Virus record (IMG/VR): IMGVR_UViG_2706796071_000001
Length of the DNA: 64,000 nt
Direction: 5' to 3' (one strand)
Origin: a virus
Taxonomy: Duplodnaviria; Heunggongvirae; Uroviricota; Caudoviricetes; Herelleviridae
Shown: positions 1 through 64,000 of the stretch, piece by piece
Position numbering within the stretch: position 1 is the first letter of the stretch
Layout of the letters: each line of letters starts with the position of its first letter
Made by a program: the position numbers and the translations under genes
The notes under the pieces: generated by a model
What the model was told of the DNA's origin: nothing
Databases searched by the model: none
What the model saw: the letters and a program-made list of their open reading frames with translations, nothing else

Positions 1-4
1 GGAT

Positions 5-496
5 TTGATTATAATGACAAACACAATAAAAGGATTTTTACAAACAGAAGAAGCAAGCACAGTTAAGGACGTAGCAACTCACGGAGTGCAAAGCGGAGCA
101 ATTGGCAGATTAATTTACACATCAGACGTAGTAAACTTTTTTGACCGATACGAGCAGGATATTACAGACGTTATCACTAACTACTTAGAAGGTGTTACAG
201 GCGCTCAGTATTATGACTTGTTAGACTATGAACTAATGAGTGACCTCGAGAACTATGCAAATGTAAACTTTCAACATGAAGATACTTATAGAGAAATTGA
301 ATTCGAACTAGCAGAGGGTATTGCTTCTCGATATGCAGGTTTTGACGAAGAAGATGAAGACATACAACAAGACTTAATTTTTGAAGCATTAGACTATGTT
401 GAAATGGATATTCAAGACATTGACAAAGTGCAGTTTGTTAACTTAGCAGTTGAGATTGTAGCACAGGAATTAGCAGGAGAAAGAGGAGACATCTAA
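5..496 (+). CDS. acidic hypothetical protein. TTG start right at the window edge, so it may be N-terminally truncated.
   Basis: 163-aa ORF, strongly acidic (D/E-rich). No recognisable motifs. Confidence 0.45.
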   Translation: MIIMTNTIKGFLQTEEASTVKDVATHGVQSGAIGRLIYTSDVVNFFDRYEQDITDVITNYLEGVTGAQYYDLLDYELMSDLENYANVNFQHEDTYREIEFELAEGIASRYAGFDEEDEDIQQDLIFEALDYVEMDIQDIDKVQFVNLAVEIVAQELAGERGDI

Positions 497-738
497 GACC
501 CTGCAGAAAGCACATAGAGACACACAGAGAAGCTTAACCGCTTCTCTAATACAATTAATCAGGAGATGTTGAACATGAACACAAGAAGGGTAAACAAAGC
601 GTTAAACGAAGCAGTTAGATTATTAGACAAGCAAATAGCAGACACACAGAAAACAATGCAGGAGTTAAATAACCAACAGATAAGAGCTAAGCAGGAGCTA
701 ATGACATTAGTTGATACTATGACTGGTGATGATGAGTA

Positions 739-1008
739 ATGAACATTAGAGAGGTTCATAATGTCGTTAAGAGTGCAAAGAGCCAACTCCTGCAGGAGCA
801 GAATAATATTAATAATGTAATAATAGATGACTACATCACAGAGGAGCTTCACAGACGCACACAGAGAAGCGGGACAATACAGATGAACAATAACACCGCT
901 TCATATAGTAATGGCTCATATGGTAGCTTAGAAGAGCTTAGAGAAGCTTATGACCTATCTTCATTATCTACTGGTGAGATTAAAGAGCTGATAAAAACAT
1001 TTGTTTAA
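739..1008 (+). CDS. hypothetical protein
   Basis: 89-aa ORF on the same strand as its neighbours. No motifs. Confidence 0.3.
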   Translation: MNIREVHNVVKSAKSQLLQEQNNINNVIIDDYITEELHRRTQRSGTIQMNNNTASYSNGSYGSLEELREAYDLSSLSTGEIKELIKTFV

Positions 1009-1083
1009 ATTCTTTTATCAAAACGCTTTACAATCTTTTAGTTTGTATGATATAATGAACTTAACAAATTAAAAGAAAAGGAA

Positions 1084-1314
1084 ATGATGAACATGATGGA
1101 TATTCAAGAAAGAAAAGAAGAATTGAAAGTATTATTATTTAACTTAGCAATAGAGAAGAACAAAGCAACTGATGAGACACTAAGAAGTGTATTAGAAGAA
1201 GCTCATCAAGAGGTAGCAAATCAATTAAGAAAAGTAAGAAAAGAAATTGAAATTTTAGTCGAAGAAAAAGAAAGAGAATTTTGGAACGATTTAGAATTTA
1301 ATGGTTTAGACTAA
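1084..1314 (+). CDS. hypothetical coiled-coil protein
   Basis: 76-aa ORF with an RBS-like 'aaaaggaaatg' upstream. An intrinsic terminator follows immediately. Confidence 0.45.
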   Translation: MMNMMDIQERKEELKVLLFNLAIEKNKATDETLRSVLEEAHQEVANQLRKVRKEIEILVEEKEREFWNDLEFNGLD

Positions 1315-1345
1315 GAGGGAATAAAATCCCTCTTTTATTTTTATC
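1314..1345 (+). terminator. rho-independent terminator
   Basis: Hairpin agaggga-ataaaa-tccctct followed by a T-rich run. Confidence 0.6.
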
Positions 1346-1469
1346 CTATTATATAATTTTTTTATATTATACGGGGGCAGGGGTAAAATGCCACTCAATG
1401 GGGTGGGTCTATATACCCCTATGGTCTACCCAGGTACTTATTTTTTGGGGAAAATTATGAAAATAAATA

Positions 1470-1600
1470 TTTAAAAGTCAACACCTAAAATATAGAACGT
1501 AAGTCAACACCCTATATTAAAAGTCAACATTATAACCCCTCCCTGTAAGTCAATAATTTATAGTACAAATAGACAACCTCTAAATATAAAGTCAACATAT
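1470..1600. repeat. five direct iteron-like repeats, (A/G)AAGTCAACA(C/T), spaced about 22-42 bp apart
   Basis: Copies read aaagtcaacacc, gtaagtcaacacc, aaagtcaacatt, gtaagtcaataat and aaagtcaacata. They lie between two convergent terminators, and a G-tract-rich segment (1370-1440) sits upstream. Confidence 0.6.
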
Positions 1601-1605
1601 CTAAA

Positions 1606-1638
1606 ATAAAAAAAAAAGAGAGGGAGTTAACTCCCCTC
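1606..1638 (-). terminator. rho-independent terminator for the leftward gene 1642-1932
   Basis: Plus-strand A12 followed by hairpin gagagggagtt/aactcccctc. On the minus strand this reads as a hairpin followed by a U-run. Confidence 0.6.
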
Positions 1639-1641
1639 CAA

Positions 1642-1932
1642 CTAGTTCAATACTCTTCTGTTATTTAACTCCTGCTCAACTGTATTCAAGTGTTCCCAAA
1701 CCTCAATCCAATTTACTCTTGAGTCATCATAATAAAGGTGAAAATCTTGAGGATTTTCTAAATAACAATCTAACTCGTCATAGTATAAAACATCAAAAGG
1801 TATAGTATCTAAACCTAGTTGTATCTTTAGTATATCTTTATATCCTAATTGTTTATTTCCACAGTAAGCTGTATGTTCTAATCTCTCTTCTAATTTATTA
1901 AATAATGTTTGTACGCCTTGTAATTCATTCAT
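1642..1932 (-). CDS. hypothetical protein
   Basis: 96-aa ORF. The RBS aggaggtaatac lies upstream on the minus strand. Confidence 0.5.
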   Translation of the reverse strand: MNELQGVQTLFNKLEERLEHTAYCGNKQLGYKDILKIQLGLDTIPFDVLYYDELDCYLENPQDFHLYYDDSRVNWIEVWEHLNTVEQELNNRRVLN

Positions 1933-2035
1933 AATGTATTACCTCCTAAGTTATTATATACTTAGTATAAAGGATATTAATTAGAATGTCAACCCTTATT
2001 ATACATAAAAAAAGAAGGAAATTAAATCCCTTTTC

Positions 2036-2272
2036 TTAGGTATTATTAACAACCTCTAATTCATGTATAGTAATCATATCCATTCCATAGAAATCTCTTG
2101 GGTCTCCTTTAATGAACTCTTGCTCTCCTCTATGGTTTGTTTCCTCTTTATAACCTTCTTCTTTAATACGTTTAATTAAGTTCTCCTTATCTGTGTATAT
2201 CTTATCTTCTCTAAAATGGAAGTTATCTTCATAAGGTTCACAATTATCATGTTCTACTTGGTATAGTTTCAT
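2036..2272 (-). CDS. hypothetical protein
   Basis: 78-aa ORF. Its start is translationally coupled to the upstream gene (atg overlapping a stop). Confidence 0.5.
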   Translation of the reverse strand: MKLYQVEHDNCEPYEDNFHFREDKIYTDKENLIKRIKEEGYKEETNHRGEQEFIKGDPRDFYGMDMITIHELEVVNNT

Positions 2273-2273
2273 A

Positions 2274-2759
2274 TTACTTATTCTCCTTGATTTCTTTTAG
2301 ATAGTTTTCATAATAAGCTCTTGATTCTTGTGTTAACTTTTCTCTTTCTTCTCTAGACCATTGTAATGCTCCCCAAAATTTTTCATAATTTTCTTTTGAT
2401 AAGTCACCTAATGGACTGCCCTTAGGTAAGTCTTTAGTAGCTTCTTTCCATTTCTTATCTCTTTCTTTTTTAATTTCATCTAGTTTTTCTTGATTACCTT
2501 TAAATATGACTCTTGGTTTGGATAGTAAGAATTCTAGTATTTCTTCATCTGTAAATACCTTTGCATAACTATCTTTCCATGTAGTATCTTCATAAGAGTG
2601 TTTACCTGTATCTTCTAATTCTTTTAACGCCAATTTTGAGTAACCTTTTGCATCTATAAGCCCTCTAGTATACATACTTGCAGGGTCTAAGAATTTTATT
2701 TGGTTCTCATAATTAATAATACTTGTTTCGAATTTAAGTTTGGCTTGTTCTTTGTTCAT
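2274..2759 (-). CDS. hypothetical protein
   Basis: 161-aa ORF. RBS ggaggattaagtATG. Confidence 0.55.
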   Translation of the reverse strand: MNKEQAKLKFETSIINYENQIKFLDPASMYTRGLIDAKGYSKLALKELEDTGKHSYEDTTWKDSYAKVFTDEEILEFLLSKPRVIFKGNQEKLDEIKKERDKKWKEATKDLPKGSPLGDLSKENYEKFWGALQWSREEREKLTQESRAYYENYLKEIKENK

Positions 2760-2771
2760 ACTTAATCCTCC

Positions 2772-3179
2772 TTATACATTTACACTCATGATTAAGTAAA
2801 AGTCATAGAATTTACCTTCATATTGTTCTACATTGTATATATGAGACATTAATCTATAATAATATTCTGCATCATGTGTACCTTTAAACGTTTTTTCATT
2901 AAACTCATTTTTCATTAGATTAACTAACTTGTCTTTAGTTAGTACGAATACGCCTTCACACCATTCTTCAAACTCATCATAATATGTCTCTGCGTCTCTT
3001 AAGAGTAAGTCCATAAAATATCCTGGTTTTCTAAAGTCATCTTCAAAGTTAAATCCTTTATAATAATTCTTTTCTAATATATGTCTATACCTAGCGTTAT
3101 TAATAAAGTGCTGTAAGCCTTTCTGTTCCACTTTTCTATTACTTAATGTCACACCGATTACTTCAAAGTCTAATCCCAT
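2772..3179 (-). CDS. hypothetical protein
   Basis: 135-aa ORF in a tightly packed leftward operon. Confidence 0.55.
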   Translation of the reverse strand: MGLDFEVIGVTLSNRKVEQKGLQHFINNARYRHILEKNYYKGFNFEDDFRKPGYFMDLLLRDAETYYDEFEEWCEGVFVLTKDKLVNLMKNEFNEKTFKGTHDAEYYYRLMSHIYNVEQYEGKFYDFYLIMSVNV

Positions 3180-3610
3180 TATTTTTCCTCCTCTTCATAA
3201 GACCACGTACCATATTCTGCATTATAGTGTGCTGTATCTGCACCTTCATCTTCATATTCTACACTATACCATGCATCCTCCTCTGTTTCTGCATCTATAT
3301 ATCTTACCTCTTCTGTAGTAATAGTACGTTTTACTTTGTATCTCTTCAACTGTTTTTCCTCCTTTATATTTTCCTCTAGTATTTGTTTTAATGTCTGACA
3401 GTCTTTTTGGTCTAGAGTATCCCAACTCTCTAAATTTTGTAATTGGTATAGTAACTCATTTACAATTTCATCGAAGGCTTCTGCTTTTTTATATACTTCT
3501 TCTAGTTCTGTTTCTGCTAATTTTCTATTCCTTTTAATTTGTTCTGCTTTAGCTACTAAGATATGGGCTTTATTCATTTCCTCTATAATAAAGTTTTTAT
3601 AGTTTTCCAT
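3179..3610 (-). CDS. hypothetical acidic coiled-coil protein
   Basis: 143-aa ORF with an E-rich C-terminus. RBS gggagggataaataATG. Confidence 0.55.
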   Translation of the reverse strand: MENYKNFIIEEMNKAHILVAKAEQIKRNRKLAETELEEVYKKAEAFDEIVNELLYQLQNLESWDTLDQKDCQTLKQILEENIKEEKQLKRYKVKRTITTEEVRYIDAETEEDAWYSVEYEDEGADTAHYNAEYGTWSYEEEEK

Positions 3611-3612
3611 TA

Positions 3613-3804
3613 TTATTTATCCCTCCTATTTTCTATCCGTTGTTTTATCTCTTCTCTATTGCGGTGGTGCTCCTTACTCATTTCTTTACGTTCCTTATTT
3701 GTTAACCTTATCCTATAAACAAGGTAGTTAATGTATAAGGTGCCGGCTGACCATAGTAGCAAGAATGATATTAGATAAGTCCATGAGATACTAATTTCTA
3801 TCAT
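3613..3804 (-). CDS. small membrane protein
   Basis: 63 aa. Hydrophobic N-terminal segment followed by a basic tail. Confidence 0.4.
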   Translation of the reverse strand: MIEISISWTYLISFLLLWSAGTLYINYLVYRIRLTNKERKEMSKEHHRNREEIKQRIENRRDK

Positions 3805-4286
3805 TGTGAGTCCTCCTTATATTCTTTATAGCTTTTGATGGCTATTTTACAAATACCTCTATTTACAGCAACAAATACTATAAATGATAATAGTGTTATA
3901 ACTGCTCTTACATCTCCTGTAAAAGGTAATGATTGAAAGAGCAAATAGCTTTCTAAAACACTAATAGCTGTAATAATAGTTAGATATAATATAGATAGTA
4001 AGTAATCCTTTAATCTTAGTTTAACAAATGGTTTTTTGTGCTCATCTGTTCTTACAATACCATATAAAATTATAAACCACATAACAGGTACTAACTGTAT
4101 AATAAAATCATTGTCTACATTTAATGCGTGTAGAGCGTAAATAATAACTGCAGGAATACCTATAATGAATGCTAGAAATACAGAAAATATAATTAACATT
4201 ATAGGAAGGGCTACAAGAAAACCTAGACCTTGTTTTGAATACTCTAATGTGTTTTTACCTAGGAACTTAAAAAATGTTTTATTCAT
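3801..4286 (-). CDS. integral membrane protein
   Basis: 161 aa with about four predicted transmembrane segments. Confidence 0.55.
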   Translation of the reverse strand: MNKTFFKFLGKNTLEYSKQGLGFLVALPIMLIIFSVFLAFIIGIPAVIIYALHALNVDNDFIIQLVPVMWFIILYGIVRTDEHKKPFVKLRLKDYLLSILYLTIITAISVLESYLLFQSLPFTGDVRAVITLLSFIVFVAVNRGICKIAIKSYKEYKEDSQ

Positions 4287-4710
4287 CTTCTTCCTCCCTG
4301 GAATTACTTTCTGTAATTGTAATTTCTAACATATTATTGTAATAATCATTCTTTTGATTGATATTATAGTTATCATTGTATTCATTAAAGTCTACATAAA
4401 TATATTCATTTGCGTCATTTTCATAAATAATATCTATAGCTGTAATATCTGAATATGCTGTAATCATTTCATAAGCGTTCGTATTATCAGGATAAGCAAA
4501 ACCAACTTGAGGTATTTCCATAGGCTTATCAATAAGAATACCGAAATAAGTACAGTGACGTGTTCGACTTATACTTGAAGTCCCTTTATATGTACCATAG
4601 TAATCTATACCTTCTGTAATACCTGATATATGGAACCTGCTTACGTCTTTAGGCTCTAATCTTACAACATCGCAATTCTCTAATACTAAATCAATATATT
4701 TGATATTCAT
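4279..4710 (-). CDS. hypothetical protein
   Basis: 143-aa ORF. RBS aaaggagagttaaaATG. Confidence 0.5.
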   Translation of the reverse strand: MNIKYIDLVLENCDVVRLEPKDVSRFHISGITEGIDYYGTYKGTSSISRTRHCTYFGILIDKPMEIPQVGFAYPDNTNAYEMITAYSDITAIDIIYENDANEYIYVDFNEYNDNYNINQKNDYYNNMLEITITESNSREEEDE

Positions 4711-4723
4711 TTTAACTCTCCTT

Positions 4724-5266
4724 TTATATTAATAATTTTTTCCATTCTTTATCAACCTTTTTAAGTTCTTTTTTATTATAGTCCCCGTCTTTAGTTACTA
4801 CAGTGTTCCATTGGAACTTTTGTAATAAGCTAAAATTATTTATAATCCATATATTACTTTTACTATAATACATATTGTCTTCAAATCTTATATCTTTTTC
4901 TATAAAATATTTATATATTTTATATCTTCTTTCATCTGCACCTGATATTTTAATAATTTCATTAGTATTTAATTGAGTGGATAACTGGAAGATAACATCT
5001 TTTACTTTCAATAGGTCTTTAACATTACCTCTGCCTACATGGTCATTATAGTAATCATATTTAACTTTTTTCTTTTGTTTTCTATCATTAACTACAATGA
5101 ATATATTATATACGATATAAGCTTTAAAATGGGTATAGGTAGTAGGTGCTTCTGAATCATCACATTCTTTTCTTAGGTCTGTACATTGTATTTTTAACGT
5201 AATATTATTTGATATGTTAACTACAGTAGAACCCTCATGTTTTTTATTGAGATTTATCTTATCCAT
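4724..5266 (-). CDS. hypothetical protein
   Basis: 180-aa ORF. Confidence 0.5.
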   Translation of the reverse strand: MDKINLNKKHEGSTVVNISNNITLKIQCTDLRKECDDSEAPTTYTHFKAYIVYNIFIVVNDRKQKKKVKYDYYNDHVGRGNVKDLLKVKDVIFQLSTQLNTNEIIKISGADERRYKIYKYFIEKDIRFEDNMYYSKSNIWIINNFSLLQKFQWNTVVTKDGDYNKKELKKVDKEWKKLLI

Positions 5267-5277
5267 TTTATAATTAC

Positions 5278-5766
5278 CTACTTATTGTAGATACAATGTA
5301 CTCGAACATCTTCCATTACTTTGCCTAATAGATTCTGACCTTTCCAGTTACTTTGCTCTAATATTTTAGGGTCACTTGCTTTAAGACCTACTCCCCATAT
5401 TCTATCATAAGGTGAAGCTTCTACGAAATCTTTACGTACATCTGTGTCTAATATTCTTTGCTTTAGGTGTGTAGTCATAAATTTATCTTTAACTACTTCT
5501 ACCATAATATCATATCTTACTTTATTCCACTGTTCTTCATTAAAATTACGAACTTTACGACCTAAACTTTTAGCATGGTTTGGGTTCTTAGCATTTAGTA
5601 TTTCACCTGCTATTTGAAAGTCATTAAAGTATCTTGCTTTACGCCACATAAAGGCTTGCTCTGAGTTATTAAATGTTCTTCCTTGGTGTTTAAACTTTAT
5701 AGGGTAGAAATTAGAATAAATATCCTCTTTACCCCAAAACATAATATATTCCCTTGTTTCTCTCAT
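5278..5766 (-). CDS. NADAR / YbiA-like (DUF1768) domain protein
   Basis: Family signature present: FWGKEDIYSNFYP ... NNSEQAFMWRKARYF ... AKSLGRKV ... ASPYDRIWGVGL. Confidence 0.6.
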   Translation of the reverse strand: MRETREYIMFWGKEDIYSNFYPIKFKHQGRTFNNSEQAFMWRKARYFNDFQIAGEILNAKNPNHAKSLGRKVRNFNEEQWNKVRYDIMVEVVKDKFMTTHLKQRILDTDVRKDFVEASPYDRIWGVGLKASDPKILEQSNWKGQNLLGKVMEDVRVHCIYNK

Positions 5767-5778
5767 AATATTTCTCCT

Positions 5779-6177
5779 TTAATTCCATAGTGATGGTAAT
5801 ACAATTTTAAAATTATCTAATATTTTACTTTGTACCTGTTCAAGCTCATAATATTTATCCATATCAAAATCATCCATTTCTTTATGATAATATTTTATTA
5901 AGCTTAAAATATGTTTTATCATATCTATTTGTGTTCTTTCTTTGCCGTCTACATCTACAAAAGTATGGTATTCCATATCCACATGGTTACTACTCTCTAC
6001 AAATGCGTTTAAGTCAGCGTATAACTGAATAAAGAAGGACATGTCATAATTCCAATACTTAGGTTCATTTCTACCTAGTTTTTTCTTCATTTTCTTATAT
6101 TTTTTATTCTTTTTTAGCCCAAAAACTTCTTTTTCAAAGTCATTCAATTTAAGACCTTTAAAATATTTTTTCTTCAT
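5779..6177 (-). CDS. hypothetical protein
   Basis: 132-aa ORF overlapping the upstream stop. Confidence 0.5.
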   Translation of the reverse strand: MKKKYFKGLKLNDFEKEVFGLKKNKKYKKMKKKLGRNEPKYWNYDMSFFIQLYADLNAFVESSNHVDMEYHTFVDVDGKERTQIDMIKHILSLIKYYHKEMDDFDMDKYYELEQVQSKILDNFKIVLPSLWN

Positions 6178-6881
6178 TTCTTAACCTCCAATTTAATAAA
6201 TGGAAAATCAATGTCTCTAAATACTGCGCCGACATCACACATTAACATGTCTCCATTAATTTCTACTTCTCCACTGTCAGTTGGTGTATGACCACATACA
6301 TAGGTAAAACCATCTTTTCTAGGTTGAAAGTCTCTTGACCATATTAATTGGTCAATTGTTTGTTCTTCTACAGGCTTCCAACTAACCCCGCCTGAATGAG
6401 AGAATATATACTTGTCTTCTTTATAGTACTTTCTACAATTAACCATAAGTATTTTAAATTTTCTATAGTCGTCTGATTCTTTAAGTTTCTTTAGTTCACT
6501 TTTAATAAAATCATAATTACTTCTTAGGTTTTCTTCTACACTACTATACTTTAAAGTTACCGTACTCACACCGTAAGAGTTAAGTGTTTCTATACAATAT
6601 CTTGAGAGCCATTCAATATCATAGATACTTAATCGGTCTACGTTTTCCATAACATTATAAAACTCATCATCATGGTTCCCTAACAGAGTTACTACATTAT
6701 CATCATTAGACATTAAATCAAATATATAGTTAACAACGTCTTTTGACCTTTTACCTCTATCTACATAATCCCCTAAAAATACTATTGTTTCTTTAGGTTT
6801 TCTTTCATTGTTTATTTTATCCATAATTGTTAATAATTTTTGGTATTCTCCATGAATATCGGGAACAACGTATATAGCCAT
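6174..6881 (-). CDS. Ser/Thr protein phosphatase (calcineurin-like metallophosphoesterase)
   Basis: Motifs DIHG, GDYVDRG and GNHD. RBS aggagg 7 nt upstream of the ATG. Confidence 0.8.
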   Translation of the reverse strand: MAIYVVPDIHGEYQKLLTIMDKINNERKPKETIVFLGDYVDRGKRSKDVVNYIFDLMSNDDNVVTLLGNHDDEFYNVMENVDRLSIYDIEWLSRYCIETLNSYGVSTVTLKYSSVEENLRSNYDFIKSELKKLKESDDYRKFKILMVNCRKYYKEDKYIFSHSGGVSWKPVEEQTIDQLIWSRDFQPRKDGFTYVCGHTPTDSGEVEINGDMLMCDVGAVFRDIDFPFIKLEVKK

Positions 6882-6908
6882 CTAATCTCCTCCTTATTGT
6901 ATATAACT

Positions 6909-6937
6909 ATCTTACCATACTTAGTAAAAAAAGTCAA
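6909..6937 (-). promoter_or_regulatory. sigma-A-type promoter for the phosphatase operon
   Basis: Minus-strand reading gives TTGACT, a 17-nt spacer, then TAAGAT. Confidence 0.5.
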
Positions 6938-6968
6938 TAAAAAAACACCTATTAATTTAATAGGTGTT
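6935..6968 (-). terminator. rho-independent terminator downstream of gene 6981-7535
   Basis: Hairpin aacacctattaatttaataggtgtt, with the U-run on the minus strand. Confidence 0.55.
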
Positions 6969-6980
6969 TATCATTTAATG

Positions 6981-7535
6981 TTATTTTAAAGTATCATTAC
7001 CATGTGCTAATTTTTTATCATCTATTGCATGGTCATTATAAATATATTTAACCTCTATATACTGGTCTTCACTTTTCAGTGCATCTACTATAGAAGCATT
7101 ATTAGTTATTGAGCTTGTTCTAGGGTAAGTAAATTTTTGACCGTCAGATAAAATAATAGTAACATCAACTTCAAAGTTAACAGGTAGTCTGTATCCATAA
7201 TCTTCCAAATAATTAATAAAGTTATTAAGAGAAAATGGTTTATACTTGCCATCTAAGGTATAGTCAATATATTCATTTAATGCATTAGTAAGTTCTGATT
7301 CTGTTAACTCCATTGTATCATAATCTTTTTCGTTATAGAATACTACAACATTAGGTTGTTCTATACTAGAATCTCCGTCTTTATACTTAGATATAAAAAA
7401 TCCAATATTTCCTTTATGCTCTAAATAATCTGCTTTCATAATTTTAAATACTTCTTCTGCTATAGGTTTTGCTAATAGTGTTACCCATTCACCTTTTTCT
7501 GCGTCATAAACACTAGGTAGTACGTTTACCATCAT
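6981..7535 (-). CDS. hypothetical protein
   Basis: 184-aa ORF. Confidence 0.5.
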   Translation of the reverse strand: MMVNVLPSVYDAEKGEWVTLLAKPIAEEVFKIMKADYLEHKGNIGFFISKYKDGDSSIEQPNVVVFYNEKDYDTMELTESELTNALNEYIDYTLDGKYKPFSLNNFINYLEDYGYRLPVNFEVDVTIILSDGQKFTYPRTSSITNNASIVDALKSEDQYIEVKYIYNDHAIDDKKLAHGNDTLK

Positions 7536-7550
7536 TTAAATCTCCTCTTC

Positions 7551-7868
7551 TTAATTTATTGGTTTAAACCACAATTTACTCTTATCACTTGGTTCTGTTT
7601 CACTAACTACGAAAGAGTTAGAATCAATGTTTAAAGTATTAAAAACAATTTCTTGTTTGTCTTCATTACTTTTTGTTGTAAATTCGGGAACATCTGTTAA
7701 TATAGACTCTTTACCATTAATAGTCCATGATATTTTAAAAGACCCTTGGCTATACACTGTATTCGGTGTCAGTTTTTCAATTATAATTTTAGCGGATGCA
7801 CCTGTAATTTTTTCTGAAGATTTTAATAATTTACCTTTGGAATCATATAAGTTTAATGTTCTCTCCAC
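7551..7868 (-). CDS. hypothetical protein (GTG start)
   Basis: 105-aa ORF. RBS aaaggagata 8 nt upstream of the GTG. Confidence 0.5.
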   Translation of the reverse strand: MERTLNLYDSKGKLLKSSEKITGASAKIIIEKLTPNTVYSQGSFKISWTINGKESILTDVPEFTTKSNEDKQEIVFNTLNIDSNSFVVSETEPSDKSKLWFKPIN

Positions 7869-7905
7869 AAATTTTATCTCCTTTACTATATTTTGTACAA
7901 TTAAT

Positions 7906-7936
7906 ATAACAAAAAAACACCTATTAGTTTAAATAG
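7906..7936 (-). terminator. rho-independent terminator ending the tRNA/ncRNA transcription unit
   Basis: Hairpin acacctattagtttaaataggtgt followed by a U7 run on the minus strand. Confidence 0.55.
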
Positions 7937-7939
7937 GTG

Positions 7940-8500
7940 TCCGACAGAGCTCCCGTACTTAGATTACGGTTAATAATATTTTACGACAATTATATGAGAC
8001 CCTCTGTCGTTGAAACTCTTGTCACTGCGTTATTCCACAAGATATTTTAGAAGGTAGCTTGTGGAAGAAGATTGTTTTTAAAGGTACAATTAGCGTTTTT
8101 AAGCCTATTCGATACCCAGGACACTATGTCCGTACTAACTATTACGTCAATAAAGGTTCTACGGTCTCAATTACCTACTCTTTATTGTTAAAACTAAAAT
8201 TAAGCTTGAGTGCTCTAGAAGCCAAAATCAATTAATTAACTATAGATACGGAATGGAGGGGCACTACCATCCGGAGTCTACGGTCAGATACAAAGCCTCT
8301 GCCGGGCAACATACGGTATCTCTCGTACATCAGGTTGACTAGACCTTTAGAGTTTTTCACTCCTTCTCTTATAACCAGTAACTTAAGAGAAATAGGTTTT
8401 ACTTAGTAGATATGAAACAATAAATCCACATACAATATTAAATCATAGTCAAGTGATTGCACATATGTCTAACACCTATAAGTTTTTTGCTAGCCTGGTA
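7940..8500 (-). ncRNA. candidate structured noncoding RNA of about 500 nt, co-transcribed with the tRNAs
   Basis: No ORF of 60 codons or more. GC is clearly higher than in the flanks. There are many local inverted repeats (acgaca/tgtcgt, ttccacaag/cttgtggaa, ggaca/tgtcc) and a repeated 'tctacggtc'. It is bounded by an upstream promoter and a downstream terminator on the minus strand. Confidence 0.35.
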
Positions 8501-8502
8501 TA

Positions 8503-8574
8503 TGGACTCTGCAGGATTCGAACCTACAGTCAAACCGTTATGAGCGGTTGGCTTTACCTTTAAGCTAAGAGTCC
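8503..8574 (-). tRNA. tRNA-Met (anticodon CAT)
   Basis: Folds by eye. Acceptor stem GGACTCT/AGAGTCC, T-arm GGTTCGAATCC, anticodon loop CTCATAA. Confidence 0.8.
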
Positions 8575-8581
8575 TAGAAAT

Positions 8582-8647
8582 ATCCTGAGAGAGGACTCGA
8601 ACCTCAACGACTAGGTAGCTACATCTAGCCAATGCCATTACTCAGGA
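8582..8647 (-). tRNA. tRNA-like element. The cloverleaf is non-canonical; it may be tRNA-Trp or a degenerate tRNA.
   Basis: Acceptor-like stem TCCTGAG/CTCAGGA and T-arm GAGGTTCGAGTCCTC are present. It is only 66 nt, and I could not fold a canonical D or anticodon arm. Confidence 0.35.
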
Positions 8648-8828
8648 TTGCTAGTAACGCTAAATAGAATTATAACGTTACCGTAGACCTTTTCTACGCT
8701 TGGTAGATAGGTAAAATATAATGATTTCAAAATACCCATATAGTCAGGCTCCTACTCTCATTATAAGGTTAAAAAGGCTAACTGTGTTTAGCATTATATA
8801 AGAGGCTTTAGTTAACTACTATACTAAT

Positions 8829-8857
8829 AATATACCATAAATTATACTTAATGTCAA
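8829..8857 (-). promoter_or_regulatory. sigma-A-type promoter driving the tRNA/ncRNA unit
   Basis: Minus-strand reading gives AAATTAACTTGACA, a 17-nt spacer, then TATATT. Confidence 0.5.
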
Positions 8858-9402
8858 GTTAATTTATCAATTGAATCTATAATTTTTGATGTGCTACGTA
8901 TATCCGCCTCTTTACTATGTTTAAGGAGATATTTTAATTTCATTAAAAAAGAATTTTTTTCTTTTTCTATAATATCTTCTTTATCCTCATATTCTGAAAA
9001 CATAATGAATTCTATACCTATACTATTTCTATTATGTGAAAACATATTTATAGAAAAAGGTGAATCAAAATTTTTATCATCTTTATTAATACTAAAGTCT
9101 TCAGTAACCTGTAAGTCATTTATTTCAGATATTTCAAAGTAACCATTAACTCTTTTAAGTTCAATATAACTATTGTATCTAAAGTAACGTTGTTCTTCTA
9201 TTAACTTCTCTTTTGTTATATAAGGATATTCATTTATGAATATAGGATTACTTGTTCCATAGTTATCTCTAATATATTCTGCATCCTCTAGGGAATCAGT
9301 ATAACCTAAAATTTCATAACTTGTTGTATACACTGTATCTTCTTCCCACAAGTCATAGTCCATTTCCTCTATTTCTTCTTCTAATATATAAATTTTTTTC
9401 AT
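8854..9402 (-). CDS. hypothetical acidic protein
   Basis: 182-aa ORF. Confidence 0.5.
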   Translation of the reverse strand: MKKIYILEEEIEEMDYDLWEEDTVYTTSYEILGYTDSLEDAEYIRDNYGTSNPIFINEYPYITKEKLIEEQRYFRYNSYIELKRVNGYFEISEINDLQVTEDFSINKDDKNFDSPFSINMFSHNRNSIGIEFIMFSEYEDKEDIIEKEKNSFLMKLKYLLKHSKEADIRSTSKIIDSIDKLT

Positions 9403-9405
9403 ATA

Positions 9406-9624
9406 TTACTCCCAAACCCCGATAAGATTTTTAAGCTTAGCTATAACCTCTTCTTCTGTTTGATAAGAAAATACCCCTGTAATATGTTCATAGTTACCTA
9501 CAATTTCATAATCTTGTGTACCATGTTTATCTACTAAGTATGAGTTATTCATAACATTTAAACTATCTTCTGAGTAACTAAAATTTATGTTATAGTCTAC
9601 TAAAAAATTAATAATATTTTTCAT
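9406..9624 (-). CDS. hypothetical protein
   Basis: 72-aa ORF. RBS gggagtaatatATG. Confidence 0.45.
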   Translation of the reverse strand: MKNIINFLVDYNINFSYSEDSLNVMNNSYLVDKHGTQDYEIVGNYEHITGVFSYQTEEEVIAKLKNLIGVWE

Positions 9625-9819
9625 TTACATAACCTCTCCTATCGGGTATTGTCCTAGCATTCTTGTTCCATTTTCATTATAAAAAGTATATTCTACTACA
9701 ATAATATTCATCATATCTACATATATAGCTTCTATATACGGTGTAATATTTTCCTCTTCTTGTATGTGCTTACCTATGATATCATATAATAATTCTGAGT
9801 GTATTCTTTTATCTCTCAT
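9625..9819 (-). CDS. hypothetical protein
   Basis: 64-aa ORF, translationally coupled to its neighbour. Confidence 0.45.
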   Translation of the reverse strand: MRDKRIHSELLYDIIGKHIQEEENITPYIEAIYVDMMNIIVVEYTFYNENGTRMLGQYPIGEVM

Positions 9820-10546
9820 TATAGACCTCCGTAAGGAATGCTACAGTTTTGTCTTTCAAAGATTTTTCTACTAATTCCATAGCATCTTTATAGTGTTTGA
9901 TATTAGATTCATTAGACTTAAGTTTATCTTTTACTTCTTGAATTAGAGGTTCTACTTTATTAACCAAATCTTTTTTCTTTTCAATACTTACATTACTTCT
10001 CTTGTTATCTAATACTTCTTTTGGCATATACTTAACTTTTGCAAAGTCTTTATAGCTAACATTTAAGTTATCTAAATCATCTAATAAATCATTATAATAT
10101 TCTAAATGATTATAGAATGTGTAAAACTTAACAAGGTCTTTACCTGTTAGCTCTTCTTTTTTTAGTATATTATTGATATTACCAATAACAGAATATGCTA
10201 TAGGCTTAAAATTAGCCCTAACATAAGTTAAAAATATAAAATCATCATAAAACAAGTCTAAAACAGTTTTATTGAATCTAGTATTTTTAGCTTGCTCTAA
10301 TTGAGCACATAAATTAAGGACATTATCAAACCCACTCTTTAATACCAAAGAGATAAATCTTTCCACTGCATAGTACCTAGATACTTCAGTATGTTTGCTT
10401 GCTTTTTCACTATTTCTAAAAATAGTATCTGATAAAGGTTGAACTACTAAACTCATATAATCTTTATCTGAATATTCATCCGATGTTCCTTGATAAGTAC
10501 TTCCAAATTCTATTGTAGATAATAAAAAACTTTTTTCTAAATTCAT
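9809..10546 (-). CDS. nucleotidyltransferase-fold protein (minimal NTase motif plus a helical C-terminal domain)
   Basis: N-terminus FGSTYQGTSDEYSDKDYMSLVV fits the Pol-beta NTase pattern G-S-x(9)-D-x-D. RBS aggaggatgttataATG. Confidence 0.5.
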   Translation of the reverse strand: MNLEKSFLLSTIEFGSTYQGTSDEYSDKDYMSLVVQPLSDTIFRNSEKASKHTEVSRYYAVERFISLVLKSGFDNVLNLCAQLEQAKNTRFNKTVLDLFYDDFIFLTYVRANFKPIAYSVIGNINNILKKEELTGKDLVKFYTFYNHLEYYNDLLDDLDNLNVSYKDFAKVKYMPKEVLDNKRSNVSIEKKKDLVNKVEPLIQEVKDKLKSNESNIKHYKDAMELVEKSLKDKTVAFLTEVYNER

Positions 10547-10608
10547 TATAACATCCTCCTTTTACTTGTTATTATAATACTAACACATATGTTTATTAAT
10601 GTCAAACA

Positions 10609-10713
10609 TTAAATATCTTCTGTTGTGTCAACTTCATCTTGTCTATACTTAAAGTATTCATAAATTTTAAATAGTATAACTCCTAGTGTTATTAATCCTA
10701 AAATATATTTCAT
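10609..10713 (-). CDS. small hydrophobic peptide (34 aa)
   Basis: Strong RBS taaggaggattgttATG. Sequence MKYILGLITLGVILFKIYEYFKYRQDEVDTTEDI. It is below the ORF-track cutoff. Confidence 0.35.
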   Translation of the reverse strand: MKYILGLITLGVILFKIYEYFKYRQDEVDTTEDI

Positions 10714-10734
10714 AACAATCCTCCTTAAAAGTAT

Positions 10735-10971
10735 TTATCCTTCCCATCCTGATAAAGCATCCATAGCCATATCATACTCTTCTTCATTTTTAGTTCTTAT
10801 AATTTTCTCTATTTCTTTTTTTGCTTGTTTAGAGTTCATAAAATCAATATCTACTGTATCTAAATTTGTATAATCAATATTTTCTCTAATAAAGTTCTTT
10901 TGACTTGGTGTTATAGAATTAACTCGTACGTTTTCGTGATTTAAAAATTGATAGAAGTCCATACTATTCAC
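10735..10971 (-). CDS. hypothetical protein
   Basis: 78-aa ORF overlapping the upstream gene. Confidence 0.45.
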   Translation of the reverse strand: MNSMDFYQFLNHENVRVNSITPSQKNFIRENIDYTNLDTVDIDFMNSKQAKKEIEKIIRTKNEEEYDMAMDALSGWEG

Positions 10972-11353
10972 CTTCTTTTAAACAGTCTGCCATATCTTTT
11001 AAAGTATTAAGTACATATTTCAAATCTCTATAATAACTATCAGAAAAACTAATAACAGCATACGGTGTCATATCACTATAGTGCGCACAATCAAAACCTA
11101 ATACTCTATAGTCACCTTCATGTTCATCATATGTTATACCTCCATGAGAACAATCTTCTATACTATTAAACTGTTCTTTGGTTATATTCGTAGGCACATT
11201 AATATAACCATTTAGATGTCCTGAATGAGGGTGACGTTTAACAGTTAGGTTTATTCCCTTATAATCTATATTTAAGGTTAAGTCCTCTCCTAATATATTA
11301 TCCTCTTTATCTATAATTTCCATAATATGCTCCGGCGCTTTTCCAAACATCAT
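10964..11353 (-). CDS. hypothetical protein with a possible metal-binding His/Cys cluster
   Basis: 129 aa. Contains HPHSGH ... CSHGG ... GFDCAHYSD. RBS aggaggaattatgATG. Confidence 0.5.
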   Translation of the reverse strand: MMFGKAPEHIMEIIDKEDNILGEDLTLNIDYKGINLTVKRHPHSGHLNGYINVPTNITKEQFNSIEDCSHGGITYDEHEGDYRVLGFDCAHYSDMTPYAVISFSDSYYRDLKYVLNTLKDMADCLKEGE

Positions 11354-11409
11354 AATTCCTCCTTTTTATTTATACTTTTACTATACACTACTTTTTCTAT
11401 TTTGTCAAC

Positions 11410-11438
11410 AAAAAAAGGCTACTAATTAAAGTAGCCTA
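11410..11438 (-). terminator. rho-independent terminator
   Basis: Plus-strand A7 followed by hairpin aggctactaattaaagtagcct, giving a U-run on the minus strand. Confidence 0.5.
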
Positions 11439-11446
11439 AGAATTAA

Positions 11447-11620
11447 TTATTTAGCGTTATATTTCCATTGCCAATAACCATTTTTCTGTGAGAACTCAAA
11501 GTGAAAACCGTCATAGTCAAATTCAATATTATAGTCTCCATCTTGAAGTGGTTTTGAATTTAGTACAGGACTATTACTCTTTGCCAATTCTGCTAGAAAC
11601 TCATGATTTACTTTTTCCAT
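11447..11620 (-). CDS. small hypothetical protein (57 aa)
   Basis: RBS aggaggaataaaccctATG. Sequence MEKVNHEFLAELAKSN...YWQWKYNAK. Below the ORF-track cutoff. Confidence 0.35.
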   Translation of the reverse strand: MEKVNHEFLAELAKSNSPVLNSKPLQDGDYNIEFDYDGFHFEFSQKNGYWQWKYNAK

Positions 11621-11660
11621 AGGGTTTATTCCTCCTAATTATTCTTACAGTACTAATATA

Positions 11661-12143
11661 TCACAGGTCTTTTTCTAGGTCGTTTTTAAATTTCTCCTCA
11701 TAAGAGCTAGCATAAGTTACTTCATAACCTATTACCTTAGTATAATCTATGCAAAGTAATTTATAATTGGACTTTATTTTAATATCCTCTGATTGTTCTA
11801 TTTTATTGATAACTTCATTTAGCTCATCCGAAGAGTAATGTTCATTATCAACTTTTATTGTTTTTCCTTGGGTATAGACATCAATTTCTTGTATCATCAT
11901 TTCATCCTTTTGATTATTCATTATTTGATTATAAGTTTCTAAGTCATCAATGTTATTTGTGTCTGAACCTTTTACTAACCATTCTCCTCTCTTCTTAAGG
12001 AGGTCATCAAACTTCTCATGCTCTTTAATTATCTTCTCTACTTCACTTGGTATTAGAACAGCTCTAGCGTAATTTATATGCCACATAGACATATTATCAA
12101 CAAGATAATTAACCATTCTTATAAGTTCCTTCTCATTTGCCAT
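11661..12143 (-). CDS. hypothetical protein
   Basis: 160-aa ORF. RBS aggaggttggtatATG. Confidence 0.5.
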   Translation of the reverse strand: MANEKELIRMVNYLVDNMSMWHINYARAVLIPSEVEKIIKEHEKFDDLLKKRGEWLVKGSDTNNIDDLETYNQIMNNQKDEMMIQEIDVYTQGKTIKVDNEHYSSDELNEVINKIEQSEDIKIKSNYKLLCIDYTKVIGYEVTYASSYEEKFKNDLEKDL

Positions 12144-12192
12144 ATACCAACCTCCTTATATCTAATACTAATATAAGAGAAAAGCAGACTTA

Positions 12193-12735
12193 TTAAAAGT
12201 CTGCTTCTGTACCTAATTCTAATCTTCTATTTTTCATATGAGGAATCATTTTTCTATCTCCTGTTAATAGAGATAATTCTCTAGCTTTTTCTTTAGATAA
12301 TGTTAATAGTCCATTATAATTATCTACTTTCTTATTATATTCCATAATTAAGCGCTCTAGCTCATATGATATATCTTCTAGTTCTCCTGATTTAACTCCA
12401 AGTAACTTTCTATACATATCATAATCTTCAGAAAGACTTTCTACTTTATTTTTAGATACAGAATCATAAACTGCTTGTAAATTACCTTCTTCAATAAGTT
12501 TAAAGTTATGTTCACCTATGATTAATTCTTCCTCAGAAGAATCAAGCGTTACTAATCCACTTGTATTACCTGTAAAGTCACCTTTATAATCTACAACAAT
12601 ACCTTCAGTTACTTTGTCACCTAATTCAATAGTCCCATCTTCATTTTCTTTAAATTTATGAGCATCATATACTTCTACTTTGTCACCTAATCTCAAATCT
12701 TGAGTTAAGTTATGTTTACCAATAATTCTATCCAT
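12193..12735 (-). CDS. hypothetical protein
   Basis: 180-aa ORF, translationally coupled to the upstream gene. Confidence 0.5.
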   Translation of the reverse strand: MDRIIGKHNLTQDLRLGDKVEVYDAHKFKENEDGTIELGDKVTEGIVVDYKGDFTGNTSGLVTLDSSEEELIIGEHNFKLIEEGNLQAVYDSVSKNKVESLSEDYDMYRKLLGVKSGELEDISYELERLIMEYNKKVDNYNGLLTLSKEKARELSLLTGDRKMIPHMKNRRLELGTEADF

Positions 12736-13265
12736 TACTCAATCTCTCCTTTATTAATAGGGTCTTGTGTTAAGAACATTTCTAGATTCTCTTTTGTAAT
12801 AGGTAACCAAAAATATTTACTTTCCGGAATTGTAATTGTATAGAAATCCTCATCTTTGTTAACTTTAATATTAACATCTGTAAACTCATCCTGCATTAAC
12901 CAATGAGTTACAGTTAAGTTATATGAACCATCACTAACATAACCTAAATCAATATCATGTCTAAAAGCTAAATCTTCTAAGTGCTCTAATAAGTCATTCT
13001 TCTCATTTTGTTCTTCTTCTGTATTATTTTTAATTGGATTAATTAACTCTGTGCAAACGATATCATACAACTCACCATCTGTAACCTCATAATTCTTTTC
13101 TATTAACACATCTTGTATTTTATTAATTGAGTTTGTAACTACTGCTCCATATTCTTCTTCTGTAAAATTACATTTATCTAAATCAACATCTGTAATTAAT
13201 TCTGCAATCCATTTATTTAAAATTGATACCGCCATTGTTCTAGAAATAATACTATCATATACCAT
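12735..13265 (-). CDS. hypothetical protein
   Basis: 176-aa ORF. RBS aaggagattaaataaATATG. Confidence 0.5.
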   Translation of the reverse strand: MVYDSIISRTMAVSILNKWIAELITDVDLDKCNFTEEEYGAVVTNSINKIQDVLIEKNYEVTDGELYDIVCTELINPIKNNTEEEQNEKNDLLEHLEDLAFRHDIDLGYVSDGSYNLTVTHWLMQDEFTDVNIKVNKDEDFYTITIPESKYFWLPITKENLEMFLTQDPINKGEIE

Positions 13266-13434
13266 ATTTATTTAATCTCCTTGTTTAGGTGAATGTGGTC
13301 TTCTAATGAAAAATCAAAAGGCGCTACACCATTTCTTTTATTGCTTGTTTCTTTTTTAAGTATAACACAAGTTAGTGAAAAAGTCAAGATAGTTACTACA
13401 ACTATTGATAGAAGTTTAATTAGGTTCTTCATAA

Positions 13435-13722
13435 TTATTCTAACTCCTTAAGTTTATTTTTTATTTTATCTTTGTCATAATTGTATTGTTTTTCCGTTTC
13501 TTTGTTTTCATCATCTTCTTTTTTAGCATCTATTTCTCTGTATTTAGCTTCTTCTACCTTACTGCCATCTTTCTTATTAGGTTCAGATTTATCTAAATAT
13601 GAATTAGGTTTATTTTTACCATTGTAATTTTTACTTTTATTTTTTAAAAATAACCAAAGTATTATCATTATAATAAGTAAGATGATGATGCTCAATACTA
13701 CAGCCCAAATATTATTAGTCAT
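13435..13722 (-). CDS. membrane-anchored Lys/Glu-rich protein
   Basis: 95 aa with an N-terminal transmembrane helix and a charged tail. Confidence 0.5.
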   Translation of the reverse strand: MTNNIWAVVLSIIILLIIMIILWLFLKNKSKNYNGKNKPNSYLDKSEPNKKDGSKVEEAKYREIDAKKEDDENKETEKQYNYDKDKIKNKLKELE

Positions 13723-14567
13723 TATAGTCTACCTCCAAATAGTTTTTTTATAGCTTTTAAGTTTTCTGATGACTCATTGTTTATATGAATACCTGTACTT
13801 GAATCGAAAATAACAGCATTATCAAGTAAGTGTTCTTTAAGTTCATTTTCATAACTTCCTTTACCTACTACACTACCATAACCATCATGTGTTAAATCAG
13901 TCATATCAGATTCAACTTCTAATACTCTAAACGATACTCTACGTAAAAATGATGGGTTTACTAAGTAAAAGGATGATTTAAAAACATTTAATCTTTGATA
14001 AGAATGTTTTATATTAACAACAAACCCAGTAAGTTTATCATTATAACTTGAGTTTGATAACTTACCTAAATATAAATTTATACTATACCCTTTTGTTTCT
14101 AAAGTTTGTATAGCACTAAGCAGTATAGCTCCTCTATAAGCAAGATTCTCAGGGTCTTCCATCCAACTTATACTAGAATTATAGAATACATCAATAACTT
14201 TCTTCTCTGCTTTAACTCTCTGTTGAGACATCATAGAATTAGGTAAACCTTTTATAGCGTTAGGTACATGAGGTTGATAACCTTCAGGAGCCACAACTGG
14301 TTTTCTTTTTACAGATTTATCCATTCTGAATAATGCATCTGTCATCTTTTTAAGCTTAACAACCATATCATAGGATTCTCTATCTCCTTTAACCATTAAG
14401 TTATAAGCTTCATTAAAGCTATGAGTACCTGTAAAGTCATAGCTACCTGTATCTGATGAATTGTCCCTACCTGAAACTCTATTCTTTTTTAAAGCAGAAA
14501 AGAAATCAGGTAGACCATCATATTTAATTACATTTAATTCTGAGTTATCTATTAATCGTCTACCCAT
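13722..14567 (-). CDS. hypothetical protein, apparently co-operonic with the AAA ATPase
   Basis: 281-aa ORF. RBS aggaggaaaaaacaATG. It sits directly downstream of the ATPase gene. Confidence 0.55.
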   Translation of the reverse strand: MGRRLIDNSELNVIKYDGLPDFFSALKKNRVSGRDNSSDTGSYDFTGTHSFNEAYNLMVKGDRESYDMVVKLKKMTDALFRMDKSVKRKPVVAPEGYQPHVPNAIKGLPNSMMSQQRVKAEKKVIDVFYNSSISWMEDPENLAYRGAILLSAIQTLETKGYSINLYLGKLSNSSYNDKLTGFVVNIKHSYQRLNVFKSSFYLVNPSFLRRVSFRVLEVESDMTDLTHDGYGSVVGKGSYENELKEHLLDNAVIFDSSTGIHINNESSENLKAIKKLFGGRL

Positions 14568-14579
14568 TGTTTTTTCCTC

Positions 14580-15698
14580 CTATTCTAATCCTAGTTTATC
14601 CATGATAGTGTCAAAGTCCATTGAATCACTAGATGGACTTTGAGTTTTTCTTGGTTCTTGTTTAGGTTCTTGTTTAATACCTAAAAGATTTTTTGTTGCT
14701 TCTGTGTATCTGTTATCTTCAGGTAAAGAGCTAATAAATTGATTAATTTCATCTTTAGGTACAGACTTGAAGATGATACTTTCTACAACAAACTCATCGT
14801 CCATTACTCCATCTAATTTACTTCCATTAATAATTGCACGCATTGAAAAGACATAAGGTAATCCTTTTTCATCGTTCTCATATCTTAATTTTTGTACAAA
14901 GTTTACTAAATCCTCATTACTTGATAGTTGGTGTTCTACCTTATTATCATAATCAAATTCAACTTGAGCAAAACGGTCTAATGTAGCTCCATCCAGTTGC
15001 TGTCTTCCTACATAAATGTGGTCTGCCCCAGTTCCCATAGTATTACCTGCTGATACTACTCTAAAGTCTTCATGTGCTGTCACACGACCAATAGGGAAGT
15101 CAAAGTATTTATTTGCAATAGCTGAGTTAAGAATTAGTAATACTTCAGGGATAGATGCATCCATCTCATCTAGGAAGAATAATCCTCCATTTGTAAATGC
15201 TTTATAAAACTGAGTTTCATGAAACTTACCATTTGCGTCAATAAATCCTGTTAATTTAAATTCTTGAGTGATTGCATTACTGAAATAGAAATCTAAGTCT
15301 AGAGCTTCTGCTACTTGCTCTAATACATGGTTCTTGCCTGAACCTGCTCCACCTTTTAAAAACACTGGAATATTTTGATTAACTAGTTTTAATATATCTT
15401 GATATCTATAATGGAAGATTCCTGAGATATCTTTAATTGTTTTACCTTCTTGTTGTAATTCAATCTTAACTGGTAGATTATTAAGTTGCTCCTCTACATA
15501 TTCTTCAATTTGTTTTTTAACATCAGTAATAATTATTTCTCTACTCTCAGTTCCTGCTTTCTCTACAATTGCATCTACAATTGCTTGTTCATAAGGGTTA
15601 GAGTTTTTCTCTCCTAGTTTATCTGCTAAGTCTTTCGTTGTCTGCATTTGTTGTTCTACTAATCTCTCTAATCTTTCAATAGTATCTTGCTTTGCCAT
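14580..15698 (-). CDS. AAA+ ATPase (MoxR-like). The start is revised to the internal ATG, MAKQDTIERLE.
   Basis: Walker A reads VFLKGGAGSGKNHV and Walker B reads LFFLDEMD. The longer track ORF (to 15743) would swallow the promoter. An RBS aaaggagaatgataaat precedes the ATG at 15698. Confidence 0.7.
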   Translation of the reverse strand: MAKQDTIERLERLVEQQMQTTKDLADKLGEKNSNPYEQAIVDAIVEKAGTESREIIITDVKKQIEEYVEEQLNNLPVKIELQQEGKTIKDISGIFHYRYQDILKLVNQNIPVFLKGGAGSGKNHVLEQVAEALDLDFYFSNAITQEFKLTGFIDANGKFHETQFYKAFTNGGLFFLDEMDASIPEVLLILNSAIANKYFDFPIGRVTAHEDFRVVSAGNTMGTGADHIYVGRQQLDGATLDRFAQVEFDYDNKVEHQLSSNEDLVNFVQKLRYENDEKGLPYVFSMRAIINGSKLDGVMDDEFVVESIIFKSVPKDEINQFISSLPEDNRYTEATKNLLGIKQEPKQEPRKTQSPSSDSMDFDTIMDKLGLE

Positions 15699-15731
15699 AT
15701 TTATCATTCTCCTTTGATTTGTTATACATTT

Positions 15732-15760
15732 ATTATAATACAAGTATTTTCATTTGTCAA
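15732..15760 (-). promoter_or_regulatory. consensus sigma-A promoter (TTGACA-17-TATAAT)
   Basis: rc 15732-15760 reads TTGACAaatgaaaatacttgtatTATAAT. Confidence 0.65.
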
Positions 15761-15850
15761 CAACTTTCTAAAACTTTTTTAGTTGCTAATAAAAAAATTA
15801 CCTTACACCTATAACTTAACATAGGGTAAGGTAATTGTCAACACTTTTAA

Positions 15851-16192
15851 CTAAAAATACATTAATTTAAAAAAATCATCTATATCTTTAGCACCATGTG
15901 TATCCATATCATACATAAACATACAATTATATGTATGTTTATTCACTATTTCTAGCATATTGTGCATAGAAGTTGCATTATTGAATTCCTCTAAATCAAT
16001 AGTTATTGTAAGTTCTTGACCTTCATAAAGTATGTTTGCTATATAGTATGTTTTAACTCCTTCCATTGTTCCGTGGGAAGTTTCATTATGATTAAGAACT
16101 TCTATACCTAATGAAGGTAAATAATCTGAAAAATAGTATTTGCAGAAATATATAAAATTGTCTGTTCTTTTAGACACGAGTACTATCCCCAT
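15851..16192 (-). CDS. hypothetical protein
   Basis: 113-aa ORF. Confidence 0.45.
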   Translation of the reverse strand: MGIVLVSKRTDNFIYFCKYYFSDYLPSLGIEVLNHNETSHGTMEGVKTYYIANILYEGQELTITIDLEEFNNATSMHNMLEIVNKHTYNCMFMYDMDTHGAKDIDDFFKLMYF

Positions 16193-16586
16193 ATTTTATA
16201 TTTCTTTCTAATCTTACATAATATGTTTTAATCTTTTGAACTTCTTTGTCTACTGCATCTTTTCTTCCTAATCTTGTAGTATATTTTACAATATTAAATA
16301 TCATAGAATCAACAAAACCGTCATAAGAAAAGTGCTCTTCTAGAAAAGAAATAACATCCTTACTACCTTTATAGTGCTCAGGTAAATGTGCATGTACTTG
16401 TATATTATAGTAGTCTTCTAAAAGACCTATACTTTCACCAAGACTAGATAAAGCATAACCTAAATCATTGGAATCATTAGACCATTCTTTAGATACTGAT
16501 AACGCATCTTCTATAATTGTTATTTTTAATTTATCTAAGTAATCTTCTACTTGAGCTTGTGTTTTCATAAATTCTTTTGCGTTCAT
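16170..16586 (-). CDS. hypothetical protein
   Basis: 138-aa ORF. RBS aggagggtattaaATG. Confidence 0.5.
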   Translation of the reverse strand: MNAKEFMKTQAQVEDYLDKLKITIIEDALSVSKEWSNDSNDLGYALSSLGESIGLLEDYYNIQVHAHLPEHYKGSKDVISFLEEHFSYDGFVDSMIFNIVKYTTRLGRKDAVDKEVQKIKTYYVRLERNIKYGDSTRV

Positions 16587-16717
16587 TTAATACCCTCCTA
16601 AATTATATAAAAAAACACCCTGCTTGGATACAAGCAAGGTGAAAAAGGAAAGATATTATGGAAGTGTACTATCTAAGTACACCTCATAATATAACAGTTT
16701 TCCTTGCTAGTTATTAC

Positions 16718-17020
16718 TTATTTTTTAAGGTCTTCTTCTTTAACAAACACTCCGTTAATAAGCTTACCTTTCCTGTCTTTTATCTCATCATAAGCCATAT
16801 CAATACACTCTTCAATATCTATATCTAATTGTAAACATAGTACTGTTAATACTACAAAAATATCTCCTACACTATCTCGTGTTACATGGTCATTACTTTT
16901 AGCAATACCTGAAGCTAATTCTCCTGCTTCTTCTAATAACTTTAACATTTGACCTTCAGGTTTACCTGTTTGTAAATTTCTATCTTTTGCCCATTGCTTA
17001 ATAAGTTCTACTTTTTCCAT
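16718..17020 (-). CDS. mazG: MazG-like nucleoside triphosphate pyrophosphohydrolase
   Basis: MazG-like core LLEEAGELASGI ... GDIFVVLTVLC ... DIEE. Confidence 0.7.
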   Translation of the reverse strand: MEKVELIKQWAKDRNLQTGKPEGQMLKLLEEAGELASGIAKSNDHVTRDSVGDIFVVLTVLCLQLDIDIEECIDMAYDEIKDRKGKLINGVFVKEEDLKK

Positions 17021-17208
17021 TATTCTATATCTCCTTTAATTTCTGTATCTTTTATAATTAGATTATCAGAATCACTTATTACAGTTAAATTATCTTCGAC
17101 TAATTCATGTAGGTTATTAGTAATATCTTCTTCATACCTATAACCTACACGAACATAAGCTTTCACCCTGACATCTATATTAACATAATCTTCTTGGAAT
17201 TTTTCCAT
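17020..17208 (-). CDS. hypothetical small protein
   Basis: 62 aa. RBS aaaggaagttagaaATG. A consensus promoter lies directly upstream. Confidence 0.45.
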   Translation of the reverse strand: MEKFQEDYVNIDVRVKAYVRVGYRYEEDITNNLHELVEDNLTVISDSDNLIIKDTEIKGDIE

Positions 17209-17222
17209 TTCTAACTTCCTTT

Positions 17223-17251
17223 ATTATACCATATTGTTATACTTTTGTCAA
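17223..17251 (-). promoter_or_regulatory. consensus sigma-A promoter
   Basis: rc reads TTGACAaaagtataacaatatggTATAAT. Confidence 0.65.
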
Positions 17252-17412
17252 TTAATCTGAGTAGTTTCCTTTGGCAAGTTGATACTTTTTGTGTAATTCT
17301 TCATATAATTCTCTCATACCTTCATAGTTTCTCATATCATCTTCCAAGAAACTAAGATAATCTAATAATACTTTTACATCTTCAGGCTCTAAAGTTATAA
17401 CTGGTTTGACCA

Positions 17413-19464
17413 TCAAGCAACCTCCTTAAATTCTTCTTTATTTATTTTCTTAATATCTTTTTCTAATGCTTCTTTTAGTTCATTAGGTAATTTATATGCA
17501 TCAATTGATTGTTGTTGTCCTAACACATAACCATTATCTGTAATACGTATTTCAACTGTAAACCATGAATTATCTAAATCTTCTTCTAATCTTGCTAATA
17601 ATATTAAACAGCTATTCTTTAGAATTCTATTAGCATATCCTCCAACACAATGAGATAACATTCTACCTTCATCTTTTAATTTACTTACAGTATCTGCAGG
17701 AAGGAATTTTACTTTTCTACCATCTTTTAATTTATAAGTTTTATCAATTATTTTTTCTAACTTATTATCATACTTAGCTTTAAGTTCTGCATCATCTAAT
17801 TGTTGTTGAATGGATTGTTTTTCATCTGTAACTATATCATGCTCTAGCTTCAGTGAAAAAGGCGTTAAGTTAACACTCTCTAATGTTCTATACCCTTCTC
17901 TGATTAGTATTGATAAATCCTGTAAATAGTCAAGGTAATATCTATCTAGTGCATATCCTGTTATACGTTGTCTGTCTTGAGCATCTACATCTAAATAGTG
18001 CGTCATCTTTTTGTAGTTAGCAAAAGATATAGATAATATTTGATTTACAATAGGTTTAACTTTTAAAGCATCAGTAACATCTCTTGAATCTCGAACCATT
18101 AAAAAAGTATCATCAAATAATTGGTGTAAATTAACCTCATTGTGTAAATGATTATAGTACTTATATAGAGTATTAGCAAATCTTAAGTAATTGCCTTGCT
18201 CAAATTTATTTAAAGTTAGTAATTTTTTATAAGTCTGTTTTGTAAGATTGAAAGCTTCATGAACTTTCCATTTAGGATTTTTAGGTATATGAAATAGTAA
18301 TGCATTTCTTTCAAATAACCCAAATTCCTCTAAGTTATTTATTTTATCAATATTTTTAACAATATCTGTTAAAGTTGTTAAGTAATTAGAAGTTGAATTT
18401 TCTCCTATAAAAATCCTATATTTGTCTCCTCTATAATTTATATGACCATAAACATCTATATTATCCGGACACCAACTAGAAAAATCAAAATTATGGTGTT
18501 CTAATGTTTGTTCTATTATCTTTATTATAACCCCTCTATTTAAGTTAGGTTGTGAGTAATTTTTTAAAATAACATTTAATAAAACAGATAATGTCAATTC
18601 ATTTTTATATTCACTTTTACTTATATCATCTTTATACAAATTTAAAGTTAGTTCTTTATTAACAAGGCTATCTGTTAAGAAAACTTTAACCTCCCCTGTT
18701 TTAACATCAAATGAACTTTTATTTTCTAAAACCCATTTATTACCCATATTATGTTTATCTCTGATATGTCTAACTTTAAGACCAAAAGATGAATTATTCT
18801 CAGTACCTGGATGCATGTACCAAGCACTGCTATACAATGAATCTGACATTTCCTTATAATACTTACTAGAACTTTTTTCTGTATCTTCATTCATATAAGA
18901 AGTAATAGATGATTTTATTAAACCATACTTACCTTGGTCTAGAATATCCATAATATCATCATTTAAACTCTCTACTACTTCCTTATACTCATCTAATTGT
19001 CTAGCTCCATACCCCCATAATCGGGTTTCATTTTCTAATTCTTTAATTTTTTCTTCTACATAACCTTTAGATTTTATTTGTCTTCTGCTCTTACTACCAT
19101 ATAAAGGAAATTCTTTTCTTTCTTCTCTACTTGATTCAATATATTCTTTGTAATTTCTTCCTTTATTTTCTCCAATTACACCTTCAACTAATTTTTCAAC
19201 TGTTTCATAAGGGTTACCTGTAAAGTTTGTTACTTCTTTATTACCACATAGTGCCAAGAATAAATGTATTTCTGTAGCAGTATCAAAACTAAATATGTTA
19301 TGAATATCTCTAAATAGTTCCTTAGAGCCTAAGTTAATTATATTATTTTTCTTCTTCTTAAGGAATACATCTTCTTCTCCTATGTAGATACATCCTTTAT
19401 TAACTTTAGGTAAATTAATAATTTCTTGTTCTGTTAATCCTTTTTGTTTATATGTTATTGCCAT
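17413..19464 (-). CDS. large early protein of unknown function (683 aa)
   Basis: Long ORF with RBS aaggagtgattttaaATG. The C-terminal segment FLPADTVSKLKDEGRMLSHCVGGYANRIL looks motif-like, but I cannot assign it to a family. Confidence 0.6.
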   Translation of the reverse strand: MAITYKQKGLTEQEIINLPKVNKGCIYIGEEDVFLKKKKNNIINLGSKELFRDIHNIFSFDTATEIHLFLALCGNKEVTNFTGNPYETVEKLVEGVIGENKGRNYKEYIESSREERKEFPLYGSKSRRQIKSKGYVEEKIKELENETRLWGYGARQLDEYKEVVESLNDDIMDILDQGKYGLIKSSITSYMNEDTEKSSSKYYKEMSDSLYSSAWYMHPGTENNSSFGLKVRHIRDKHNMGNKWVLENKSSFDVKTGEVKVFLTDSLVNKELTLNLYKDDISKSEYKNELTLSVLLNVILKNYSQPNLNRGVIIKIIEQTLEHHNFDFSSWCPDNIDVYGHINYRGDKYRIFIGENSTSNYLTTLTDIVKNIDKINNLEEFGLFERNALLFHIPKNPKWKVHEAFNLTKQTYKKLLTLNKFEQGNYLRFANTLYKYYNHLHNEVNLHQLFDDTFLMVRDSRDVTDALKVKPIVNQILSISFANYKKMTHYLDVDAQDRQRITGYALDRYYLDYLQDLSILIREGYRTLESVNLTPFSLKLEHDIVTDEKQSIQQQLDDAELKAKYDNKLEKIIDKTYKLKDGRKVKFLPADTVSKLKDEGRMLSHCVGGYANRILKNSCLILLARLEEDLDNSWFTVEIRITDNGYVLGQQQSIDAYKLPNELKEALEKDIKKINKEEFKEVA

Positions 19465-19494
19465 TTAAAATCACTCCTTATTTGTTATGTACTA

Positions 19495-19523
19495 ATCATA
19501 TCATAGTAAGTCATATTTGTCAA
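19495..19523 (-). promoter_or_regulatory. sigma-A promoter for gene 17413-19464
   Basis: rc reads TTGACAaatatgacttactatgaTATGAT. Confidence 0.6.
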
Positions 19524-19555
19524 CAAAAAAAAGAAGAACTTTTTAAAGTTCTTCT
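19524..19555 (-). terminator. rho-independent terminator overlapping the 3' end of gene 19543-19806
   Basis: Plus-strand A8 followed by hairpin agaagaactttttaaagttcttct. Confidence 0.45.
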
Positions 19556-19806
19556 AAATGAGTTTCGTATATAACCTTTTGAATTTTATTTAGTGGTTCT
19601 AAATCTAAATTCCTAATAAGTTTTTCGTATTTTCTTGAGTTCTTGAAGTTAATAGTATTAGGCATAGCAAGAGCTTCATCAACGTCTTTAGTATAGCTTA
19701 CAACATCTGAATAGATATCTACTTCTTTTACATATAGACCTTGAGTTAAACTTCTAAATATTACCTCATTACGTGCTATAACTTCTTCTTTTTTTTCTAT
19801 GCTCAT
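19543..19806 (-). CDS. hypothetical protein
   Basis: 87-aa ORF. RBS ccaggaggtttataaATG. Confidence 0.45.
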   Translation of the reverse strand: MSIEKKEEVIARNEVIFRSLTQGLYVKEVDIYSDVVSYTKDVDEALAMPNTINFKNSRKYEKLIRNLDLEPLNKIQKVIYETHLEEL

Positions 19807-20002
19807 TTATAAACCTCCTGGTCTATTCTACACAAACAAGTACGTACTCTAAATTAGTTAAAGAAACTGACTTAATATTGTTTAATTCTTGTAATTTCTT
19901 AATTTCCACATCATAGTTCTTACTTATAGTCCATAATGTCTCTCCTGCTCTTACTTTGTGATAATATTTATTTCCCTCTTTAATAAGGTCATTCAATATT
20001 AC

Positions 20003-20581
20003 CTACCTCCTTGAGTAATAATTAGCTTGTAGATAACATATAAGTATAAGAACAAAGTTTACAAATTCAGTAGCTATAATATGAACATAGGTATGTGTTA
20101 AAACCATACTTGCAATTAATGAAGCTAATCCTAATCCAATAATAAGGAATAGAAATCTGTTTGTCCCTTCTGAACTTTTAGTTTTATAGAATGTTGTTAT
20201 CTGAGTTACATACGCAAGGATAATAGTAATAGTTGCTACAGTTTGTGTTAAGGCTGTAAAGTCACTTAATAAAAATAGTAACAATGAGAACACAATAATA
20301 AAAGGTATAGAGAAATAATCCTTTTTTCTATATGAAGCTACTAATAAGCAAACAATACCTAGAGTTAAATTAAGACCGACTGAGACTACTTGAAACATTG
20401 TAGCATCAGTTAATAGTAAATTGTAAAAACTGATACCTACTGTAGCTACAATTAAATACCAAAAATAACTACTAACACCTTTAACACTATCCGATTTAAC
20501 TAAAGCTATTAGACCTGGTATATAACCTACTGTAACTAATATAGCATATAATATACTCAAGTAATGTGATAAATTATCCAT
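20003..20581 (-). CDS. multi-pass membrane protein, possibly a PnuC-like nucleoside transporter
   Basis: 192 aa with about six transmembrane segments. The size and topology resemble PnuC/PQ-loop carriers. It sits next to nucleoside-metabolism genes. The family call is weak. Confidence 0.35.
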   Translation of the reverse strand: MDNLSHYLSILYAILVTVGYIPGLIALVKSDSVKGVSSYFWYLIVATVGISFYNLLLTDATMFQVVSVGLNLTLGIVCLLVASYRKKDYFSIPFIIVFSLLLFLLSDFTALTQTVATITIILAYVTQITTFYKTKSSEGTNRFLFLIIGLGLASLIASMVLTHTYVHIIATEFVNFVLILICYLQANYYSRR

Positions 20582-21173
20582 CTTGTTCTCCTAATTTTTC
20601 TAATCTTTCTAAAACTTCTTCCCAAGAGATAAATCCTTCTCCGTCTGTTAATTCCAAAACCATACCATAAACAAATTGATTTGTACTAAATTCAGCTCTG
20701 TCCGGGTCGTCATAACCTTTCCCATGTCCTTGACGAATATCTGAGCAATAAATTAAAACAGGTTTTTCTAATATTTTTTTAGATTCAGATGCAATTTGAT
20801 GTACATTATTATATTCTAGATGGTCATAGTGTAATTGAGATTCAATTAATGCTAAGGTTCTATCTGCTTGATGTTTCATACCTAATAAAATACCGAGTTC
20901 TGCAATTGTTCCTAGCCCTTCATTAAGAATATCAAACACAAATATATCTGAGTCTTGCATAGCTTTAAAGTCATTGTTTAAAATGCGCTCTGCTAAACCA
21001 GTTTGTTCTGCATTAGCTTTATCATTAATTGATTTATCTTTATGAGGGCTATAAGGAGTAACTCCTACAATACCTTCTACTTGTTTATGTTGTTTGTCTC
21101 TATATTCTACCATTGCATCATTTAAAATATGTCCACCCATATAAATTACTTTGTCTTTAATATAATTAACCAT
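20574..21173 (-). CDS. nucleoside 2-deoxyribosyltransferase-like protein
   Basis: VIYMGGHILND ... GTIAELGILLGM ... KPVLIY pattern typical of the NDT/Rcl fold. Confidence 0.6.
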   Translation of the reverse strand: MVNYIKDKVIYMGGHILNDAMVEYRDKQHKQVEGIVGVTPYSPHKDKSINDKANAEQTGLAERILNNDFKAMQDSDIFVFDILNEGLGTIAELGILLGMKHQADRTLALIESQLHYDHLEYNNVHQIASESKKILEKPVLIYCSDIRQGHGKGYDDPDRAEFSTNQFVYGMVLELTDGEGFISWEEVLERLEKLGEQDG

Positions 21174-22059
21174 TTATAGTATCTCCTTTTTCTTCTAGAA
21201 TACCTCTTAAAACGTGTGGCATCTTTTTCTTAATCTGTTTTTCTATAATTTTCATCATATTTTCTTTTTCTTCTTCCATGATATCATCAACAAAATTTTG
21301 ACCTACTTGTTTCATAATTAAACCAAAATTTTCTAATTCTAAATCATCTTCAGTTAATCTATTCTCTTCTATAGCTCTAAAAATCATTTTTTCCATTCTT
21401 GATTTTGTAATAGCATAGTCTGCTACCGAGTCATTACTTTTTATTTCTGTTTTCATTTTCTGTCTACTAAACTCTTTAAACTCTTTAGATACTAATTTAA
21501 AGTAATCATCATATTCTGATTTACCATCCAAATATTTAATTACAATACCTTCTCCAGTATTAGGTTTAACAGTCATATCTGATTTTCCTACTAAATCTTT
21601 AATTTCTTGAGTATTTAAATCATTTAAGTAAATAGAAGGTTCTACAATCATTAATGTTTTTACAGTTTTCAAACCTAATGTTTCCGCTAAGGAAAGTACT
21701 TCTGAATGAGGTAAGTAGGTTTCACTATCCTTATCGTATACATCGAATACATAAAAATCATTATAACAATCTTCTTTATAATTTACCTTATGTTTAACTA
21801 ACCATTCTCCAAATATAATAATACCTTCTAATATAGATAAATCCAACTTATCTGTCATGTTTTCATGTACCCAATTATAAAAACCATTTAATGTTTCGTT
21901 TTCATTTAATTTTTTTCTACGAGAGAAACAAACTAACTCACCATTCTCTGTAGTAAAGCTTGCGTTGCTTCCATCTAATTTTTCTTGAACTACAAAACCT
22001 CTATCTTTAAATTTGTCTAAAGATAATCCTTTATTTTTTACTTTAGTATAAGATTTCAT
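21166..22059 (-). CDS. ATP-dependent DNA/RNA ligase (nucleotidyltransferase motif I, KxDG)
   Basis: Motif I reads VQEKLDGSNASF. The 297-aa size is typical of a small ligase. Confidence 0.65.
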   Translation of the reverse strand: MKSYTKVKNKGLSLDKFKDRGFVVQEKLDGSNASFTTENGELVCFSRRKKLNENETLNGFYNWVHENMTDKLDLSILEGIIIFGEWLVKHKVNYKEDCYNDFYVFDVYDKDSETYLPHSEVLSLAETLGLKTVKTLMIVEPSIYLNDLNTQEIKDLVGKSDMTVKPNTGEGIVIKYLDGKSEYDDYFKLVSKEFKEFSRQKMKTEIKSNDSVADYAITKSRMEKMIFRAIEENRLTEDDLELENFGLIMKQVGQNFVDDIMEEEKENMMKIIEKQIKKKMPHVLRGILEEKGDTING

Positions 22060-22062
22060 TAA

Positions 22063-22287
22063 TTAGTTATCCTCCTTTGAATTATGTACTATTGAAAATA
22101 AAATAAGACTTACACTTGCTAAAAATGCTAATACCACTAAACCAGGTAAATTTAGAACTGTTGATAAAAATAAGGATACAGCGCTTATAACATAAACTAG
22201 ACCGCTTAGAAATAAAGTTAATAATACAATTGTTATAAGTTTTACCAACCAATTATTATTAATAAATACCTTAGCTAAATAATTCAT
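22063..22287 (-). CDS. small two-TM membrane protein
   Basis: 74 aa. RBS aaggaggatttttttATG. A promoter lies directly upstream. Confidence 0.45.
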   Translation of the reverse strand: MNYLAKVFINNNWLVKLITIVLLTLFLSGLVYVISAVSLFLSTVLNLPGLVVLAFLASVSLILFSIVHNSKEDN

Positions 22288-22355
22288 AAAAAAATCCTCC
22301 TTAGTTATTATAAAGTAAGTATACCATAACTAAGGAGGTTTGTCAATATATTATT

Positions 22356-23096
22356 TTACCATTTAAAATTGTCTGCGTATTGGGCTAATTTACTTCTAAA
22401 GTTAACCGTGAAATTATGGAATACCGCACCATCATAATTTTTAAAATATTCCATATAATCTCCAAAACCTGATTTACTTTCATTTTTTAAATCTATTTGT
22501 TTAAAATTACCTTCTACTATTACAGTAGAATTTTTTGTATGAACCCTTGTAAGAACTTTTTTAAGTTCACTACGTTTAAAGTTCTGTGCTTCATTTACGA
22601 TTATAGTAGCATCTCTTAGATTTCCACCTCTTAGAAATAGATGTGATATCTGAGATACCCAACAATCTCCTAATTTATCTTCTTTAACATTATCTTCCAT
22701 CATTAACATTTCAGTTATTTGTTGCTCAGGGTTCATATTAAGTTCAATAAGAGCGTCATGTAATCCCATGAAGTAAGCCATTTCTTTCTCTGTCTGATTA
22801 CCTGGTCTACTCCCTAAATCCTCTGATACTGGTGAAATTATAAATACTAGCTTTCTATTTTTATTAAGGTAATCTGCATAAGCACAAGCTACTGAGCACA
22901 TTGTTTTACCTGTACCGGCTTGACTTTCATTCCAAAGTATTTCAACATTATCATTAAAGAAATCCTCACAGAAATCTAACTGCTCAGTTGTAGCTTTTTC
23001 AAGGAAGTCATTAAATACTAGATGCTCTCCCATATTATATCTTACATTAGGATAATCCTTTAACTTAAAGTCTAACTCTTTTAGTTGTATTGCCAT
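22356..23096 (-). CDS. phoH: PhoH-like ATPase
   Basis: Walker A reads SQAGTGKTMCSV. Length and layout fit the PhoH family. Confidence 0.75.
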   Translation of the reverse strand: MAIQLKELDFKLKDYPNVRYNMGEHLVFNDFLEKATTEQLDFCEDFFNDNVEILWNESQAGTGKTMCSVACAYADYLNKNRKLVFIISPVSEDLGSRPGNQTEKEMAYFMGLHDALIELNMNPEQQITEMLMMEDNVKEDKLGDCWVSQISHLFLRGGNLRDATIIVNEAQNFKRSELKKVLTRVHTKNSTVIVEGNFKQIDLKNESKSGFGDYMEYFKNYDGAVFHNFTVNFRSKLAQYADNFKW

Positions 23097-23147
23097 ATTT
23101 TAAAGTTCCCCTATCTATAAATAGTTTTACTCTCTTTTAATATAGTA

Positions 23148-23762
23148 CTAATTACCGATATATTCACCCGTTGAGGAACAATAATTACTACAGTTACATT
23201 CAGGGTAATTTTCACAAACTTCTTCGTCTTCGTCATCAAATAAATCGTCATGATAGATACTAGAATCAAAATCTACAATACAATTTTCCCCTTTACCTTT
23301 AGATATACCTGTATAAATAACTTCATCAACCATATCCCAATCATTATCAGCTAAATAATTTACAGTATTTGATACTGAATCATTATCAGGTAAGTAGATA
23401 TCACCATCTGTAAACTTAATTAAAATGTCTCCTTGAGGTAATACATCATTAATTAAATCAATTTTTGTATCTTCTTCAATAGTAAATACAGTTCCCTCTA
23501 GCTTTTCAGGAGTAGTATGTGTTAAATGTTTAACATCTTCTCCTGATTCTTCATAAAATCCGACTGCATTCATTTCCTTGTTATACTTTGCAATAAATTT
23601 ACCATTATCACTGACTAAATATTGACTGCTTGCATTATAATCTTCTGCATCTTCTAAAGTCATAGGTGGGTTGTGGTCTTTAACATAATAACTAATTTTT
23701 CTAACATCTGTTGTTTGAATTTTCTTTCCTTCACCTTTAATTACTGAATTAATTTTTTTCAT
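23148..23762 (-). CDS. hypothetical protein with a Cys-rich C-terminus
   Basis: 204 aa. C-terminus reads CENYPECNCSNYCSSTGEY. Confidence 0.5.
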   Translation of the reverse strand: MKKINSVIKGEGKKIQTTDVRKISYYVKDHNPPMTLEDAEDYNASSQYLVSDNGKFIAKYNKEMNAVGFYEESGEDVKHLTHTTPEKLEGTVFTIEEDTKIDLINDVLPQGDILIKFTDGDIYLPDNDSVSNTVNYLADNDWDMVDEVIYTGISKGKGENCIVDFDSSIYHDDLFDDEDEEVCENYPECNCSNYCSSTGEYIGN

Positions 23763-23777
23763 AATATTTTCTCCTTT

Positions 23778-24203
23778 TTATATATCAATTGATTTTTTTG
23801 CAAGATTATCAGCGTAGTCATTCCATTTATCATTTGAGTGACTTTTTACTTTTACAAAGTTTATATCTATTACTTTTTGGTATTCTCGTATCATATTAAT
23901 ATATGTTTTACTTAGAATATTTCTTGCAGACCAAGTACCTTCATACCAATGTATTAAACCAATATAATCTATATAAACTATTGCCTGATTGTATCCTAGT
24001 TTTATAGCCTCTTCGATACCATAACAACAAGCTAATATTTCACCTGCAACATTATTATACTTTATCAATCCTGGTTTGTCAACACTTTTACTAATTTCCG
24101 CTATTATATTTCCTTCTTTACTTACTAAGACAGCACCTGAGCCTACTTTACCTTTATTATAAGATGAGCTACCGTCTGTGTATATATTTACACTATCCTG
24201 CAT
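23778..24203 (-). CDS. rnh: ribonuclease H (RNase HI). Start revised to the internal ATG, MQDSVNIYTDGS.
   Basis: YTDGS ... AE ... SHSND.WNDYADNLAK catalytic pattern. RBS tatggaggattataaatATG at 24203. Confidence 0.75.
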   Translation of the reverse strand: MQDSVNIYTDGSSSYNKGKVGSGAVLVSKEGNIIAEISKSVDKPGLIKYNNVAGEILACCYGIEEAIKLGYNQAIVYIDYIGLIHWYEGTWSARNILSKTYINMIREYQKVIDINFVKVKSHSNDKWNDYADNLAKKSIDI

Positions 24204-24384
24204 ATTTATAATCCTCCATAAATTGAGGGAATTCACAATCTGAGTATACTTCTCTGCAGAAAGATACTGAAATATAATTAAAATCAAAACATTTGAAACA
24301 GTGTTCTTGAACTTCTTTTTTGTCTTTAGCAATCACATTAAATTTAAAACCATCAGCTATTACTGTAAATACTCCTTTTTTCAT
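24193..24384 (-). CDS. small Cys-rich protein
   Basis: 63 aa. HCFKCFDFNYISVSFCREVYSDCEF. RBS ggaggtatttgttttATG. Confidence 0.4.
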   Translation of the reverse strand: MKKGVFTVIADGFKFNVIAKDKKEVQEHCFKCFDFNYISVSFCREVYSDCEFPQFMEDYKYAG

Positions 24385-24406
24385 AAAACAAATACCTCCA
24401 CTAATT

Positions 24407-25048
24407 TTATTTTAAATTAATAACTAACTCAATAAACGATTTAATAGTTTTATTTTTACCTTCATCAATATCTGAAAAGAAATTAATTAAACTATCATCT
24501 TCATCAAATAAATCTTCAACATCATCAAATTTATTTAATATGTCTGTAACACTATAACCTTCTTCTGATATATACTCATGCAAGTCTTCTCCATCCTCTG
24601 ATAGAGTTGCTTCTATCTTACCATTCTTGCTTTCAATTAAATACAAAGTATTTAATACTTTAATAGAATCCACTACTACACTGTAATTACTAATAGTAGG
24701 ATACTCTGTATAAAGTATTTCCACATTAGTATTCATATAACTATCAATTACAGAATTAACTGTGTCCCTTTTTAATTCAGATACATTATGTTTTCGTATA
24801 GTAGGGAATTCTTCGTCATATTCTACTAATTCTTTTCTATCTGTATTCAATAACTTATCTAAAGAAGACAATAATACTATTTTATATTGATTGTCCGGTA
24901 GACTATCTGTAATTTCCATAATGGTTAAAAAAGTATCTTCACCTAAAACTTTATTTATATCCTGTAGTTCAAATGAATCTACCATTTCAATAGTATCATC
25001 TATATCATCTGTAGTCATTAAAAAATTAACTAAATTATTATTCTCCAT
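24407..25048 (-). CDS. acidic hypothetical protein
   Basis: 213-aa ORF, D/E-rich. Confidence 0.5.
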   Translation of the reverse strand: MENNNLVNFLMTTDDIDDTIEMVDSFELQDINKVLGEDTFLTIMEITDSLPDNQYKIVLLSSLDKLLNTDRKELVEYDEEFPTIRKHNVSELKRDTVNSVIDSYMNTNVEILYTEYPTISNYSVVVDSIKVLNTLYLIESKNGKIEATLSEDGEDLHEYISEEGYSVTDILNKFDDVEDLFDEDDSLINFFSDIDEGKNKTIKSFIELVINLK

Positions 25049-25268
25049 CGTCTTCCTCCAATTCCTTAAATAGCTCTTTTCCTGGAGTATTTAACGCCTT
25101 CTCTAACCTCATTAAATTAGCACTTCTTGGTTTCTTTTTACCATACTCCCAATAAGATATAAGAGAGTAATGGACTCCTATCTCAGAAGCTAGGCTTCTT
25201 AATGTATGTCCTTTTTCTACTCTAATTTTTTGAAGATTTAGAGGTTTACTTTCCTTTTTTTCATCCAT
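25038..25268 (-). CDS. XRE-family helix-turn-helix transcriptional regulator
   Basis: HTH reads LRSLASEIGVHYSLISYWEYGKKKP. Confidence 0.65.
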   Translation of the reverse strand: MDEKKESKPLNLQKIRVEKGHTLRSLASEIGVHYSLISYWEYGKKKPRSANLMRLEKALNTPGKELFKELEEDDGE

Positions 25269-25270
25269 AA

Positions 25271-25498
25271 CTATTTCTCCTCTACTTTTAAAAATTTAAA
25301 ATCCTCAGATGCTTTTGCATTTTTTAGTATATACTCGTGTGATTTGTCTCTTGCCTCTGCTTTACTTTTAGCATATAACTCTATATAGAATACATGAGGT
25401 TTTTTTAAAGATGGTGATTCATATCTCCAATAAACTTTAAAAAGTAGTGTTTCTTTTTTTAGAACATTAATTCTAAACCATCTTTTAAATTTATTCAT
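25271..25498 (-). CDS. hypothetical protein
   Basis: 75-aa ORF. RBS aaggaggataatgaATG. Confidence 0.45.
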   Translation of the reverse strand: MNKFKRWFRINVLKKETLLFKVYWRYESPSLKKPHVFYIELYAKSKAEARDKSHEYILKNAKASEDFKFLKVEEK

Positions 25499-25606
25499 TC
25501 ATTATCCTCCTTTATTTATTTGTTAAACTAATTATAGCATAGTTAACTTATGAAGTCAACTATAATATACAAAAAAGACTAAGAAATTAATCTTAGTCTT
25601 AATATA

Positions 25607-26299
25607 TTAATAACTATTATGTGCGTTGTGGTATGCAAGAGCTCCTGATGTTGAACCGTAACGGTCAATCATATATTGTTTTGCACCTTTAGTTTGTTCT
25701 GCTATAGAACCCCCACTCCATGATTTACCTAATCCTTGGAATAGTCCTTGAGCTCCTGATGATGCATTAACGGCATTAGGATTCAGTGTAGATTCACGCA
25801 TAGCAATTTCAATCATTGCCTCGTCTCCACCTGCTTGTCTAATTTGTTCTGCTACAGAACCTCCTGTAGAACTAGTTGATTGTGTAGGTTGTTTAGTTTC
25901 TTTTTGAACTGGTGCTGATGTTGGTTGTACTTCTTTTTTAGTATCTTGTTTATTTTGAGTATCAAATTGCGCTTGTTGTTGGTCTACTTTTTGTTCAGGT
26001 GTTTGTTCTTCTCCTGCTAATCTAGATACTGTATTATCTACTTGAGTTGAACCTGAGTGATATTCATATCCAAAATTACCATTATAATTATAGAAATGAT
26101 AAGTAAATTCTCCGTCACTGAATGAGAAATCATAGTTACCTTCTTGAATTGGTTTTGTATTTACTTCTACTGAATTTGATTTAGCTTGTTCTGCTAACTT
26201 ATTATAATCAATTTCGTCTGCACTAGCTTCGTTTGTAGCAATACCTCCAAAAGTAATAGCCGTACCTAATGCTAATGTTGCAAAAATTGTTTTCTTCAT
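25607..26299 (-). CDS. secreted IsaA/SceD-like transglycosylase-domain protein
   Basis: Signal peptide MKKTIFATLALGTAITFGG. The C-terminal region resembles the IsaA family: AEQIRQAGGDEAMIEIAMRES ... SSGAQGLFQ. Confidence 0.6.
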   Translation of the reverse strand: MKKTIFATLALGTAITFGGIATNEASADEIDYNKLAEQAKSNSVEVNTKPIQEGNYDFSFSDGEFTYHFYNYNGNFGYEYHSGSTQVDNTVSRLAGEEQTPEQKVDQQQAQFDTQNKQDTKKEVQPTSAPVQKETKQPTQSTSSTGGSVAEQIRQAGGDEAMIEIAMRESTLNPNAVNASSGAQGLFQGLGKSWSGGSIAEQTKGAKQYMIDRYGSTSGALAYHNAHNSY

Positions 26300-26496
26300 A
26301 AATTTAAAACTCCTTAAATAATTTTTTAGAATTGTTTATTTGTAAATCGACATAAGTAATCATAACATATATCTTTAAATAACGCAAGTATAATATAGCA
26401 CTAATTAGTGTAATATTATTAAAGTTTTATTACAAACATTACAGTTATCAGATAATTAAAGACAAAAAAAAGAGAGGTATTAACCTCTCTAATTTA

Positions 26497-27291
26497 TTAT
26501 TTACCTGTTACGTCTACGATAGTTCCGTCTCCACCAATTTGAATAGGTTGTTTACCATCCCATTTTTCAATTAACTGTTGACGTAATATCTTATCAGATA
26601 AAGAAGATTCTCTAATCTCATTGGCTTTTTTATCACCATTAGCTTCTACTTCTTTTTTCTTAGCATTTTGTTCAGCAATTTGTTTATCAACTTTAGTACG
26701 TTCTAACTCTTGGTTAGCTTTAACGCGGCTGTCAATTGCTTTTTGAGTGTTCTTATCTGCTTTAGGGCTAGATAATGCAATATCCTCAATTACAAATCCT
26801 TGTTTTTCTAAGTTATCATTCAAACTATCTAAAGTGTCTTTTTTAATTTCTCCTGTCTTAACACCAAATGCATCAATTACAGAATATTTAGATACTGCCT
26901 GACGAACATTATCTTGCACACGTGAACGCAAGTATCCTTTTTCTAGTTCTTCAATATCTGCACTACCAAAACGATTAAATAAATCTACAGCTTTAGTTGC
27001 ATCTACTTTATAAGATACATCAATATCCATTTGTAAATTCTTACCATCTGAAGTTGCTACATTTAAATCTTTATATTTATGTGTTTGTGTTTTAGTTGGG
27101 TATTTGTTTACCTTGTCAAAAGGTGCTGTTAAGTGCCAACCTGGTGATTTAGTATCTTCCTTAACACCATTTACTGAGTATACAACCCCAACATGACCTT
27201 GTGGAATCTTTGTAATACACATTAATAAAATAATAAATCCTATAATTGCTAAAAATCCTAATACTCCTGAAATAACTACTGACTTTCTCAT
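26497..27291 (-). CDS. SPFH / band-7 (prohibitin/HflC-like) membrane protein
   Basis: N-terminal transmembrane segment, then a band-7 core (VGVVYSVNGV ... LNVATSDGKNLQMDIDVSYKV) and a coiled-coil tail. Confidence 0.7.
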   Translation of the reverse strand: MRKSVVISGVLGFLAIIGFIILLMCITKIPQGHVGVVYSVNGVKEDTKSPGWHLTAPFDKVNKYPTKTQTHKYKDLNVATSDGKNLQMDIDVSYKVDATKAVDLFNRFGSADIEELEKGYLRSRVQDNVRQAVSKYSVIDAFGVKTGEIKKDTLDSLNDNLEKQGFVIEDIALSSPKADKNTQKAIDSRVKANQELERTKVDKQIAEQNAKKKEVEANGDKKANEIRESSLSDKILRQQLIEKWDGKQPIQIGGDGTIVDVTGK

Positions 27292-27599
27292 TACATTTCT
27301 CCTTTTTCTATTTCTTTTATTAAACTATTTAAAGCTTTTTCCTCTTGGTCTATTTCTTGTTTATCGGCTCTAGTTACAATTGATTGTCTACGGTCATTTA
27401 AGAATTGTTTTTTATACTTTACATATTGTTCTAAACCATATTCATCTAGTGTACCTTGCCTAACTAATTCCCTGTATTGTTTTCTTATGTTACTTTTCTT
27501 TTCTTTCATTGAAAGAAAATCGAATACATAACTTATACCAAAACCTACAAGGACTAGAAAAACAATAAAAATAGCAAAATATGTTAAAAATAGTGCCAT
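27291..27599 (-). CDS. small membrane protein, co-translated with the SPFH gene
   Basis: 102 aa with an N-terminal transmembrane helix. Its stop overlaps the SPFH start (ATGA). RBS aaaggaggaattacATG. Confidence 0.45.
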   Translation of the reverse strand: MALFLTYFAIFIVFLVLVGFGISYVFDFLSMKEKKSNIRKQYRELVRQGTLDEYGLEQYVKYKKQFLNDRRQSIVTRADKQEIDQEEKALNSLIKEIEKGEM

Positions 27600-27630
27600 G
27601 TAATTCCTCCTTTATTTGATTACATATATA

Positions 27631-27659
27631 ACTATACACTATGTATTTAATTTTGTCAA
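27631..27659 (-). promoter_or_regulatory. sigma-A promoter for the SPFH operon
   Basis: rc reads TTGACAaaattaaatacatagtgTATAGT. Confidence 0.6.
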
Positions 27660-27670
27660 CACTTTTTTGC

Positions 27671-27700
27671 AAAAAAAATAGACGGATTTAAAATCCGTCT
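27671..27700 (-). terminator. rho-independent terminator after the HNH/endolysin unit
   Basis: Plus-strand A8 followed by hairpin agacggatttaaaatccgtct. Confidence 0.6.
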
Positions 27701-27711
27701 AAATTACTATT

Positions 27712-28332
27712 CTACTTGAATATTGTTATACTTTTAGTTTCTTCATACTCTTTCAACATTCTATCTCTGATATTTATTGCTTCTTTTATACTATCTACTT
27801 GATATGATTGGTACCTTATATTATTTCTTGTTATAGAAACTCTATATTTACCATTAGTTCTTTCTTGTATGTTTTTTAATCCTTCTAGTTTAGAGGGTCT
27901 ATTAACTATATTTTCACTTCTAGTAGTCCATCTACAATTTTCCGGAGAATAGTTACCATCATTATCTATTCTATCTAATTGGTATTTATCAGAAGGTCTT
28001 TTACCCATATCATATAAAAAAGATTCGAAAGAGTTTTTCCATCTATCACAAACTTCAATACCTCTTCCTCCATAATATGGATAACTGTCTTGATTTTTGT
28101 TATAGCATCTTTCTTTCATTTTTCTCCATACTGTATACTCAGGATGTTTTTTAGAACCATTACGTGATTTCATACAACCACAACTTTTATAATAGTATAA
28201 TTGACTTTTAGATAAAACTCTATCCATACCGCAATCACATAAGCATAAATATAATTTACCTTTAACCTTATCTGAACCTACATATTCTTCAACAAATAAT
28301 TTTTCTATTTTTTTACCTATAATATTTTCCAT
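27712..28332 (-). CDS. free-standing HNH homing endonuclease with an AP2-type DNA-binding domain
   Basis: C-terminal AP2-like segment YRVSITRNNIRYQSYQVDSIKEAINIRDRM (short AP2-type DNA-binding segment). The location mirrors the intron endonuclease found in the lysK gene of related phages. Confidence 0.65.
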   Translation of the reverse strand: MENIIGKKIEKLFVEEYVGSDKVKGKLYLCLCDCGMDRVLSKSQLYYYKSCGCMKSRNGSKKHPEYTVWRKMKERCYNKNQDSYPYYGGRGIEVCDRWKNSFESFLYDMGKRPSDKYQLDRIDNDGNYSPENCRWTTRSENIVNRPSKLEGLKNIQERTNGKYRVSITRNNIRYQSYQVDSIKEAINIRDRMLKEYEETKSITIFK

Positions 28333-28394
28333 AAAATCTCTCCTTTGAAAATATTATAACATATGTATAAGGGGTATTGCAACCCCTTTATTTA

Positions 28395-29885
28395 TTAACC
28401 TTTGAATACACCCCAGGCAACCCCAGGTATATGATTAGGTGGAACTCCTTGACAAGTTCTAACAGGGCAATATACTCTGTTACCATTGTAAGCATTGTAA
28501 CCTATCCAAATGTGACCTGCTTGGATACAAACTTCATCATATACAATTGTAGCGCCTGCCGGTAAGTTACCACCTATCGGAGCATTCAAGAATGGGGAAC
28601 CTATTCTAGTTATTATAGGTTGGTTACCATTAACAAACGTTGCCGATTCCGGTTTGTACCAAGTTCCGAACTGGTTCTTTTTCCAAGAACCTGTAACAGG
28701 TCTAGTTGCCGGTGTACTTGCACTACTTGTTTTACCATCTTTAACTATAGTAGAACTTGAAGTTCCTTTATCCATGTAGTTTTTAATTTGTTTAATGAAA
28801 TAATCTTTTAATTTATTCATTATTGCTTGTGATGGTCTACCTTGAGTTACAGGATTAAATCCAGTATGAAGAACCATAGAACGGTGAGGACAAGCTGTTG
28901 GAACGAATTCCATATGCAATCTTACAGTCTTACGGTTAGGAGTAAGACCCCATTCTTTAAATTTCTCTGCAGTAAATTGGAATACTGCTTGTTCGTTTTT
29001 AAGGAATTGAGCATCACTAGCACTCATTGATTGACAGACTTCAATACCTGCAAATCTAAAGTTACCTGAGTTTGCTCCTGTTCCATCCCCTGTGTGCCAA
29101 GCAATTTGATTCTTAGCATCTATTGCTTCCCATACATAACCTTCAGAGCCATAGTAATGAGCAATACCATTAGCATATCTAGCATAACCTGCATTAGCTA
29201 ATGAATTCTCGTATTGTTGTCCTGAAGAACGACCTGCATCGTTGTGTATTACCATTCCTTCAGGTTTCTTACCACGTTTATCCATTGTATAGTTAATATG
29301 GTTCTTAGAAACTTTTAGTGTTGCTTTCTTTTTAGGTGCAGGTGTTTTACTTGCACTTTTCTTAGCTGTTTCTTTTTTAACAGTAGTTCCTGCTTTTACA
29401 GGTATCTCAATAAAATGAGTTAATCCGTAATAATTATCTACACGTTTTGTAGGTTTTTTGTTAGCATAACCATTCCAGTTTTGCTCCAAAATAGTAAATG
29501 TAGAAGTATTACCGCCATCATATACAATACCTATATGACCCCACTGTTGATAACTACCGGATGTAAATACAGCAATCCAACCTTTTTTAGGTACTGTAGA
29601 AGGTTTATTTTCATGTATTTTAAATCCAGTACCATAACTTTGTTTGATTTGGTCTTTAGCATTACCCCAAGTTCTAACTTTATTATCTGTTAACCATAAT
29701 ACATAGTCTGTAATAAGGTCTTGACACTGAGCATGATAATAACCATCTGCGTCAATTGCTCCTGCTTCCATTACACCAAACGATGGGTCATAGCTTGTAG
29801 CTTTTTTAATTCTATAAGGACTGTCTACTGTACCTTTTGCATAAGCGTCTAAACGTTTATTTATTTCTGCTTGAGTCTTAGCCAT
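28395..29885 (-). CDS. lysK: endolysin: CHAP peptidase, amidase_2 and SH3b wall-binding domains
   Basis: 496-aa contiguous ORF. I recognise the N-terminus [25 protein letters not shown] as LysK-like. The CHAP Cys/His region, the amidase segment (GIAHYY, WHTGDG) and the SH3b tail are present. Confidence 0.9.
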
Positions 29886-30388
29886 TACTTAACTTCCTCC
29901 TCTGCAAATACTTTACCGTGTTCCTCGGTATCTTCTTCATCTTGAGAAGGTGCTGAACCACCATCAATCTCATCTTCGATAGCAGGTACTTCATCACTAT
30001 CATCTGTATCAGGTTCTGCATTGTTTTCGTAGTTGTCTAATTCGAAAGTGCTAGCTGTGTTTGCATTTGCTTGCCATTGAACAAATTCATTAGGGTCTTT
30101 ACTATCACGAGGTTTAATGTAGTCTGTTTGAACGATTTCACTATCTTTAAGACCTTTAGTATTATTATCAACAATAATACCTAAACCTGCTAATAATGTT
30201 AGTATAGAACCTACGATATTGACACCTTGCTCAATTTGAGCTGAATAGTCTAAACCAAAAGCACCTGTAATTTGATTAGCAAATACTGCTACCGCTGATA
30301 TAATTGCTACCCAAAATGTTTTACTCTTAGTTCTTGTGCTAAGGTTTATTCCTCCAACAACTTTAGGTTGTTTAGTTTCATTAGCCAT
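29885..30388 (-). CDS. holin
   Basis: 167 aa with two transmembrane segments and an acidic C-terminal tail. Translationally coupled to the endolysin (ATG overlapping the stop). Confidence 0.75.
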
Positions 30389-30472
30389 TAAAAAACCGAC
30401 CTTTCTATTATATTTATTTCTAACAATAATATAACAGTAGGTCGGTCATGTTTATCTATATTAATTTAACAC

Positions 30473-30658
30473 TTACTCATTAATTTGATTTAGTTTTTTG
30501 ATAACTTCAGACATTTGTTTGTTATCTAAATCTTCTAATTTAGTTTCAGGTAATAGCTCTAATTTATCCCAAACTTCTTCTTTATTAGATACTTTATTAT
30601 TAATAATTGCCTTACCAACTAAACTTTCCGTATAATATAATTGCTTTGCTGATGCCAT
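30473..30658 (-). CDS. hypothetical small protein
   Basis: 61 aa. RBS aaaaggagagatacaaATG. Confidence 0.45.
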   Translation of the reverse strand: MASAKQLYYTESLVGKAIINNKVSNKEEVWDKLELLPETKLEDLDNKQMSEVIKKLNQINE

Positions 30659-30895
30659 TTGTATCTCTCCTTTTAAATATGTAAAGTATATAGCTAGTAT
30701 CGTATCCTAGGAACAAACACTTGCGCTATATACTCAATGAAACTCTACCCTCATTCGAGGACACAGCAAACCGGTTCGTCAACCGAACATATGAATTCTC
30801 AAGTTCCATTTATGTAACACACCCTCTTTGATTTGCACAAAGACTAAGGGTTTTGGAGACCCTTGTACTACTAATTATACTAAGGGTGTTTATTA

Positions 30896-30968
30896 TGGTT
30901 TCTATTGGATTTGAACCAATGACACCTAGAGCTTCAATCTAGTGCTCTACCATCTGAGCTAAGAAACC
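30896..30968 (-). tRNA. tRNA-Phe (anticodon GAA)
   Basis: Acceptor GGTTTCT/AGAAACC. Anticodon stem-loop CTAGA-TTGAAGC-TCTAG. T-arm GGTTCAAATCC. Confidence 0.85.
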
Positions 30969-30974
30969 TTGTAA

Positions 30975-31048
30975 CGACTCATACGAGACTCGAACTCGTA
31001 CTCTCTGCCGTGACAGGGCAGTGTGTTAACCAGTTACACCAATGAGCC
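30975..31048 (-). tRNA. tRNA-Asp (anticodon GTC)
   Basis: Acceptor GGCTCAT/ATGAGTC with one G-U pair. Anticodon stem-loop CTGCC-CTGTCAC-GGCAG. T-arm GAGTTCGAGTCTC. Confidence 0.8.
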
Positions 31049-31975
31049 AAAATAAATGCTATACCCTAACCTTACCTTAATGTATAGCAGGTTTTCATAT
31101 AAGCTCGAAGCAACGATTATTACCACTCATAACAACTATATATTAAGTGAAAGGAGGTGAAATGAACAAAACGTGGTAATTGGTACTTATATAGGAAATA
31201 TGTATAATCTACAAGGAGTAAGTTATTGGTTCATAAAGGAGTGTGAACAATAAATACATGAAAGAGTGAAAGAGTGAAAGTCTACTCCTTGTAGATTCTT
31301 TTTTAATTATCAATCAAAGGAGGAAACTGATAATTGTTAATAATAAACTATAAAGAGGAAAATATTTATAGTCACATTCTGATATAATGCAACTAAATAT
31401 CCAAGCATAACCCGTCTCACGAGGAACCTACCTATAAGACCTGTTATTAAGTGAATCACTACGATTGACTCTATTAAGGAGCTACCTTAAGTCCATCTCA
31501 CGCAATTTAAAAGGGACTTACAAACCGCATAACGGTAGTAAGTTTATTAAATAATGTGATATTAACATATTAGTTAATAACTTTCACATGGTCGAAGAAA
31601 AGTAAATTTATTTGATTACCAAATTATTTTTATCAAATATAGCTCTTTTGAACCTGTAGATTTATGCTACTCATACTGATAACCTCTATTATCTAACACA
31701 TTTCTGTGCTCCAACTACAGTTAGTCGTTACAGCGTATCTTTCTAGGATTCCGCTAAGACCCTAGAAAGAAATTAAACCCTAGCCGTTATCATACTCTAC
31801 AGACCTTATAAGTAAGTACCAAGTATACCAATCGTATTTAACAATACTAATGACGACTCACCCTACCGATATATCTCCGATAGGTTTTGATTCGTTTGAT
31901 TATCTTGTACCTTATGACTACCAAATCATTATTCAGTCACTATGCTCAGATATTTAGTTGTATTATTATATATTA

Positions 31976-32004
31976 ATTATAACATATTATATACCCCTTG
32001 TCAA
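31976..32004 (-). promoter_or_regulatory. consensus sigma-A promoter driving a leader of about 920 nt followed by tRNA-Asp and tRNA-Phe
   Basis: rc reads AAATTAACTTGACAaggggtatataatatgtTATAAT. Confidence 0.6.
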
Positions 32005-32011
32005 GTTAATT

Positions 32012-32054
32012 TCAAAAAAAAATTATAGAAGTAGGTACACGTACCTACTTCTAT
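32012..32054 (-). terminator. rho-independent terminator
   Basis: Minus-strand hairpin atagaagtaggtac-gt-gtacctacttctat, then AA and a U9 run. Confidence 0.6.
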
Positions 32055-32149
32055 TTAACTTACATAAGGATGTTTACATTGTTGTTGTTTATACTGGAAA
32101 ACAATGTAAGAAAAAAAACAGTGATGTGTAAGGTATTTGTTTTATTGTT
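32055..32149 (-). ncRNA. candidate small RNA of about 135 nt, bounded by promoter B and the terminator at 32012-32054
   Basis: The consensus promoter at 32156-32184 puts the TSS near 32149. The transcript has an internal stem-loop (acattgtt...aacaatgt, 32058-32109) and a terminator hairpin. It contains no ORF; every ATG is followed at once by a stop. Confidence 0.4.
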
Positions 32150-32155
32150 AATTAC

Positions 32156-32184
32156 ATTATAGCATATACTGATACCTTTGTCAA
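32156..32184 (-). promoter_or_regulatory. consensus sigma-A promoter B. Near-duplicate of the promoter at 31976-32004.
   Basis: rc reads AAATTAACTTGACAaaggtatcagtatatgcTATAAT. Confidence 0.6.
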
Positions 32185-32210
32185 GTTAATTTAATACTTT
32201 TTTTAAAATA

Positions 32211-32429
32211 TTAGTTATCTTTTGTTAATTCTTCCTGAATAGCATCCCATCTTCTTTCTGCTTCACTACGATTATCTTCTATATGTTTTGTAGTTTTACA
32301 ACATTTGATACAGTATATATCTTTGATATGACCTTCTTCTCTTTTATTTGCTCTTTTTCTTGGTACTTTGAATACATTACCACATTCTTTACATATTAAA
32401 CTTGAGTAAAACATTTTTTGTCTTTTCAT
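32211..32429 (-). CDS. small Zn-ribbon protein
   Basis: 72 aa. CKECGN ... CIKCCK arrangement (CxxC...CxxC). RBS agaaaaggaattgattaattATG. Confidence 0.5.
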   Translation of the reverse strand: MKRQKMFYSSLICKECGNVFKVPRKRANKREEGHIKDIYCIKCCKTTKHIEDNRSEAERRWDAIQEELTKDN

Positions 32430-32468
32430 AATTAATCAATTCCTTTTCTTGTTTTATTTGATAATTTA

Positions 32469-32497
32469 ACTATATACTATATTGATAAATAAGTCAA
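32469..32497 (-). promoter_or_regulatory. sigma-A promoter for gene 32211-32429
   Basis: rc reads TTGACTtatttatcaatatagtaTATAGT. Confidence 0.5.
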
Positions 32498-32555
32498 CAG
32501 TTTTCTAAAAATAATTTAAATTATTTTGAAGAATCCTTTAATACCAAAGGTTACA

Positions 32556-32663
32556 AGAGAAAAAGTACGTATTTAGAAAATAAGGAACTCTCCTATTATA
32601 TATAATTATATTCTGATATAGTTAATTAATAATATTAAATATATAATTATAATTAATAAGGTT
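32556..32663. repeat. AT-rich direct repeat, copy 1 of 2 (about 108 bp)
   Basis: Reads aaaagtacgtatttagaaaataaggaactctcctattata ... aaatatataattataattaataaggtt. It recurs at 32744 with about 85% identity. Confidence 0.6.
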
Positions 32664-32743
32664 GGGAAAATTGGAATAGATATAATTGATACTGCTTATA
32701 GATACTCAGTATAAAAGTAAAATCCCTTAGTATCAGTACTTAC

Positions 32744-32853
32744 AGACAAAAAAGTACGTATTTAGAAAATAAGGAACTCTCCTATTATAGTTATATATAC
32801 TTATTAATTATTATTAATTACTATTTAAATATATAATTATAATTAATAAGGTT
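32744..32853. repeat. AT-rich direct repeat, copy 2 of 2
   Basis: Conserved 41-bp 5' block and 27-bp 3' block shared with copy 1. Period about 189 bp. Confidence 0.6.
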
Positions 32854-32908
32854 AAAGAGTCAACAAAAAGACAAATAAAAAAGTGACTACTTAAAGTCAC
32901 TTGTTAAT

Positions 32909-33118
32909 TTAAAAAACTATTTTAAATGATTCAATCATTCTTGGGTTAATATAAATTAAACTAGAACTAGCATCTTCAGTTGTATTAACTTTTATTGATG
33001 CTGAATCAGAACCACTAATCATATAGTCTATATCTTTTCTAGTGTAACCCTTTTCGTCAGATGATACTAAAAAATATTTAGCACCACTTAACATTGTTAT
33101 TTCAATATGTTTTGACAT
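32909..33118 (-). CDS. hypothetical protein
   Basis: 69-aa ORF. A terminator hairpin gtgact/agtcac with a U-run lies downstream at about 32880-32905. Confidence 0.45.
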   Translation of the reverse strand: MSKHIEITMLSGAKYFLVSSDEKGYTRKDIDYMISGSDSASIKVNTTEDASSSLIYINPRMIESFKIVF

Positions 33119-33130
33119 CTACAATCTCTC

Positions 33131-33463
33131 CTATGCAAATTTGTTAAAGACAAAGGATAGTATAGCACCTAGAACAAGTAAAAGAACCTTCTCAGTAGTA
33201 TCCTTCTTCCTAGTATCTTTAGTTTTTGTACTTTCAGCAAGTTCTGAAATCTTTTCATCAAGTCTTTCTAATTGGACGTAAATTGCTGATTGTTTTTCAC
33301 TATTGACAGCTACATCTTTATCTATACTAACTATCATTTTTCTTAGTTCAGCTACCTCAACTTCTAAATCTTTGAAAGTTCCTCTATCTATATAATTACC
33401 TTCTTGTATCTTAGACTTAATAGTTTCTACTTGAGAAACAAGGTTGTTTATCTCCTTATCCAA
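33131..33463 (-). CDS. coiled-coil protein with a C-terminal transmembrane anchor
   Basis: 110 aa. C-terminus LLLVLGAILSFVFNKFA. Confidence 0.5.
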   Translation of the reverse strand: MDKEINNLVSQVETIKSKIQEGNYIDRGTFKDLEVEVAELRKMIVSIDKDVAVNSEKQSAIYVQLERLDEKISELAESTKTKDTRKKDTTEKVLLLVLGAILSFVFNKFA

Positions 33464-33475
33464 CTAGAATCACCT

Positions 33476-33802
33476 CTAAGGTCTAACCGTTTCAGATTCA
33501 GAATGGATATCATAATTTTCTAAGAAATCATTGATAATCTCCATATAATTATCCGTAACGACTTTTCCGTATGATGTACTTGTATCAATTTCAAACCTAA
33601 GCTTACCAAAACTTTGGAGGTCTAATTCTTTTATTACAATATTAGGGTCATCAGAAGGAAGGTAATAATAGTCGAAGTATATAATTGAGCCATTTATTAA
33701 TACTCTGTCTATTCTATAGACGTGGAAATAGCGTCTGTCTCTTTTAAAATGGGCTAGTGCATCTTTAAACTCTAACTTAAGGATATCCTTATATTTAGTC
33801 AA
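33476..33802 (-). CDS. hypothetical protein
   Basis: 108-aa ORF. RBS aaggaggttaccactttgactaaATATG. Confidence 0.5.
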   Translation of the reverse strand: MTKYKDILKLEFKDALAHFKRDRRYFHVYRIDRVLINGSIIYFDYYYLPSDDPNIVIKELDLQSFGKLRFEIDTSTSYGKVVTDNYMEIINDFLENYDIHSESETVRP

Positions 33803-33834
33803 AGTGGTAACCTCCTTACTATTAATTTTTAAAT

Positions 33835-34101
33835 TTACTTATTTTGTGGTATAATAGTTATGATAAAGGCAGTTATTATAATTATATTAAGAATAATGAT
33901 AATAATTATTTTTTCTGAGAAAATAAGCCAAATACTAAAAACAGATAAAGCATAGATAGCTGATAGATATACTATATTAAGAGTTACCTTACTTTTATCT
34001 TCTTTATAGATAGAATAACCTAAAGACGTTGTAACACCACTAAGTATAAAATAATAGAAACAAAAAAGAGGTATAGACAGAAAAAAAGATACGATAATCA
34101 T
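33835..34101 (-). CDS. small membrane protein. First gene of the leftward block at the divergent junction.
   Basis: 88 aa, highly hydrophobic. Confidence 0.45.
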   Translation of the reverse strand: MIIVSFFLSIPLFCFYYFILSGVTTSLGYSIYKEDKSKVTLNIVYLSAIYALSVFSIWLIFSEKIIIIIILNIIIITAFIITIIPQNK

Positions 34102-34242
34102 TGTTAAACACCTATTTCTTTTTGACCTATTATTTCTAGAACTTTTAGATTACACCACTAATATAACATTAAAAGCCAGTCATAAAAGTCAATTGTTAGA
34201 TTAATAATATAATAAAAAAAAGACAATAGGAGGTTAAAGTGG

Positions 34243-34629
34243 TTGAATAATAACATAGCTATATTCATATTCAAAACACTGGTTATCATTATATTCTTAC
34301 TACTAATTTTGTCTGTTATTAATTCCTTGTCCCTTATTTACTCAATAAGACCGAGTGTAGTTATGACATACTTTATCTTTGGTGGTATTGTTTCTAATGT
34401 CGCACTTACTATAACAGATAAGTTCTTACTGAAGAAAGAAGACCCCCTACCTGAATATGTTCTTAAAAAAGTAGAGATAAATGATAAAGAAATAAGAATA
34501 ATAAAGAAAATCATAGAAAGTAACTACGGTATAACAGCAGAAGAGATAAAAGTTAGGGCTAAAGCACAAAGAAGAATAGAGGAAGATAGTAAAAAGGAAG
34601 ATTACGATGAAAACAAAGAAAGAAATTAA
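34243..34629 (+). CDS. membrane protein (TTG start). First gene of the rightward morphogenesis block.
   Basis: RBS aggagg 9 nt upstream of the TTG. N-terminal transmembrane region, then a K/E-rich tail. Confidence 0.5.
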   Translation: MNNNIAIFIFKTLVIIIFLLLILSVINSLSLIYSIRPSVVMTYFIFGGIVSNVALTITDKFLLKKEDPLPEYVLKKVEINDKEIRIIKKIIESNYGITAEEIKVRAKAQRRIEEDSKKEDYDENKERN

Positions 34630-34885
34630 AGAACAAAGGAAAGAACTTAAGGATGGTGCTACATCTGTTTCTTTAGTAAAAAAAGGAGATAAGAGAATAG
34701 CTAGCCCTAGTAGAATTTGTAGCCTATGCGGTCAGCAGTTATCGGGTATGAATTACACTAAAGGAAAAGCATTATCAAAAGTTAATCATTTTCATTTACA
34801 GTATTCTAAGTATATTTATTTTGATATTTGCGCAGATATCAACAATTGTTATAAAAATTTAAGAAAACGAGGTGAAATGGATTGA
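34607..34885 (+). CDS. hypothetical protein
   Basis: 92-aa ORF overlapping both neighbours. Confidence 0.4.
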   Translation: MKTKKEIKEQRKELKDGATSVSLVKKGDKRIASPSRICSLCGQQLSGMNYTKGKALSKVNHFHLQYSKYIYFDICADINNCYKNLRKRGEMD

Positions 34886-35292
34886 GTGCAGAAAATATTA
34901 GAGATATAATTAATAAGAAAAAGCTAGAAGAAGAAGATACAAGAAAGTATATAGCTGATGGATTTATGAATGGTATTGGTAAATTAATGTATGAATTCAA
35001 TAAAAAAGTAGATAATAAAGAAATAGAAGTTAAAGACCCTAATGATTTATATAAACTATTCGTGATATTCTCTCAAATGCAAAATATGGTCAATGAAACT
35101 TCTGAAGGTGGAGCAATACCTCAGTTATCTAGACCTCAACAGGAATTATTTGACGAGATTACAACAGAAGATAGCAATGGAGAATCTACAGTTGATTTAC
35201 AGAAGATATCAGAAATGTCAGCAGAAGATATTACAGCAATGATTTCTGAAAAGGAAAAAGTAATGAATGAGGAAAATTCAGAAACATTCTAA
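34882..35292 (+). CDS. acidic hypothetical protein immediately upstream of terL. A small-terminase role is possible but unsupported.
   Basis: 136-aa ORF. RBS aacgaggtgaaATGG. Confidence 0.45.
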   Translation: MSAENIRDIINKKKLEEEDTRKYIADGFMNGIGKLMYEFNKKVDNKEIEVKDPNDLYKLFVIFSQMQNMVNETSEGGAIPQLSRPQQELFDEITTEDSNGESTVDLQKISEMSAEDITAMISEKEKVMNEENSETF

Positions 35293-35306
35293 GGAGAAAG
35301 ATATAA

Positions 35307-35650
35307 ATGGATGGAAAAGAACTAATTAAGATAGCACAAGAAACATTTCAAACTGAAAAAATAACAAGAGAACAGATAGACCATATAATCAATATGTTAA
35401 ACCCTTCTACCTATATGCTTAAGTATCATACACTAAGAGGACACCCTATAACTTTCAGCATTCCTAATAGAGATAGAAGTAAAGCACAGGCTCATAGACC
35501 GTGGCAAACTAGGATTGTAAATGATACTCATCCTAATAAGGCTGTAATAAAATCACGTCAGTTAGGTCTTAGTGAGATGGGTGTAATGGAAATGGTTCAT
35601 TTTGCAGATATGCATAGTTATGCCAATGCAAAGTGTTTATACACATTCCC
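35307..35650 (+). CDS. terL: terminase large subunit, exon 1 (N-terminal ATPase region with Walker A)
   Basis: VIKSRQLGLSEMG resembles the T4 gp17 Walker A segment SRQLGKT. The ORF stops at 35657 where the intron begins. The exact 5' splice site is unresolved. Confidence 0.7.
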
Positions 35651-35844
35651 TAGATGACAAATTGGGGAATTAAAACTCTGTTAAACGGTCATAGGAAAAT
35701 AAAGAATATCCTGGTAAGAGAGACTAAGTCCTAACGGATAGAGTTAATACCGTGCTAAATCAACTTATAGAGTTGTAAATGCCGAACGACTAAATTTCTA
35801 GATAGCTTATTAAAAGGAATAAGTGAAAACTAGATAAGAAAGTC

Positions 35845-35873
35845 TTGACAAAAATACCAAAGTAAGTTAATAT
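35845..35873 (+). promoter_or_regulatory. sigma-A-like promoter inside the intron, driving the endonuclease ORF
   Basis: TTGACAaaaataccaaagtaagtTAATAT, followed by RBS ataggaggtggaaaacaaATG. Confidence 0.55.
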
Positions 35874-35896
35874 ATTAAATAGGAGGTGGAAAACAA

Positions 35897-36667
35897 ATGC
35901 CTAGGAAAAAAACACATGAAGAATTTGTAGAACAAGTAAAAGATATAGCAGGAAATGAATATACTGTAATAGGACATTATGAACACGCAAATCAAAAGAT
36001 AAAAATGTTTCATAACGAATGTAATGAAGAATTTGAAATAAGACCAAATAATTTCTTACAAGGTAAAAGATGCTCTGCTTGTAGAGGTAAAAGAATAAGT
36101 AAGACACAAGCTAAGTCACTTAATAAAGTTAAAAGACAATTAAAAGAGAAACATGACGGTACTATAGAGATTATAGGTGAGTACGTAAATACACATACCA
36201 AAACAGATTTTAAATGTTTAAAATGTAATCATATTTTCTCTTCAGAACCTAATTCTGTTTTAAGACTAAGTGGGTGTCCTAAATGTAAAGTTTCTAAAGG
36301 TGAAAAACTAATAGCTGAATTTCTTACAGAAAATAATATACGTTTTAAAGAACAGAAGAGATTTAAAGATTGTGTTCATAAAAGACCTTTAATATTTGAT
36401 TTCTACCTATTAGATTTGAATACTTTAATAGAATATGATGGATTACAACATAGTAAGCCAGTAGATTATTTTGGTGGTGTTAAATCTTTTGAAGACCTGA
36501 AATATAGAGATAGTTTAAAAGATGATTACGCAAAAAGAAATAATATTAGGATGGTAAGAATATCTTATAAACAGAAAGAGAAAGATATAATAGAAGAATT
36601 AGAAAGTATTTTGGGTGTGGTATCCCGTCAAGAAAGTAAAGCAGAGAACTTAACACCAAAATGTTGA
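35897..36667 (+). CDS. intron-encoded endonuclease: two tandem Cys-containing DNA-binding modules plus a C-terminal Vsr/DUF559-like nuclease domain
   Basis: The two modules each span about 55 aa (EEFVEQVKD..GNEYTVIGHYEH...CSACRG and a second copy ending CPKC). The C-terminus reads KLIAEFLTENNIRFKEQKRF...IFDFYLLD...LIEYDGLQH, the Vsr-like E-x-D-G-x-x-H pattern. Confidence 0.65.
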   Translation: MPRKKTHEEFVEQVKDIAGNEYTVIGHYEHANQKIKMFHNECNEEFEIRPNNFLQGKRCSACRGKRISKTQAKSLNKVKRQLKEKHDGTIEIIGEYVNTHTKTDFKCLKCNHIFSSEPNSVLRLSGCPKCKVSKGEKLIAEFLTENNIRFKEQKRFKDCVHKRPLIFDFYLLDLNTLIEYDGLQHSKPVDYFGGVKSFEDLKYRDSLKDDYAKRNNIRMVRISYKQKEKDIIEELESILGVVSRQESKAENLTPKC

Positions 36668-36703
36668 GTTAAGATATAGTCTAGTCCGTATATAAATATC
36701 ACG

Positions 36704-38194
36704 AAAGTGACGGTAGTAACGACAAATGAACAAATGAAGAAATTTGTTCAGTCTCGTTTGAACCCTGTATTAGAAAAAGAGTATTTTAGAGATATTGTTG
36801 ATTGGGATAAAGACTCTTTAGGTTTTAAAAAGATAAGAAACTCTAGTTTATTCTTTAGAACAAGTTCTAAAGCAAGTACTGTAGAGGGTGTGGATATTGA
36901 CTACTTATCCTTAGATGAGTATGACAGGGTAAACTTATTAGCAGAGTCATCTGCATTAGAGTCAATGTCTTCATCACCTTTTAAGATTGTGAGAAGATGG
37001 AGCACACCATCTGTACCCGGTATGGGTATACACAAATTATATCAACAATCAGACCAATGGTATTATGGTCATAGATGTCAACATTGTGATTATTTAAATG
37101 AAATGAGTTATAATGATTACAACCCTGATAATCTTGAAGAAAGTGGGAATATGTTATGTGTTAACCCTGAAGGTGTAGATGAACAGGCTAAAACAGTACA
37201 GAATGGTAGTTACCAATTTGTTTGTCAAAAATGTGGTAAACCGCTAGATAGATGGTATAATGGTGAGTGGCATTGTAAGTACCCTGAGCGTACAAAAGGT
37301 AATAAAGGGGTACGAGGATACCTAATAACACAAATGAACGCTGTATGGATTTCTGCGGATGAATTAAAAGAAAAAGAAATGAATACAGAATCTAAGCAAG
37401 CGTTTTACAATTATATTTTGGGTTATCCGTTTGAAGATGTTAAACTTAGAGTTAATGAAGAAGATGTTTATGGTAATAAATCACCTATTGCAGAAACACA
37501 ATTAATGAAACGAGATAGATATTCTCATATAGCTATTGGTATAGATTGGGGAAATACTCATTGGATAACTGTTCATGGTATGTTACCTAATGGTAAGGTA
37601 GACTTAATACGATTGTTCTCTGTTAAAAAGATGACAAGACCTGATTTAGTTGAAGCAGATTTAGAAAAAATAATTTGGGAAATATCTAAGTATGACCCTG
37701 ATATTATAATTGCAGATAATGGAGATTCAGGAAACAATGTTTTAAAACTTATTAATCACTTTGGAAAAGATAAAGTATTTGGATGTACTTATAAATCCTC
37801 CCCTAAATCTACAGGACAGTTGAGACCTGAGTTTAATGAGAACAACAATAGAGTTACAGTAGATAAATTAATGCAAAATAAAAGATACGTACAAGCACTT
37901 AAGACAAAGGATATAAGTGTTTATAGTACAGTAGATGATGATTTAAAAACTTTCTTAAAACATTGGCAAAATGTTGTTATTATGGATGAAGAAGATGAAA
38001 AAACTGGAGAAATGTATCAAGTTATTAAACGTAAAGGTGACGACCATTATGCGCAAGCAAGTGTTTATGCCTATATCGGATTAACAAGAATAAAAGAACT
38101 TCTTAAAGAAGGAAATGGTACAAGCTTTGGTTCTACATTTGTTTCTACTGATTACAATCAAGAAGGAAATAAACAATTCTACTTTGATGAATAG
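36704..38194 (+). CDS. terL: terminase large subunit, exon 2 (Walker B plus RNaseH-like nuclease domain)
   Basis: Walker B reads DIDYLSLDEYD. Nuclease motifs read HIAIGIDWGNTHWITVHG and IIADNGDSGNN. The frame is open upstream to 36680, with no ATG needed. Confidence 0.75.
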   Translation, partial: KVTVVTTNEQMKKFVQSRLNPVLEKEYFRDIVDWDKDSLGFKKIRNSSLFFRTSSKASTVEGVDIDYLSLDEYDRVNLLAESSALESMSSSPFKIVRRWSTPSVPGMGIHKLYQQSDQWYYGHRCQHCDYLNEMSYNDYNPDNLEESGNMLCVNPEGVDEQAKTVQNGSYQFVCQKCGKPLDRWYNGEWHCKYPERTKGNKGVRGYLITQMNAVWISADELKEKEMNTESKQAFYNYILGYPFEDVKLRVNEEDVYGNKSPIAETQLMKRDRYSHIAIGIDWGNTHWITVHGMLPNGKVDLIRLFSVKKMTRPDLVEADLEKIIWEISKYDPDIIIADNGDSGNNVLKLINHFGKDKVFGCTYKSSPKSTGQLRPEFNENNNRVTVDKLMQNKRYVQALKTKDISVYSTVDDDLKTFLKHWQNVVIMDEEDEKTGEMYQVIKRKGDDHYAQASVYAYIGLTRIKELLKEGNGTSFGSTFVSTDYNQEGNKQFYFDE

Positions 38195-39008
38195 AGGTGA
38201 AATAGACTTGACAGATAAATTATTTTATGGTACAATTAGTAATGAAGAAATTAATAAAAGTGTATTGAATTTGTTATTAGGTGAGGAATTATCTTTAGAC
38301 TATGTTTCTAAAAATAGTGATACCTTAGATGTTAAGTACGAACATATCTATAAATCTCTAGGATTCGATAATTTCTTTGATTGTTTTTTATATGCTAATA
38401 GAGAGCCTGAAATAGTCCATAAAGGCGGAGATAAAAATCTTGGTGGACTAAATAAAGTTAAAAGAACTGTTGTTAGAAATGGTAAAGAAATGGAAATGAC
38501 AGTTTACGAAGATGGTAATAAAGATAATGATAGTAAAGAAAAACAAGAAAGTAAAGAAGAAGTTAGTAGAAGTGCAGTAGGAGCAAAAGCTGTTTCTAAT
38601 GGTGAAGAAGGAAAGGTAAACCCTAAAAAGGTAGCAAATTCATTATCTAGTTTAAATAAAAAAGGTGCGGATATATCTCATATTAATACAAACTCATCAT
38701 TATATAAAGAGTTTGTTGATGAGAATGGTGATACACTAGGAATTACATCTTTTAAAAGAACTGAAAATGATATAATATTAGAATCTTATGCAAGTTCACC
38801 CGATTCAGATGGTGTAGGGGCTAGAGCTATTATGGAACTATTACGTTTAAGTATTAAGGAAAATAAAAATGCAGTTGTGTATGACATAGAATTGCCTGAA
38901 GCTATAGAGTATTTAAAAACTTTAGGATTTAAACCTAATAAAGATGGATACATCTTAAGAAAAAAAGATGTAAAACAATTCTTAGGTGATTATAGTGATT
39001 TTATTTAG
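38187..39008 (+). CDS. hypothetical protein, possibly with a GNAT-like C-terminal fold
   Basis: An ATG overlaps the terL stop (gATGAAtag). C-terminus reads DSDGVGARAIMELL. The start position is uncertain. Confidence 0.5.
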   Translation: MNRGEIDLTDKLFYGTISNEEINKSVLNLLLGEELSLDYVSKNSDTLDVKYEHIYKSLGFDNFFDCFLYANREPEIVHKGGDKNLGGLNKVKRTVVRNGKEMEMTVYEDGNKDNDSKEKQESKEEVSRSAVGAKAVSNGEEGKVNPKKVANSLSSLNKKGADISHINTNSSLYKEFVDENGDTLGITSFKRTENDIILESYASSPDSDGVGARAIMELLRLSIKENKNAVVYDIELPEAIEYLKTLGFKPNKDGYILRKKDVKQFLGDYSDFI

Positions 39009-39164
39009 CACTATAATCATCTATTCTATTGTATTTATCTTATACATTATATTAAAAACAATTTATGTAAAGTCTAATATGAATAGAATAGATAACACAA
39101 CTGAATTATTAAAAATATTACAGGAAGATATTGAAGGAAAGATAAAAAAGGAAGGAAGAAATAA

Positions 39165-39644
39165 ATGACTTTAGAAGAAAATAAATTAACATTAGAAGAA
39201 TCAATAACTCCACTTAGTAAAGAAGAGAAAGAGGATAGTATTAAAGAATTTAGTAGTTTATTATGTGAAATGGTAAATAGATTATACAAGTCTTACAATG
39301 TATTCAGACAAGACCCTATGGATGAAACGCAACGACTAGATGGCTCTTTAATGGTCTTTCAAAGTAGACTAAATGACCCTTTAACAGGAGATTTACATGA
39401 CAAGATGTATAAACTTGCTTTTTCAAAACGCATTGATATTTTTGAAGCTAACAAGCAATTCAGAAAAGATGTAGAATCAGGTAAAGCAATTGAGCTAGGT
39501 GATGTAGCTATTATAGATACAGCATTAAGTAATATTCTTTCAGGTAATGAGTTCCAGGGAAGTATATCATTTATGCTTAGAAAAGACTTTGAAGAAAAAG
39601 AACGAATTAGAAAAGAAGAAGAAGAGAAACTTAATAACTTATAA
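39165..39644 (+). CDS. hypothetical protein
   Basis: 159-aa ORF. RBS aaaaggaaggaagaaataaATG. Confidence 0.5.
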   Translation: MTLEENKLTLEESITPLSKEEKEDSIKEFSSLLCEMVNRLYKSYNVFRQDPMDETQRLDGSLMVFQSRLNDPLTGDLHDKMYKLAFSKRIDIFEANKQFRKDVESGKAIELGDVAIIDTALSNILSGNEFQGSISFMLRKDFEEKERIRKEEEEKLNNL

Positions 39645-39685
39645 AAGGGAAGAATTATGAGACTATATAAAATGAGGTATCATAA

Positions 39686-40936
39686 TTGAAAAAGAAACCA
39701 CAAGGAAATGAGATAATCATAACCATAATAACGGTTATGATAGCAGTATTTGTAGTCATTATGACCATATTTTTTAATAAATACCAAGATGCTAAAGAAG
39801 ATAAAGACAGGTATCAGAGATTAGTTGAGATTTATAAAAAAGCAGATGATAATGATGGTGAGACTAAAAAGAAATACGTAAAAAGATTAAATAAAGCTGA
39901 AGAAGAACTTAAAAAAGTAAAGAAAGAAACAAATTATAAAGACTATAATAAGAAGTCAAATAAAGAAAGACAAAAGGAAGATAAAGAAACTAGAGAGAAA
40001 ATATATGATGTAACTGGTGATGATGACTTAATATTAGTAAAAAATAATATTGAGTTTAGTGATAAGGTAGATAAACCTGAAATACTCATTAGTGAAGATG
40101 GAATTGGTACAATAACTGTTCCTGCAAACAGTGGTTATGAAAAACAAACAGTAGGTTCTATTATTACTAGTATATTAGGGTCTCCCTTCTTATCACCCGA
40201 TTCATCTAGTATAGACAGTTCAGGTATTATTAATAGTAATGTTTATCCAAATACAGTAGATAGTATAGTAGAAGATACAAATACTCCTATTGATAGGATA
40301 CCAACAGATAACCCTATTATAACAAACCCAGTTGAACCGACTATACCTTCCGATATATTACCTCCTATTGATAATCCGTCAGTTCCTATATTACCTGAAA
40401 ATCCTGTAGACAATAATTCAGGAAATACAGATGATACAGATAACCCAAATCCACCACCTCCAGGGTATACAGATGAAGATGGAGGTAGAGGCTCAGGTGG
40501 TGGAGGTAATGTTGAACCCTCACCAACGGAAGAACCTTCAGATAACGGTAATACAGGGGGAGGAGATTGGGAAGAAAAACCTGACCCAGGAGAAGAGCCA
40601 TCAGATAATGGTAATACAGGAGACAATGAAGGAGAGGTAACTCCTGAACCTGACCCTACACCTTCTGAGCCTGAACCTGAACCTTCTGAGCCTGAACAAC
40701 CTAATGAAAAACCTGATGAGGGTAATGGTAATGAAGAAAAACCATCAGAACCATCAGATAATCCTGATGAAAATGGAGGATGGGAAACTGAGCCTTCCGA
40801 ACCTGAAACACCTTCTGAGCCGGACGATAAGGTGGACGAAGAGGATAAAAACGAAGATACAACAGAGGATAAACAACCTACAGAACAACCGGACGATAAT
40901 AATACAGATAACGAGGATAAAACTGAAGAGGAGTAA
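39686..40936 (+). CDS. membrane-anchored protein with a long Pro/Asp/Glu-rich repetitive tail (TTG start)
   Basis: N-terminal transmembrane helix IIITIITVMIAVFVVIMTIFF. The C-terminal 200 aa is low-complexity with tandem EEPSDNGNTG and PSEPEP units. A terminator hairpin gaggagtaattactcctc follows the stop. Confidence 0.55.
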   Translation: MKKKPQGNEIIITIITVMIAVFVVIMTIFFNKYQDAKEDKDRYQRLVEIYKKADDNDGETKKKYVKRLNKAEEELKKVKKETNYKDYNKKSNKERQKEDKETREKIYDVTGDDDLILVKNNIEFSDKVDKPEILISEDGIGTITVPANSGYEKQTVGSIITSILGSPFLSPDSSSIDSSGIINSNVYPNTVDSIVEDTNTPIDRIPTDNPIITNPVEPTIPSDILPPIDNPSVPILPENPVDNNSGNTDDTDNPNPPPPGYTDEDGGRGSGGGGNVEPSPTEEPSDNGNTGGGDWEEKPDPGEEPSDNGNTGDNEGEVTPEPDPTPSEPEPEPSEPEQPNEKPDEGNGNEEKPSEPSDNPDENGGWETEPSEPETPSEPDDKVDEEDKNEDTTEDKQPTEQPDDNNTDNEDKTEEE

Positions 40937-40987
40937 TTACTCCTCTTTTTTGTTTGCTATATTAAATAAGAGATAAATATAAAAAAA

Positions 40988-41362
40988 TTGAACATTACGG
41001 TGGTGAAAACTTTGATAGGAATGAATGTTATAACGTCACTATCAGTAGTATTTACCTGTTTAAGTCTTTTAACTTTAATGATTTTTGTTCACAGTAAGTT
41101 CTCCAGTAAAAACGTTTTTGTTTTGTATGTAATTTATGCTATAATAGGTATAGGTACATACATAGTTTTAACTATGTTTCAAACAACATCTGTACTTATT
41201 AAGAATGATGTAATAGATTCCATAGAAAATACTGAACACTATATTGGATTTAATGACCCTATAATAATATTTACTATAAGTTTTATAGGAGCAATACTTG
41301 GAGGAATTTGGTACAAAATGATGAAAATTATTAAAAAGAGTAACTTTAAAGATAAAAAATAA
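40988..41362 (+). CDS. membrane protein
   Basis: 124 aa with 3-4 transmembrane segments. Confidence 0.45.
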   Translation: MNITVVKTLIGMNVITSLSVVFTCLSLLTLMIFVHSKFSSKNVFVLYVIYAIIGIGTYIVLTMFQTTSVLIKNDVIDSIENTEHYIGFNDPIIIFTISFIGAILGGIWYKMMKIIKKSNFKDKK

Positions 41363-41371
41363 AAAAAGACG

Positions 41372-41752
41372 GTGAATAGGTTGATATTCTCTAAAGATAA
41401 AAAATGGGATGAAGCAAAAGATTTCATCAAAGGACAAGGGATGCAAGATAATTGGATAGAGATTGTAGATTATTATAGACAGATAGGTGGAAAACACGTA
41501 GCTGTTTTTATTGCTTTAAACAAAGTAAAATACATGATTCTAGAAGCAACAAAAGACAATAAAGTAATATTAGTAGATAAAGATAATAATATACTATTAG
41601 AAGATTATGATATTGTTATGGAAAGTAAAAAAATGTTTTATTACATTGAAGAACCGTTCGAGGTTAAAATAAATATCCCTCAACATATTAGAGATGTAAC
41701 TTATAATAATACTGTTGTATTAACTACAGTAAGAGGGAGTAGAGGTGACTAG
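41372..41752 (+). CDS. hypothetical protein
   Basis: 126-aa ORF directly before the portal gene. Confidence 0.5.
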   Translation: MNRLIFSKDKKWDEAKDFIKGQGMQDNWIEIVDYYRQIGGKHVAVFIALNKVKYMILEATKDNKVILVDKDNNILLEDYDIVMESKKMFYYIEEPFEVKINIPQHIRDVTYNNTVVLTTVRGSRGD

Positions 41753-41755
41753 TAA

Positions 41756-43447
41756 TTGGCAGATTTATTTAAGCAATTCAGATTAGGTAAGGACTATGGT
41801 AATAATAGTACCATTGCTCAAGTTCCTATTGATGAAGGATTACAAGCTAACATTAAAAAAATAGAACAAGACAATAAAGATTACCAAGACTTAACTAAGT
41901 CTTTATACGGACAGCAACAGGCTTATGCAGAGCCATTTATAGAAATGATGGATACTAATCCTGAATTTAGAGATAAGAGAAGTTACATGAAGAATGAACA
42001 TAATTTACATGATGTTTTGAAAAAGTTTGGTAATAATCCTATTCTCAATGCTATCATACTTACACGTTCAAATCAAGTAGCTATGTATTGTCAACCTGCA
42101 AGATATTCAGAAAAAGGTTTAGGTTTTGAGGTAAGATTAAGAGACCTAGATGCAGAACCAGGTAGAAAAGAAAAAGAAGAAATGAAACGTATAGAAGATT
42201 TTATTGTTAATACAGGTAAAGATAAAGATGTAGATAGAGATTCGTTTCAAACTTTCTGTAAAAAAATTGTTAGAGATACTTATATCTATGACCAGGTTAA
42301 CTTTGAAAAAGTATTTAATAAGAACAATAAAACTAGATTAGAAAAATTTATAGCAGTAGACCCTTCTACTATTTTTTATGCAACAGATAAAAAAGGTAAA
42401 ATTATTAAGGGTGGTAAGAGATTTGTTCAAGTAGTAGATAAAAGAGTAGTAGCTAGTTTTACTTCTAGAGAATTAGCTATGGGTATAAGAAATCCTAGAA
42501 CTGAATTATCTTCTTCAGGGTACGGATTATCAGAAGTAGAGATAGCTATGAAAGAATTTATTGCCTATAATAATACTGAGTCATTTAACGATAGATTTTT
42601 CTCACATGGCGGTACTACAAGAGGTATTTTACAAATACGTTCAGACCAACAACAATCACAACATGCATTAGAGAACTTCAAGCGTGAATGGAAATCAAGT
42701 TTATCGGGTATCAATGGTTCATGGCAAATTCCAGTGGTAATGGCAGATGATATTAAATTTGTTAATATGACACCAACTGCTAATGATATGCAATTTGAGA
42801 AATGGTTAAATTATCTTATTAATATTATATCTGCTTTATATGGTATTGACCCTGCAGAAATTGGTTTCCCTAATAGAGGTGGGGCTACAGGTTCTAAAGG
42901 TGGCTCTACTCTAAATGAGGCTGACCCAGGTAAAAAACAACAACAATCTCAAAATAAAGGTTTACAACCTTTACTTAGATTTATTGAAGATTTAGTTAAT
43001 AGACATATTATATCAGAATATGGAGATAAATATACATTCCAATTCGTAGGTGGAGATACTAAGAGTGCTACAGACAAACTTAATATTCTTAAACTAGAAA
43101 CTCAAATATTTAAAACAGTTAATGAGGCTAGAGAAGAACAAGGTAAGAAACCTATTGAAGGTGGAGACATTATCTTAGATGCTTCATTCTTACAAGGAAC
43201 AGCACAATTACAACAAGATAAACAATATAATGATGGTAAACAAAAAGAACGTTTACAAATGATGATGAGTTTACTAGAAGGAGATAATGACGATTCAGAA
43301 GAAAGTCAATCAACAGACTCTAGTAATGCTGATAAAGAAATAGGAACAGATGCACAAATAAAAGGTGACGATAATGTTTACCGGACTCAAACATCTAATA
43401 AAGGTCAAGGAAGAAAAGGAGAAAAATCTTCTGACTTTAAACATTAA
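41756..43447 (+). CDS. portal protein
   Basis: 563 aa, sitting between the terminase and prohead-protease genes. RBS gaggtga. A strong terminator follows. Confidence 0.8.
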   Translation: MADLFKQFRLGKDYGNNSTIAQVPIDEGLQANIKKIEQDNKDYQDLTKSLYGQQQAYAEPFIEMMDTNPEFRDKRSYMKNEHNLHDVLKKFGNNPILNAIILTRSNQVAMYCQPARYSEKGLGFEVRLRDLDAEPGRKEKEEMKRIEDFIVNTGKDKDVDRDSFQTFCKKIVRDTYIYDQVNFEKVFNKNNKTRLEKFIAVDPSTIFYATDKKGKIIKGGKRFVQVVDKRVVASFTSRELAMGIRNPRTELSSSGYGLSEVEIAMKEFIAYNNTESFNDRFFSHGGTTRGILQIRSDQQQSQHALENFKREWKSSLSGINGSWQIPVVMADDIKFVNMTPTANDMQFEKWLNYLINIISALYGIDPAEIGFPNRGGATGSKGGSTLNEADPGKKQQQSQNKGLQPLLRFIEDLVNRHIISEYGDKYTFQFVGGDTKSATDKLNILKLETQIFKTVNEAREEQGKKPIEGGDIILDASFLQGTAQLQQDKQYNDGKQKERLQMMMSLLEGDNDDSEESQSTDSSNADKEIGTDAQIKGDDNVYRTQTSNKGQGRKGEKSSDFKH

Positions 43448-43452
43448 TTAAT

Positions 43453-43489
43453 AAGCCTAGAATAAATCTAGGCTTTGTTTATTTTTTTT
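43453..43489 (+). terminator. rho-independent terminator after the portal gene
   Basis: Hairpin aagcctagaataaatctaggctt, followed by tgtttattttttttg. Confidence 0.65.
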
Positions 43490-43640
43490 GTAATTTAATT
43501 TTGATAAAGGTAATAACTATGATATACTATATGTAATTGATATTAATACATAAAAAATATTAATATTTCACTTACAAGTTATTATTGTTATATTATTAAC
43601 GTAAAAGTAAATAAAATAACAAGTGGAGGTGTAGACACCT

Positions 43641-44414
43641 TTGGAAGAAATAAAATTTAATGCTTTTGTACCTATGGATTTGAAGAAATCTGTATCAACA
43701 GCTTCTGATACTAATGAGTATTCTATCGTTTCAGGATGGGCTAGTACTCCAAGTATGGATTTACAGAATGATATAGTTAATCCTAAAGGAATAGATATAG
43801 AGTATTTTAAGTCACAAGGGTACATTAATTATGAGCATCAAAGTGATAAAGTTGTAGGTATACCTACAGAGAATTGCTATGTGGATATAGAAAAAGGTTT
43901 ATTTATTGAAGCAAAGCTATGGAAGAATGACGAAAATGTTGTTAAGATGCTTGATTTAGCTGAGAAATTAGAAAAATCAGGTAGTGGAAGACGTTTAGGT
44001 TTTTCTATTGAAGGTGCAGTTAAAAAACGTAATATAAATGACAATCGAGTTATTGATGAAGTTATGATAACCGGAGTTGCATTAGTTAAAAACCCTGCTA
44101 ATCCTGAAGCAACATGGGAAAGCTTTATGAAATCATTTTTAACTGGTCATGGTACATCACCTGACACTCAAGTTGATGCAGGAGCTTTAAGAAAAGAAGA
44201 AATAGCATCTAGCATTACAAATTTAGCTTACGTCACTAAGATTAAAGATTTAAAAGAGTTTAATGATGTATGGAATGGCGTTGTTGAAGATTTGAGTAAA
44301 TCTAATAGTATGGGATATGAGGAATCAGTCCTTACGTTACAACTAGCTAAAGGTTTATCTCGTAAAGATGCAGAACTAGCAGTAATGGATATAAACAAAC
44401 AAAAACTAGAATAG
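43641..44414 (+). CDS. prohead protease
   Basis: 257 aa in the canonical position between portal and capsid. RBS ggaggtg. The track start is TTG; an ATG at 43658 is an alternative. Confidence 0.7.
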   Translation: MEEIKFNAFVPMDLKKSVSTASDTNEYSIVSGWASTPSMDLQNDIVNPKGIDIEYFKSQGYINYEHQSDKVVGIPTENCYVDIEKGLFIEAKLWKNDENVVKMLDLAEKLEKSGSGRRLGFSIEGAVKKRNINDNRVIDEVMITGVALVKNPANPEATWESFMKSFLTGHGTSPDTQVDAGALRKEEIASSITNLAYVTKIKDLKEFNDVWNGVVEDLSKSNSMGYEESVLTLQLAKGLSRKDAELAVMDINKQKLE

Positions 44415-44432
44415 GTAAGGAGAATACATTCT

Positions 44433-45383
44433 ATGAGTAAAGAAATGCAAAATATTTTAGAAGAGTATGATAAGTTAAATGCTCAAGAGGCAGTTTCGAA
44501 ATCTGTAGAAGATGATGAAAAGAATACAGTAGAATCTACCGAAGAGCAAGTAGCAGAAACAACTGAAGAACCTGCTAAAGAACCTGAAAAAGTATCTGAG
44601 GAAGATGCTAAAGAAGCACAAGAGCAAGGTGAAAAAGTTGAATCTGAAGAGGTAGCAGAGGGCAATGAAGATGAGGAAGTTGAAAAATCAGCTAAAGAAT
44701 CAAAAGACCCTGTAGACCAAAAAGATACTAAGACAGAAAATAAAGACAACGAGAAACGTAAAAATAAAAAAGATAAAAAAGAAGATTCTGACGATGAAGA
44801 TAAAGATACTGACGATGATAAAGATAAGAAAGAAGATAAGAAGGAAAAAACTTCTAAATCAATTTCTGATGAAGATATCACAACAGTATTTAAATCTATC
44901 TTAACATCTTTTGAAAACTTAAATAAAGAGAAAGAAAACTTTGCTACTAAAGAAGATTTAAGTGAAGTTAGTAAATCTATTAATGAGTTATCAGCAAAAA
45001 TTTCTGAAATCCAAGCTGAAGATGTTTCTAAATCAGTAGACACTGATGAAGAAGCTGTAGAAAAATCAGTAACATCTACAAACGGAGAGCAAGAAAAAGT
45101 AGAAGGTTACGTTTCTAAATCAGTAGACACTGAAGAACAAGCTGAAACTGGTGAAGCAAAATCAGAAGAAGCTGAAGAGGTACAAGAAGATAACACATTT
45201 AAAGGATTAAGTCAAGAAGAACGAACTAAGTTCATGGATTCTTACAAAGCACAAGCTAAAGACCCTAGAGCTTCTAAACATGACTTACAATCAGCTTACC
45301 AATCTTACTTGAACATTAACACTGACCCTACTAATGCATCAGAGAAAGATATTAAAACTGTAAAAGACTTTGCACAAATTTAA
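44433..45383 (+). CDS. highly acidic scaffold-like protein
   Basis: 316 aa, E/D/K-rich and coiled-coil, between the protease and major capsid genes. Confidence 0.5.
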   Translation: MSKEMQNILEEYDKLNAQEAVSKSVEDDEKNTVESTEEQVAETTEEPAKEPEKVSEEDAKEAQEQGEKVESEEVAEGNEDEEVEKSAKESKDPVDQKDTKTENKDNEKRKNKKDKKEDSDDEDKDTDDDKDKKEDKKEKTSKSISDEDITTVFKSILTSFENLNKEKENFATKEDLSEVSKSINELSAKISEIQAEDVSKSVDTDEEAVEKSVTSTNGEQEKVEGYVSKSVDTEEQAETGEAKSEEAEEVQEDNTFKGLSQEERTKFMDSYKAQAKDPRASKHDLQSAYQSYLNINTDPTNASEKDIKTVKDFAQI

Positions 45384-45498
45384 TTAATGCACAAAGTTGT
45401 GTTATATTATACGGTGTAACTAAAGAATATAAATAGGGTACATTTTACTGTACCCTACATAAAATAAAAAGAACACAAATGAAAGGTGATAAATTTAT

Positions 45499-46890
45499 AT
45501 GACTATCGAAAAGAACCTGTCAGACGTTCAACAAAAGTACGCTGACCAATTCCAAGAAGACGTAGTAAAGTCATTCCAAACTGGTTATGGAATCACTCCT
45601 GATACACAAATTGACGCAGGAGCTTTACGTAGAGAAATTTTAGATGACCAAATCACAATGTTAACATGGACTAATGAAGACTTAATCTTCTATCGTGATA
45701 TCTCACGCCGTCCCGCTCAATCTACAGTAGTAAAATACGACCAATATTTACGTCATGGTAACGTAGGTCACTCTCGTTTCGTTAAAGAAATCGGAGTAGC
45801 ACCAGTATCTGACCCAAATATCCGTCAAAAAACTGTATCAATGAAATACGTTTCTGATACTAAAAATATGTCAATTGCATCAGGTTTAGTAAATAACATT
45901 GCTGACCCATCACAAATCCTTACAGAAGATGCTATCGCAGTTGTTGCAAAAACAATTGAGTGGGCTTCATTCTACGGTGACGCTTCATTAACTTCTGAAG
46001 TTGAAGGTGAAGGTCTAGAGTTTGATGGTTTAGCTAAATTAATTGACAAAAATAACGTAATTAACGCTAAAGGTAATCAATTAACTGAGAAACACTTAAA
46101 TGAGGCGGCGGTACGTATCGGTAAAGGTTTCGGTACAGCTACAGATGCTTACATGCCTATCGGTGTACACGCAGACTTCGTTAACTCAATCTTAGGTCGT
46201 CAAATGCAATTAATGCAAGACAACAGCGGTAACGTTAACACTGGTTACAGCGTAAATGGTTTCTACTCATCTCGTGGATTCATTAAATTACATGGTTCTA
46301 CAGTAATGGAAAATGAACTAATCTTAGATGAATCATTACAACCATTACCAAATGCTCCACAACCTGCTAAAGTTACAGCTACTGTTGAAACTAAGCAAAA
46401 AGGTGCTTTTGAAAATGAAGAAGACCGTGCAGGATTATCATATAAAGTAGTAGTTAACTCAGATGACGCTCAATCAGCTCCTTCTGAAGAAGTAACAGCT
46501 ACAGTATCTAACGTAGACGATGGTGTTAAACTTTCAATTAATGTTAACGCTATGTACCAACAACAACCACAATTCGTTTCTATCTACCGTCAAGGTAAAG
46601 AAACAGGTATGTACTTCCTAATCAAACGTGTACCAGTTAAAGATGCACAAGAAGACGGAACAATCGTATTCGTAGATAAGAACGAAACATTGCCTGAAAC
46701 AGCAGACGTATTTGTTGGTGAAATGTCACCACAAGTAGTTCACTTATTCGAATTACTTCCAATGATGAAATTACCATTAGCTCAAATTAATGCTTCTATT
46801 ACATTTGCAGTATTATGGTATGGTGCATTAGCATTACGTGCTCCTAAAAAATGGGCTCGTATTAAAAACGTTCGTTATATCGCAGTTTAA
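45499..46890 (+). CDS. major capsid protein
   Basis: 463 aa with RBS gaaaggtga. The position and size match the major capsid protein of phage K-like viruses. A strong terminator follows. Confidence 0.85.
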   Translation: MTIEKNLSDVQQKYADQFQEDVVKSFQTGYGITPDTQIDAGALRREILDDQITMLTWTNEDLIFYRDISRRPAQSTVVKYDQYLRHGNVGHSRFVKEIGVAPVSDPNIRQKTVSMKYVSDTKNMSIASGLVNNIADPSQILTEDAIAVVAKTIEWASFYGDASLTSEVEGEGLEFDGLAKLIDKNNVINAKGNQLTEKHLNEAAVRIGKGFGTATDAYMPIGVHADFVNSILGRQMQLMQDNSGNVNTGYSVNGFYSSRGFIKLHGSTVMENELILDESLQPLPNAPQPAKVTATVETKQKGAFENEEDRAGLSYKVVVNSDDAQSAPSEEVTATVSNVDDGVKLSINVNAMYQQQPQFVSIYRQGKETGMYFLIKRVPVKDAQEDGTIVFVDKNETLPETADVFVGEMSPQVVHLFELLPMMKLPLAQINASITFAVLWYGALALRAPKKWARIKNVRYIAV

Positions 46891-46920
46891 TAGAATAAGA
46901 AAAACTGAATACAAGAGAAT

Positions 46921-46953
46921 AGGGATAAACTTAGGGTTTATCCCTTTTTTATT
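46921..46953 (+). terminator. rho-independent terminator after the capsid gene
   Basis: Hairpin agggataaacttagggtttatccct, followed by ttttttatt. Confidence 0.65.
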
Positions 46954-46981
46954 AAAATAAACTTGAAGGGATTTAATAAAT

Positions 46982-47278
46982 ATGTTATACTATAAGAAAC
47001 TATTAGATAAAAAAATGGCTACTGTTTATGGTACAGTGGAGATTGACAAAGATGGAGTAGTCAAAGGATTAACTAAAGAACAAGAAAAAGAATTTGCCAA
47101 TGTTCCAGGTTTTGAATTTGAAGAAGAAAAGAAAACTACTAGAAAACAATCAGCTTCTACTAGTAAAGAAGAAGAGCCTAAGGAAGAGGAAAAGAAAGCC
47201 TCTACTAGAAAAACTACAAATACTACTAGAAAATCTACAGCACGTAAAACAACAGCCAAAAAAGATGAAAATAAGTAA
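46982..47278 (+). CDS. small Lys-rich protein
   Basis: 98 aa with a basic, low-complexity C-terminus. Confidence 0.45.
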   Translation: MLYYKKLLDKKMATVYGTVEIDKDGVVKGLTKEQEKEFANVPGFEFEEEKKTTRKQSASTSKEEEPKEEEKKASTRKTTNTTRKSTARKTTAKKDENK

Positions 47279-47290
47279 AGGGTGAATTAA

Positions 47291-48199
47291 ATGGTTAACT
47301 CAATGTTTGGAGGGGACTTAGACCCTTATGAAAAATCATTAAACTATGAATATCCTTATCATCCTAGTGGTAATCCTAAACACATAGATGTAAGTGAGAT
47401 AGATAATTTAACATTAGCTGATTATGGATGGTCACCGGATGCAGTTAAAGCATATATGTTCGGTATTGTAGTTCAAAATCCTGATACAGGACAGCCTATG
47501 GGTGACGAGTTCTATAACCATATATTGGAAAGAGCGGTAGGTAAAGCTGAAAGAGCATTAGATATATCTATACTACCTGACACTCAACATGAGATGAGAG
47601 ATTATCATGAGACAGAGTTTAATAGTTACATGTTTGTACATGCTTACAGAAAACCTATATTACAGGTAGAGAACTTACAGCTACAGTTTAATGGTAGACC
47701 TATATATAAATACCCTGCTAACTGGTGGAAAGTAGAGCATCTAGCAGGACATGTTCAATTATTCCCTACAGCACTTATGCAAACAGGACAATCAATGTCA
47801 TACGATGCAGTATTCAATGGATACCCTCAATTAGCAGGTGTATACCCACCATCAGGAGCAACATTTGCACCTCAAATGATACGATTAGAATATGTATCAG
47901 GTATGCTTCCACGTAAAAAAGCAGGAAGAAATAAACCTTGGGAAATGCCTCCTGAGTTAGAACAGTTAGTTATAAAATATGCATTGAAAGAAATATACCA
48001 AGTATGGGGTAACTTAATTATTGGTGCCGGTATTGCTAATAAAACATTAGAAGTAGACGGTATTACAGAGACAATAGGTACTACTCAATCAGCTATGTAT
48101 GGTGGAGCTAGTGCTCAGATACTTCAAATAAATGAAGATATAAAAGAACTATTAGATGGTTTAAGAGCTTACTTTGGATATAATATGATAGGATTATAA
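47291..48199 (+). CDS. virion structural protein (head-tail joining region)
   Basis: 302-aa ORF in the late structural operon. Confidence 0.55.
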   Translation: MVNSMFGGDLDPYEKSLNYEYPYHPSGNPKHIDVSEIDNLTLADYGWSPDAVKAYMFGIVVQNPDTGQPMGDEFYNHILERAVGKAERALDISILPDTQHEMRDYHETEFNSYMFVHAYRKPILQVENLQLQFNGRPIYKYPANWWKVEHLAGHVQLFPTALMQTGQSMSYDAVFNGYPQLAGVYPPSGATFAPQMIRLEYVSGMLPRKKAGRNKPWEMPPELEQLVIKYALKEIYQVWGNLIIGAGIANKTLEVDGITETIGTTQSAMYGGASAQILQINEDIKELLDGLRAYFGYNMIGL

Positions 48200-48212
48200 G
48201 GAGGGTTAGAAA

Positions 48213-49091
48213 ATGGAAAAACCGTATATGATAGGAGCCAACTCTAACCCTAATATTATTAATAAGTCAACAACATATACTACTACAACACAAGCAGATG
48301 AACAAGATAAACCTAAGTATACTACTAGATTAGAGTTCGATACTATTGATATGATTAGGTTTATTAATGACCGAGGTATAAAAGTACTATGGGAAGAAGC
48401 ATATTTCTGTCCGTGCCTTAACCCTGATACAGGTCATCCTAGAGTAGATTGTCCTAGATGTCATGGTAAAGGTATTGCTTATTTACCTCCTAAAAAGACT
48501 ATAATGGCAATACAGTCTCAAGAGAAAGGAACTAACCAATTAGATATAGGAATATTAGATACAGGTACTGCAATAGGTACAACTCAATTAGAAAAGAGAA
48601 TCTCCTATAGAGATAGATTTACTGTTCCTGAGGTATTAATGCCTCAACAAATGATTTATTTTGTAAATAAAGATAGGATTAAAAAAGGTATTCCATTATA
48701 CTACGATGTAAAAGAAGTAACTTATATAGCCACTCAAGATGGTACAGTCTATGAAGAAGATTATGAAATTAAGAATAACAGATTGTATTTAAATGAAAAA
48801 TATGAGAATCATACAGTAACTTTAAAGATACTTATGACTTTAAGATATGTAGTATCAGATATACTAAAGGAAAGTCGTTATCAATATACTAAATTTAATC
48901 AACCTAAATCAAAATTTGAAAACTTACCTCAAAAATTACTTCTTAAAAGGGAAGATGTTATTGTACTACAAGACCCTTATAAAGTTAATGATGGTATAGA
49001 AGAAGACCTAGAAATTCAAGTAGATGACCCTAAAGCTTCCGCATCTAATCCTAGTAATTTAGGTGGATTCTTCGGAGGTGCATTTAAATAA
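48213..49091 (+). CDS. virion structural protein
   Basis: 292-aa ORF. RBS aaggagggttagaaaATG. Confidence 0.55.
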   Translation: MEKPYMIGANSNPNIINKSTTYTTTTQADEQDKPKYTTRLEFDTIDMIRFINDRGIKVLWEEAYFCPCLNPDTGHPRVDCPRCHGKGIAYLPPKKTIMAIQSQEKGTNQLDIGILDTGTAIGTTQLEKRISYRDRFTVPEVLMPQQMIYFVNKDRIKKGIPLYYDVKEVTYIATQDGTVYEEDYEIKNNRLYLNEKYENHTVTLKILMTLRYVVSDILKESRYQYTKFNQPKSKFENLPQKLLLKREDVIVLQDPYKVNDGIEEDLEIQVDDPKASASNPSNLGGFFGGAFK

Positions 49092-49711
49092 TGCCAGTTC
49101 ACGGAAAGAGACCTAATTTATTTAAAAATAAAAACTATAAGCAGGTAGGTAAGAGAACCATTGATGGTATGCGTTCAGAAGTTCTTGATAAGTTACAAGC
49201 AACAGCACAACAAGTAGAGAATACCAGTATTAAACGTATGCCTACTTACCTACAGGTAACAGAGAAAAAGTTAGAAAAAGAAGGAGTAGTAGACCTTAAA
49301 AAAGCTTTTGCTCACTCATCTAAAAAGAAAACTAGTAAAGATGGTGGATGGTATTTAACCGTACCAATCCGCATTAAAACTAGTAGAATGAATAACAGTA
49401 CTTACCAAGATATGAGGACTTTAAAAGTAGATAGAGGTACAGGTTCAGTTTCTAAGATAACTGATTATCTAGAAGGACGTAGAAAGAATGTAAGTCATCC
49501 TTCAATGAAACCGGAACCTATGACCCATAATATGACTAAAGTTAAAAGAGGAAAGCAATCTTCTTACTTTATATTTAGAACTGTTTCTAGTAAGTCACCT
49601 GCTAGTTCTTGGATACTTAATAGGGATAAAGTTAATGAGAATAATTTCTCTAAAACAACTCTAAAAACTGTTAAGCAATTAATGAACTGGAAGATGAAAA
49701 ATTTAAATTAA
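49091..49711 (+). CDS. virion structural protein
   Basis: 206 aa, translationally coupled (taATG). Confidence 0.5.
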   Translation: MPVHGKRPNLFKNKNYKQVGKRTIDGMRSEVLDKLQATAQQVENTSIKRMPTYLQVTEKKLEKEGVVDLKKAFAHSSKKKTSKDGGWYLTVPIRIKTSRMNNSTYQDMRTLKVDRGTGSVSKITDYLEGRRKNVSHPSMKPEPMTHNMTKVKRGKQSSYFIFRTVSSKSPASSWILNRDKVNENNFSKTTLKTVKQLMNWKMKNLN

Positions 49712-49729
49712 GAGGAGGGTCAGTATTAA

Positions 49730-50566
49730 ATGGCAATAACATCAGTTGATTCATATTTATTATCAGAAATAAAGCCTAGACTTAACACTGTGCTAGAGAA
49801 TTGTTATATTATAGATGAAGTTTTAAAAGACTTTGATTATCAAACTAGAGAGAGCTTTAAAGAAGCTTTCTGTGGTAAGAATGCACAACATGAAGTAACG
49901 GTAGGATTTAACTTCCCAAAATTTAAAAATAACTATGAAGCTCATTACTTGATACAATTAGGTCAAGGACAAGAGACAAAAAACTCTTTAGGGAGTATTC
50001 AGTCATCTTACTTTGAGGCAACAGGAGATACCTTAGTCGAATCTTCTACAGCAATAAGAGAAGATGATAAGTTAGTTTTTACTGTTTCTAAACCTATAGG
50101 AGAGTTAATAAAAGTAGAAGATATAGAGTTTGCCAAATATGATAATCTTCAAGTCGAAGGTAATAAGGTATCATTTAAGTACCAAACAAATGAAGATTAT
50201 GAGAATTATAATGCTAATATTATCTTTACTGAAAAGAAAAATGATTCTAAAGGTTTAGTAAAAGGATTCACAGTTGAAGAACAAGTAACAGTTGTAGGTC
50301 TATCATTTAATGTAGACGTTGCACGATGTTTGGATGCTGTATTAAAAATGATTTTAATATCTATGAGAGATAGTATAGAGGAGCAACAAACATTCCAATT
50401 ACAGAATTTGTCCTTTGGTGATATTGCACCAATAATAGAAGATGGTGACTCAATGATTTTTGGTAGACCAACAATTATTAAGTACACAAGTTCTCTAGAC
50501 CTGGATTATACTATTACACAAGATATTAATAAACTAACTTTTAAAGAAAGAAAGGATTGGAAGTAG
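49730..50566 (+). CDS. virion structural protein
   Basis: 278 aa. RBS aagaggagggtcagtattaaATG. Confidence 0.55.
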   Translation: MAITSVDSYLLSEIKPRLNTVLENCYIIDEVLKDFDYQTRESFKEAFCGKNAQHEVTVGFNFPKFKNNYEAHYLIQLGQGQETKNSLGSIQSSYFEATGDTLVESSTAIREDDKLVFTVSKPIGELIKVEDIEFAKYDNLQVEGNKVSFKYQTNEDYENYNANIIFTEKKNDSKGLVKGFTVEEQVTVVGLSFNVDVARCLDAVLKMILISMRDSIEEQQTFQLQNLSFGDIAPIIEDGDSMIFGRPTIIKYTSSLDLDYTITQDINKLTFKERKDWK

Positions 50567-50567
50567 G

Positions 50568-50783
50568 ATGGCTAGAAAAAAGACACCTGAAAATAACACT
50601 CCTAAATTCAATGGTTATGTTCATATAGATACATTCCTTGATACTGCAAAAACCCTTTTTAACATGAGGGATTCACAAGTAGCAGGATTTAAAGCTTATA
50701 TGGAAGGTAGTCATTATTTGTTTAGTGAGCAAGAATTCTTACCATCATTAGAGAAGTATTTAGGTAGGAAATTAGATATATAA
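50568..50783 (+). CDS. small structural-module protein
   Basis: 71 aa. RBS ggattggaagtaggATG. Confidence 0.45.
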   Translation: MARKKTPENNTPKFNGYVHIDTFLDTAKTLFNMRDSQVAGFKAYMEGSHYLFSEQEFLPSLEKYLGRKLDI

Positions 50784-50809
50784 TAACATTCAGATAAGGA
50801 GAATTAAAT

Positions 50810-52573
50810 ATGGCAGTAGAACCATTCCCAAGAAGACCTATTACCCGTCCTCATGCATCTATTGAAGTAGATACTTCAGGTATCGGTGGCTCAGCAGGTT
50901 CAAGTGAAAAAGTATTTTGCTTAATCGGTCAGGCTGAAGGCGGAGAACCAAATACAGTTTACGAATTACGTAACTATGCACAAGCTAAACGTTTATTCCG
51001 TTCAGGAGAATTGCTTGATGCAATTGAATTAGCATGGGGCTCAAACCCTAACTATACAGCAGGTAAGATTTTAGCTATGCGTATAGAAGATGCTAAACCT
51101 GCAACAGCAGAAGTTGGTGGACTAAAAGTAACTTCTAAAATATACGGTAATGTTGCTAACAACATTCAAGTAGGATTGGAAAAGAACACACTAAGTGATT
51201 CATTACGTTTAAGAGTAATATTCCAAGATGACCGTTTCAATGAGGTTTATGATAATATCGGTAATATCTTCACAATCAAGTATAAAGGAGAAGAAGCTAA
51301 CGCAACTTTTTCTGTAGAACATGATGAAGAAACTCAAAAAGCAAGTCGTTTAGTATTAAAAGTTGGAGACCAAGAAGTTAAGTCATATGATTTAACTGGT
51401 GGAGCTTATGACTATACTAATGCTATTATTACAGACATTAATCAATTACCTGATTTTGAAGCTAAATTATCACCTTTTGGAGATAAGAACTTAGAATCTA
51501 GTAAATTAGATAAAATTGAAAATGCAAATATTAAAGACAAAGCTGTATATGTTAAAGCAGTTTTCGGTGACTTAGAAAAACAAACAGCCTATAACGGTAT
51601 TGTATCTTTCGAGCAACTTAATGCAGAAGGTGAAGTACCAAGTAATGTAGAGGTTGAAGCAGGAGAAGAATCAGCTACAGTAACTGCTACTTCACCTATT
51701 AAAACTATTGAACCGTTTGAATTAACTAAGTTAAAAGGCGGTACTAACGGTGAACCACCTGCTACATGGGCAGATAAATTAGATAAATTTGCACATGAAG
51801 GCGGATACTACATTGTTCCATTATCATCTAAACAATCAGTTCATGCAGAGGTAGCTTCTTTCGTTAAAGAACGTTCTGACGCAGGAGAACCAATGAGAGC
51901 TATTGTTGGTGGAGGATTCAATGAATCTAAAGAACAATTGTTCGGTAGACAAGCATCATTATCTAATCCACGTGTATCATTAGTAGCTAACTCAGGTACT
52001 TTTGTTATGGATGATGGACGTAAAAACCATGTACCTGCTTATATGGTAGCCGTAGCTTTAGGTGGTCTTGCAAGTGGTTTAGAAATCGGTGAATCAATCA
52101 CATTCAAACCATTACGTGTAAGTTCATTAGACCAAATCTATGAATCAATAGACTTAGATGAATTAAATGAAAATGGTATTATTAGTATAGAGTTTGTTCG
52201 TAACCGTACTAATACATTCTTCAGAATCGTTGATGACGTAACTACATTCAACGATAAATCAGACCCAGTTAAGGCTGAAATGGCTGTTGGAGAAGCTAAT
52301 GACTTCTTAGTAAGTGAGCTTAAAGTTCAACTTGAAGACCAATTTATTGGTACTCGTACTATCAATACAAGTGCTTCAATTATTAAAGACTTTATTCAAT
52401 CTTACTTGGGTCGTAAGAAACGTGATAATGAAATTCAAGACTTCCCTGCTGAAGACGTACAAGTTATTGTTGAAGGTAACGAAGCAAGAATTTCAATGAC
52501 AGTTTACCCAATCAGAAGCTTCAAGAAAATCTCTGTTAGCTTGGTTTACAAGCAACAGACATTACAAGCCTAA
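50810..52573 (+). CDS. tail sheath protein
   Basis: 587 aa. RBS aaggagaattaaatATG. The size and position match the sheath of phage K-like myoviruses. Confidence 0.85.
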   Translation: MAVEPFPRRPITRPHASIEVDTSGIGGSAGSSEKVFCLIGQAEGGEPNTVYELRNYAQAKRLFRSGELLDAIELAWGSNPNYTAGKILAMRIEDAKPATAEVGGLKVTSKIYGNVANNIQVGLEKNTLSDSLRLRVIFQDDRFNEVYDNIGNIFTIKYKGEEANATFSVEHDEETQKASRLVLKVGDQEVKSYDLTGGAYDYTNAIITDINQLPDFEAKLSPFGDKNLESSKLDKIENANIKDKAVYVKAVFGDLEKQTAYNGIVSFEQLNAEGEVPSNVEVEAGEESATVTATSPIKTIEPFELTKLKGGTNGEPPATWADKLDKFAHEGGYYIVPLSSKQSVHAEVASFVKERSDAGEPMRAIVGGGFNESKEQLFGRQASLSNPRVSLVANSGTFVMDDGRKNHVPAYMVAVALGGLASGLEIGESITFKPLRVSSLDQIYESIDLDELNENGIISIEFVRNRTNTFFRIVDDVTTFNDKSDPVKAEMAVGEANDFLVSELKVQLEDQFIGTRTINTSASIIKDFIQSYLGRKKRDNEIQDFPAEDVQVIVEGNEARISMTVYPIRSFKKISVSLVYKQQTLQA

Positions 52574-52645
52574 TCTAGGTGATGGAGTACCTGGATTAGG
52601 TACTCCTATTAATATAATTTGAATACTTTAGGAGAGTGAATACAG

Positions 52646-52984
52646 ATGGCATCAGAAGCTAAACAAACCGTCCATACTGGTAATACCGTCCTACTTATGA
52701 TTAAAGGTAAACCGGTAGGAAGAGCACAATCAGCATCAGGTCAACGTGAATACGGTACAACTGGTGTATACGAAATCGGTTCTATCATGCCTCAAGAACA
52801 CGTATACTTACGTTATGAAGGTACAATTACAGTAGAACGTTTACGTATGAAAAAAGAAAACTTTGCAGATTTAGGATATGCTTCACTTGGTGAAGAAATT
52901 CTTAAGAAAGATATCATTGATATTTTAGTAGTAGATAACTTAACTAAACAAGTTATTATCTCATATCATGGTTTAACTAAATAG
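52646..52984 (+). CDS. tail tube protein, 5' exon as called. The true 3' end probably continues through two introns.
   Basis: 112-aa ORF directly after the sheath gene. RBS taggagagtgaatacagATG. Its stop codon falls inside a region homologous to the start of a second intron-like copy. Confidence 0.7.
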   Translation: MASEAKQTVHTGNTVLLMIKGKPVGRAQSASGQREYGTTGVYEIGSIMPQEHVYLRYEGTITVERLRMKKENFADLGYASLGEEILKKDIIDILVVDNLTKQVIISYHGLTK

Positions 52985-53276
52985 ACCCCTTGTACAGTGA
53001 TGTGCATTGAATAATACCTTAAATTGCTAGAACATCGTAAAGCTAACTAAACTACAACGTAACTTGAAAGAGTAAACGTGAATGTTGAGAAATCAGAAAA
53101 AATTAGTTAGATGGTATATGGTTAAATCCTAAGTACTATATAATCGACAATTAGCATCGAAGCTCTTGTAAAATGGAGAACGTTCAACGACTATAATAGG
53201 TAAGTCTTAGTTACACATTAAGATTATGGTATAGTCTAGTCCCTTTAAAATATATCGAAAGATAGGGTATAAACGG
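52985..53276 (+). other. group I intron-like element A (ORF-less, about 290 nt)
   Basis: Contains the P7/S-like core TAAGATTATGGTATAGTCTAGTCC (about 53219-53243). A second copy at 53353-53647 shares 60-80% identity at its ends and a diverged middle. It ends ...GGGTATAAACGG. Confidence 0.5.
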
Positions 53277-53352
53277 TTCAGCAAATAACTACAATGAAAC
53301 TTGGCAGACAAATGAAATTGTAACAGAAGAAATTGAGTTTAGTTACCTTTAA
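53277..53352 (+). CDS. candidate internal exon, or 3' exon, of the tail tube gene (about 24 codons)
   Basis: Frame 53278-53352 reads SANNYNETWQTNEIVTEEIEFSYL with no ATG and no RBS. It is flanked by the two intron-like elements. Its stop sits at the position homologous to the exon-1 stop. Confidence 0.35.
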
Positions 53353-53647
53353 CTAATAGAGGCTATGTTTGGTGACAAGCATAGAAAACACTTTAAATTG
53401 CGTGAAAGTCTTAAAGACTAGATAACTACAAAGTAACCTGAAAGGGTAAGCTTGAATGTTGAGAAATCAGAAAAAATATCTAGTATAGTATATGGTTAAA
53501 CCCTAAGTACAATAAAATAGATGATACGCAGGCAAGCCTACGAGAGTGGGAAGCTTCAACGACTATAATAAGTGAGTCTTAGTTACACATTAAGATTATG
53601 GTATAGTCTACTCCCTTTAAAATATATCGAAAGATAGGGTACAAAGG
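53353..53647 (+). other. group I intron-like element B (ORF-less, about 295 nt)
   Basis: Core TAAGATTATGGTATAGTCTACTCC at about 53590-53614. It ends ...GGGTACAAAGG. A short downstream coding segment (53648 to about 53674) and a strong terminator follow. Confidence 0.5.
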
Positions 53648-53686
53648 ACAGCATCAGATAAAGCTAGAACTTAAATTTCTTATTAA

Positions 53687-53718
53687 GACCTAACAATAAA
53701 AGTTAGGTCTTTTTTTAT
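53687..53718 (+). terminator. rho-independent terminator closing the sheath/tube unit
   Basis: Hairpin agacctaacaataaaagttaggtct followed by a T7 run. Confidence 0.7.
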
Positions 53719-53746
53719 TGACAATATATAAAAGTTATGGTACACT
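53718..53746 (+). promoter_or_regulatory. sigma-A-like promoter for the free-standing endonuclease gene (weak -10)
   Basis: TTGACAatatataaaagttatggTACACT. Confidence 0.4.
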
Positions 53747-53769
53747 TATGATATATTAATAATAGGAAG

Positions 53770-54783
53770 GTGATATCAATGATATATTCAGATAAAGTAT
53801 TAGGTTCTCACGGAGAACGATTAGTAGATTCAATTTTAGGTTTTAATAGTATGAAGTATAAACGAGAATATTCTTTTAAGAACAGCATAGGTACAAAACA
53901 AAGAATGGATTTTTTAGTAGAATACCAAGGAAAATTTTATTGTATTGAATACATGGGTGAGCAACATTATAGACAAGTATTTAATTTAGATTTTGATAGA
54001 ATAAAATTACTTGACAGAATTAAAAAAGAGTATTGTGATAGTAATAATATAATTTATATAGATATAAGCTATAAAAATAGAACTTTGGAGAAAGTATATC
54101 AAATTTTAAGAAACTACTTTACAGAAATTAAGAAACCTGATACAGTAGAAGTATACACTACTTCTTTAAAATTTAATGGAGATATTAATGTCTACACAAA
54201 GAATGGGCGTTACTTATATACAGGTAGTTATAATGATATTATTAATAAGTATGAGCTTACTGATAGTAATTTTTATAAATGTTTAATTGGAGAACTAAAC
54301 TCTACATCAGGATATAAATTTAGCTTAGAGGATGAAGAACAAGAATTAGAAAGAAAGACTTATGTGGAGACAAGAAGAATTAAAAAAGAAGAGAGTTTTA
54401 AGAAAGCACCAAGAAAAACAACATCAATAGCTATGTATGATTTAGATAAAAATGAAGAAACTATATTTAAATCTATTAAAGAGTGTGAAATTGAGACTGG
54501 AATAAAAGGGGTATCTTCTTACTTATATGGTAATATTGATAGACTTACTTTGAATAATAAAATGTTTAGACTAGTAGATGAAGAATACAAATATACACCT
54601 GAAGAAGCACGTAAAAGAAGCCAAAAGAAAATGATTAAAGGAACTCACATTGTTACAGGTGAAACAGTTGAGGGAACTGTTAATGAAGTAGCTAGATTAA
54701 TTAATGCATCCGCACCAAATATAAGTAAAGTTTTAAAAGGTAAAAGTAATAGTTGTAAAAAGTACAAATTTATTTACCTATAA
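53770..54783 (+). CDS. free-standing homing-endonuclease-like protein: N-terminal Vsr/DUF559-like nuclease domain plus C-terminal NUMOD-type HTH motifs
   Basis: N-terminus GERLVDSILGF...RMDFLVEYQGKFYCIEYMGEQHY aligns with the C-terminal domain of the terL intron ORF. The C-terminus has IKECEIETGIKGVSSYLYG and VNEVARLINASAPNISKVLKG, which look like NUMOD helix-turn-helix motifs. Confidence 0.6.
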   Translation: MISMIYSDKVLGSHGERLVDSILGFNSMKYKREYSFKNSIGTKQRMDFLVEYQGKFYCIEYMGEQHYRQVFNLDFDRIKLLDRIKKEYCDSNNIIYIDISYKNRTLEKVYQILRNYFTEIKKPDTVEVYTTSLKFNGDINVYTKNGRYLYTGSYNDIINKYELTDSNFYKCLIGELNSTSGYKFSLEDEEQELERKTYVETRRIKKEESFKKAPRKTTSIAMYDLDKNEETIFKSIKECEIETGIKGVSSYLYGNIDRLTLNNKMFRLVDEEYKYTPEEARKRSQKKMIKGTHIVTGETVEGTVNEVARLINASAPNISKVLKGKSNSCKKYKFIYL

Positions 54784-54963
54784 CCCTTGACCGACATCAA
54801 GGGTTATGCTACTATATAAATACAAAGGAGATGTACTAAGTGGCAAATAAAAGAAAAACAATAGGTAAAATGAGTAATACAAGGGCAACATGGAATATTA
54901 ACCCTGTAACTAAAGTTAAGAAAGATAAAACAAAATATTCTAGAAAAAATAAGCATAAAGGTA

Positions 54964-54992
54964 TTGACAAATATAATTAAATACAGTATACT
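54964..54992 (+). promoter_or_regulatory. consensus sigma-A promoter
   Basis: TTGACAaatataattaaatacagTATACT, followed by RBS aaggagg and the ATG at 55023. Confidence 0.6.
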
Positions 54993-55022
54993 AAGAGTAT
55001 AACAAATAAGGAGGAGAATTAT

Positions 55023-55481
55023 ATGGCTACATTTTGGTCAAAAAGAAGAACAACTAATAAAGACAGGCAAGTTAAAAAGCATTACACTCAAATGAGTATT
55101 TACGAAAGAAAAAAGTGTGTAGAACTATTACAAGAGACAATTACTGAAAATAGAATTATTAATTTTACACGACATAGTGCAAAAAAGGTTAAAGGTAAAC
55201 CAACAACAAATATACCTAAATTAATAGGTTTTATTTTTAAAAATAAGTTTGCCTACGAAAATATCATAGAGTACAATAACACAGATTATAATGGTAATAT
55301 TGAGAGGAGAATTGTTGTTAAACATCCTAAAGTTATAACTGTAGAAGGAAAACCTAGCTATCAGTTTTTGACAATTAGTCTTGAAGATGCTAGAGTTATT
55401 ACGGTGTGGTATAACAGTGTAGATGATACATATAGAACACTAGATTTAAATTATTATAGTAAAGACTTGACAATTCAATAA
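55023..55481 (+). CDS. hypothetical basic protein
   Basis: 152-aa ORF with its own promoter and RBS. Confidence 0.5.
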   Translation: MATFWSKRRTTNKDRQVKKHYTQMSIYERKKCVELLQETITENRIINFTRHSAKKVKGKPTTNIPKLIGFIFKNKFAYENIIEYNNTDYNGNIERRIVVKHPKVITVEGKPSYQFLTISLEDARVITVWYNSVDDTYRTLDLNYYSKDLTIQ

Positions 55482-55493
55482 GGAGGTATTATA

Positions 55494-55688
55494 ATGGGTA
55501 TAACAATAGTAAATAGTTATTTTATTCTGTCTAGCATTTTCCTCATCATATTAACCATATTAAATGGTAAGGGTACAGTTACAAGGGAATCATTAACTAT
55601 GAGTAAAATATTAGTAGTAATAACATCAATTCAATTTTTAGCATGTTTAATTATTAATGGTATTTATTGGTCACTAAAATTTATGTAG
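55494..55688 (+). CDS. small two-TM membrane protein
   Basis: 64 aa. RBS aaggaggtattataATG. Confidence 0.4.
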   Translation: MGITIVNSYFILSSIFLIILTILNGKGTVTRESLTMSKILVVITSIQFLACLIINGIYWSLKFM

Positions 55689-55707
55689 TAGAACTAGAAT
55701 AAAAGTA

Positions 55708-55736
55708 TTGACAAATTAAAACTAATAAATTATAAT
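55708..55736 (+). promoter_or_regulatory. consensus sigma-A promoter
   Basis: TTGACAaattaaaactaataaatTATAAT, followed by RBS aaaggagaag and the ATG at 55770. Confidence 0.6.
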
Positions 55737-55769
55737 AAAGGTATAACAAATTAAAGGAGAAGATATAAA

Positions 55770-56081
55770 ATGTCACAAGATAAATTAAGAGCAATTTACA
55801 CAGAAATGAAAGTAGAATTACACAAATTTCCTAAAGAGGTAGATATAACAAGTAAATCAACTGCAATTGCAATCAATCAGATTTTAGATAAATTCAAAAC
55901 ATTAACAGAACAAGCAGGAAAGATTACTAGAAAATATTTAGAAGGTCAAGAAATATTAACTATTGATTATGAGTATTATGATTCATTACAAGAATACTAT
56001 ATTTACCTACTTAGAAATAGTGAAAAGATTGAACAAAGTTTACAAGAAATTACTAAGCGTACAGGTGAATATGTAAAGTAA
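55770..56081 (+). CDS. hypothetical protein
   Basis: 103-aa ORF. Confidence 0.5.
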   Translation: MSQDKLRAIYTEMKVELHKFPKEVDITSKSTAIAINQILDKFKTLTEQAGKITRKYLEGQEILTIDYEYYDSLQEYYIYLLRNSEKIEQSLQEITKRTGEYVK

Positions 56082-56212
56082 TTTTGATTTAAAAACAAAA
56101 TATGATATACTATGTTTAAAGTAGTAAGCCTACACTAGTCCGTGTTATATTAATATTGAATCGGATAAGCGTAGGCTTTATTAATATTTAAAAAAGGAAG
56201 GTATATCATATT

Positions 56213-56671
56213 ATGGCAGAAGAAATTAAAAAGGAACAAGATGTACAAGAAACAACTAAAGAAGAAAAAAAAGATGTTAGTAAAATGACACCGGAAGAAA
56301 TAGATAAATTAAAATATCAAGACAAACAAGAAAAAGAACAAGTTATTAACAAAGTTATTAAAGGCGTTAATGATACTTGGGAAAAAGAATATAACTTTGA
56401 AGAACTAGACTTAAGATTTAAAGTTAAGATTAAATTACCTAATGCACGAGAACAAGGTAATATCTTTGCGTTACGTTCTGCTTACTTAGGTGGTATGGAT
56501 ATGTACCAAACAGACCAAGTGATTAGAGCATATCAAATGTTAGCTACCTTACAGGAAGTAGGTATTGAAGTTCCTAAGGAATTCCAAGACCCTGACGATA
56601 TTTATAACTTATATCCTTTAACTGTTATGTATGAAGATTGGTTAGGATTCTTAAACTCCTTTCGTTACTAA
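56213..56671 (+). CDS. hypothetical protein upstream of the tape measure gene (tail assembly chaperone candidate)
   Basis: 152 aa. RBS aaaaggaaggtatatcatattATG. The call rests on position only. Confidence 0.45.
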   Translation: MAEEIKKEQDVQETTKEEKKDVSKMTPEEIDKLKYQDKQEKEQVINKVIKGVNDTWEKEYNFEELDLRFKVKIKLPNAREQGNIFALRSAYLGGMDMYQTDQVIRAYQMLATLQEVGIEVPKEFQDPDDIYNLYPLTVMYEDWLGFLNSFRY

Positions 56672-56705
56672 TAGTATAGAAACATTAGATAAAGATATAG
56701 AACGA

Positions 56706-57251
56706 TTGGGCGGTATGGAATCAATTGTTAAACAACCTTTATCTAGAAATCTATGGGCTATTATGAAAGAGTTTAATGTTTTACCTACCGAGCAAAGATT
56801 TAAGGACTTAGACGATTATCAGATAGAGTTTATTATTGGGAATATGAACAGAGATGTTTATGAACATAATAAACAACTTAAACAAGCTCAAAAAGGTGGA
56901 AAATTCGATAGTCAATTTGAAGATGATGATAGTAGTTGGTGGAATGAATCTCATGAAGACTTTGACCCAGTACCTGATTTCTTAGATGCTGATGACTTAG
57001 CACAACAAATGGAAGCTAAATTATCTGATAGAGATAAGGAAGAAAGAGCTAAGAGAAACGATGCAGAGTTAAATGATGAAACAGAAGGACTTACTACACA
57101 ACATCTAGCTATGATGGAATACATCAGACAGAAACAACAAGAATTAGATGATGAAGTAGGAAATGGTAAGACTAGTGAAGATGACGCTACTATATCACAA
57201 GATAGCGTTAATAAAGCACTAGAAGACCTAGATGATGACTGGTATATGTAA
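56706..57251 (+). CDS. acidic protein upstream of the tape measure gene (tail assembly chaperone candidate)
   Basis: 181 aa with a D/E-rich C-terminus. The call rests on position only. Confidence 0.45.
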   Translation: MGGMESIVKQPLSRNLWAIMKEFNVLPTEQRFKDLDDYQIEFIIGNMNRDVYEHNKQLKQAQKGGKFDSQFEDDDSSWWNESHEDFDPVPDFLDADDLAQQMEAKLSDRDKEERAKRNDAELNDETEGLTTQHLAMMEYIRQKQQELDDEVGNGKTSEDDATISQDSVNKALEDLDDDWYM

Positions 57252-57303
57252 AGGGTGGTAGGTGATACTACCATCCTTATTTTTTTAAAATGGATGGTGA
57301 ATA

Positions 57304-60300
57304 ATGATGGCAATGAATGACGATTATAGATTGGTCTTGTCCGGTGATAGTTCGGATTTAGAGAATAGTCTAAAGGCAATAGAACTTTATATGGATTCTT
57401 TAGAGTCTAAGAATATTGATGCTCCTTTAGATAATTTCTTAAAAAAATTAAAAGTAATTGCTAAAGAAGTTAAAAATGTACAGAACGCAATGGATAAACA
57501 AGATGGTAAATCTGTTATATCTTCTAAAGACATGGATGAATCTATTAAATCCACTCAATCTGCTACAAAGAATATAAATGAATTAAAGAAAGCTTTAGAT
57601 GACCTTCAAAAAGAGAATATATCTAAAGGTATTGCACCTGACCCTGAAGTTGAAAAAGCATATGCTAAGATGGGTAAAGTTGTAGATGAAACTCAAGAAA
57701 AACTTGAGAAAATGTCTTCACAAAAAATAGGTTCTGATGCTAGTATTCAAAATAGAATTAAGGAAATGAAAACCTTAAATCAAGTAACTGAAGAATACAA
57801 TAAAATAAGTAAAGATTCTAGCGCAACTAAAGATTATACAAAACGATTAAGAGCTAATCGTAATATGACTAGAGGTTACATGGAGCGTTCAGAAGGAACA
57901 GGACGTTTGACATATGACCAAGGTGCACGAGTTAGAAGTGAACTAGGTAAAGTAAGTTCTTATGAGAGCCAAAGAAAACAAAACCAACGTAATTTGGGAC
58001 AAGCAAGAGAACAATATAGCAACTATAGAAACCAACAACAAGACTTGACTAAACGTAGAGCTAGCGGTCAAATTAATAAGGCACAATATGAACAAGAGTT
58101 AGCTTCTATTAAACAGGAAATGAAAGCTAGAGAAGAACTTATATCTAACTATGAGAAATTAGGAGCAGAACTTGATAAAACAGTTCAGTATTATAAGGGT
58201 TCAGTTCAAAAGGATTTCCAATCTAGAGACGTAGACCAACAAAGAGGAACATTTGGTAGAATGGTTCAAGAACGTTTGCCATCTATTGGTTCTCATGCTA
58301 TGATGGGTACTACAGCTATGGCTACAGGTTTATACATGAAGGGTGCCTCACTAAGTGAAACTAATAGACCTATGGTTACATCATTAGGTCAAAATTCCGA
58401 TAATATGGATATAGATTCTGTAAGAAATGCATATGGAGACTTGTCAATTGATAACAAATTAGGTTATAATAGTACTGACATGTTGAAAATGGCTACTTCA
58501 TATGAAGCATCGGTAGGACATAAAAGTGATGAGGATACAATGGCAGGAACTAAACAACTTGCTATTGGAGGACGTTCTTTAGGTATTAAAGACCAAGAAG
58601 CTTATCAAGAGTCTATGGGTCAAATAATGCATACTGGTGGAGTAAATTCTGATAACATGAAGGAAATGCAAGATGCATTCCTAGGTGGCATTAAACAATC
58701 AGGTATGGTTGGTCGTCAAGATGAACAACTTAAAGCATTAGGCTCTATAGCTGAACAATCAGGAGAAGGAAGAACTCTAACTAAAGACCAAATGAGTAAT
58801 CTTACTGCCATGCAATCTACTTTTGCAGAGTCAGGAAGTAAAGGATTACAAGGTGAACAAGGTGCCAATGCTATTAACAGTATAGACCAAGGACTTAAAA
58901 ATGGTATGAATAGTTCTTATGCTCGTATAGCAATGGGATGGGGAACGCAATACCAAGGTCTTGAAGGTGGATATGATTTACAAAAACGTATGGATGAAGG
59001 TATATCTAATCCTGAAAACTTGACAGATATGGCTGATATGGCTACTCAAATGGGTGGCAGTGAAAAAGAACAAAAATACCTATTTAATAGAAGTATGAAA
59101 GAAATAGGCGCTAACCTAACTATGGAGCAATCTGATGAAATATTTAAGGACTCTAAAGAAGGAAAACTGTCTAAAGAAGAGTTAGCTAAGAAAGCTAAGA
59201 AAATGGAAAAAGAAGGTAAAAAAGAAGGAGAAGATAACGCCACTGATTATAAAGAATCTAAATCAGGAAAAAATGACCAAAATAAATCTAAGACTGATGA
59301 TAAAGCAGAAGATACTTATGATATGGCTCAACCACTAAGAGATGCTCATAGTGCTTTAGCAGGTCTTCCTGCCCCTATATATTTAGCTATTGGTGCTATA
59401 GGAGCATTTACAGCTTCACTAATTGCATCTGCAAGTCAATTTGGAGCAGGTCACTTAATTGGTAAAGGAGCCAAAGGACTTAGAAATAAATTTGGTAGAA
59501 ATAAAGGTGGTAGCTCCGGTGGTAACCCTATGGCAGGTGGAATGCCTAGTGGTGGTGGTTCACCTAAGGGTGGAGGCTCACCTAAAGGTGGGGGCACTCG
59601 TTCTACTGGAGGAAAAATACTTGATAGCGCTAAAGGTCTTGGAGGATTCCTAGTAGGTGGTGCAGGATGGAAAGGTATGTTTGGCGGGGAGTCTAAAGGT
59701 AAAGGATTTAAACAAACATCTAAAGAAGCCTGGTCAGGTACTAGAAAAGTATTTAATAGAGATAATGGTAGAAAAGCCATGGATAAATCTAAAGATATAG
59801 CTAAAGGTACCGGTAGTGGTCTTAAAGATATCTATAATGATAGTATATTTGGTAAAGAAAGAAGACAAAACCTAGGAGAAAAAGCTAAAGGTTTTGGTGG
59901 CAAAGCTAAGGGTCTCTATGGTAAGTTTGCTGATAAGTTTGGTGACGGAGGTAAAAATGGTATCCTTTCACAATCACCAAAAGCAGGTGGAAGTGGCATA
60001 GGGAAACTTGGAAAACTTGCAGGTGGACTTGGAAAAGGAGCCGGAGTTTTAGGTGTTGCTACGTCTGCCTTATCATTAATACCTGCTTTAGCTTCCGGAG
60101 ATAGTAAAGCTATCGGCGGAGGAATAGGCTCTATGGGTGGAGGAATGGCAGGTGCATCAGCAGGAGCTTCTATAGGAGCTTTATTTGGTGGTGTAGGTGC
60201 AATACCTGGAGCTTTAATAGGCGGAGCTATAGGTTCCTTCGGAGGAGGAGCTGTTGGTGAAAAAGTCGGAGACATGGCTAAAAAAGCTAACACTAAAGAA

Positions 60301-61362
60301 GGATGGAACCTAGGATGGACTAATGGAGATAAAGATGGTAAGAATAAATTCCAAGATTCTTTATTAGGAAAACCTATATCTAAAGCATGGAGCGGTATAA
60401 CAGGTCTCTTTGATAATGACGCTGAAGCATCCGAAGAAGATAGTAAAGATAAGAAAAAAGGTGTTAAAGGCGTTAAAGGAGATACTAAGAAGAAAGAAAA
60501 AATGACAGCAGAACAACTTAGAGAAAAGAATAACCAATCTGAAACTAAGAATCTTAAAATCTATAGTGATTTACTTGACAGAGCTCAGAAAATTATTGAG
60601 AGTGCTAAAGGTATTAATATAGATGGAGGAACTTCTGATAGTGGTTCTGATAGTGGAGGCTCTGCATCTGATGTAGGTGGAGAAGGCGCAGAGAAGATGT
60701 ACAAGTTCCTTAAAGGAAAAGGACTATCTGATAATCAGGTAGGGGCTGTTATGGGTAACTTACAACAAGAATCTAATCTTGACCCTAATGCTAAGAATGC
60801 TTCTAGTGGAGCATTTGGTATTGCTCAGTGGTTAGGGGCTAGAAAAACAGGATTAGAAAACTTTGCTAAATCTAAAGGTAAAAAATCTAGTGACATGGAT
60901 GTTCAATTAGATTACCTATGGAAAGAGATGCAGTCTGATTATGAAAGCAATAATCTTAAAAATGCAGGTTGGAGCAAAGGCGGAAGCTTAGAACAGAATA
61001 CAAAAGCATTTGCTACCGGATTTGAACGTATGGGAGCAAACGAGGCTATGATGGGTACTCGTGTTAACAATGCTAAGGAATTCAAGAAGAAATACGGAGG
61101 CTCCGGTGGCGGAGGCGGTGGAGGAGCTCTATCCTCTACTTACCAAGAAGCTATGAGTAATCCTGTATTAACTACTGGTTCTAATTATAGAGGCTCTAAT
61201 GATGCTTCTAATGCTTCTACAACTAACAGAATAACAGTCAATGTTAATGTTCAAGGTGGAAATAATCCTGAAGAAACTGGAGACATTATCGGAGGAAGAA
61301 TTAGAGAAGTTCTAGATAGCAACATGGATATCTTTGCAAATGAACATAAGAGAAGTTATTAG
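57304..61362 (+). CDS. tail tape measure protein with an embedded lysozyme-like peptidoglycan hydrolase domain
   Basis: 1352 aa. Long coiled-coil N-terminal half and Gly-rich hydrophobic segments. The domain LKGKGLSDNQVGAVMGNLQQESNLDPNAKNASSGAFGIAQW resembles a phage tail lysozyme. Confidence 0.85.
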   Translation: MMAMNDDYRLVLSGDSSDLENSLKAIELYMDSLESKNIDAPLDNFLKKLKVIAKEVKNVQNAMDKQDGKSVISSKDMDESIKSTQSATKNINELKKALDDLQKENISKGIAPDPEVEKAYAKMGKVVDETQEKLEKMSSQKIGSDASIQNRIKEMKTLNQVTEEYNKISKDSSATKDYTKRLRANRNMTRGYMERSEGTGRLTYDQGARVRSELGKVSSYESQRKQNQRNLGQAREQYSNYRNQQQDLTKRRASGQINKAQYEQELASIKQEMKAREELISNYEKLGAELDKTVQYYKGSVQKDFQSRDVDQQRGTFGRMVQERLPSIGSHAMMGTTAMATGLYMKGASLSETNRPMVTSLGQNSDNMDIDSVRNAYGDLSIDNKLGYNSTDMLKMATSYEASVGHKSDEDTMAGTKQLAIGGRSLGIKDQEAYQESMGQIMHTGGVNSDNMKEMQDAFLGGIKQSGMVGRQDEQLKALGSIAEQSGEGRTLTKDQMSNLTAMQSTFAESGSKGLQGEQGANAINSIDQGLKNGMNSSYARIAMGWGTQYQGLEGGYDLQKRMDEGISNPENLTDMADMATQMGGSEKEQKYLFNRSMKEIGANLTMEQSDEIFKDSKEGKLSKEELAKKAKKMEKEGKKEGEDNATDYKESKSGKNDQNKSKTDDKAEDTYDMAQPLRDAHSALAGLPAPIYLAIGAIGAFTASLIASASQFGAGHLIGKGAKGLRNKFGRNKGGSSGGNPMAGGMPSGGGSPKGGGSPKGGGTRSTGGKILDSAKGLGGFLVGGAGWKGMFGGESKGKGFKQTSKEAWSGTRKVFNRDNGRKAMDKSKDIAKGTGSGLKDIYNDSIFGKERRQNLGEKAKGFGGKAKGLYGKFADKFGDGGKNGILSQSPKAGGSGIGKLGKLAGGLGKGAGVLGVATSALSLIPALASGDSKAIGGGIGSMGGGMAGASAGASIGALFGGVGAIPGALIGGAIGSFGGGAVGEKVGDMAKKANTKEGWNLGWTNGDKDGKNKFQDSLLGKPISKAWSGITGLFDNDAEASEEDSKDKKKGVKGVKGDTKKKEKMTAEQLREKNNQSETKNLKIYSDLLDRAQKIIESAKGINIDGGTSDSGSDSGGSASDVGGEGAEKMYKFLKGKGLSDNQVGAVMGNLQQESNLDPNAKNASSGAFGIAQWLGARKTGLENFAKSKGKKSSDMDVQLDYLWKEMQSDYESNNLKNAGWSKGGSLEQNTKAFATGFERMGANEAMMGTRVNNAKEFKKKYGGSGGGGGGGALSSTYQEAMSNPVLTTGSNYRGSNDASNASTTNRITVNVNVQGGNNPEETGDIIGGRIREVLDSNMDIFANEHKRSY

Positions 61363-61372
61363 TAATTTTGTA

Positions 61373-61401
61373 TTGACACAAGAGTAGTATCATAGTATAC
61401 T
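61373..61401 (+). promoter_or_regulatory. sigma-A promoter overlapping an inverted repeat
   Basis: TTGACAcaagagtagtatcatagTATACT. The spacer plus -10 form the palindrome agagtagtat...atactactct. Confidence 0.55.
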
Positions 61402-61434
61402 ACTCTTATACATATAAAAAATAAAAGGAAGTAT

Positions 61435-63867
61435 GTGTATATGCGTAGAATAAGAAGACCTAAGGTAAGAATAGAAATAGTTACAGATGACAATACATTT
61501 ACATTGAGATTTGAAGATACACGAGACTATAATGGTGATGAGTTTGGAGCTAAACTTTTAGGATTCCAAACTAAAAACTCTATGGAAGATGATAGTTCAG
61601 TTTTCCAAATAAATATGGCAGGAGATACTTATTGGGATAAGCTAGTTATGGCTAATGATATCATAAGAATATTTATTACACCTAATGATGACCCTAACGA
61701 TAAAGAAGGAAAACAAGAACGACTTATCCAGGTAGGTATGGTTTCTCAAGTATCAAAAGTAGGTAGCTATGGTAATGACCAAACTCAATTTAGAATAACA
61801 GGTCAATCTTTTGTAAAACCTTTTATGAAATTTGGATTAGGTGTTATTCAGGAAGTTCAAGCTGTCTTACCTGAAGTAGGTTGGCTTATTGATGGTGATG
61901 GAGATAATGAAGTAAAATTTACTGGTAGCTCAGCTCATGAAGTAATGACTGGTATTATACGTAGATTTATACCTTATATGAAATATAACTATACTGAAAA
62001 AACATATAATACAATTGATAACTATCTTGATTATGATGATTTAAGTAGTTGGGATGAGTTTGAAAAACTTACAGAAGTTTCAGCCTTTACTAATTTTGAT
62101 GGGTCATTAAAACAGTTAATGGATATGGTAACAGCTAGACCTTTTAATGAGTTATTCTTCAAAAATTCAGAAAAAACACCTGGAAAGGCTCAACTTGTAT
62201 TAAGAAAGACCCCTTTTAATCCTACTGAATGGAGAGCTTTAGATATGATTAAAGTGCCTACCGAGGATTTTATAGAAGAGGATGTAGGTAAAAGTGATGT
62301 AGAGACATATTCTATATTTACAGCAACGCCTGCAGGTATGTTGAAAGAGCTTAACGGTGATGTATTTTCTAAACCGCAATTCCATCCTGAATTAACTGAT
62401 AGATATGGTTATACCAAATTTGAAGTAGAAAATATTTATCTTAGTACAAAATCAGGTTCAGCTACTGAGGATTCAGATTCTTCAGGTGATGATAATGGTA
62501 CAGAACGAGGGACTTACTCTAAAATTATGAAAGATTTAAGTAACTATGGAAGAGATAATATATCTAAAGGTATAGATAAGTATACAAGTAAATTATCCTC
62601 AAAATATAAAAACTTAAAAAAAGCCCAAGCTAAAAAAATTATAGAGAAGTTTGTCAAAGAAGGAAAAGTAACAGAAAAAGAATATGAAAAGATAACAGGT
62701 AATAAGGTAGATGATGAATTAACATCAGATAACAGACCGAAGTTGACAAAAGATAAATTAAAGAGTATACTAAAAGAGAAGTTTAAAACACAAGATGATT
62801 TTAATAATTCTAAAAAAAGAAAAAAAGCTAAAACAGATGCACTTAAAGAATTGACAACTAAATATCGTTTTGGTAATAAGACACATGCTACAACTTTGTT
62901 AGATGAATATATTAAATACAAAGGAGAACCGCCTAATGATGAGGCTTTTGATAAATATCTTAAAGCTATTGAAGGTGTTAGTAATATAGCTACAGATACA
63001 GGTTCAGATGCAAGTGATAGTCCTTTAGTTATGTTCTCTAGAATGCTATTTAACTGGTATCATGGCAACCCTAACTTCTATGCAGGAGATATTATTGTTT
63101 TAGGAGACCCTAAGTATGACCTAGGTAAAAGATTATTTATTGAGGATAAGCAACGAGGAGACACTTGGGAGTTCTATATTGAATCGGTAGAACATAAATT
63201 CGATTATAAACAAGGGTATTACACAACTGTAGGAGTAACTAGAGGTTTAAAAGATGCTATTCTAGAAGACGGTAAAGGTAGTCCTCATAGATTTGCAGGA
63301 TTATGGAACCAATCATCAGACTTCATGGGAGGTCTTATGGGTGAAGATACTTCTAAAGAACTTAAAGAAAAAGGTGTAGCAGAGAAACAAAGTAGTGGAG
63401 ATAAAGATGGCGGTTCTGATAGTGGTGGCGCTCAAGATGGTGGCTCTTTAGATTCACTTAAAAAATATAACGGTAAACTTCCTAAGCATGACCCAAGTTT
63501 CGTTCAACCAGGTAACCGACATTACAAGTATCAGTGTACATGGTATGCTTATAATAGAAGAGGTCAATTAGGCATTCCTGTGCCTTTATGGGGGGACGCC
63601 GCCGACTGGATAGGTGGTGCTAAAGGAGCAGGTTATGGTGTAGGTAGAACACCTAAACAAGGTGCCTGTGTTATTTGGCAAAGAGGTGTTCAAGGAGGTA
63701 GTGCTCAATACGGGCATGTTGCTTTTGTTGAGAAAGTTTTAGACGGAGGTAAAAAAATATTCATCTCCGAACATAACTATGCTACCCCTAATGGATATGG
63801 TACTAGAACAATAGATATGAGTTCAGCCATAGGTAAGAATGCTCAATTCATTTACGATAAGAAATAA
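61435..63867 (+). CDS. tail-associated cell-wall hydrolase (tail lysin) with a C-terminal CHAP domain
   Basis: 810 aa. The C-terminus YKYQCTWYAYNRRGQ ... GHVAFVEKV ... SEHNY has the CHAP Cys/His arrangement. The track start is GTG; an ATG lies at 61441. Confidence 0.85.
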   Translation: MYMRRIRRPKVRIEIVTDDNTFTLRFEDTRDYNGDEFGAKLLGFQTKNSMEDDSSVFQINMAGDTYWDKLVMANDIIRIFITPNDDPNDKEGKQERLIQVGMVSQVSKVGSYGNDQTQFRITGQSFVKPFMKFGLGVIQEVQAVLPEVGWLIDGDGDNEVKFTGSSAHEVMTGIIRRFIPYMKYNYTEKTYNTIDNYLDYDDLSSWDEFEKLTEVSAFTNFDGSLKQLMDMVTARPFNELFFKNSEKTPGKAQLVLRKTPFNPTEWRALDMIKVPTEDFIEEDVGKSDVETYSIFTATPAGMLKELNGDVFSKPQFHPELTDRYGYTKFEVENIYLSTKSGSATEDSDSSGDDNGTERGTYSKIMKDLSNYGRDNISKGIDKYTSKLSSKYKNLKKAQAKKIIEKFVKEGKVTEKEYEKITGNKVDDELTSDNRPKLTKDKLKSILKEKFKTQDDFNNSKKRKKAKTDALKELTTKYRFGNKTHATTLLDEYIKYKGEPPNDEAFDKYLKAIEGVSNIATDTGSDASDSPLVMFSRMLFNWYHGNPNFYAGDIIVLGDPKYDLGKRLFIEDKQRGDTWEFYIESVEHKFDYKQGYYTTVGVTRGLKDAILEDGKGSPHRFAGLWNQSSDFMGGLMGEDTSKELKEKGVAEKQSSGDKDGGSDSGGAQDGGSLDSLKKYNGKLPKHDPSFVQPGNRHYKYQCTWYAYNRRGQLGIPVPLWGDAADWIGGAKGAGYGVGRTPKQGACVIWQRGVQGGSAQYGHVAFVEKVLDGGKKIFISEHNYATPNGYGTRTIDMSSAIGKNAQFIYDKK

Positions 63868-63890
63868 AGGAGGATAGTCTATGGCAACAG

Positions 63891-64000
63891 ATAAAGAAGC
63901 TAAAGATGTTATTGACAAGTTTATAGATAATGTATTTAATTTTGATGTATTAACTATGGAAAGAGTTAAAGAAAAAGATGAAGAAATTAAAAAAATAACT
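63891..64000 (+). CDS. 5' end of the next structural gene (partial, runs off the window)
   Basis: RBS aaggagg 7 nt upstream of the ATG at 63891. The frame is open to the window end. Confidence 0.5.

What the first reader, a model, noticed from the sequence alone, without database searches (positions are those of the whole stretch)
1340..1610. Iteron cluster (AAGTCAACA, five copies) and G-tract segment trapped between convergent terminators
Five direct repeats of (A)AAGTCAACA(C/T), spaced about 22-42 bp apart, lie in a non-coding gap bounded by a plus-strand terminator (1314-1345) and a minus-strand terminator (1606-1638). This suggests a non-transcribed, protein-binding locus. Just upstream sits a G-tract run, GGGGGCAGGGG...GGGGTGGG. 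Phased iterons in a transcriptionally insulated gap are typical of replication origins, packaging or terminal-repeat boundary signals, or partition-like sites. The gap lies at the junction between a rightward gene block and the long leftward early block, which is where such signals might be expected in a phage with long terminal repeats. The rc of the repeat (TGTTGACTT) also resembles a -35 box, so a cluster of weak promoters is an alternative.
Basis: partly seen in the sequence, partly recalled or inferred. Interest (0 to 1): 0.55.

Follow-up and report, generated by a model that had tools for sequence, protein, structure and literature searches.

The report
Kayvirus terminal-repeat boundary with flanking repeats
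The gap holds the already published right-hand border of the long terminal repeat of a Staphylococcus phage (phiIPLA-RODI), and the five short repeats and the G-rich stretch sit at a near-constant distance around that border in three phage genera, so they are probably part of the signal that makes the genome ends.

Summary
The window is Staphylococcus Kayvirus phiIPLA-RODI. The gap 1315-1641 contains CCCAGGTACTTA (1429-1440), the published 12-bp inverted repeat that marks the long terminal repeat (LTR) border in Twort-like phages. Seven related records end their LTR at the position equal to window 1430|1431. The G-tract is therefore the last ~60 bp of the LTR. The AAGTCAACA repeats lie in unique DNA 44-166 bp beyond it.

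The repeats are not new. GenBank AY842850.1 (phage 812) annotates the same 9-mers as 'possible recombination site'. Phage K RNA-seq reports a minus-strand RNA (snc004) across this gap, so it is not transcriptionally silent.

New here:
- The gap is a conserved island between mosaic genes.
- Repeat cores vary far less than their spacers.
- The distance from an invariant AT block plus CGGGGG to the first repeat is 103-104 bp (107 in Fi200W) in Kayvirus, Silviavirus and Twort, across largely dissimilar intervening sequence.
- One inverted copy lies by the other LTR border in four phages.
- Repeat 1 doubles as the -35 of a conserved leftward promoter.

Best reading: a cis-acting module that generates the LTR terminus. 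This is inferred, not shown. Origin, partition and G-quadruplex readings are poorly supported.

The parts
1084..1314 (+). treU-like last gene of the long terminal repeat (LTR); early gene in phage K
   Evidence: ORF. The homologous gene is annotated TreU in LM12, Stab20 and Fi200W. 79% of its alignment columns vary between Kayviruses, showing mosaic replacement.
1313..1344 (+). Intrinsic terminator of the rightward LTR genes (stem 1313-1334 plus T tail)
   Evidence: Annotated as a terminator in LM12, K and 812. The phage K supplement lists it for both strands.
1335..1371 (.). Invariant AT-rich block TTATTTTTATCCTATTATATAATTTTTTTATATTATAC, partly palindromic
   Evidence: 0 of 37 columns vary among 10 Kayvirus records. 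TATATTATAC is also kept in Silviavirus. Twort has an AT block in the same place.
1371..1376 (+). CGGGGG, the only part of the G-tract present in all lineages examined; reference point for the spacing
   Evidence: Present in RODI, K, 184DA, V1SC04, MCE-2014, SAP6 and Twort. The distance from it to repeat 1 is 103-104 bp in all seven.
1372..1430 (+).
   Evidence: Over the 65 nt after the C (1372-1436) GC is 0.55 in RODI and 0.42-0.57 across lineages, in a ~30% GC genome, with 4-6 runs of three or more G or C in every lineage. The background is 0.37 runs, and 0.07% of windows have four or more. Much of the sequence itself is replaced between lineages.
1429..1440 (+). CCCAGGTACTTA, the published 12-bp inverted repeat at the LTR/unique border; inferred LTR end at 1430|1431
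   Evidence: Only match in the window. Seven records end the LTR at ...GGTCTACC|CAGGTACTTA. Literature. The partner TAAGAACCTGGG lies at record position 132818, outside the window.
1454..1481 (-). Sigma-70-type promoter TTGACT-16-CATAAT whose -35 is repeat 1; it fires leftward across the LTR end, with a predicted start near 1447
   Evidence: 10 of 12 matches. A -10 box 15-16 bp from repeat 1 recurs in 184DA (TATAAT), SAP6 and Remus (TATAAT) and Twort (TATAAA) although the spacer sequences align poorly; it is weak in MCE-2014. Consistent with minus-strand snc004 in phage K.
1475..1483 (+). Repeat 1, AAGTCAACA, at a near-constant distance from CGGGGG and from the LTR end
1501..1509 (+). Repeat 2, AAGTCAACA
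   Evidence: Annotated 'possible recombination site' in AY842850.1.
1521..1529 (+). Repeat 3, AAGTCAACA
   Evidence: It forms the deletion junction with repeat 4 in K, 812 and 184DA.
1547..1555 (+). Repeat 4, variant AAGTCAATA
   Evidence: It reads AAGTCAACA in V1SC04, Stab20 and K.
1589..1597 (+). Repeat 5, AAGTCAACA
   Evidence: Invariant together with its flank AATATAAAGTCAACATA in the 10 aligned Kayvirus records.
1614..1639 (-). Intrinsic terminator of the leftward (middle) gene block
   Evidence: The homologous terminator is annotated in 812 and Sb1M.
1642..1932 (-). First gene of the unique region (leftward); replaced by bofL in K and G1-type phages

Best explanation
The segment 1335-1600 is the cis-acting right-hand border module of the long terminal repeat (LTR) of a Kayvirus.

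Shown:
- The LTR ends at 1430|1431, inside the published border motif CCCAGGTACTTA.
- The G-rich stretch is the last ~60 bp of the LTR, and so the right physical end of packaged DNA.
- The AAGTCAACA repeats lie in unique DNA 44-166 bp beyond the end.

Inferred:
- The invariant AT block plus CGGGGG on the inside and repeat 1 on the outside are recognition elements. They are held at a near-constant distance (103-104 bp from each other, about 58 and 44 bp from the cut).
- They position the enzyme complex, most likely terminase with a small subunit or accessory DNA-binding protein, that cuts concatemers at this border and allows the LTR to be duplicated.
- Mirror-image cut positions in the two 12-bp inverted repeats (TAAGTACCTG|GG and CC|CAGGTACTTA) fit nicks on opposite strands followed by strand-displacement copying of the LTR.
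- Repeats 2-5 are extra binding boxes. Their number drifts (2-5) through recombination between copies.
- Repeat 1 also serves as the -35 of a conserved promoter that transcribes leftward across the cut. This could produce snc004 and may assist processing, as RNA polymerase does at the T7 concatemer junction.
For: Identity. The window is phiIPLA-RODI.

Border.
- CCCAGGTACTTA lies at 1429-1440.
- Seven records with LTRs set by PhageTerm, coverage, the depositors' virion-DNA annotation or sequence similarity all end at the homologous ...CTACC|CAGG.
- A Silviavirus record that holds both LTRs ends one base from the same offset.
- The 12-bp inverted repeat is a published hallmark of these phages.

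Selection on the non-coding gap.
- AT block: 0 of 37 columns vary.
- Repeat cores: 2 of 45 vary, against 25 of 78 for the spacers between repeats.
- Flanking genes: 60-79% of columns vary.

Spacing.
- CGGGGG to repeat 1 is 103-104 bp in seven lineages of three genera.
- The intervening sequence aligns poorly in the same register: 18-57% identity beyond the first ~25 nt, which stay 81-95% identical except in MCE-2014.

Mirror copy. TGTTGACTAAT lies 27-55 bp from the other border motif, on the unique side, in Fi200W, Sa87, K and Stab20. This 8-mer has 0 plus-strand copies in the whole RODI genome.

Uniqueness. There is no other cluster of the motif in 142 kb.

Promoter.. Minus-strand RNA snc004 was reported in phage K.
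Against: - No experiment links the repeats to packaging.
- The ends of RODI itself were not mapped; they are inferred by homology.
- The repeats lie on the side of the right-end cut that is not packaged with that end. This differs from lambda cosB.
- Copy number ranges from 2 to 5 in viable phages, so most copies are dispensable.
- RODI and Silviavirus lack the mirror copy at the other border, and where it exists its distance varies.
- Fi200W has 107 bp rather than 103-104.
- The repeat is identical to the phage's own -35 context. An exact copy at 32491 is the -35 of an ordinary gene promoter. RNA polymerase alone could therefore be the binding partner.
- V1SC04 lacks the canonical 12-bp motif yet keeps everything else.
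Confidence: 0.5

Rival explanations
1. Promoter and small-RNA locus only. Repeat 1 is the -35 of a leftward promoter that makes a ~130-nt RNA (snc004) or an antisense RNA against the early tre genes. The other copies are by-products of slippage with no role in DNA processing.
For: - TTGACT-16-CATAAT lies at 1481..1454.
- A -10 box recurs 15-16 bp from repeat 1 in four of five spacer versions that align poorly.
- snc004 is on the minus strand across the homologous gap in phage K.
- TGTTGACTT is a genuine -35 at 32491, upstream of ORF 32211-32429.
- TTGACTT is common in K early promoters.
Against: - Repeats 2-5 have no usable -10 in any lineage, yet their cores vary at 2 of 45 columns against 32% for the spacers. 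Decaying by-products should not be conserved like this.
- The K study assigned no promoter to snc004, and its coordinates are simply the gene borders, so it may be read-through from gp022.
- The RNA has no Rfam match, and the transcribed segment is largely replaced between lineages with no shared fold.
- This model does not explain the fixed distance to CGGGGG or the mirror copy at the other border.
Confidence: 0.22
2. Iteron-type replication origin. An initiator binds the repeats and melts the adjacent AT-rich DNA.
For: There are direct repeats next to AT-rich DNA (20-21% GC at 1315-1361 and 1441-1474). The region is conserved and non-coding. The phage encodes a protein annotated Rep, a helicase and a primase.
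Against: - Only a 9-11 bp core is conserved. Spacing is irregular (20-42 bp) and copy number varies from 2 to 5.
- There are no DnaA boxes.
- The gene annotated Rep lies at 83 kb, far from the gap.
- The gap is at the convergent junction near the cumulative GC-skew maximum; the minimum is at 33.6 kb.
- An origin does not explain the exact coincidence with the LTR end or the mirror copy at the other border.
Confidence: 0.08
3. DNA-entry pause signal. Like the injection stop region at the inner end of the T5 first-step-transfer DNA, the repeats just beyond the left LTR would halt genome entry until the LTR-encoded takeover proteins are made.
For: The position is right: immediately beyond the LTR, which carries the earliest genes. 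Rightward early transcription stops at the terminator at 1313-1344, and the next block is transcribed in the opposite direction. The T5 comparison rests on my own knowledge.
Against: I found no report of two-step DNA transfer in Kayvirus or SPO1-like phages. There is no sequence relation to T5. The model does not explain the mirror copy at the other border or the fixed spacing to an element inside the LTR.
Confidence: 0.05
4. Recombination hot spot only. The 9-mers matter only as micro-homologies for deletions and duplications, as the phage 812 GenBank annotation suggests. The G-tract matters only as a hairpin or G-quadruplex.
For: - AY842850.1 labels the 9-mers 'possible recombination site' and the G-rich part 'stem_loop'.
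- Deletion variants (K, 812, 184DA, Stab20) have repeat-to-repeat junctions.
Against: - Micro-homologies with no other role would not stay invariant across three genera while their spacers change.
- The DNA hairpin is no more stable than shuffled sequence (z = -0.31) and is absent in Silviavirus, MCE-2014 and Twort.
- Four G-tracts are not conserved: 184DA and MCE-2014 have C-runs instead.
Confidence: 0.07

Closest known systems
12-bp inverted repeats TAAGTACCTGGG / CCCAGGTACTTA at the LTR borders of Twort-like (Kayvirus) phages. Attributed to Lobocka et al. 2012, as cited in PMC7596081, PMC6022877 and PMC4111496.
   Same: The exact motif lies at 1429-1440. The partner, with one mismatch, lies at the other border of the RODI record. 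The LTR end in annotated relatives falls inside the motif.
   Different: The published description, as far as I could read it, covers only the 12-mers. The AT/CGGGGG block, the G/C-run-rich terminal 60 bp, the AAGTCAACA repeats and their fixed spacing are not part of it. I could not read the original chapter.
GenBank AY842850.1 (phage 812, 2,029 bp): four 9-bp 'possible recombination site' features and several stem_loop features. It is probably tied to Kasparek et al. 2007, Folia Microbiol; that paper is not held, and the link is my inference.
   Same: The annotated 9-mers are exactly TGTTGACTT, the reverse complement of AAGTCAACA, at the homologous positions. One stem_loop is the G-tract segment.
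   Different: The record interprets them as recombination sites. It gives no link to the LTR end, spacing or promoter, and no functional test.
snc004, a small non-coding RNA of phage K (Finstrlova et al. 2022, PMC9241854)
   Same: It covers the same intergenic gap (K 8370-8665) on the minus strand, which is the strand on which repeat 1 forms a promoter.
   Different: Its coordinates equal the gene borders, no promoter was assigned, and the function is unknown. It may be read-through.
Bacteriophage T7 concatemer junction
   Same: The terminal repeat is bordered on its unique sides by arrays of short direct repeats. A promoter reads across the junction, and RNA polymerase pausing there helps to start maturation and packaging (PMC3276506). 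The repeat arrays and the nick or hairpin models for duplicating the repeat are from my own knowledge.
   Different: There is no sequence relation. The T7 repeat is 160 bp against about 8-11 kb here. T7 uses its own RNA polymerase, whereas the promoter here is of the host sigma-A type.
Lambda cos (cosN nick site, cosB R sites and an IHF site) and the P1 pac site (hexamer repeats flanking the cut); from my own knowledge
   Same: A cut site with short repeated protein-binding boxes at set distances and an AT-rich, bendable element. The phage encodes a protein annotated 'integration host factor'.
   Different: Here the repeats lie on the unpackaged side of the right-end cut. The ends are blunt-defined long direct repeats, not cohesive ends or headful cuts. 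No binding data exist.
Iteron-type origins (plasmids, lambda ori); from my own knowledge
   Same: Direct repeats lie next to AT-rich DNA.
   Different: The core is short, the spacing irregular and the copy number variable. There is no initiator gene nearby and there are no DnaA boxes.

Membership tests
Twort-like / Kayvirus LTR border | CCCAGGTACTTA at the junction of the LTR and unique DNA | tested here: met
   Exact match at 1429-1440, the only one in the window. Homologous positions are annotated as the LTR end in 7 records.
Twort-like / Kayvirus LTR border | Inverted partner TAAGTACCTGGG at the other end of the non-redundant genome | tested here: met
   TAAGAACCTGGG (one mismatch) lies at record position 132818 of KP027446.1, followed by the conserved LTR start GGAAAACTTTTACC. 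It is outside the window.
Twort-like / Kayvirus LTR border | Physical genome ends or two-fold read coverage of the repeat in this phage | not testable with these tools
   No reads for phiIPLA-RODI were available. Ends were mapped by PhageTerm or coverage in fGlntSau01, Maine and Sa87.
Terminase recognition site (cos/pac-like) | Defined cleavage position | tested here: met
   The same cut context, CTACC|C, appears in Kayvirus records. A Silviavirus record ends within one base of it.
Terminase recognition site (cos/pac-like) | Conserved flanking elements at fixed distance from the cut | tested here: met
   CGGGGG lies 58-60 bp inside the cut and repeat 1 lies 43-44 bp outside. The total is 103-104 bp in 7 lineages of 3 genera, and 107 bp in Fi200W.
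Terminase recognition site (cos/pac-like) | Binding by the small terminase and a requirement for packaging | not testable with these tools
   This needs gel-shift or footprint assays and a genetic test.
Iteron-type replication origin | Several repeats of about 17-22 bp at regular spacing of about two helical turns | tested here: not met
   Only 9-11 bp are conserved. Spacing is 26, 20, 26 and 42 bp, and copy number is 2-5.
Iteron-type replication origin | Adjacent initiator gene or DnaA boxes | tested here: not met
   No DnaA box with one mismatch or fewer occurs in the gap. The gene annotated Rep lies at 83.4-85.1 kb.
Iteron-type replication origin | Origin activity | not testable with these tools
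   The only indirect cue is that the cumulative GC-skew minimum is at 33.6 kb, not here.
Sigma-70-type promoter cluster | A -35 and a -10 hexamer with a 16-18 bp spacer at each repeat | tested here: not met
   Only repeat 1 passes (10 of 12 matches). Repeats 2-5 reach at most 4 of 6 in the -10 at any spacer of 15-19 bp.
Known RNA family | Match to an Rfam covariance model | tested here: not met
   No match up to E = 1 on either strand of 1250-1700. There is no tRNA in the gap.
G-quadruplex or hairpin element | Four G-tracts or a stable stem conserved across relatives | tested here: not met
   The hairpin z-score is -0.31, and no common fold appears across lineages. 184DA and MCE-2014 have two G-runs plus C-runs. 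Only G/C-run richness is conserved.

The most novel reading that the evidence does not exclude
The invariant AT block plus CGGGGG, the cut site and the AAGTCAACA boxes together form a bipartite terminus-generation signal with a set length. It would be shared by staphylococcal Twortvirinae (Kayvirus, Silviavirus, Twortvirus). It would be read by terminase together with host RNA polymerase firing from repeat 1 across the cut, which would make it a T7-like, transcription-assisted mechanism. As far as I could find, no packaging signal has yet been defined for a phage of the Herelleviridae with long terminal repeats.
Probability: 0.3. Interest if true: 0.6.

Novelty: new member of a known kind. Interest (0 to 1): 0.4.

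Why it matters
Kayviruses such as K, Sb-1, ISP, Team1 and phiIPLA-RODI are the main therapeutic phages against Staphylococcus aureus. How they cut and duplicate their long terminal repeats is not known beyond a 12-bp landmark.

A defined cis signal of about 270 bp, with testable boxes and a spacing rule, would help in three ways:
- It would guide genome engineering and rebooting.
- It would help to predict or prevent packaging of foreign DNA.
- It would give a practical rule for setting genome ends in new Twortvirinae assemblies: find CGGGGG, with the LTR end about 58-60 bp after it and the first AAGTCAACA about 103-104 bp after it.

Most of the locus, however, is already known. The LTR border is published, the repeats are annotated in GenBank, and an RNA has been reported here.

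Tried and rejected
- IMG/VR pattern scans for CCCAGGTACTTATT and for two repeats within 10-35 bp gave mostly chance hits in unrelated contigs and were dropped.
- Rfam at gathering and E-value thresholds, and tRNA search, found nothing in the gap.
- Small-protein reading rejected. LM12 annotates a 33-codon ORF and 184DA and V1SC04 annotate minus-strand ORFs over the gap. A one-base G-run difference between RODI and K shifts the frame, and MCE-2014 has no ATG at the homologous position (reading).
- Hairpin rejected as a conserved feature.
- G-quadruplex rejected as a conserved feature.
- DnaA boxes: none in the gap.
- Partition site: nothing annotated as a partition protein in the parts of the RODI record fetched (64-142 kb) and nothing else pointing that way. 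The window's own genes (1-64 kb) were not screened, so this is not settled.
- Helical phasing: cumulative offsets put copies on different faces, and the pattern differs between RODI and K.
- Literature search for the motif strings found nothing relevant.
- Kasparek et al. 2007 is not held. Lobocka et al. 2012 I did not try to fetch.
- An unbiased 8-mer cluster scan of the whole genome found no second candidate repeat array near the replication genes.

Full report
IDENTITY AND OBSERVATION

The window is positions 1-64000 of Staphylococcus phage phiIPLA-RODI (KP027446.1; Kayvirus, Herelleviridae), at 100% identity. The finding lies in the 327-bp gap between the rightward treU-like gene (1084-1314) and a leftward ORF (1642-1932).

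- AAGTCAACA occurs at 1475, 1501, 1521 and 1589, with AAGTCAATA at 1547.
- G-tracts lie at 1372-1382 and 1401-1408.
- Convergent terminator-like hairpins lie at 1313-1334 (+) and 1639-1614 (-).

The 9-mer has 6 exact copies in the window against 0.94 expected, and 0 of 100 shuffles reached 6. I rebuilt the whole 142,348-bp genome from the record. It still has only 6 copies, 4 of them here, and no other place has more than two near-matches per 200 bp. An unbiased 8-mer scan ranks this among the few real clusters in the genome. Spacing is 26, 20, 26 and 42 bp and is not phased.

CCCAGGTACTTA sits between the G-tract and the repeats, at 1429-1440. Three papers describe TAAGTACCTGGG / CCCAGGTACTTA as the 12-bp inverted repeats that separate the long terminal repeats (LTRs) from the non-redundant genome in Twort-like phages (PMC7596081, PMC6022877, PMC4111496).

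Seven related records carry annotated LTRs: Stab20, K, Fi200W, 812, fGlntSau01 and Maine (both PhageTerm), and Sa87 (coverage). All end the LTR at ...GGTCTACC|CAGGTACTTA, which is window 1430|1431.

The partner motif in RODI, TAAGAACCTGGG, lies at record position 132818 and is followed by the conserved LTR start. The record's end and start join seamlessly when compared with phage LM12. By inference, the RODI LTR is 132828..142348 plus 1..1430, a total of 10,951 bp.

So the rightward genes at the window start are the end of the LTR. The G-tract is the last ~60 bp of the LTR, which is the right physical end of virion DNA. The repeats are in unique DNA 44-166 bp beyond that end.

PRIOR KNOWLEDGE OF THE REPEATS AND OF TRANSCRIPTION

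GenBank AY842850.1, a 2-kb fragment of phage 812, annotates exactly these 9-mers (TGTTGACTT on its strand) as 'possible recombination site'. It annotates the G-rich part as a stem_loop.

The phage K transcriptome paper lists a small RNA, snc004, on the minus strand at 8370-8665, which is exactly this gap (PMC9241854). No promoter was assigned to it. The treU terminator is listed for both strands, and the neighbouring leftward genes are classed 'middle'. The gap is therefore not silent, and the leftward block is not 'early'.

COMPARATIVE ANATOMY (NEW HERE)

1. Conserved island. In an alignment of 10 Kayvirus loci the flanking genes are mosaic, with 79% and 60% variable columns. By contrast:
   - The AT block 1335-1371 has 0 of 37 variable columns.
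   - The repeat cores have 2 of 45.
   - The spacers between repeats have 25 of 78.

2. Copy number.
   - 5 copies: RODI, LM12, Fi200W, V1SC04.
   - 4 copies: K, 812, 184DA.
   - 3 copies: Stab20.
   - 2 copies: MCE-2014 type.
   - Silviavirus: one copy at the conserved position (with a degenerate ATGTCAATA nearby in SAP6) plus a duplicated second cluster of two copies further out.
   The deletions have repeat-to-repeat junctions. This fits the 'recombination site' label as a description of how copy number changes.

3. Spacing. The distance from the C of the invariant TATATTATAC-GGGGG to the first repeat is 103-104 bp in RODI, K, 184DA, V1SC04, MCE-2014, SAP6 and Twort. These belong to three genera. 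Beyond the first ~25 nt (which stay 81-95% identical except in MCE-2014) the intervening sequence is only 18-57% identical in the same register. One outlier, Fi200W, has 107 bp.

4. Terminus offset. The LTR end sits at the same offset in Kayvirus records. The Silviavirus SAP6 record, which holds both LTRs, ends within one base of it.

5. Composition of the LTR end.
   - The 65 nt after the C hold 4-6 runs of three or more G or C in every lineage, and GC is 0.42-0.57.
   - The genome background is 0.37 runs per window, and 0.07% of windows have four or more.
   - The runs are G in some lineages and C in others.

6. Mirror copy.
   - One inverted copy, TGTTGACTAAT, lies on the unique side of the other LTR border, 27-55 bp from TAAGTACCTGGG, in Fi200W, Sa87, K and Stab20. 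The sequence flanking it differs between them.
   - This 8-mer has no plus-strand copy in the whole RODI genome.
   - RODI and SAP6 lack the mirror copy.
   - In K, 812 and Sa87, 35-bp tandem repeats that each contain CTAAGTACCT lie between it and the border.

PROMOTER ASPECT

The reverse complement TGTTGACTT matches the -35 context of this phage's own promoters.
- TTGACTT heads several early promoters in the K promoter table.
- CTATTGACTT lies 18 nt upstream of TAATAT at three sites in the RODI LTR.
- The exact copy at 32491 sits 17 bp from TATAGT, upstream of ORF 32211-32429.

In the gap only repeat 1 has a -10 box (TTGACT-16-CATAAT, 1481..1454). A good -10 recurs 15-16 bp from repeat 1 in 184DA, Silviavirus and Twort, although the spacer sequences align poorly. 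It is weak in MCE-2014. The predicted start, near 1447, would send RNA leftward across the cut site. This fits snc004. Repeats 2-5 never have a -10, yet their cores are conserved.

MECHANISM

Shown: this is the LTR right border. The surrounding non-coding DNA is under selection, and there is a spacing constraint around the terminus.

Inferred:
- The AT/CGGGGG block and repeat 1 are recognition elements that position the terminus-generating complex. Repeats 2-5 add binding sites.
- The cut positions in the two inverted 12-mers mirror each other (TAAGTACCTG|GG and CC|CAGGTACTTA). This fits nicks on opposite strands whose 3' ends point into the LTR, so that strand-displacement synthesis duplicates the LTR. 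This is the classical model for T7 (own knowledge).
- Transcription from repeat 1 across the cut may help, as RNA polymerase pausing does at the T7 concatemer junction (PMC3276506).

I give the terminus-module reading about 0.5. The rivals are:
- a pure promoter or small-RNA reading, about 0.22;
- a replication origin, about 0.08;
- a recombination hot spot only, about 0.07;
- a T5-like DNA-entry pause, about 0.05.

WEAKNESSES

- There are no binding or genetic data.
- The ends of RODI itself are not mapped.
- The repeats lie on the unpackaged side of the right-end cut.
- Copy number is variable, and the mirror copy is not universal.
- The hairpin through the G-tract is no better than shuffled sequence (z = -0.31) and is not shared across lineages.
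- Four G-tracts are not conserved.
- There is no Rfam family and there are no DnaA boxes.
- The gap lies at the convergent side of the genome near the cumulative GC-skew maximum, which argues weakly against an origin.

VERDICT

This is a real and correctly located feature. Its core, the LTR border, is already published, and its repeats were already annotated. The new content is the conserved architecture and the spacing rule across three genera, together with the dual identity of repeat 1 as a promoter -35. The result is of moderate interest and is directly testable.

Noticed in passing
window 1-1430, with KP027446.1 132828-142348 (locus L003 from 2829): The deposited phiIPLA-RODI record is a permuted unit genome that starts 1,430 bp before the LTR end. 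The inferred LTR is 10,951 bp, so the packaged genome would be about 153.3 kb. No repeat_region feature appeared under the parts of the record I fetched.
   Followed up: partly
L260 740-832 (phage K), L263 238-470 (Sa87); cf. PMC6445280: 35-bp tandem repeats sit just before the R-LTR. Each unit contains CTAAGTACCT, a partial copy of the border motif. Copy number differs between phages. RODI instead has scattered CTTAGAA/CTAGAA-like words there.
   Followed up: partly
L003 2880-3110 (RODI record about 132.9-133.1 kb), the first ~300 bp of the LTR: The non-coding start of the LTR carries about seven copies of TAATCT(A/T) and two copies of a 22-bp tandem unit (ATCTTATATAATGGTACATTAA). This is another candidate protein-binding array at the left genome end.
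   Followed up: no
RODI record 135738-135787 and 136426-136452 (inside the LTR, outside the window): There are two further rare 8-mer clusters: TAGGATAG, with 5 of its 8 genomic copies, and TAAGTAGC, with 4 of 5. The end of the MCE-2014 record has four CTAAGTAGCTC repeats (L264 720-810).
   Followed up: no
L253 700-800 (phage vB_ScaM-V1SC04): This phage lacks the canonical CCCAGGTACTTA. It has CTACTTGGGGCTCCTA instead, which resembles the Twort border context CTAGTTGGGGTACTA. It keeps the AT block, the spacing and five repeats. It looks like a recombinant border variant.
   Followed up: partly
window 32491-32499 (minus strand), upstream of ORF 32211-32429: An exact TGTTGACTT here is the -35 of an ordinary promoter (TTGACT-17-TATAGT), near the divergent switch where the cumulative GC skew is lowest (33.6 kb).
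   Followed up: partly
window 8503-8574 and 30818-31049: Four tRNA genes lie on the minus strand: Met, then Trp, Phe and Asp.
   Followed up: no
L127 1060-1100 and 884-925 / 1157-1200 (Silviavirus SAP6): In Silviavirus a ~40-bp block that contains repeat 1 and its -10 box is duplicated about 270 bp further out. The two copies flank a (TA)n tract.
   Followed up: no
window 1384-1470 and homologues: Three records annotate short ORFs across the LTR border: LM12 (33 codons) and 184DA and V1SC04 (minus strand). The frames are not conserved between close relatives, so these are probably false gene calls.
   Followed up: partly

What the first reader, a model, noticed from the sequence alone, without database searches (positions are those of the whole stretch)
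7906..8857. A leftward noncoding transcription unit: promoter, tRNA-like element, tRNA-Met, a roughly 500-nt GC-elevated structured RNA and a terminator
A near-consensus promoter (rc AAATTAACTTGACA-17-TATATT at 8829-8857) points into a stretch with no ORF of 60 codons or more. That stretch contains, in order, a 66-nt tRNA-like element, a canonical tRNA-Met, and then about 500 nt (8500 to 7940) whose GC content is visibly higher than the AT-rich genome. The region is dense with local hairpins (acgaca/tgtcgt, ttccacaag/cttgtggaa, ggaca/tgtcc, repeated tctacggtc) and ends at a clean intrinsic terminator at 7913-7936.

Elevated GC with many stems in a 30% GC phage is a hallmark of functional RNA. 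The 500-nt element is not a group I intron, because the P7 core is absent, and it has no obvious protein-coding capacity.
Basis: seen in the sequence. Interest (0 to 1): 0.6.

Follow-up and report, generated by a model that had tools for sequence, protein, structure and literature searches.

The report
Phage tRNA-linked modular noncoding RNA unit
This stretch of a phage K-like Staphylococcus virus is the already published, very abundant 'lncRNA1' unit (promoter, tRNA-like element, tRNA-Met, about 560 nt of noncoding RNA, terminator), and the long RNA looks like a chain of separate, swappable small structured RNAs rather than one big fold.

Summary
The window is Staphylococcus phage phiIPLA-RODI, a Kayvirus. 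The described anatomy is real: promoter, 66-nt tRNA-like element, tRNA(CAU), ORF-free RNA and terminator.

The transcript is already known. Three RNA-seq studies of near-identical phages report it as the very abundant 'lncRNA1', function unknown.

What this analysis adds is that it is not one 500-nt fold. Comparison with 20 or more phages shows a mosaic of independently present, absent or inserted modules.
- **Module D (8244-8331).** A 90-nt H-type pseudoknot RNA, homologous to the Listeria prophage sRNA rli62 (RF01486) and also found in Lactobacillus phages. Covariation is strong: 96% paired, 15 of 23 pairs with double changes.
- **Module B (7906-8030).** Fits the DUF3800-I motif (RF02969) and has a covarying stem. 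It is an orphan: elsewhere this RNA sits 69-120 nt from a DUF3800 nuclease gene, and none was found here.
- **tRNA-like element and TEG147-like hairpin.** These form the conserved core shared across three Twortvirinae genera.
- **Remaining segments E and C.** No fold signal beyond chance (z = -0.5).

Function remains inferred. B may be a nuclease-binding decoy. D may be a cis-acting read-through or stability element.

The parts
8829..8857 (-). Sigma-70-type early promoter: TTGACA, 17-nt spacer, TG-extended TATATT. The TSS is expected near 8822.
   Evidence: 11/12 consensus matches. The same promoter block is conserved in PG-2021_18, EW2, T-SE-E1, KMSP1 and MR003. [quoted passage not shown]
8711..8770 (-). 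TEG147-like hairpin in the 5' leader. Outer stem UAUAAUGA/UCAUUAUA, an internal AGUA/GAAA loop-E-like motif, then UUUU.
   Evidence: Rfam RF03535 at 41.9 bits (gathering score 56.1), E = 9e-7. Sub-threshold hits at the same place in Maine, PG-2021_38, EW3, Twort and MR003, plus a second copy between D and B in T-SE-E1. About 92% identical in Twort while the flanks diverge. Fold z is only -0.85.
8582..8647 (-). 66-nt tRNA-like element: acceptor stem and T arm, no D arm, oversized 'anticodon' loop containing the palindrome GUAGCUAC.
   Evidence: The acceptor stem covaries: UCCUGAG/CUCAGGA in RODI against UCCUAAG/CUUAGGA in Twort. The T stem covaries: GAGG/CCUC against GGGG/CCCC in Silviavirus MR003. 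Retained in PG-2021_38, which has lost tRNA-Met.
8503..8574 (-). tRNA with anticodon CAU (elongator Met, or Ile2 if lysidine-modified). No encoded CCA.
   Evidence: ARAGORN; Rfam tRNA 67.2 bits. Some GenBank records annotate it as tRNA-Ile.
8336..8502 (-). Segment E, the 5' part of lncRNA1. It contains the hairpin 8391-8364 (UUCUCUUA/UAAGAGAA) with a conserved loop AAGUUAYNGGUUAYAAG. The rest is AT-rich with no fold signal.
   Evidence: Alignment A2. Twort keeps the loop and a shortened stem with one compensatory change (C-G to A-U). z-scores about 0. GC 30.5%.
8244..8331 (-). Module D, an rli62-family H-type pseudoknot RNA.
- P1: 8331-8324 pairs with 8315-8308.
- Pseudoknot: P1-loop AGAUAC (8321-8316) pairs with GUAUCU (8249-8244).
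- Core: near-invariant GCCCGGCAGAGGCUUUGUAUCUGAC (8307-8283), including a 3-bp mini-hairpin.
- P3: 8272-8267 pairs with 8256-8251.
   Evidence: Covariation: 96.2% of cells paired against 30-46% in slid controls; 15 of 23 pairs with double changes; all 6 pseudoknot pairs covary; 0 of 500 shuffles reach the observed values. A covariance model built from these sequences scores Listeria phages A118 and B025, which were not in the seed, at 80 bits. The Listeria copies hit RF01486 rli62 at 75-113 bits. Only one copy is in the window.
8081..8243 (-). Segment C, a variable filler. Present in K/RODI-type phages, absent or replaced in most relatives, and partly shared with Golestan-100 and Baoshanvirus BS1 at other loci.
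   Evidence: Fold z about 0.
8033..8066 (-). Lineage-specific hairpin UUCCACAAG/CUUGUGGAA. Its 5' arm is homologous to the sequence that directly follows the tRNA-like element in Silviavirus MR003.
   Evidence: S2G3, Golestan and KMSP1 carry a different hairpin at this place.
7906..8030 (-). Module B, an orphan DUF3800-I-like RNA with its own intrinsic terminator.
- P1: ACGC/GNGU.
- P2: CGACAGAG (8009-8002) pairs with CUCUGUCG (7949-7942).
- Signature hairpin: UUAACCGUAAUCUAAGUACGG (7972-7952).
- Terminator stem: 7942-7915 plus a U tract.
   Evidence: RF02969 scores 44.1 bits in RODI (gathering score 44.2, E = 3.6e-5) and 45.5 bits in S2G3. P2 is 100% paired, with 4 of 8 pairs carrying double changes. 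The phage hairpin used as a search pattern retrieves bona fide DUF3800-I RNAs. Fold z = -3.65.

Best explanation
The region is the Kayvirus noncoding operon already known as TU8/lncRNA1.

**Transcription and processing.** An early host-type promoter drives one primary transcript of about 900 nt that ends at an intrinsic terminator. The CCA-less tRNA(CAU) is presumably excised by RNase P and RNase Z (inferred). This leaves a 3' product of about 560-600 nt, the abundant 'lncRNA1'.

**Architecture (shown here).** That product is not a single large fold. It is a string of autonomous RNA domains gained, lost and swapped by recombination within a conserved 'landing pad' of promoter, TEG147-like hairpin, tRNA-like element and terminator. 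Two domains are under clear structural selection:
- D, an rli62-family pseudoknot RNA.
- B, a DUF3800-I-type RNA with a built-in terminator.

**How each domain likely works (inferred).**
- B mimics the RNA partner of DUF3800 RNase-H-fold nucleases carried by prophages. Expressed without the nuclease, it would act as a binding decoy or antidote. About 0.2.
- In temperate Listeria phages D sits at the very 5' end of the late transcript, just before terminators. It acts in cis on the transcribing or decaying RNA, allowing terminator read-through into downstream genes (about 0.3) or protecting the RNA from decay (about 0.15). Otherwise it is a stable protein-binding sRNA (about 0.3).
- The tRNA-type elements supply processing sites, and one supplies a decoding tRNA.
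For: **Identity and expression**
- 100% identical to KP027446, 99.5% to phage K.
- PMC7698491, PMC9241854 and PMC11598898 map lncRNA1 to phage K 13,688-14,215, which is window 7962-8489. It is detected from 2 min. lncRNA1 and lncRNA2 together take 27% of reads. No separate promoter was found.

**Modularity**
- BLAST map of 12 relatives and alignments A1, A2 and A5.
- MR003 has only the minimal unit.
- PG-2021_18 has D 7 nt after the -10 box.
- Twort has two tandem D copies.

**Module D**
- Covariation including all 6 pseudoknot pairs.
- Homologues in Lactobacillus phages (Nyseid, SA-C12, Bacchae and others) inside tRNA arrays or between terS and terL. Homologues in Listeria phages A118, B025 and LP-101 lie directly after the late activator gene and its -10 box.
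- Bona fide rli62 hit at 113 bits.
- An intrinsic terminator follows D within 12-530 nt in most phages, for example 38 nt in A118 and 17 nt in Twort.
- D is always co-oriented with the downstream genes.
- gp032, downstream of the RODI terminator, has no credible promoter of its own.

**Module B**
- CM hits and a covarying P2 stem.
- 13 of 20 bacterial and 25 of 33 viral loci sharing the hairpin are true DUF3800-I RNAs or have a DUF3800 gene 13-160 nt away.
- No DUF3800 ORF in the window or in 27 phage loci.
- DUF3800 has an RNase H fold and is a retron type VII effector (PMC7736814, PMC10910872).
Against: - RNA-seq papers describe continuous coverage of about 530 nt, not discrete small species. 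Processing into separate RNAs is not shown, and the domains may work together on one molecule.
- No DUF3800 gene was found in any Staphylococcus phage or plasmid by tblastn, so a target for a B decoy in the natural host is undocumented.
- B could have been captured merely as a convenient terminator cassette.
- In Kayvirus, D lies 170 nt from the RNA's 5' end and about 300 nt from the terminator, unlike its position in Listeria phages. Lactobacillus-phage copies have no nearby terminator.
- High lncRNA1 abundance relative to downstream genes argues that termination at 7915-7942 is efficient rather than suppressed.
- B covariation rests on only two or three independent lineages.
- E and C show no structural signal and may be junk.
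Confidence: 0.6

Rival explanations
1. A single large structured RNA of about 500-600 nt, in the manner of GOLLD, ROOL or OLE. This is the reading of the first reader and of the RNA-seq papers. The whole molecule folds and acts as one unit, perhaps as a multimeric particle.
For: - The location next to tRNA genes and the very high abundance resemble GOLLD and ROOL.
- The whole 597-nt RNA is more stable than shuffles, z = -2.7.
- K-type phages (126 of 274 records) keep the full arrangement at 95% identity or more.
Against: - No GOLLD, ROOL or OLE hit at E<=10.
- The z-score comes from the 3' 140 nt; 8081-8502 gives z = -0.49.
- Relatives delete or replace C, the tRNA, E or B while keeping the other parts.
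- D and B occur alone in unrelated phages.
- No long-range covariation was seen.
Confidence: 0.12
2. Mostly evolutionary debris. The space between the tRNA and the terminator is a recombination and homing-endonuclease hot spot that has filled with captured fragments. The RNA is abundant only because of a strong promoter and stable hairpins, and has no function beyond the tRNA.
For: - Mosaic structure.
- HNH endonuclease genes flank the homologous spot in Twort and S2G3.
- E and C lack fold or covariation signal.
- C is absent from many relatives.
- Weak tRNA-like remnants (33 bits) lie in the variable part of PG-2021_18 and EW2.
Against: - D keeps a near-invariant 25-nt core and compensatory changes across phages of three host genera.
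- B keeps its stem through four double substitutions.
- The tRNA-like element covaries in two stems across three genera.
- Debris would not preserve pairing.
Confidence: 0.15
3. The region encodes one or more small proteins. For example, phage Maine annotates CDSs of 54 and 33 codons here, and RODI has ORFs of 42 and 66 codons. Conservation would then reflect coding.
For: - ORFs exist.
- GenBank annotations in Maine, S2G3 and T-SE-E1 call short hypothetical proteins.
Against: - The frame over D is interrupted by stops or frameshifts in EW2, EW3, PG-2021_38, T-SE-E1, PG-2021_18 and Twort.
- Indels of 29 nt and 2 nt occur.
- Substitutions are pairwise-compensatory, not third-position.
- The 66-codon ORF overlaps a tRNA.
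- AGGAG abuts the GTG with no spacer.
Confidence: 0.03
4. D (or the whole RNA) is a catalytic or ligand-sensing RNA: a new self-cleaving ribozyme, or a riboswitch controlling the downstream terminator.
For: - D is a compact pseudoknot with about 25 invariant junction nucleotides, typical of ribozymes and aptamers.
- It lies in a 5' leader followed by a terminator and an ORF in A118 and L016.
- It is associated with phages and tRNAs, like several small ribozymes (own knowledge).
Against: - No match to any ribozyme or riboswitch family.
- It is embedded in tRNA arrays with no gene to regulate in Lactobacillus phages, and in a noncoding RNA in Kayvirus.
- No alternative terminator/antiterminator pairing was evident.
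Confidence: 0.08

Closest known systems
Kayvirus lncRNA1 / lnc001 (phage K, vB_SauM-515A1)
   Same: The same locus, 99.5% identical in sequence. The transcript starts after tRNA-Met and ends at the same terminator. It is highly abundant from early infection.
   Different: Nothing in the sequence differs. The papers treat it as one lncRNA compared with GOLLD/ROOL by position only. They do not report the modules, their covariation, or the rli62 and DUF3800-I relationships, as far as the searchable library shows.
DUF3800-I RNA motif (Rfam RF02969; Weinberg et al. 2017)
   Same: - P1 hairpin.
- Outer stem enclosing a nearly identical UUAA-SCGUAAUNUAAGUACGS hairpin.
- 3' intrinsic terminator.
- CM score at or above threshold in relatives.
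- A (pro)phage habitat.
   Different: - No DUF3800 gene nearby or anywhere in the window.
- The closing pair of the signature hairpin is flipped from G-C to C-G.
- A 14-nt insertion lies in the small internal hairpin.
- It is embedded at the 3' end of a longer noncoding transcript of a virulent myovirus.
Listeria sRNA rli62 (Rfam RF01486), from prophage A118
   Same: Homologous core and the same P1, P2, P3 and pseudoknot layout. A model built mostly from Staphylococcus and Lactobacillus phage copies scores A118 at 80.6 bits. L022 is a bona fide rli62 at 113 bits.
   Different: - RODI's copy does not reach RF01486 even at E<=10. The Rfam model includes Listeria-specific 5' leader sequence and a different predicted structure without the pseudoknot.
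- In Listeria the RNA starts at the late-promoter TSS. In Kayvirus it is internal to an early noncoding transcript.
Phage T4 tRNA-region stable RNAs (species 1 and 2, rnaC/rnaD); own knowledge
   Same: Small stable non-tRNA RNAs co-transcribed with phage tRNA genes and matured with them. Their function is still unknown.
   Different: No sequence or structural relationship was tested or expected. T4 infects E. coli.
GOLLD and ROOL large RNAs of Lactobacillales phages
   Same: Location beside tRNA genes in phages of Bacilli, and high abundance.
   Different: No Rfam hit at E<=10. Here there is no single conserved large fold, and the RNA is modular.
HK022 put RNA, the lambda pR'-6S-tR' leader and B. 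subtilis EAR (cis-acting read-through RNAs); own knowledge
   Same: These are working analogies for D only. D is a structured RNA immediately downstream of a (late) promoter, followed by terminators that must be passed to express a long operon.
   Different: No sequence or structure similarity, and none of these families was hit. No read-through activity has been shown.
Pseudo-ToxI and other phage-encoded antitoxin-RNA mimics (type III toxin-antitoxin escape); own knowledge
   Same: This is a working analogy for B only. A virulent phage carries just the RNA half of a protein-RNA pair that is otherwise encoded together in prophages.
   Different: DUF3800/DUF3800-I has not been shown to be a toxin-antitoxin or defence pair. 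B is a single unit, not a repeat array.
S. aureus Teg147 (Rfam RF03535)
   Same: The leader hairpin 8711-8770 shares the AUGAGAGUAGGA...GAAAUCAU core and a U tail.
   Different: It scores 41.9 bits against a gathering score of 56.1. The outer stem sequence differs. Its function is unknown in either setting.

Membership tests
DUF3800-I RNA (RF02969) | Covariance-model score at or above the Rfam gathering score (44.2 bits) | tested here: inconclusive
   RODI 44.1 bits (E = 3.6e-5 for the region). S2G3 homologue 45.5 bits (above threshold). Golestan-100 41.3 bits, truncated. Bona fide bacterial members score 56-102 bits.
DUF3800-I RNA (RF02969) | Conserved hairpin UUAAGCGUAnUnUAAGUACGC enclosed by an outer stem | tested here: met
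   RODI has UUAACCGUAAUCUAAGUACGG, with the closing pair flipped G-C to C-G. A pattern allowing both forms retrieved 13 of 20 genome loci that are true DUF3800-I. The outer stem is 100% paired, with 4 of 8 pairs carrying double changes.
DUF3800-I RNA (RF02969) | Rho-independent terminator at the 3' end | tested here: met
   11-bp stem at 7942-7915 plus a U tract.
DUF3800-I RNA (RF02969) | Encoded next to a DUF3800 (PF12686) gene | tested here: not met
   - No Pfam DUF3800 among 7 neighbouring ORFs.
- A custom DUF3800 HMM finds nothing in all 181 window ORFs, nor in the ORFs of 27 phage loci.
- In contrast, 25 of 33 other viral contigs have the gene 69-120 nt away.
- Only 64 kb of the 142-kb genome could be scanned. 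tblastn of two DUF3800 proteins against all phage records hit no Staphylococcus phage.
rli62 (RF01486) | Covariance-model score at or above the gathering score (83 bits) | tested here: not met
   RODI gives no hit at E<=10. S2G3 scores 37.9, L016 40.8 and A118 77.2 bits; only L022 (113 bits) passes. The Rfam model is narrow and Listeria-only.
rli62 (RF01486) | Homology of the core and shared secondary structure with Listeria prophage rli62 | tested here: met
   Model R1, built from Staphylococcus, Lactobacillus and one Listeria-type sequence, scores the unseeded A118 at 80.6 bits and B025 at 79.8 bits, exactly at their RF01486 hits. The shared core GCCCGGCAGAGGCUUUGUAUCUG is near-invariant, and P1 and the pseudoknot covary.
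Canonical tRNA (RF00005): element 8503-8574 | Cloverleaf with a 7-nt anticodon loop, scoring above 29 bits | tested here: met
   67.2 bits. ARAGORN calls tRNA-Met, anticodon CAU.
Canonical tRNA (RF00005): element 8582-8647 | Cloverleaf with a D arm and a 7-nt anticodon loop | tested here: not met
   Not reported by Rfam at E<=10 or by ARAGORN at default settings. Found only at ps60, with a 2-nt 'anticodon'. The acceptor and T arms are present and covary.
GOLLD / ROOL / OLE large RNAs | Match to the family covariance model | tested here: not met
   No hit at E<=10 in 7800-8950, nor at gathering score in the whole window.
Group I intron | Match to the Intron_gpI model (P3-P9 core with P7) | tested here: not met
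No hit at E<=10.
Teg147 (RF03535) | Score at or above the gathering score (56.1 bits) | tested here: not met
   41.9 bits, E = 9e-7. Relatives score 33.8-44.5 bits. This is a resemblance only.

The most novel reading that the evidence does not exclude
The most abundant early transcript of therapeutic Kayviruses is an array of host-takeover RNAs. At least one of two things would be true.
1. The orphan DUF3800-I module is an RNA decoy or antidote. It neutralises prophage-encoded DUF3800 RNase-H-fold nucleases, and would reveal DUF3800 plus its RNA as a protein-RNA defence or toxin-antitoxin pair.
2. The rli62-family pseudoknot is a new class of cis-acting RNA. It makes RNA polymerase read through terminators, or blocks 5'-to-3' decay. 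It would be used by temperate Listeria phages at the head of their late operon, by Lactobacillus phages inside tRNA arrays, and by Twortvirinae.
Probability: 0.3. Interest if true: 0.8.

Novelty: already known. Interest (0 to 1): 0.45.

Why it matters
Phage K-type viruses, including phiIPLA-RODI, are leading candidates for therapy and biocontrol against S. aureus. Their two 'lncRNAs' take up roughly a quarter of all phage reads, yet nobody knows what they do.

Showing that lncRNA1 is built from discrete modules turns a vague 'long noncoding RNA' into four or five defined RNAs of 60-130 nt. Each has base pairs that can be mutated and restored. The modules have relatives in Listeria and Lactobacillus phages and in DUF3800-carrying prophages.

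The analysis also gives the orphan Rfam families rli62, DUF3800-I and possibly Teg147 a broader phage context:
- rli62 gains a pseudoknot structure supported by covariation, and a consistent position at the start of late operons or beside tRNAs.
- DUF3800-I gains a natural 'RNA without its protein' case. That is the kind of asymmetry that has previously exposed phage counter-defence.

Tried and rejected
- **Known large or catalytic RNAs.** Rfam at gathering score on the whole window, and at E<=10 on 7800-8950, gave no GOLLD, ROOL, OLE, group I/II intron, tmRNA, 6S, riboswitch or ribozyme. ARAGORN found no tmRNA.
- **Shared sequence between lncRNA1 and the second noncoding stretch (lncRNA2, about 31,050-32,210).** Only the promoter and terminator blocks are similar. 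lncRNA2 has no Rfam hit and no D copy.
- **Coding potential.** Rejected.
- **Decayed tRNA array.** Relaxed ARAGORN gives only low-quality calls apart from the tRNA-like element. Weak 33-bit tRNA hits exist in the variable part of two relatives. This may explain some filler but not D or B.
- **A DUF3800 protein partner.** Not found in the window, in related phage loci, in Staphylococcus phages or in Staphylococcus plasmids. The marginal HMM hits (E about 0.4) to a 244-262-aa ORF upstream of the unit in T-SE-E1 and PG-2021_18 are not DUF3800 by Pfam.
- **Resemblance of D's P1 (GUACGAGAG) to the 23S sarcin-ricin loop.** Judged coincidental, because other family members have unrelated P1 sequences.
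- **SD-like P1 loops (GGAGG) acting as a 'STAB-SD' stabiliser.** Present in Listeria and Lactobacillus copies but not in Kayvirus, so not a family feature.
- **Automated hairpin finder for the pseudoknot.** It mis-assigned several stems and was replaced by a column-based count on alignment A3.
- **Metagenome scan for the D core.** Only 2 strong and 3 weak members, so the family appears confined to phages of Bacilli.
- **Supplementary text of Weinberg et al. 2017 on DUF3800-I.** Not available.
Full report
**Identity of the window and status of the observation**

The 1,051 bases around the finding are 100% identical, at the same coordinates, to Staphylococcus phage phiIPLA-RODI (KP027446). They are 99.5% identical to phage K and many other Kayviruses; 274 phage records match, all from Staphylococcus.
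- A TG-extended sigma-70 promoter, TTGACA-17-TATATT, at 8857-8829.
- A canonical tRNA with anticodon CAU at 8503-8574.
- An intrinsic terminator at 7942-7915.
- A 66-nt tRNA-like element at 8647-8582. It has a 7-bp acceptor stem and a textbook T arm, but no D arm and a 10-nt 'anticodon' loop.

- There is a 66-codon ORF, but it runs through both tRNA-type elements and is spurious.
- GC is only moderately raised: 36.6% against 30.7% (sd 4.1%), and one window in ten is as high. The rise comes from a 90-nt piece at 52% and the tRNA-type elements.
- Predicted folding is no better than shuffled sequence for 8081-8502 (z = -0.49). The overall z of -2.7 is carried by the last 140 nt.

**It is already known as a transcript**

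Three RNA-seq studies of phage K or vB_SauM-515A1 report this stretch as 'lncRNA1' or 'lnc001':
- It is detectable from 2 min.
- Together with a second noncoding region it is the most abundant phage RNA, at 27% of reads.
- Its function is unknown.

These are PMC7698491, PMC9241854 and PMC11598898. Using the offset, the 2024 boundaries (phage K 13,688-14,215) correspond to window 7962-8489. The papers compare it with GOLLD and ROOL by position and abundance only. A review speaks of sequence similarity, but Rfam finds no GOLLD, ROOL, OLE, intron, tmRNA or ribozyme here even at E<=10.

**The RNA is a mosaic, not one fold**

A BLAST map of the region against 12 relatives and alignments show blocks that come and go independently:
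- PG-2021_38 joins block B directly to block D and lacks tRNA-Met.
- T-SE-E1 and EW2 lack the tRNA and its leader, and T-SE-E1 has an extra TEG147-like hairpin between D and B.
- KMSP1 has B but other sequence upstream.
- PG-2021_18 places D seven bases after the -10 box.
- Twort has tRNA-Met, part of E and two tandem D copies followed by a terminator.
- Silviavirus MR003 has only promoter, TEG147-like hairpin, tRNA-like element and terminator. The sequence after its tRNA-like element is homologous to RODI 8066-8040.

The conserved frame is therefore promoter, leader hairpin, tRNA-like element and terminator. tRNA-Met, E, D, C and B are insertions into it. In Twort and S2G3, homing-type HNH endonuclease genes sit beside the homologous spot.

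**Module D (8244-8331)**

This is the GC-rich piece and the most widely conserved. A pattern from its near-invariant core, UUGCCCGGCAGAGGCUUUGUAUCUGAC, found copies outside Staphylococcus phages. BLAST places these in two groups:
- Lactobacillus phages Nyseid, SA-C12, Lenus, P1, P2, Satyr, Maenad and Bacchae.
- Listeria phages A118, B025, LP-101 and 184.

On an alignment of 15 distinct sequences I defined four helices:
- A hairpin P1.
- A 3-bp mini-hairpin inside the core.
- A hairpin P3.
- A pseudoknot between the P1 loop and the tail after P3.

The count was 96.2% of cells paired, against 30-46% when partners are slid. Fifteen of 23 pairs carry changes on both sides, including all six pseudoknot pairs, and no shuffle in 500 reached the observed values. 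Examples of the pseudoknot are AGAUAC/GUAUCU (RODI), AUAUAC/GUAUAU (Twort 1), AGGUG/CACCU (Twort 2), AGGGUCG/CGACCCU (Nyseid-type), GAGGUU/AACCUC (Listeria prophage) and GAGAUU/AAUCUC (A118).

A covariance model from this alignment scores A118 and B025, which were not in it, at about 80 bits. At exactly those places Rfam reports rli62 (RF01486): 113 bits in one Listeria prophage contig and 75-79 bits in the others. rli62 is known only as an sRNA of the A118 prophage of L. monocytogenes EGD-e (PMC3556495). RODI's own copy does not reach RF01486. The Rfam model is Listeria-specific and its structure lacks the pseudoknot. The 42-codon ORF across D is not conserved.

**Context of module D elsewhere**

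- In A118, B025 and related prophages, D begins 7-8 nt after a -10 box. That box lies just downstream of the late transcriptional activator gene (RinA/ArpU-type) and upstream of HNH-terS-terL. In A118 an intrinsic terminator follows 38 nt later.
- A118's leader is otherwise the rliG sRNA region, with D as a 108-nt insertion.
- In the 79-kb Lactobacillus phages, D lies among tRNA genes between terS and terL. In Bacchae it lies inside a 15-tRNA array.
- A terminator follows D within 12-530 nt in most Staphylococcus and Listeria phages, but not in the Lactobacillus ones.
- D is always co-oriented with the genes downstream.
- In RODI, the gene after the terminator (7551-7868) has no credible promoter of its own, so some read-through must occur.

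These facts fit a cis-acting role in read-through or RNA stabilisation. They also fit a short terminated sRNA. They do not decide between the two.

**Module B (7906-8030)**

Rfam's DUF3800-I model (RF02969) scores 44.1 bits in RODI against a gathering score of 44.2 (E = 3.6e-5), and 45.5 bits in phage S2G3. Among Twortvirinae the 8-bp stem CGACAGAG/CUCUGUCG becomes CAUCAAGG/CCUUGAUG or CAACAGAG/CUCUGUUG. It is 100% paired, with four pairs changed on both sides.

The signature hairpin differs from the family consensus only by a flipped closing pair. Used as a search pattern, it retrieved two sets of loci:
- Twenty bacterial loci. Thirteen are bona fide DUF3800-I (56-102 bits), and at least seven of them have a Pfam-confirmed or HMM-clustered DUF3800 gene 13-160 nt away.
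- Thirty-five viral contigs. Of the 33 that are not Kayvirus, 25 have a DUF3800 gene 69-120 nt from the hairpin. The two Kayvirus contigs have none.

No DUF3800 ORF exists in the 64-kb window or in 27 related loci. tblastn finds the protein in no Staphylococcus phage or plasmid. DUF3800 is predicted to have an RNase H fold, is the effector of type VII retrons, and accompanies some Cas12a2 systems. Weinberg et al. noted the tight, orientation-independent RNA-protein linkage and found no self-cleavage. Kayvirus B is thus a structurally conserved but orphan DUF3800-I-type RNA that also supplies the unit's terminator.

**Other parts**

- The tRNA-like element is more conserved than its flanks. It shows compensatory changes in the acceptor stem (Twort) and the T stem (MR003).
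- The leader hairpin resembles S. aureus Teg147 (41.9 bits; gathering score 56.1). It is kept in Twort and MR003.
- E has one conserved hairpin with a conserved loop.
- C has no detectable signal and is often absent.

**Most likely mechanism, and what is shown versus inferred**

Shown:
- One promoter-to-terminator noncoding unit.
- High expression (from the literature).
- Modular composition.
- Selection on the structures of D, B and the tRNA-like element.
- Family relationships of D and B.
- Absence of B's usual protein partner.

Inferred:
- RNase P and RNase Z excise the CCA-less tRNA and create the 5' end of lncRNA1. This is established for CCA-less tRNAs in Bacillus-type bacteria, but was not tested here.
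- The domains act separately.
- B binds DUF3800-type nucleases as a decoy, by analogy with antitoxin-RNA mimics. My estimate is 0.2.
- D acts in cis on transcription read-through (0.3) or RNA decay (0.15), or is a stable protein-binding RNA (0.3).

Rivals are a single GOLLD-like fold (0.12), recombinational debris (0.15), a ribozyme or riboswitch (0.08) and small proteins (0.03). I place 0.6 on the modular-operon description as a whole.

**Verdict**

The entity itself is already published, so it is not a discovery. The residual interest lies in three things:
- The modular anatomy.
- The covariation-supported pseudoknot, which extends the rli62 family to three phage-host genera.
- The orphan DUF3800-I RNA.

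All three give concrete, testable handles on an abundant RNA of therapeutic phages whose role is still unknown.

Noticed in passing
window 31050-32210 (minus strand): A second 1.16-kb ORF-free stretch lies upstream of tRNA-Asp/Phe/Trp (30818-31049) and corresponds to the published lncRNA2. It has two promoter blocks similar to the one at 8807-8865 (31953-32012 and 32158-32193). It has no Rfam hit at E<=1 and no copy of module D.
   Followed up: partly
window 8503-8574: The CAU tRNA lacks initiator features: it has a G1-C72 pair and no GGG/CCC in the anticodon stem. Several GenBank records call it tRNA-Ile. In a 30% GC phage it may be a lysidine-modified tRNA-Ile2 reading AUA. It has no encoded CCA.
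   Followed up: no
window 7551-7868 (minus strand) and L002 96-1946: The 105-codon ORF after the terminator is annotated 'major tail protein' in phage K RefSeq. At the DNA level it aligns with the 5' part of a 616-codon 'lipase/acylhydrolase' gene in phage Maine, so it looks like a truncated or remodelled gene. Pfam gives no significant hit. It has no convincing promoter of its own.
   Followed up: partly
L022 9660-9850; L013 about 1400-1590; L014 about 4850-5010: Next to module D homologues in Listeria and Lactobacillus phages there are strings typical of a tRNA-Leu D arm (GGCGGAAUAGGUAGACGC). A T arm (GGUGCAAAUCC or GGUUCGACUCC) lies 150-190 nt further on. These may be interrupted or aberrant tRNA-like genes that ARAGORN does not call.
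   Followed up: no
L066 1330-1701 (Listeria phage A118): The A118 late leader matches the Listeria sRNA rliG (RF02415, 274 bits), with the rli62 module as a 108-nt insertion. rliG and rli62 are therefore the same late-promoter leader, without and with the inserted pseudoknot RNA.
   Followed up: partly
L067 1949-1999 and L022 9934-9984: The mcrA RNA motif (RF03010, 74-78 bits) lies just upstream of the HNH endonuclease gene that precedes terS in Listeria phage B025 and a related prophage.
   Followed up: no
L003 2385-2570 (phage Twort): There are two tandem copies of module D. The second has the mini-hairpin changed from GCC/GGC to GCG/CGC and its own pseudoknot pair set (AGGUG/CACCU). A terminator follows 17 nt later.
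   Followed up: yes
L005 528-616 (phage S2G3): A near-perfect 85-90-nt palindromic hairpin in an intergenic region scores about 50 bits against several microRNA precursor models on both strands. It is probably a long inverted repeat or bidirectional terminator.
   Followed up: no
L029, L035, L043 and many IMG/VR contigs (L068-L099): DUF3800 gene and DUF3800-I RNA pairs sit in prophage-like neighbourhoods (GH25/LysM lysins; near the cI/Cro region in Streptococcus Javan prophages and a satellite). That position is typical of prophage accessory or defence cargo.
   Followed up: partly
window 9809-10546 (minus strand): A 245-codon ORF upstream of the unit is annotated 'nucleotidyltransferase' in phage K RefSeq but has no Pfam hit at E<=0.01. 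In T-SE-E1 and PG-2021_18 a different 244-262-codon ORF occupies the position immediately upstream of the promoter.
   Followed up: partly

What the first reader, a model, noticed from the sequence alone, without database searches (positions are those of the whole stretch)
32012..32184. Candidate small RNA with its own consensus promoter and intrinsic terminator; duplicated promoter cassette
Two almost identical leftward promoter cassettes lie 180 bp apart, at 31976-32004 and 32156-32184. Both read CTTGACA-17-TATAAT in the context ...TTGTCAAGTTAATTT... The upstream one (B) initiates at about 32149 and runs through a stable internal stem-loop (acattgtt...aacaatgt) into a strong terminator (30-nt hairpin plus U9 at 32012-32054). 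This defines a discrete RNA of about 135 nt with no ORF. The downstream promoter (A) sits just past that terminator and drives the long tRNA leader. Such an arrangement is typical of a regulatory sRNA or an antisense/decoy RNA.
Basis: seen in the sequence. Interest (0 to 1): 0.6.

Follow-up and report, generated by a model that had tools for sequence, protein, structure and literature searches.

The report
Conserved small RNA unit before phage lncRNA
Between the iro gene and the very abundant lncRNA2/tRNA cluster of Staphylococcus phage phiIPLA-RODI lies a small non-coding unit of about 135 nt with a consensus promoter, a conserved 80-nt RNA element and a strong terminator; it is conserved across the Twort-like staphylococcal phages, no published transcript map lists it as an RNA of its own, and its function is unknown.

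Summary
The window is phage phiIPLA-RODI (Kayvirus). On the minus strand there are two perfect extended TTGACA-17-TATAAT promoters 180 bp apart. Between them lie a 10-bp hairpin and a 13-bp hairpin followed by U9, with no credible ORF. The parts are already in the literature: the upstream promoter is p78 of phage 515A1, the terminator is assigned to gp191/iro in phage K, and the downstream promoter drives the published lncRNA2. No study reports a separate small RNA here.

Comparison of seven Twortvirinae lineages adds three points:
- The upstream promoter and the first ~80 transcribed nt are conserved across genera. Identity is 81-85%, against 70-75% for the neighbouring iro CDS.
- The hairpin shows compensatory changes, and it may form a pseudoknot.
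- The terminator module has been replaced repeatedly and ranges from strong to weak to absent. Sepunaviruses lack both it and the second promoter, so there the element is the 5' leader of lncRNA2.

The best reading is a real small non-coding RNA nested in the iro 3'UTR and tied to the lncRNA locus. Its mechanism is unresolved: target scans were no better than shuffled controls. It matches no Rfam family, and the loop motif was not found in any Staphylococcus genome scanned. Expression is unverified. Interest is moderate.

The parts
32469..32497 (-). iro (gp060) promoter, TTGACT-17-TATAGT. Its mRNA has no terminator before 32054, so the small unit is also the iro 3'UTR.
   Evidence: It equals p79/TU17 of 515A1 and the gp191 promoter at 39090 in phage K.
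32211..32429 (-). iro / gp060, a 72-aa Cys-rich small protein annotated 'ribosome associated inhibitor A; zinc finger'. This is the upstream gene.
   Evidence: It is conserved across Herelleviridae. Pfam gives only a weak zinc-finger hit.
32156..32192 (-). Promoter P_B: the upstream context AAATTAAC, -35 TTGACA (32184-32179), a 17-nt spacer ending in TG, and -10 TATAAT (32161-32156). The predicted start is 32149/32150.
   Evidence: It equals p78 of 515A1, found there only by PWM search. It is conserved in Kayvirus, Sciuriunavirus, Sepunavirus, Silviavirus, Twort and DH2.
32119..32149 (-). Conserved 5' tract AACAAUAAAACAAAUACCUUACACAUCACUG. The core CCUUACAC is shared by most lineages. ACUG (32122-32119) is the 5' strand of the candidate helix P1.
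32110..32118 (-). U-rich linker (U8 then C). Its length varies from 5 to 8 U among phages.
32074..32109 (-). Conserved hairpin P2. The stem is 32109-32100 with 32083-32074. The loop UUCCAGUAUAAACAAC is nearly invariant. CAGU (32096-32093) in the loop can pair with ACUG (32122-32119), which would make an H-type pseudoknot.
   Evidence: I7. RNAalifold predicts the hairpin independently. Pair counts show 3 pairs changed on both sides and covariation 0.105 against 0.037 in shuffles. Twort, DH2 and Romulus have different stems, with P1 as ACUAGG/CCUAGU.
32055..32073 (-). Start of the lineage-variable module. In RODI it contains UGUAAG (32064-32059), which is complementary to the tract CUUACA (32132-32127).
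   Evidence: The pairing is seen only in the RODI/K/S25-3-type variants.
32014..32054 (-). Intrinsic terminator: a 13-bp stem, a 4-nt loop, then AA and U9. It ends both the small RNA and the iro mRNA. Its T-run also sits directly upstream of P_A.
   Evidence: (I2). It is annotated as a terminator in phage K and assigned to gp191. Across phages it is replaced by non-homologous modules, is weak, or is absent.
31976..32012 (-). Promoter P_A: AAATTAAC, then TTGACA-17-TATAAT with a TG extension. It is the promoter of lncRNA2, with a start near 31969.
   Evidence: It equals p78_1 of 515A1, curated there from a coverage step, and the lnc promoter at 38602 in phage K.
31400..31969 (-). lncRNA2, a published and very abundant phage non-coding RNA. 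It is context for the finding, not part of the small RNA.
   Evidence: K 38,024-38,566 mapped by offset. It is conserved in all seven lineages. It has no Rfam match.
30818..31049 (-). tRNA-Asp, tRNA-Phe and tRNA-Trp, downstream of lncRNA2.

Best explanation
This is a genuine, conserved small non-coding transcription unit. It is nested in the 3'UTR of iro and lies immediately upstream of the lncRNA2 promoter.

**Proposed mechanism.**
1. Host sigma-A RNA polymerase starts at the consensus extended -10 promoter P_B, at about 32149.
2. It transcribes a conserved ~80-nt element. The element has an A/C-rich 5' tract containing CCUUACAC, a U-run, and hairpin P2 with an invariant loop that may pair back to ACUG to form a pseudoknot.
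3. In RODI, transcription stops at a strong intrinsic terminator. This gives an RNA of about 135 nt.
4. The same terminator ends the iro mRNA and shields P_A from upstream transcription.

The functional part is the conserved 80-nt RNA element, not the terminator. The element works as RNA and belongs functionally to the stable-RNA (lncRNA) locus. It is released as a separate small RNA in most lineages and is carried as the 5' leader of lncRNA2 in sepunaviruses.

**Shown:** the sequence anatomy, its conservation, the hairpin covariation and the absence of an ORF.

**Inferred:** that P_B fires, that the RNA accumulates, and that it acts as RNA. Whether it acts in trans (for example through the C/U-rich tract, which is anti-Shine-Dalgarno-like) or by binding a protein is not resolved.
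For: - **Promoter quality.** P_B is a perfect extended promoter. Only 7 such sites occur in 64 kb, against 0.07 expected.
- **Promoter conservation.** The -35, TG and -10 elements and the 17-nt spacing of P_B are kept in Kayvirus, Sciuriunavirus, Sepunavirus, Silviavirus, Twort and DH2, while the spacer sequence diverges.
- **Element conservation.** Identity to SscM1, SEP1 and BS1 is 82, 85 and 81%. The iro CDS scores 75, 75 and 70%. lncRNA2 scores 66% to SscM1 and SEP1, but 82% to BS1.
- **Model search.** A covariance model of the element finds it in every Kayvirus, Sciuriunavirus and Sepunavirus locus (73-102 bits), in BS1 (28 bits) and in DH2 (19 bits, filters off).
- **Hairpin P2.** RNAalifold predicts it independently. 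Three pairs changed on both sides, and 0 of 500 shuffles reach the observed covariation score. Twort, DH2 and Romulus have entirely different stem sequences around a similar loop.
- **Candidate helix P1.** It changes from ACUG/CAGU to ACUAGG/CCUAGU by matched insertions.
- **Terminator.** The RODI terminator is strong (-17.3 kcal/mol, z = -6.3, U9). In other phages it is replaced by at least three non-homologous hairpin-plus-U-run modules, and S25-3 carries compensatory stem changes. Both suggest selection for termination.
- **Non-coding.** There is no ORF or ribosome-binding site, and loop indels break any reading frame.
- **Missing expression data is explicable.** The three RNA-seq studies used RNeasy, or TRIzol with standard fragment libraries. 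One of them also reports low coverage of the tRNAs.
Against: - **No transcript evidence.** In 515A1, P_B (p78) was found only by PWM search and starts no transcription unit. The two phage K maps omit it and give the terminator to gp191.
- **Termination is not universal.** It is weak in Stab22, EW36, PG19, Twort, DH2 and Romulus (-5 to -7 kcal/mol, large loop). It is absent in sepunaviruses. A free small RNA is therefore not required everywhere.
- **No target found.** The best seed duplexes in the 64-kb window (-17.4 kcal/mol) are no better than those of shuffled seeds (-16 to -24). A 13-nt match to the ribosome-binding site of a 63-aa ORF is not conserved. Complementarity to lncRNA2 fails in Twort and SscM1.
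- **Thin support for P1.** It rests on essentially one evolutionary event, and P1 is invariant elsewhere.
- **Within-genus conservation is lower than the flanks.** RODI against K gives 90% for the element, 98% for iro and 98.7% for lncRNA2.
Confidence: 0.5

Rival explanations
1. Tandem promoters plus an insulator, with no small-RNA function. P_B is simply an upstream (P1-type) promoter of the lncRNA2/tRNA stable-RNA operon. The hairpin-plus-U-run is the iro terminator or attenuator that protects P_A. Any short RNA is a by-product.
For: - Sepunaviruses have only P_B, which reads straight into lncRNA2.
- Several lineages have only a weak hairpin and U-run between the promoters.
- Published maps treat the terminator as that of gp191 and do not see a start at P_B.
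- The three promoters with the AAATTAAC-TTGACA context are exactly those upstream of stable-RNA genes.
Against: - A mere spacer would not keep 81-85% identity across genera, above the adjacent iro CDS.
- A spacer would not keep a hairpin by compensatory change.
- The RODI terminator is strong, so little read-through is expected.
- Different strong terminators have been inserted at the same spot in different phages.
- In BS1 the element sits downstream of lncRNA2, not next to a P_B.
Confidence: 0.25
2. A cis-acting leader. The conserved pseudoknot or hairpin just downstream of P_B would be an attenuator, riboswitch-like sensor or polymerase-modifying (put-like) element. It would set how much P_B transcription reads through into lncRNA2 and the tRNAs.
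For: - The position fits: directly after a strong promoter and before a terminator.
- In four lineage groups P2 is itself followed by a U-run.
- The candidate H-type pseudoknot has a U-rich L1 and an A-rich L3. From my own knowledge, this topology resembles small pseudoknot riboswitches such as preQ1-I.
- In sepunaviruses the element is a true 5' leader.
Against: - No Rfam family, including preQ1, matches in any lineage even at E <= 10.
- By inspection of the variants, I found no alternative (antiterminator) pairing that tracks the non-homologous terminators.
- A consensus promoter (P_A) lies immediately downstream, so controlling read-through would change lncRNA2 output little.
- In BS1 the element lies 3' of lncRNA2.
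Confidence: 0.12
3. A DNA-level element, for example a protein-binding site linked to the nearby putative replication origin, or chance structure in AT-rich DNA.
For: - The putative origin of phage K lies between gp190 and gp191, a few hundred bp upstream.
- The loop motif is conserved at the sequence level.
Against: - Stem positions change in a compensatory way that preserves RNA pairing.
- The element always has the same orientation downstream of a conserved promoter, except in BS1.
- It occurs once in the window.
- The features are far beyond chance.
Confidence: 0.05
4. A translated micro-ORF.
For: A UUG-initiated 14-codon frame and two AUG-UAA start-stop pairs exist, read from the sequence.
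Against: - No Shine-Dalgarno sequence is present.
- No ORF of 20 aa or more exists on this strand.
- Single-base indels in the loop shift the frame between close relatives.
- The plus-strand ORFs span the variable module and are not conserved.
Confidence: 0.02

Closest known systems
3'UTR-embedded small RNAs with their own promoter that share the terminator of the upstream mRNA ('type I', e.g. DapZ and MicL in enterobacteria; from my own knowledge)
   Same: P_B starts 27 nt after the iro stop codon, and there is no terminator in between. The small RNA and the iro mRNA therefore share one intrinsic terminator.
   Different: - This is a phage locus in a Gram-positive host.
- No Hfq-type seed or target has been identified.
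- The terminator is dispensable in some lineages.
- Expression has not been demonstrated.
Small stable RNAs encoded beside phage tRNA genes (T4 species 1/2, also called band C/D RNAs), and abundant lncRNAs beside tRNAs in phages (GOLLD and ROOL; Kayvirus lncRNA1 and lncRNA2)
   Same: It is a non-coding RNA of unknown function. It sits in the stable-RNA island of a large lytic phage, next to tRNAs and a highly expressed lncRNA.
   Different: - It has its own consensus promoter and terminator, rather than being processed from the tRNA precursor. The T4 comparison is from my own knowledge.
- There is no Rfam match to GOLLD, ROOL or any other family.
Tandem P1-P2 promoters of rRNA/tRNA operons
   Same: Two strong sigma-A-type promoters in the same orientation lie 120-210 bp apart, upstream of stable-RNA genes. 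They share an A/T-rich upstream context.
   Different: In RODI a strong intrinsic terminator and a conserved structured element sit between the two promoters.
Promoter-proximal terminated phage transcripts that act as small RNAs or antitermination leaders (lambda oop; the Shiga-toxin phage PR' short RNA, PMC7547250; HK022 put RNAs)
   Same: A short RNA defined by a constitutive strong phage promoter and a nearby terminator.
   Different: - There is no antisense partner gene.
- No sequence or structure similarity was found.
- A second full promoter follows immediately.

Membership tests
Independent bacterial/phage sRNA gene (promoter + intrinsic terminator, non-coding) | Sigma-70/sigma-A promoter at the 5' end | tested here: met
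   A 12/12 consensus match with a TG extension. Only 7 perfect sites occur in the window, against 0.07 expected. The promoter is conserved in seven lineages.
Independent bacterial/phage sRNA gene (promoter + intrinsic terminator, non-coding) | Rho-independent terminator at the 3' end | tested here: met
   In RODI: a 13-bp stem plus U9, -17.3 kcal/mol, z = -6.3. Across relatives it is strong, weak or absent.
Independent bacterial/phage sRNA gene (promoter + intrinsic terminator, non-coding) | No translated ORF | tested here: met
   There is no minus-strand ORF of 20 aa or more, no Shine-Dalgarno sequence, and frames are broken by indels between relatives.
Independent bacterial/phage sRNA gene (promoter + intrinsic terminator, non-coding) | A discrete transcript is detected | not testable with these tools
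   Published RNA-seq neither lists it nor could be expected to capture it. P_B was found only by PWM search or is absent from the maps. The RNA preparations deplete small RNAs.
Independent bacterial/phage sRNA gene (promoter + intrinsic terminator, non-coding) | A base-pairing target with conserved complementarity | tested here: inconclusive
   Scans of the window were no better than shuffled seeds. The candidate ribosome-binding-site match and the candidate lncRNA2 match are not conserved. The host genome and the remaining 78 kb of the phage were not scanned.
Type I 3'UTR-derived sRNA | It lies in the 3'UTR of an upstream mRNA, has its own promoter and shares the terminator | tested here: met
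   The iro stop is at 32211 and P_B at 32184-32156. No terminator occurs before 32054. The terminator is assigned to gp191 in phage K.
preQ1-I-like pseudoknot riboswitch | Match to the Rfam covariance model | tested here: not met
   No riboswitch family matched at E <= 10 in the window, DH2, Romulus, BS1, SEP1, SscM1 or Stab22.
preQ1-I-like pseudoknot riboswitch | H-type pseudoknot supported by covariation | tested here: inconclusive
   P2 is supported. P1 is invariant in 14 distinct sequences. It changes by one matched insertion event in Twort, DH2 and Romulus.
GOLLD / ROOL / other Rfam RNA families | Covariance-model match | tested here: not met
   Only tRNAs reach threshold. Nothing matches the small unit or lncRNA2.
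rrn-type tandem promoters | Two same-sense promoters upstream of stable-RNA genes with uninterrupted read-through from P1 | tested here: not met
   The two promoters are present, but in RODI a strong terminator lies between them. The feature is met only in sepunaviruses, in degenerate form.

The most novel reading that the evidence does not exclude
The conserved 80-nt element would be a new pseudoknotted RNA motif that works together with the enigmatic, hyper-abundant Twortvirinae lncRNAs. It could be a partner, an assembly or processing signal, or a stability module. It would not be an ordinary base-pairing sRNA.

The observations behind this reading:
- The element is a free RNA next to lncRNA2 in most genera.
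- It is fused to the 5' end of lncRNA2 in sepunaviruses.
- In Baoshanvirus BS1 it lies between an lncRNA2-like and an lncRNA1-like sequence.
- It travels with lncRNA2 even where the tRNAs are missing, as in Twort.

The evidence does not exclude this reading, and it does not directly support it either.
Probability: 0.12. Interest if true: 0.75.

Novelty: new member of a known kind. Interest (0 to 1): 0.45.

Why it matters
Kayviruses (phage K, ISP, Sb-1, phiIPLA-RODI and others) are the main therapeutic phages for Staphylococcus aureus.

- Their transcript maps leave this unit out. If it is real, P_B is among the best promoter matches in the 64-kb window read here, and the maps miss what it makes.
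- The unit sits beside lncRNA2. Together with lncRNA1, that RNA takes up to about a quarter of all phage reads, and its function is unknown.
- A small conserved RNA that is free in some genera and fused to lncRNA2 in others offers a genetic handle on that open problem.
- It also warns that standard RNA-seq of phage infection, with RNeasy or fragment libraries, misses RNAs shorter than 200 nt.
- If it proves to be only a terminator/promoter spacer, the result is still a corrected annotation. Several records call spurious CDSs here.

Tried and rejected
1. **Rfam.** Searches of the window region, of the 281-nt interval alone at E <= 10, and of six related loci gave only tRNAs and noise.
2. **Whole-element target scan.** RNAduplex of the 90-nt core against both strands of the 64-kb window was dominated by long A/U duplexes and was uninformative.
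3. **Seed-only target scan.** The best energies (-17.4) lie within the range of 10 shuffled seeds (-16.4 to -24.0).
4. **A 13-nt perfect match.** AAAACAAAUACCU is complementary to the ribosome-binding site of the 63-aa ORF at 24193..24384. The complementarity is absent in SEP1 and is only the generic Shine-Dalgarno pairing UAAGGGG/CCCCUUA in SscM-1. Rejected.
5. **Pairing between the tract and lncRNA2.** A 7-nt match falls at homologous lncRNA2 positions in Kayvirus and DH2, but it is broken without compensation in Twort and SscM-1. Rejected.
6. **Host mimicry.** A scan of 185,579 bacterial and archaeal genomes for the loop motif gave 2 chance hits (Saprospiraceae, Neobacillus) and none in Staphylococcus.
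7. **IMG/VR scan for the motif.** Of 37 hits, only 5 were homologous, and all were Twort-like phages.
8. **Micro-ORF reading.** Rejected.
9. **Antiterminator pairing.** By inspection, pairing between the tract and the 5' arm of the terminator reaches only about 5 bp and is not consistent across terminator types. Not pursued.
10. **More distant homologues.** The covariance model did not find the element in Listeria P100 or in Mammaliicoccus phage PMS2, where a P_B-like promoter drives a protein gene instead.

Full report
**Identity of the window.** The 2-kb stretch around the finding is 100% identical, at identical coordinates, to Staphylococcus phage phiIPLA-RODI (Kayvirus rodi; KP027446 / NC_028765). 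The finding lies in the 1.16-kb gap between gp060 and the tRNA cluster. gp060 (32211..32429, minus strand) is called 'iro' in other records and is annotated 'ribosome associated inhibitor A; zinc finger'. The tRNA-Asp/Phe/Trp cluster occupies 30818..31049 on the minus strand.

**Checking the observation.** Every feature is present on the minus strand.
- There are two 12/12 TTGACA-17-TATAAT promoters with TG extensions, at 32184..32156 (P_B) and 32004..31976 (P_A). The whole window has 7 such perfect sites, against 0.07 expected.
- Both promoters are preceded by AAATTAAC.
- The 'cassettes' are 78% identical over 37 nt at a spacing of 180. They share the promoter elements and upstream context but are not near-identical.
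- The internal stem is 10 perfect pairs.
- The terminator has a 13-bp stem, a 4-nt loop and U9, at -17.3 kcal/mol and z = -6.3.
- The predicted RNA runs from about 32149 to about 32014, roughly 135 nt. It folds at -28.2 kcal/mol, z = -5.1.
- It has no ORF of 20 aa or more and no ribosome-binding site.

**What the literature already holds.**
- In phage 515A1, both promoters are listed. p78 corresponds to P_B, but it was found only by a PWM search and starts no transcription unit. p78_1 corresponds to P_A and was curated from a coverage step. The 515A1 terminator list lacks the hairpin.
- In phage K, two independent maps list only the P_A-equivalent promoter, for the lncRNA. They assign the hairpin to gp191/iro as its terminator.
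- The RNA started by P_A is the published lncRNA2, one of the two most abundant regions of the phage transcriptome. It accounts for 8.4% of counts in 515A1. Together with lncRNA1 it accounts for 27% of reads in phage K.
- No paper describes a separate small RNA upstream of it.
- The silence is weak evidence. One study used RNeasy columns and also found the tRNAs poorly covered. Another used TRIzol with a standard fragment library.

**Comparative anatomy.** I aligned 22 distinct sequences and read further loci. Together they cover Kayvirus subgroups, Sciuriunavirus (SscM-1), Sepunavirus (SEP1, BE04), Silviavirus (Romulus), Twort and DH2, and Baoshanvirus (BS1).

The common layout is: P_B, a conserved 5' tract, a U-run, hairpin P2 with a near-invariant loop, a variable module, P_A, and the 5' end of lncRNA2. 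In most lineages P_B directly follows the iro stop codon; in Twort and DH2 it lies further downstream.
- P_B keeps its -35, TG, -10 and 17-nt spacing while the spacer sequence diverges.
- The tract is AACAAUAAAACAAAUACCUUACACAUCACUG, with the core CCUUACAC.
- The P2 loop reads UUCCAGUAUAAAC(AAY).

Between genera the element is 81-85% identical. The neighbouring iro CDS is 70-75% identical. lncRNA2 is 66% identical to SscM1 and SEP1 and 82% to BS1. A covariance model recovers the element in all these loci and, more weakly, in BS1 and DH2.

**The variable module.** It takes several forms:
- the RODI/K terminator;
- a compensated version of it in S25-3 and YCP;
- two unrelated two-hairpin modules (V1SC04/St14GH/PG17, and EW1/PSU5/SscM-1);
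- nothing but a U-run directly after P2 (Stab22, EW36, PG19, Twort, DH2, Romulus), where the 'terminator' is only -5 to -7 kcal/mol;
- in sepunaviruses, no terminator and a decayed P_A, so that P_B reads straight into lncRNA2.

In BS1 the element lies downstream of the lncRNA2 homologue and upstream of a sequence resembling lncRNA1. Twort has no tRNA annotated in the stretch after lncRNA2 but keeps the small unit with lncRNA2.

**Structure.**
- RNAalifold predicts P2 without guidance.
- On the model-fitted alignment, three P2 pairs change on both sides and 88.6% of cells are paired. The covariation score is 0.105 against 0.037 for shuffles (0 of 500 reach it), and slid controls collapse.
- Twort, DH2 and Romulus have wholly different stems (ACUUUUU/AAAAAGU and UUACGUUUU/AAAACGUAA) around a related loop.
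- ACUG in the tract can pair with CAGU in the P2 loop, which would give an H-type pseudoknot with a U-rich L1 and an A-rich L3. This helix (P1) is invariant in Kayvirus, Sciuriunavirus, Sepunavirus and BS1. It becomes ACUAGG/CCUAGU through matched insertions in Twort, DH2 and Romulus. That is suggestive, but it amounts to one evolutionary event.
- No Rfam family matches.

**Function tests.**
- Target scans in the window were no better than shuffled controls.
- A 13-nt match to a ribosome-binding site and a 7-nt match to lncRNA2 both fail the conservation test.
- The loop motif is absent from all Staphylococcus genomes among the 185,579 species genomes scanned, so host mimicry is not supported.

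**Conclusion.** The unit is real at the level of sequence and evolution. It has a conserved strong promoter, a conserved and structured 80-nt RNA element, no coding capacity and, in RODI, an efficient terminator shared with the iro mRNA. The most likely reading (about 0.5) is a genuine small non-coding RNA whose functional part is the 80-nt element and which belongs to the lncRNA/tRNA 'RNA island'.

The main rival (about 0.25) is a purely architectural role: the iro terminator plus tandem promoters. A cis-regulatory leader remains possible (about 0.12).

The regulatory-sRNA interpretation is only partly supported, because neither expression nor any target is shown. The components were already annotated piecemeal. 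The discrete-RNA reading, the cross-genus conservation, the hairpin covariation and the modular terminator turnover are new. I rate it a new member of a known kind (a phage-encoded small RNA in a 3'UTR) and of moderate interest.

Noticed in passing
window 31400-31969 (-): lncRNA2, the published hyper-abundant Kayvirus non-coding RNA, starts at P_A. Homologues at 63-82% identity exist in Sciuriunavirus, Sepunavirus, Silviavirus, DH2 and Baoshanvirus, and a homologue is readable in Twort, which has no tRNA annotated downstream of it. It has no Rfam match, including to GOLLD and ROOL, although the papers liken it to them.
   Followed up: partly
window 8829-8865 (-), and 7900-8574: A third promoter has the same AAATTAAC-TTGACA context (TTGACA-17-TATATT). 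It drives tRNA-Met and lncRNA1. Of the 58 early promoters listed for 515A1, only the three upstream of stable-RNA genes have this context.
   Followed up: partly
L061 (phiSA_BS1) 3405-3489 and 3570-3640: In Baoshanvirus BS1 the conserved hairpin element lies 3' of the lncRNA2 homologue. It is followed by a stretch resembling part of lncRNA1 (compare window ~8150-8215, minus strand). The two lncRNA-like sequences are therefore adjacent, with the element between them.
   Followed up: partly
L014 (PMS2) 1598-3059; L062 (Listeria P100) 2605-4125: In Mammaliicoccus phage PMS2 a P_B-like promoter drives a ~500-aa DUF2828+DUF7788 protein annotated 'RNA-binding protein'. In Listeria phage P100 the same protein is encoded downstream of the iro homologue. 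A paper on the P100-like phage CKA15 calls this protein Ro60/Rsr-like and reports three highly transcribed non-coding regions next to it (PMC12282133). The iro-adjacent locus looks like a conserved 'RNA island' in Herelleviridae.
   Followed up: partly
window 32055-32073 and homologous positions in relatives: The segment between hairpin P2 and P_A is a hot spot of module replacement. There are at least four non-homologous terminator or hairpin modules, plus deletion, among otherwise ~90-99% identical phages.
   Followed up: yes
window 32127-32132 with 32059-32064 (-): In RODI/K/S25-3-type variants a short 'anti-tract' (UGUAAG, UGUGUAA or AUGUGUA) just before the terminator can pair with the conserved CCUUACACA tract and would sequester it. 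The register differs between RODI and K, but 6-7 pairs are kept.
   Followed up: partly
window 24371-24410 (-): The ribosome-binding site of a 63-aa ORF upstream of RNase H (GGAGGUAUUUGUUUUAUG) is perfectly complementary over 13 nt to the small RNA's AAAACAAAUACCU. The match is not conserved in SEP1 or SscM-1.
   Followed up: yes
window 32211-32429 (-): Iro/gp060 is a 72-aa Cys-rich protein conserved from staphylococcal to Listeria and Bacillus Herelleviridae. The 'ribosome associated inhibitor A' label has no Pfam support. The only hit is a weak zinc-finger match at E = 7e-4, below the cutoff.
   Followed up: partly
L007 (V1SC04) 1728-1893; window 31958-32162 (+): Some GenBank records annotate short 'hypothetical protein' CDSs on the opposite strand, across the small unit and the lncRNA. 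These ORFs span the variable module and are not conserved, so they are probably spurious calls.
   Followed up: partly
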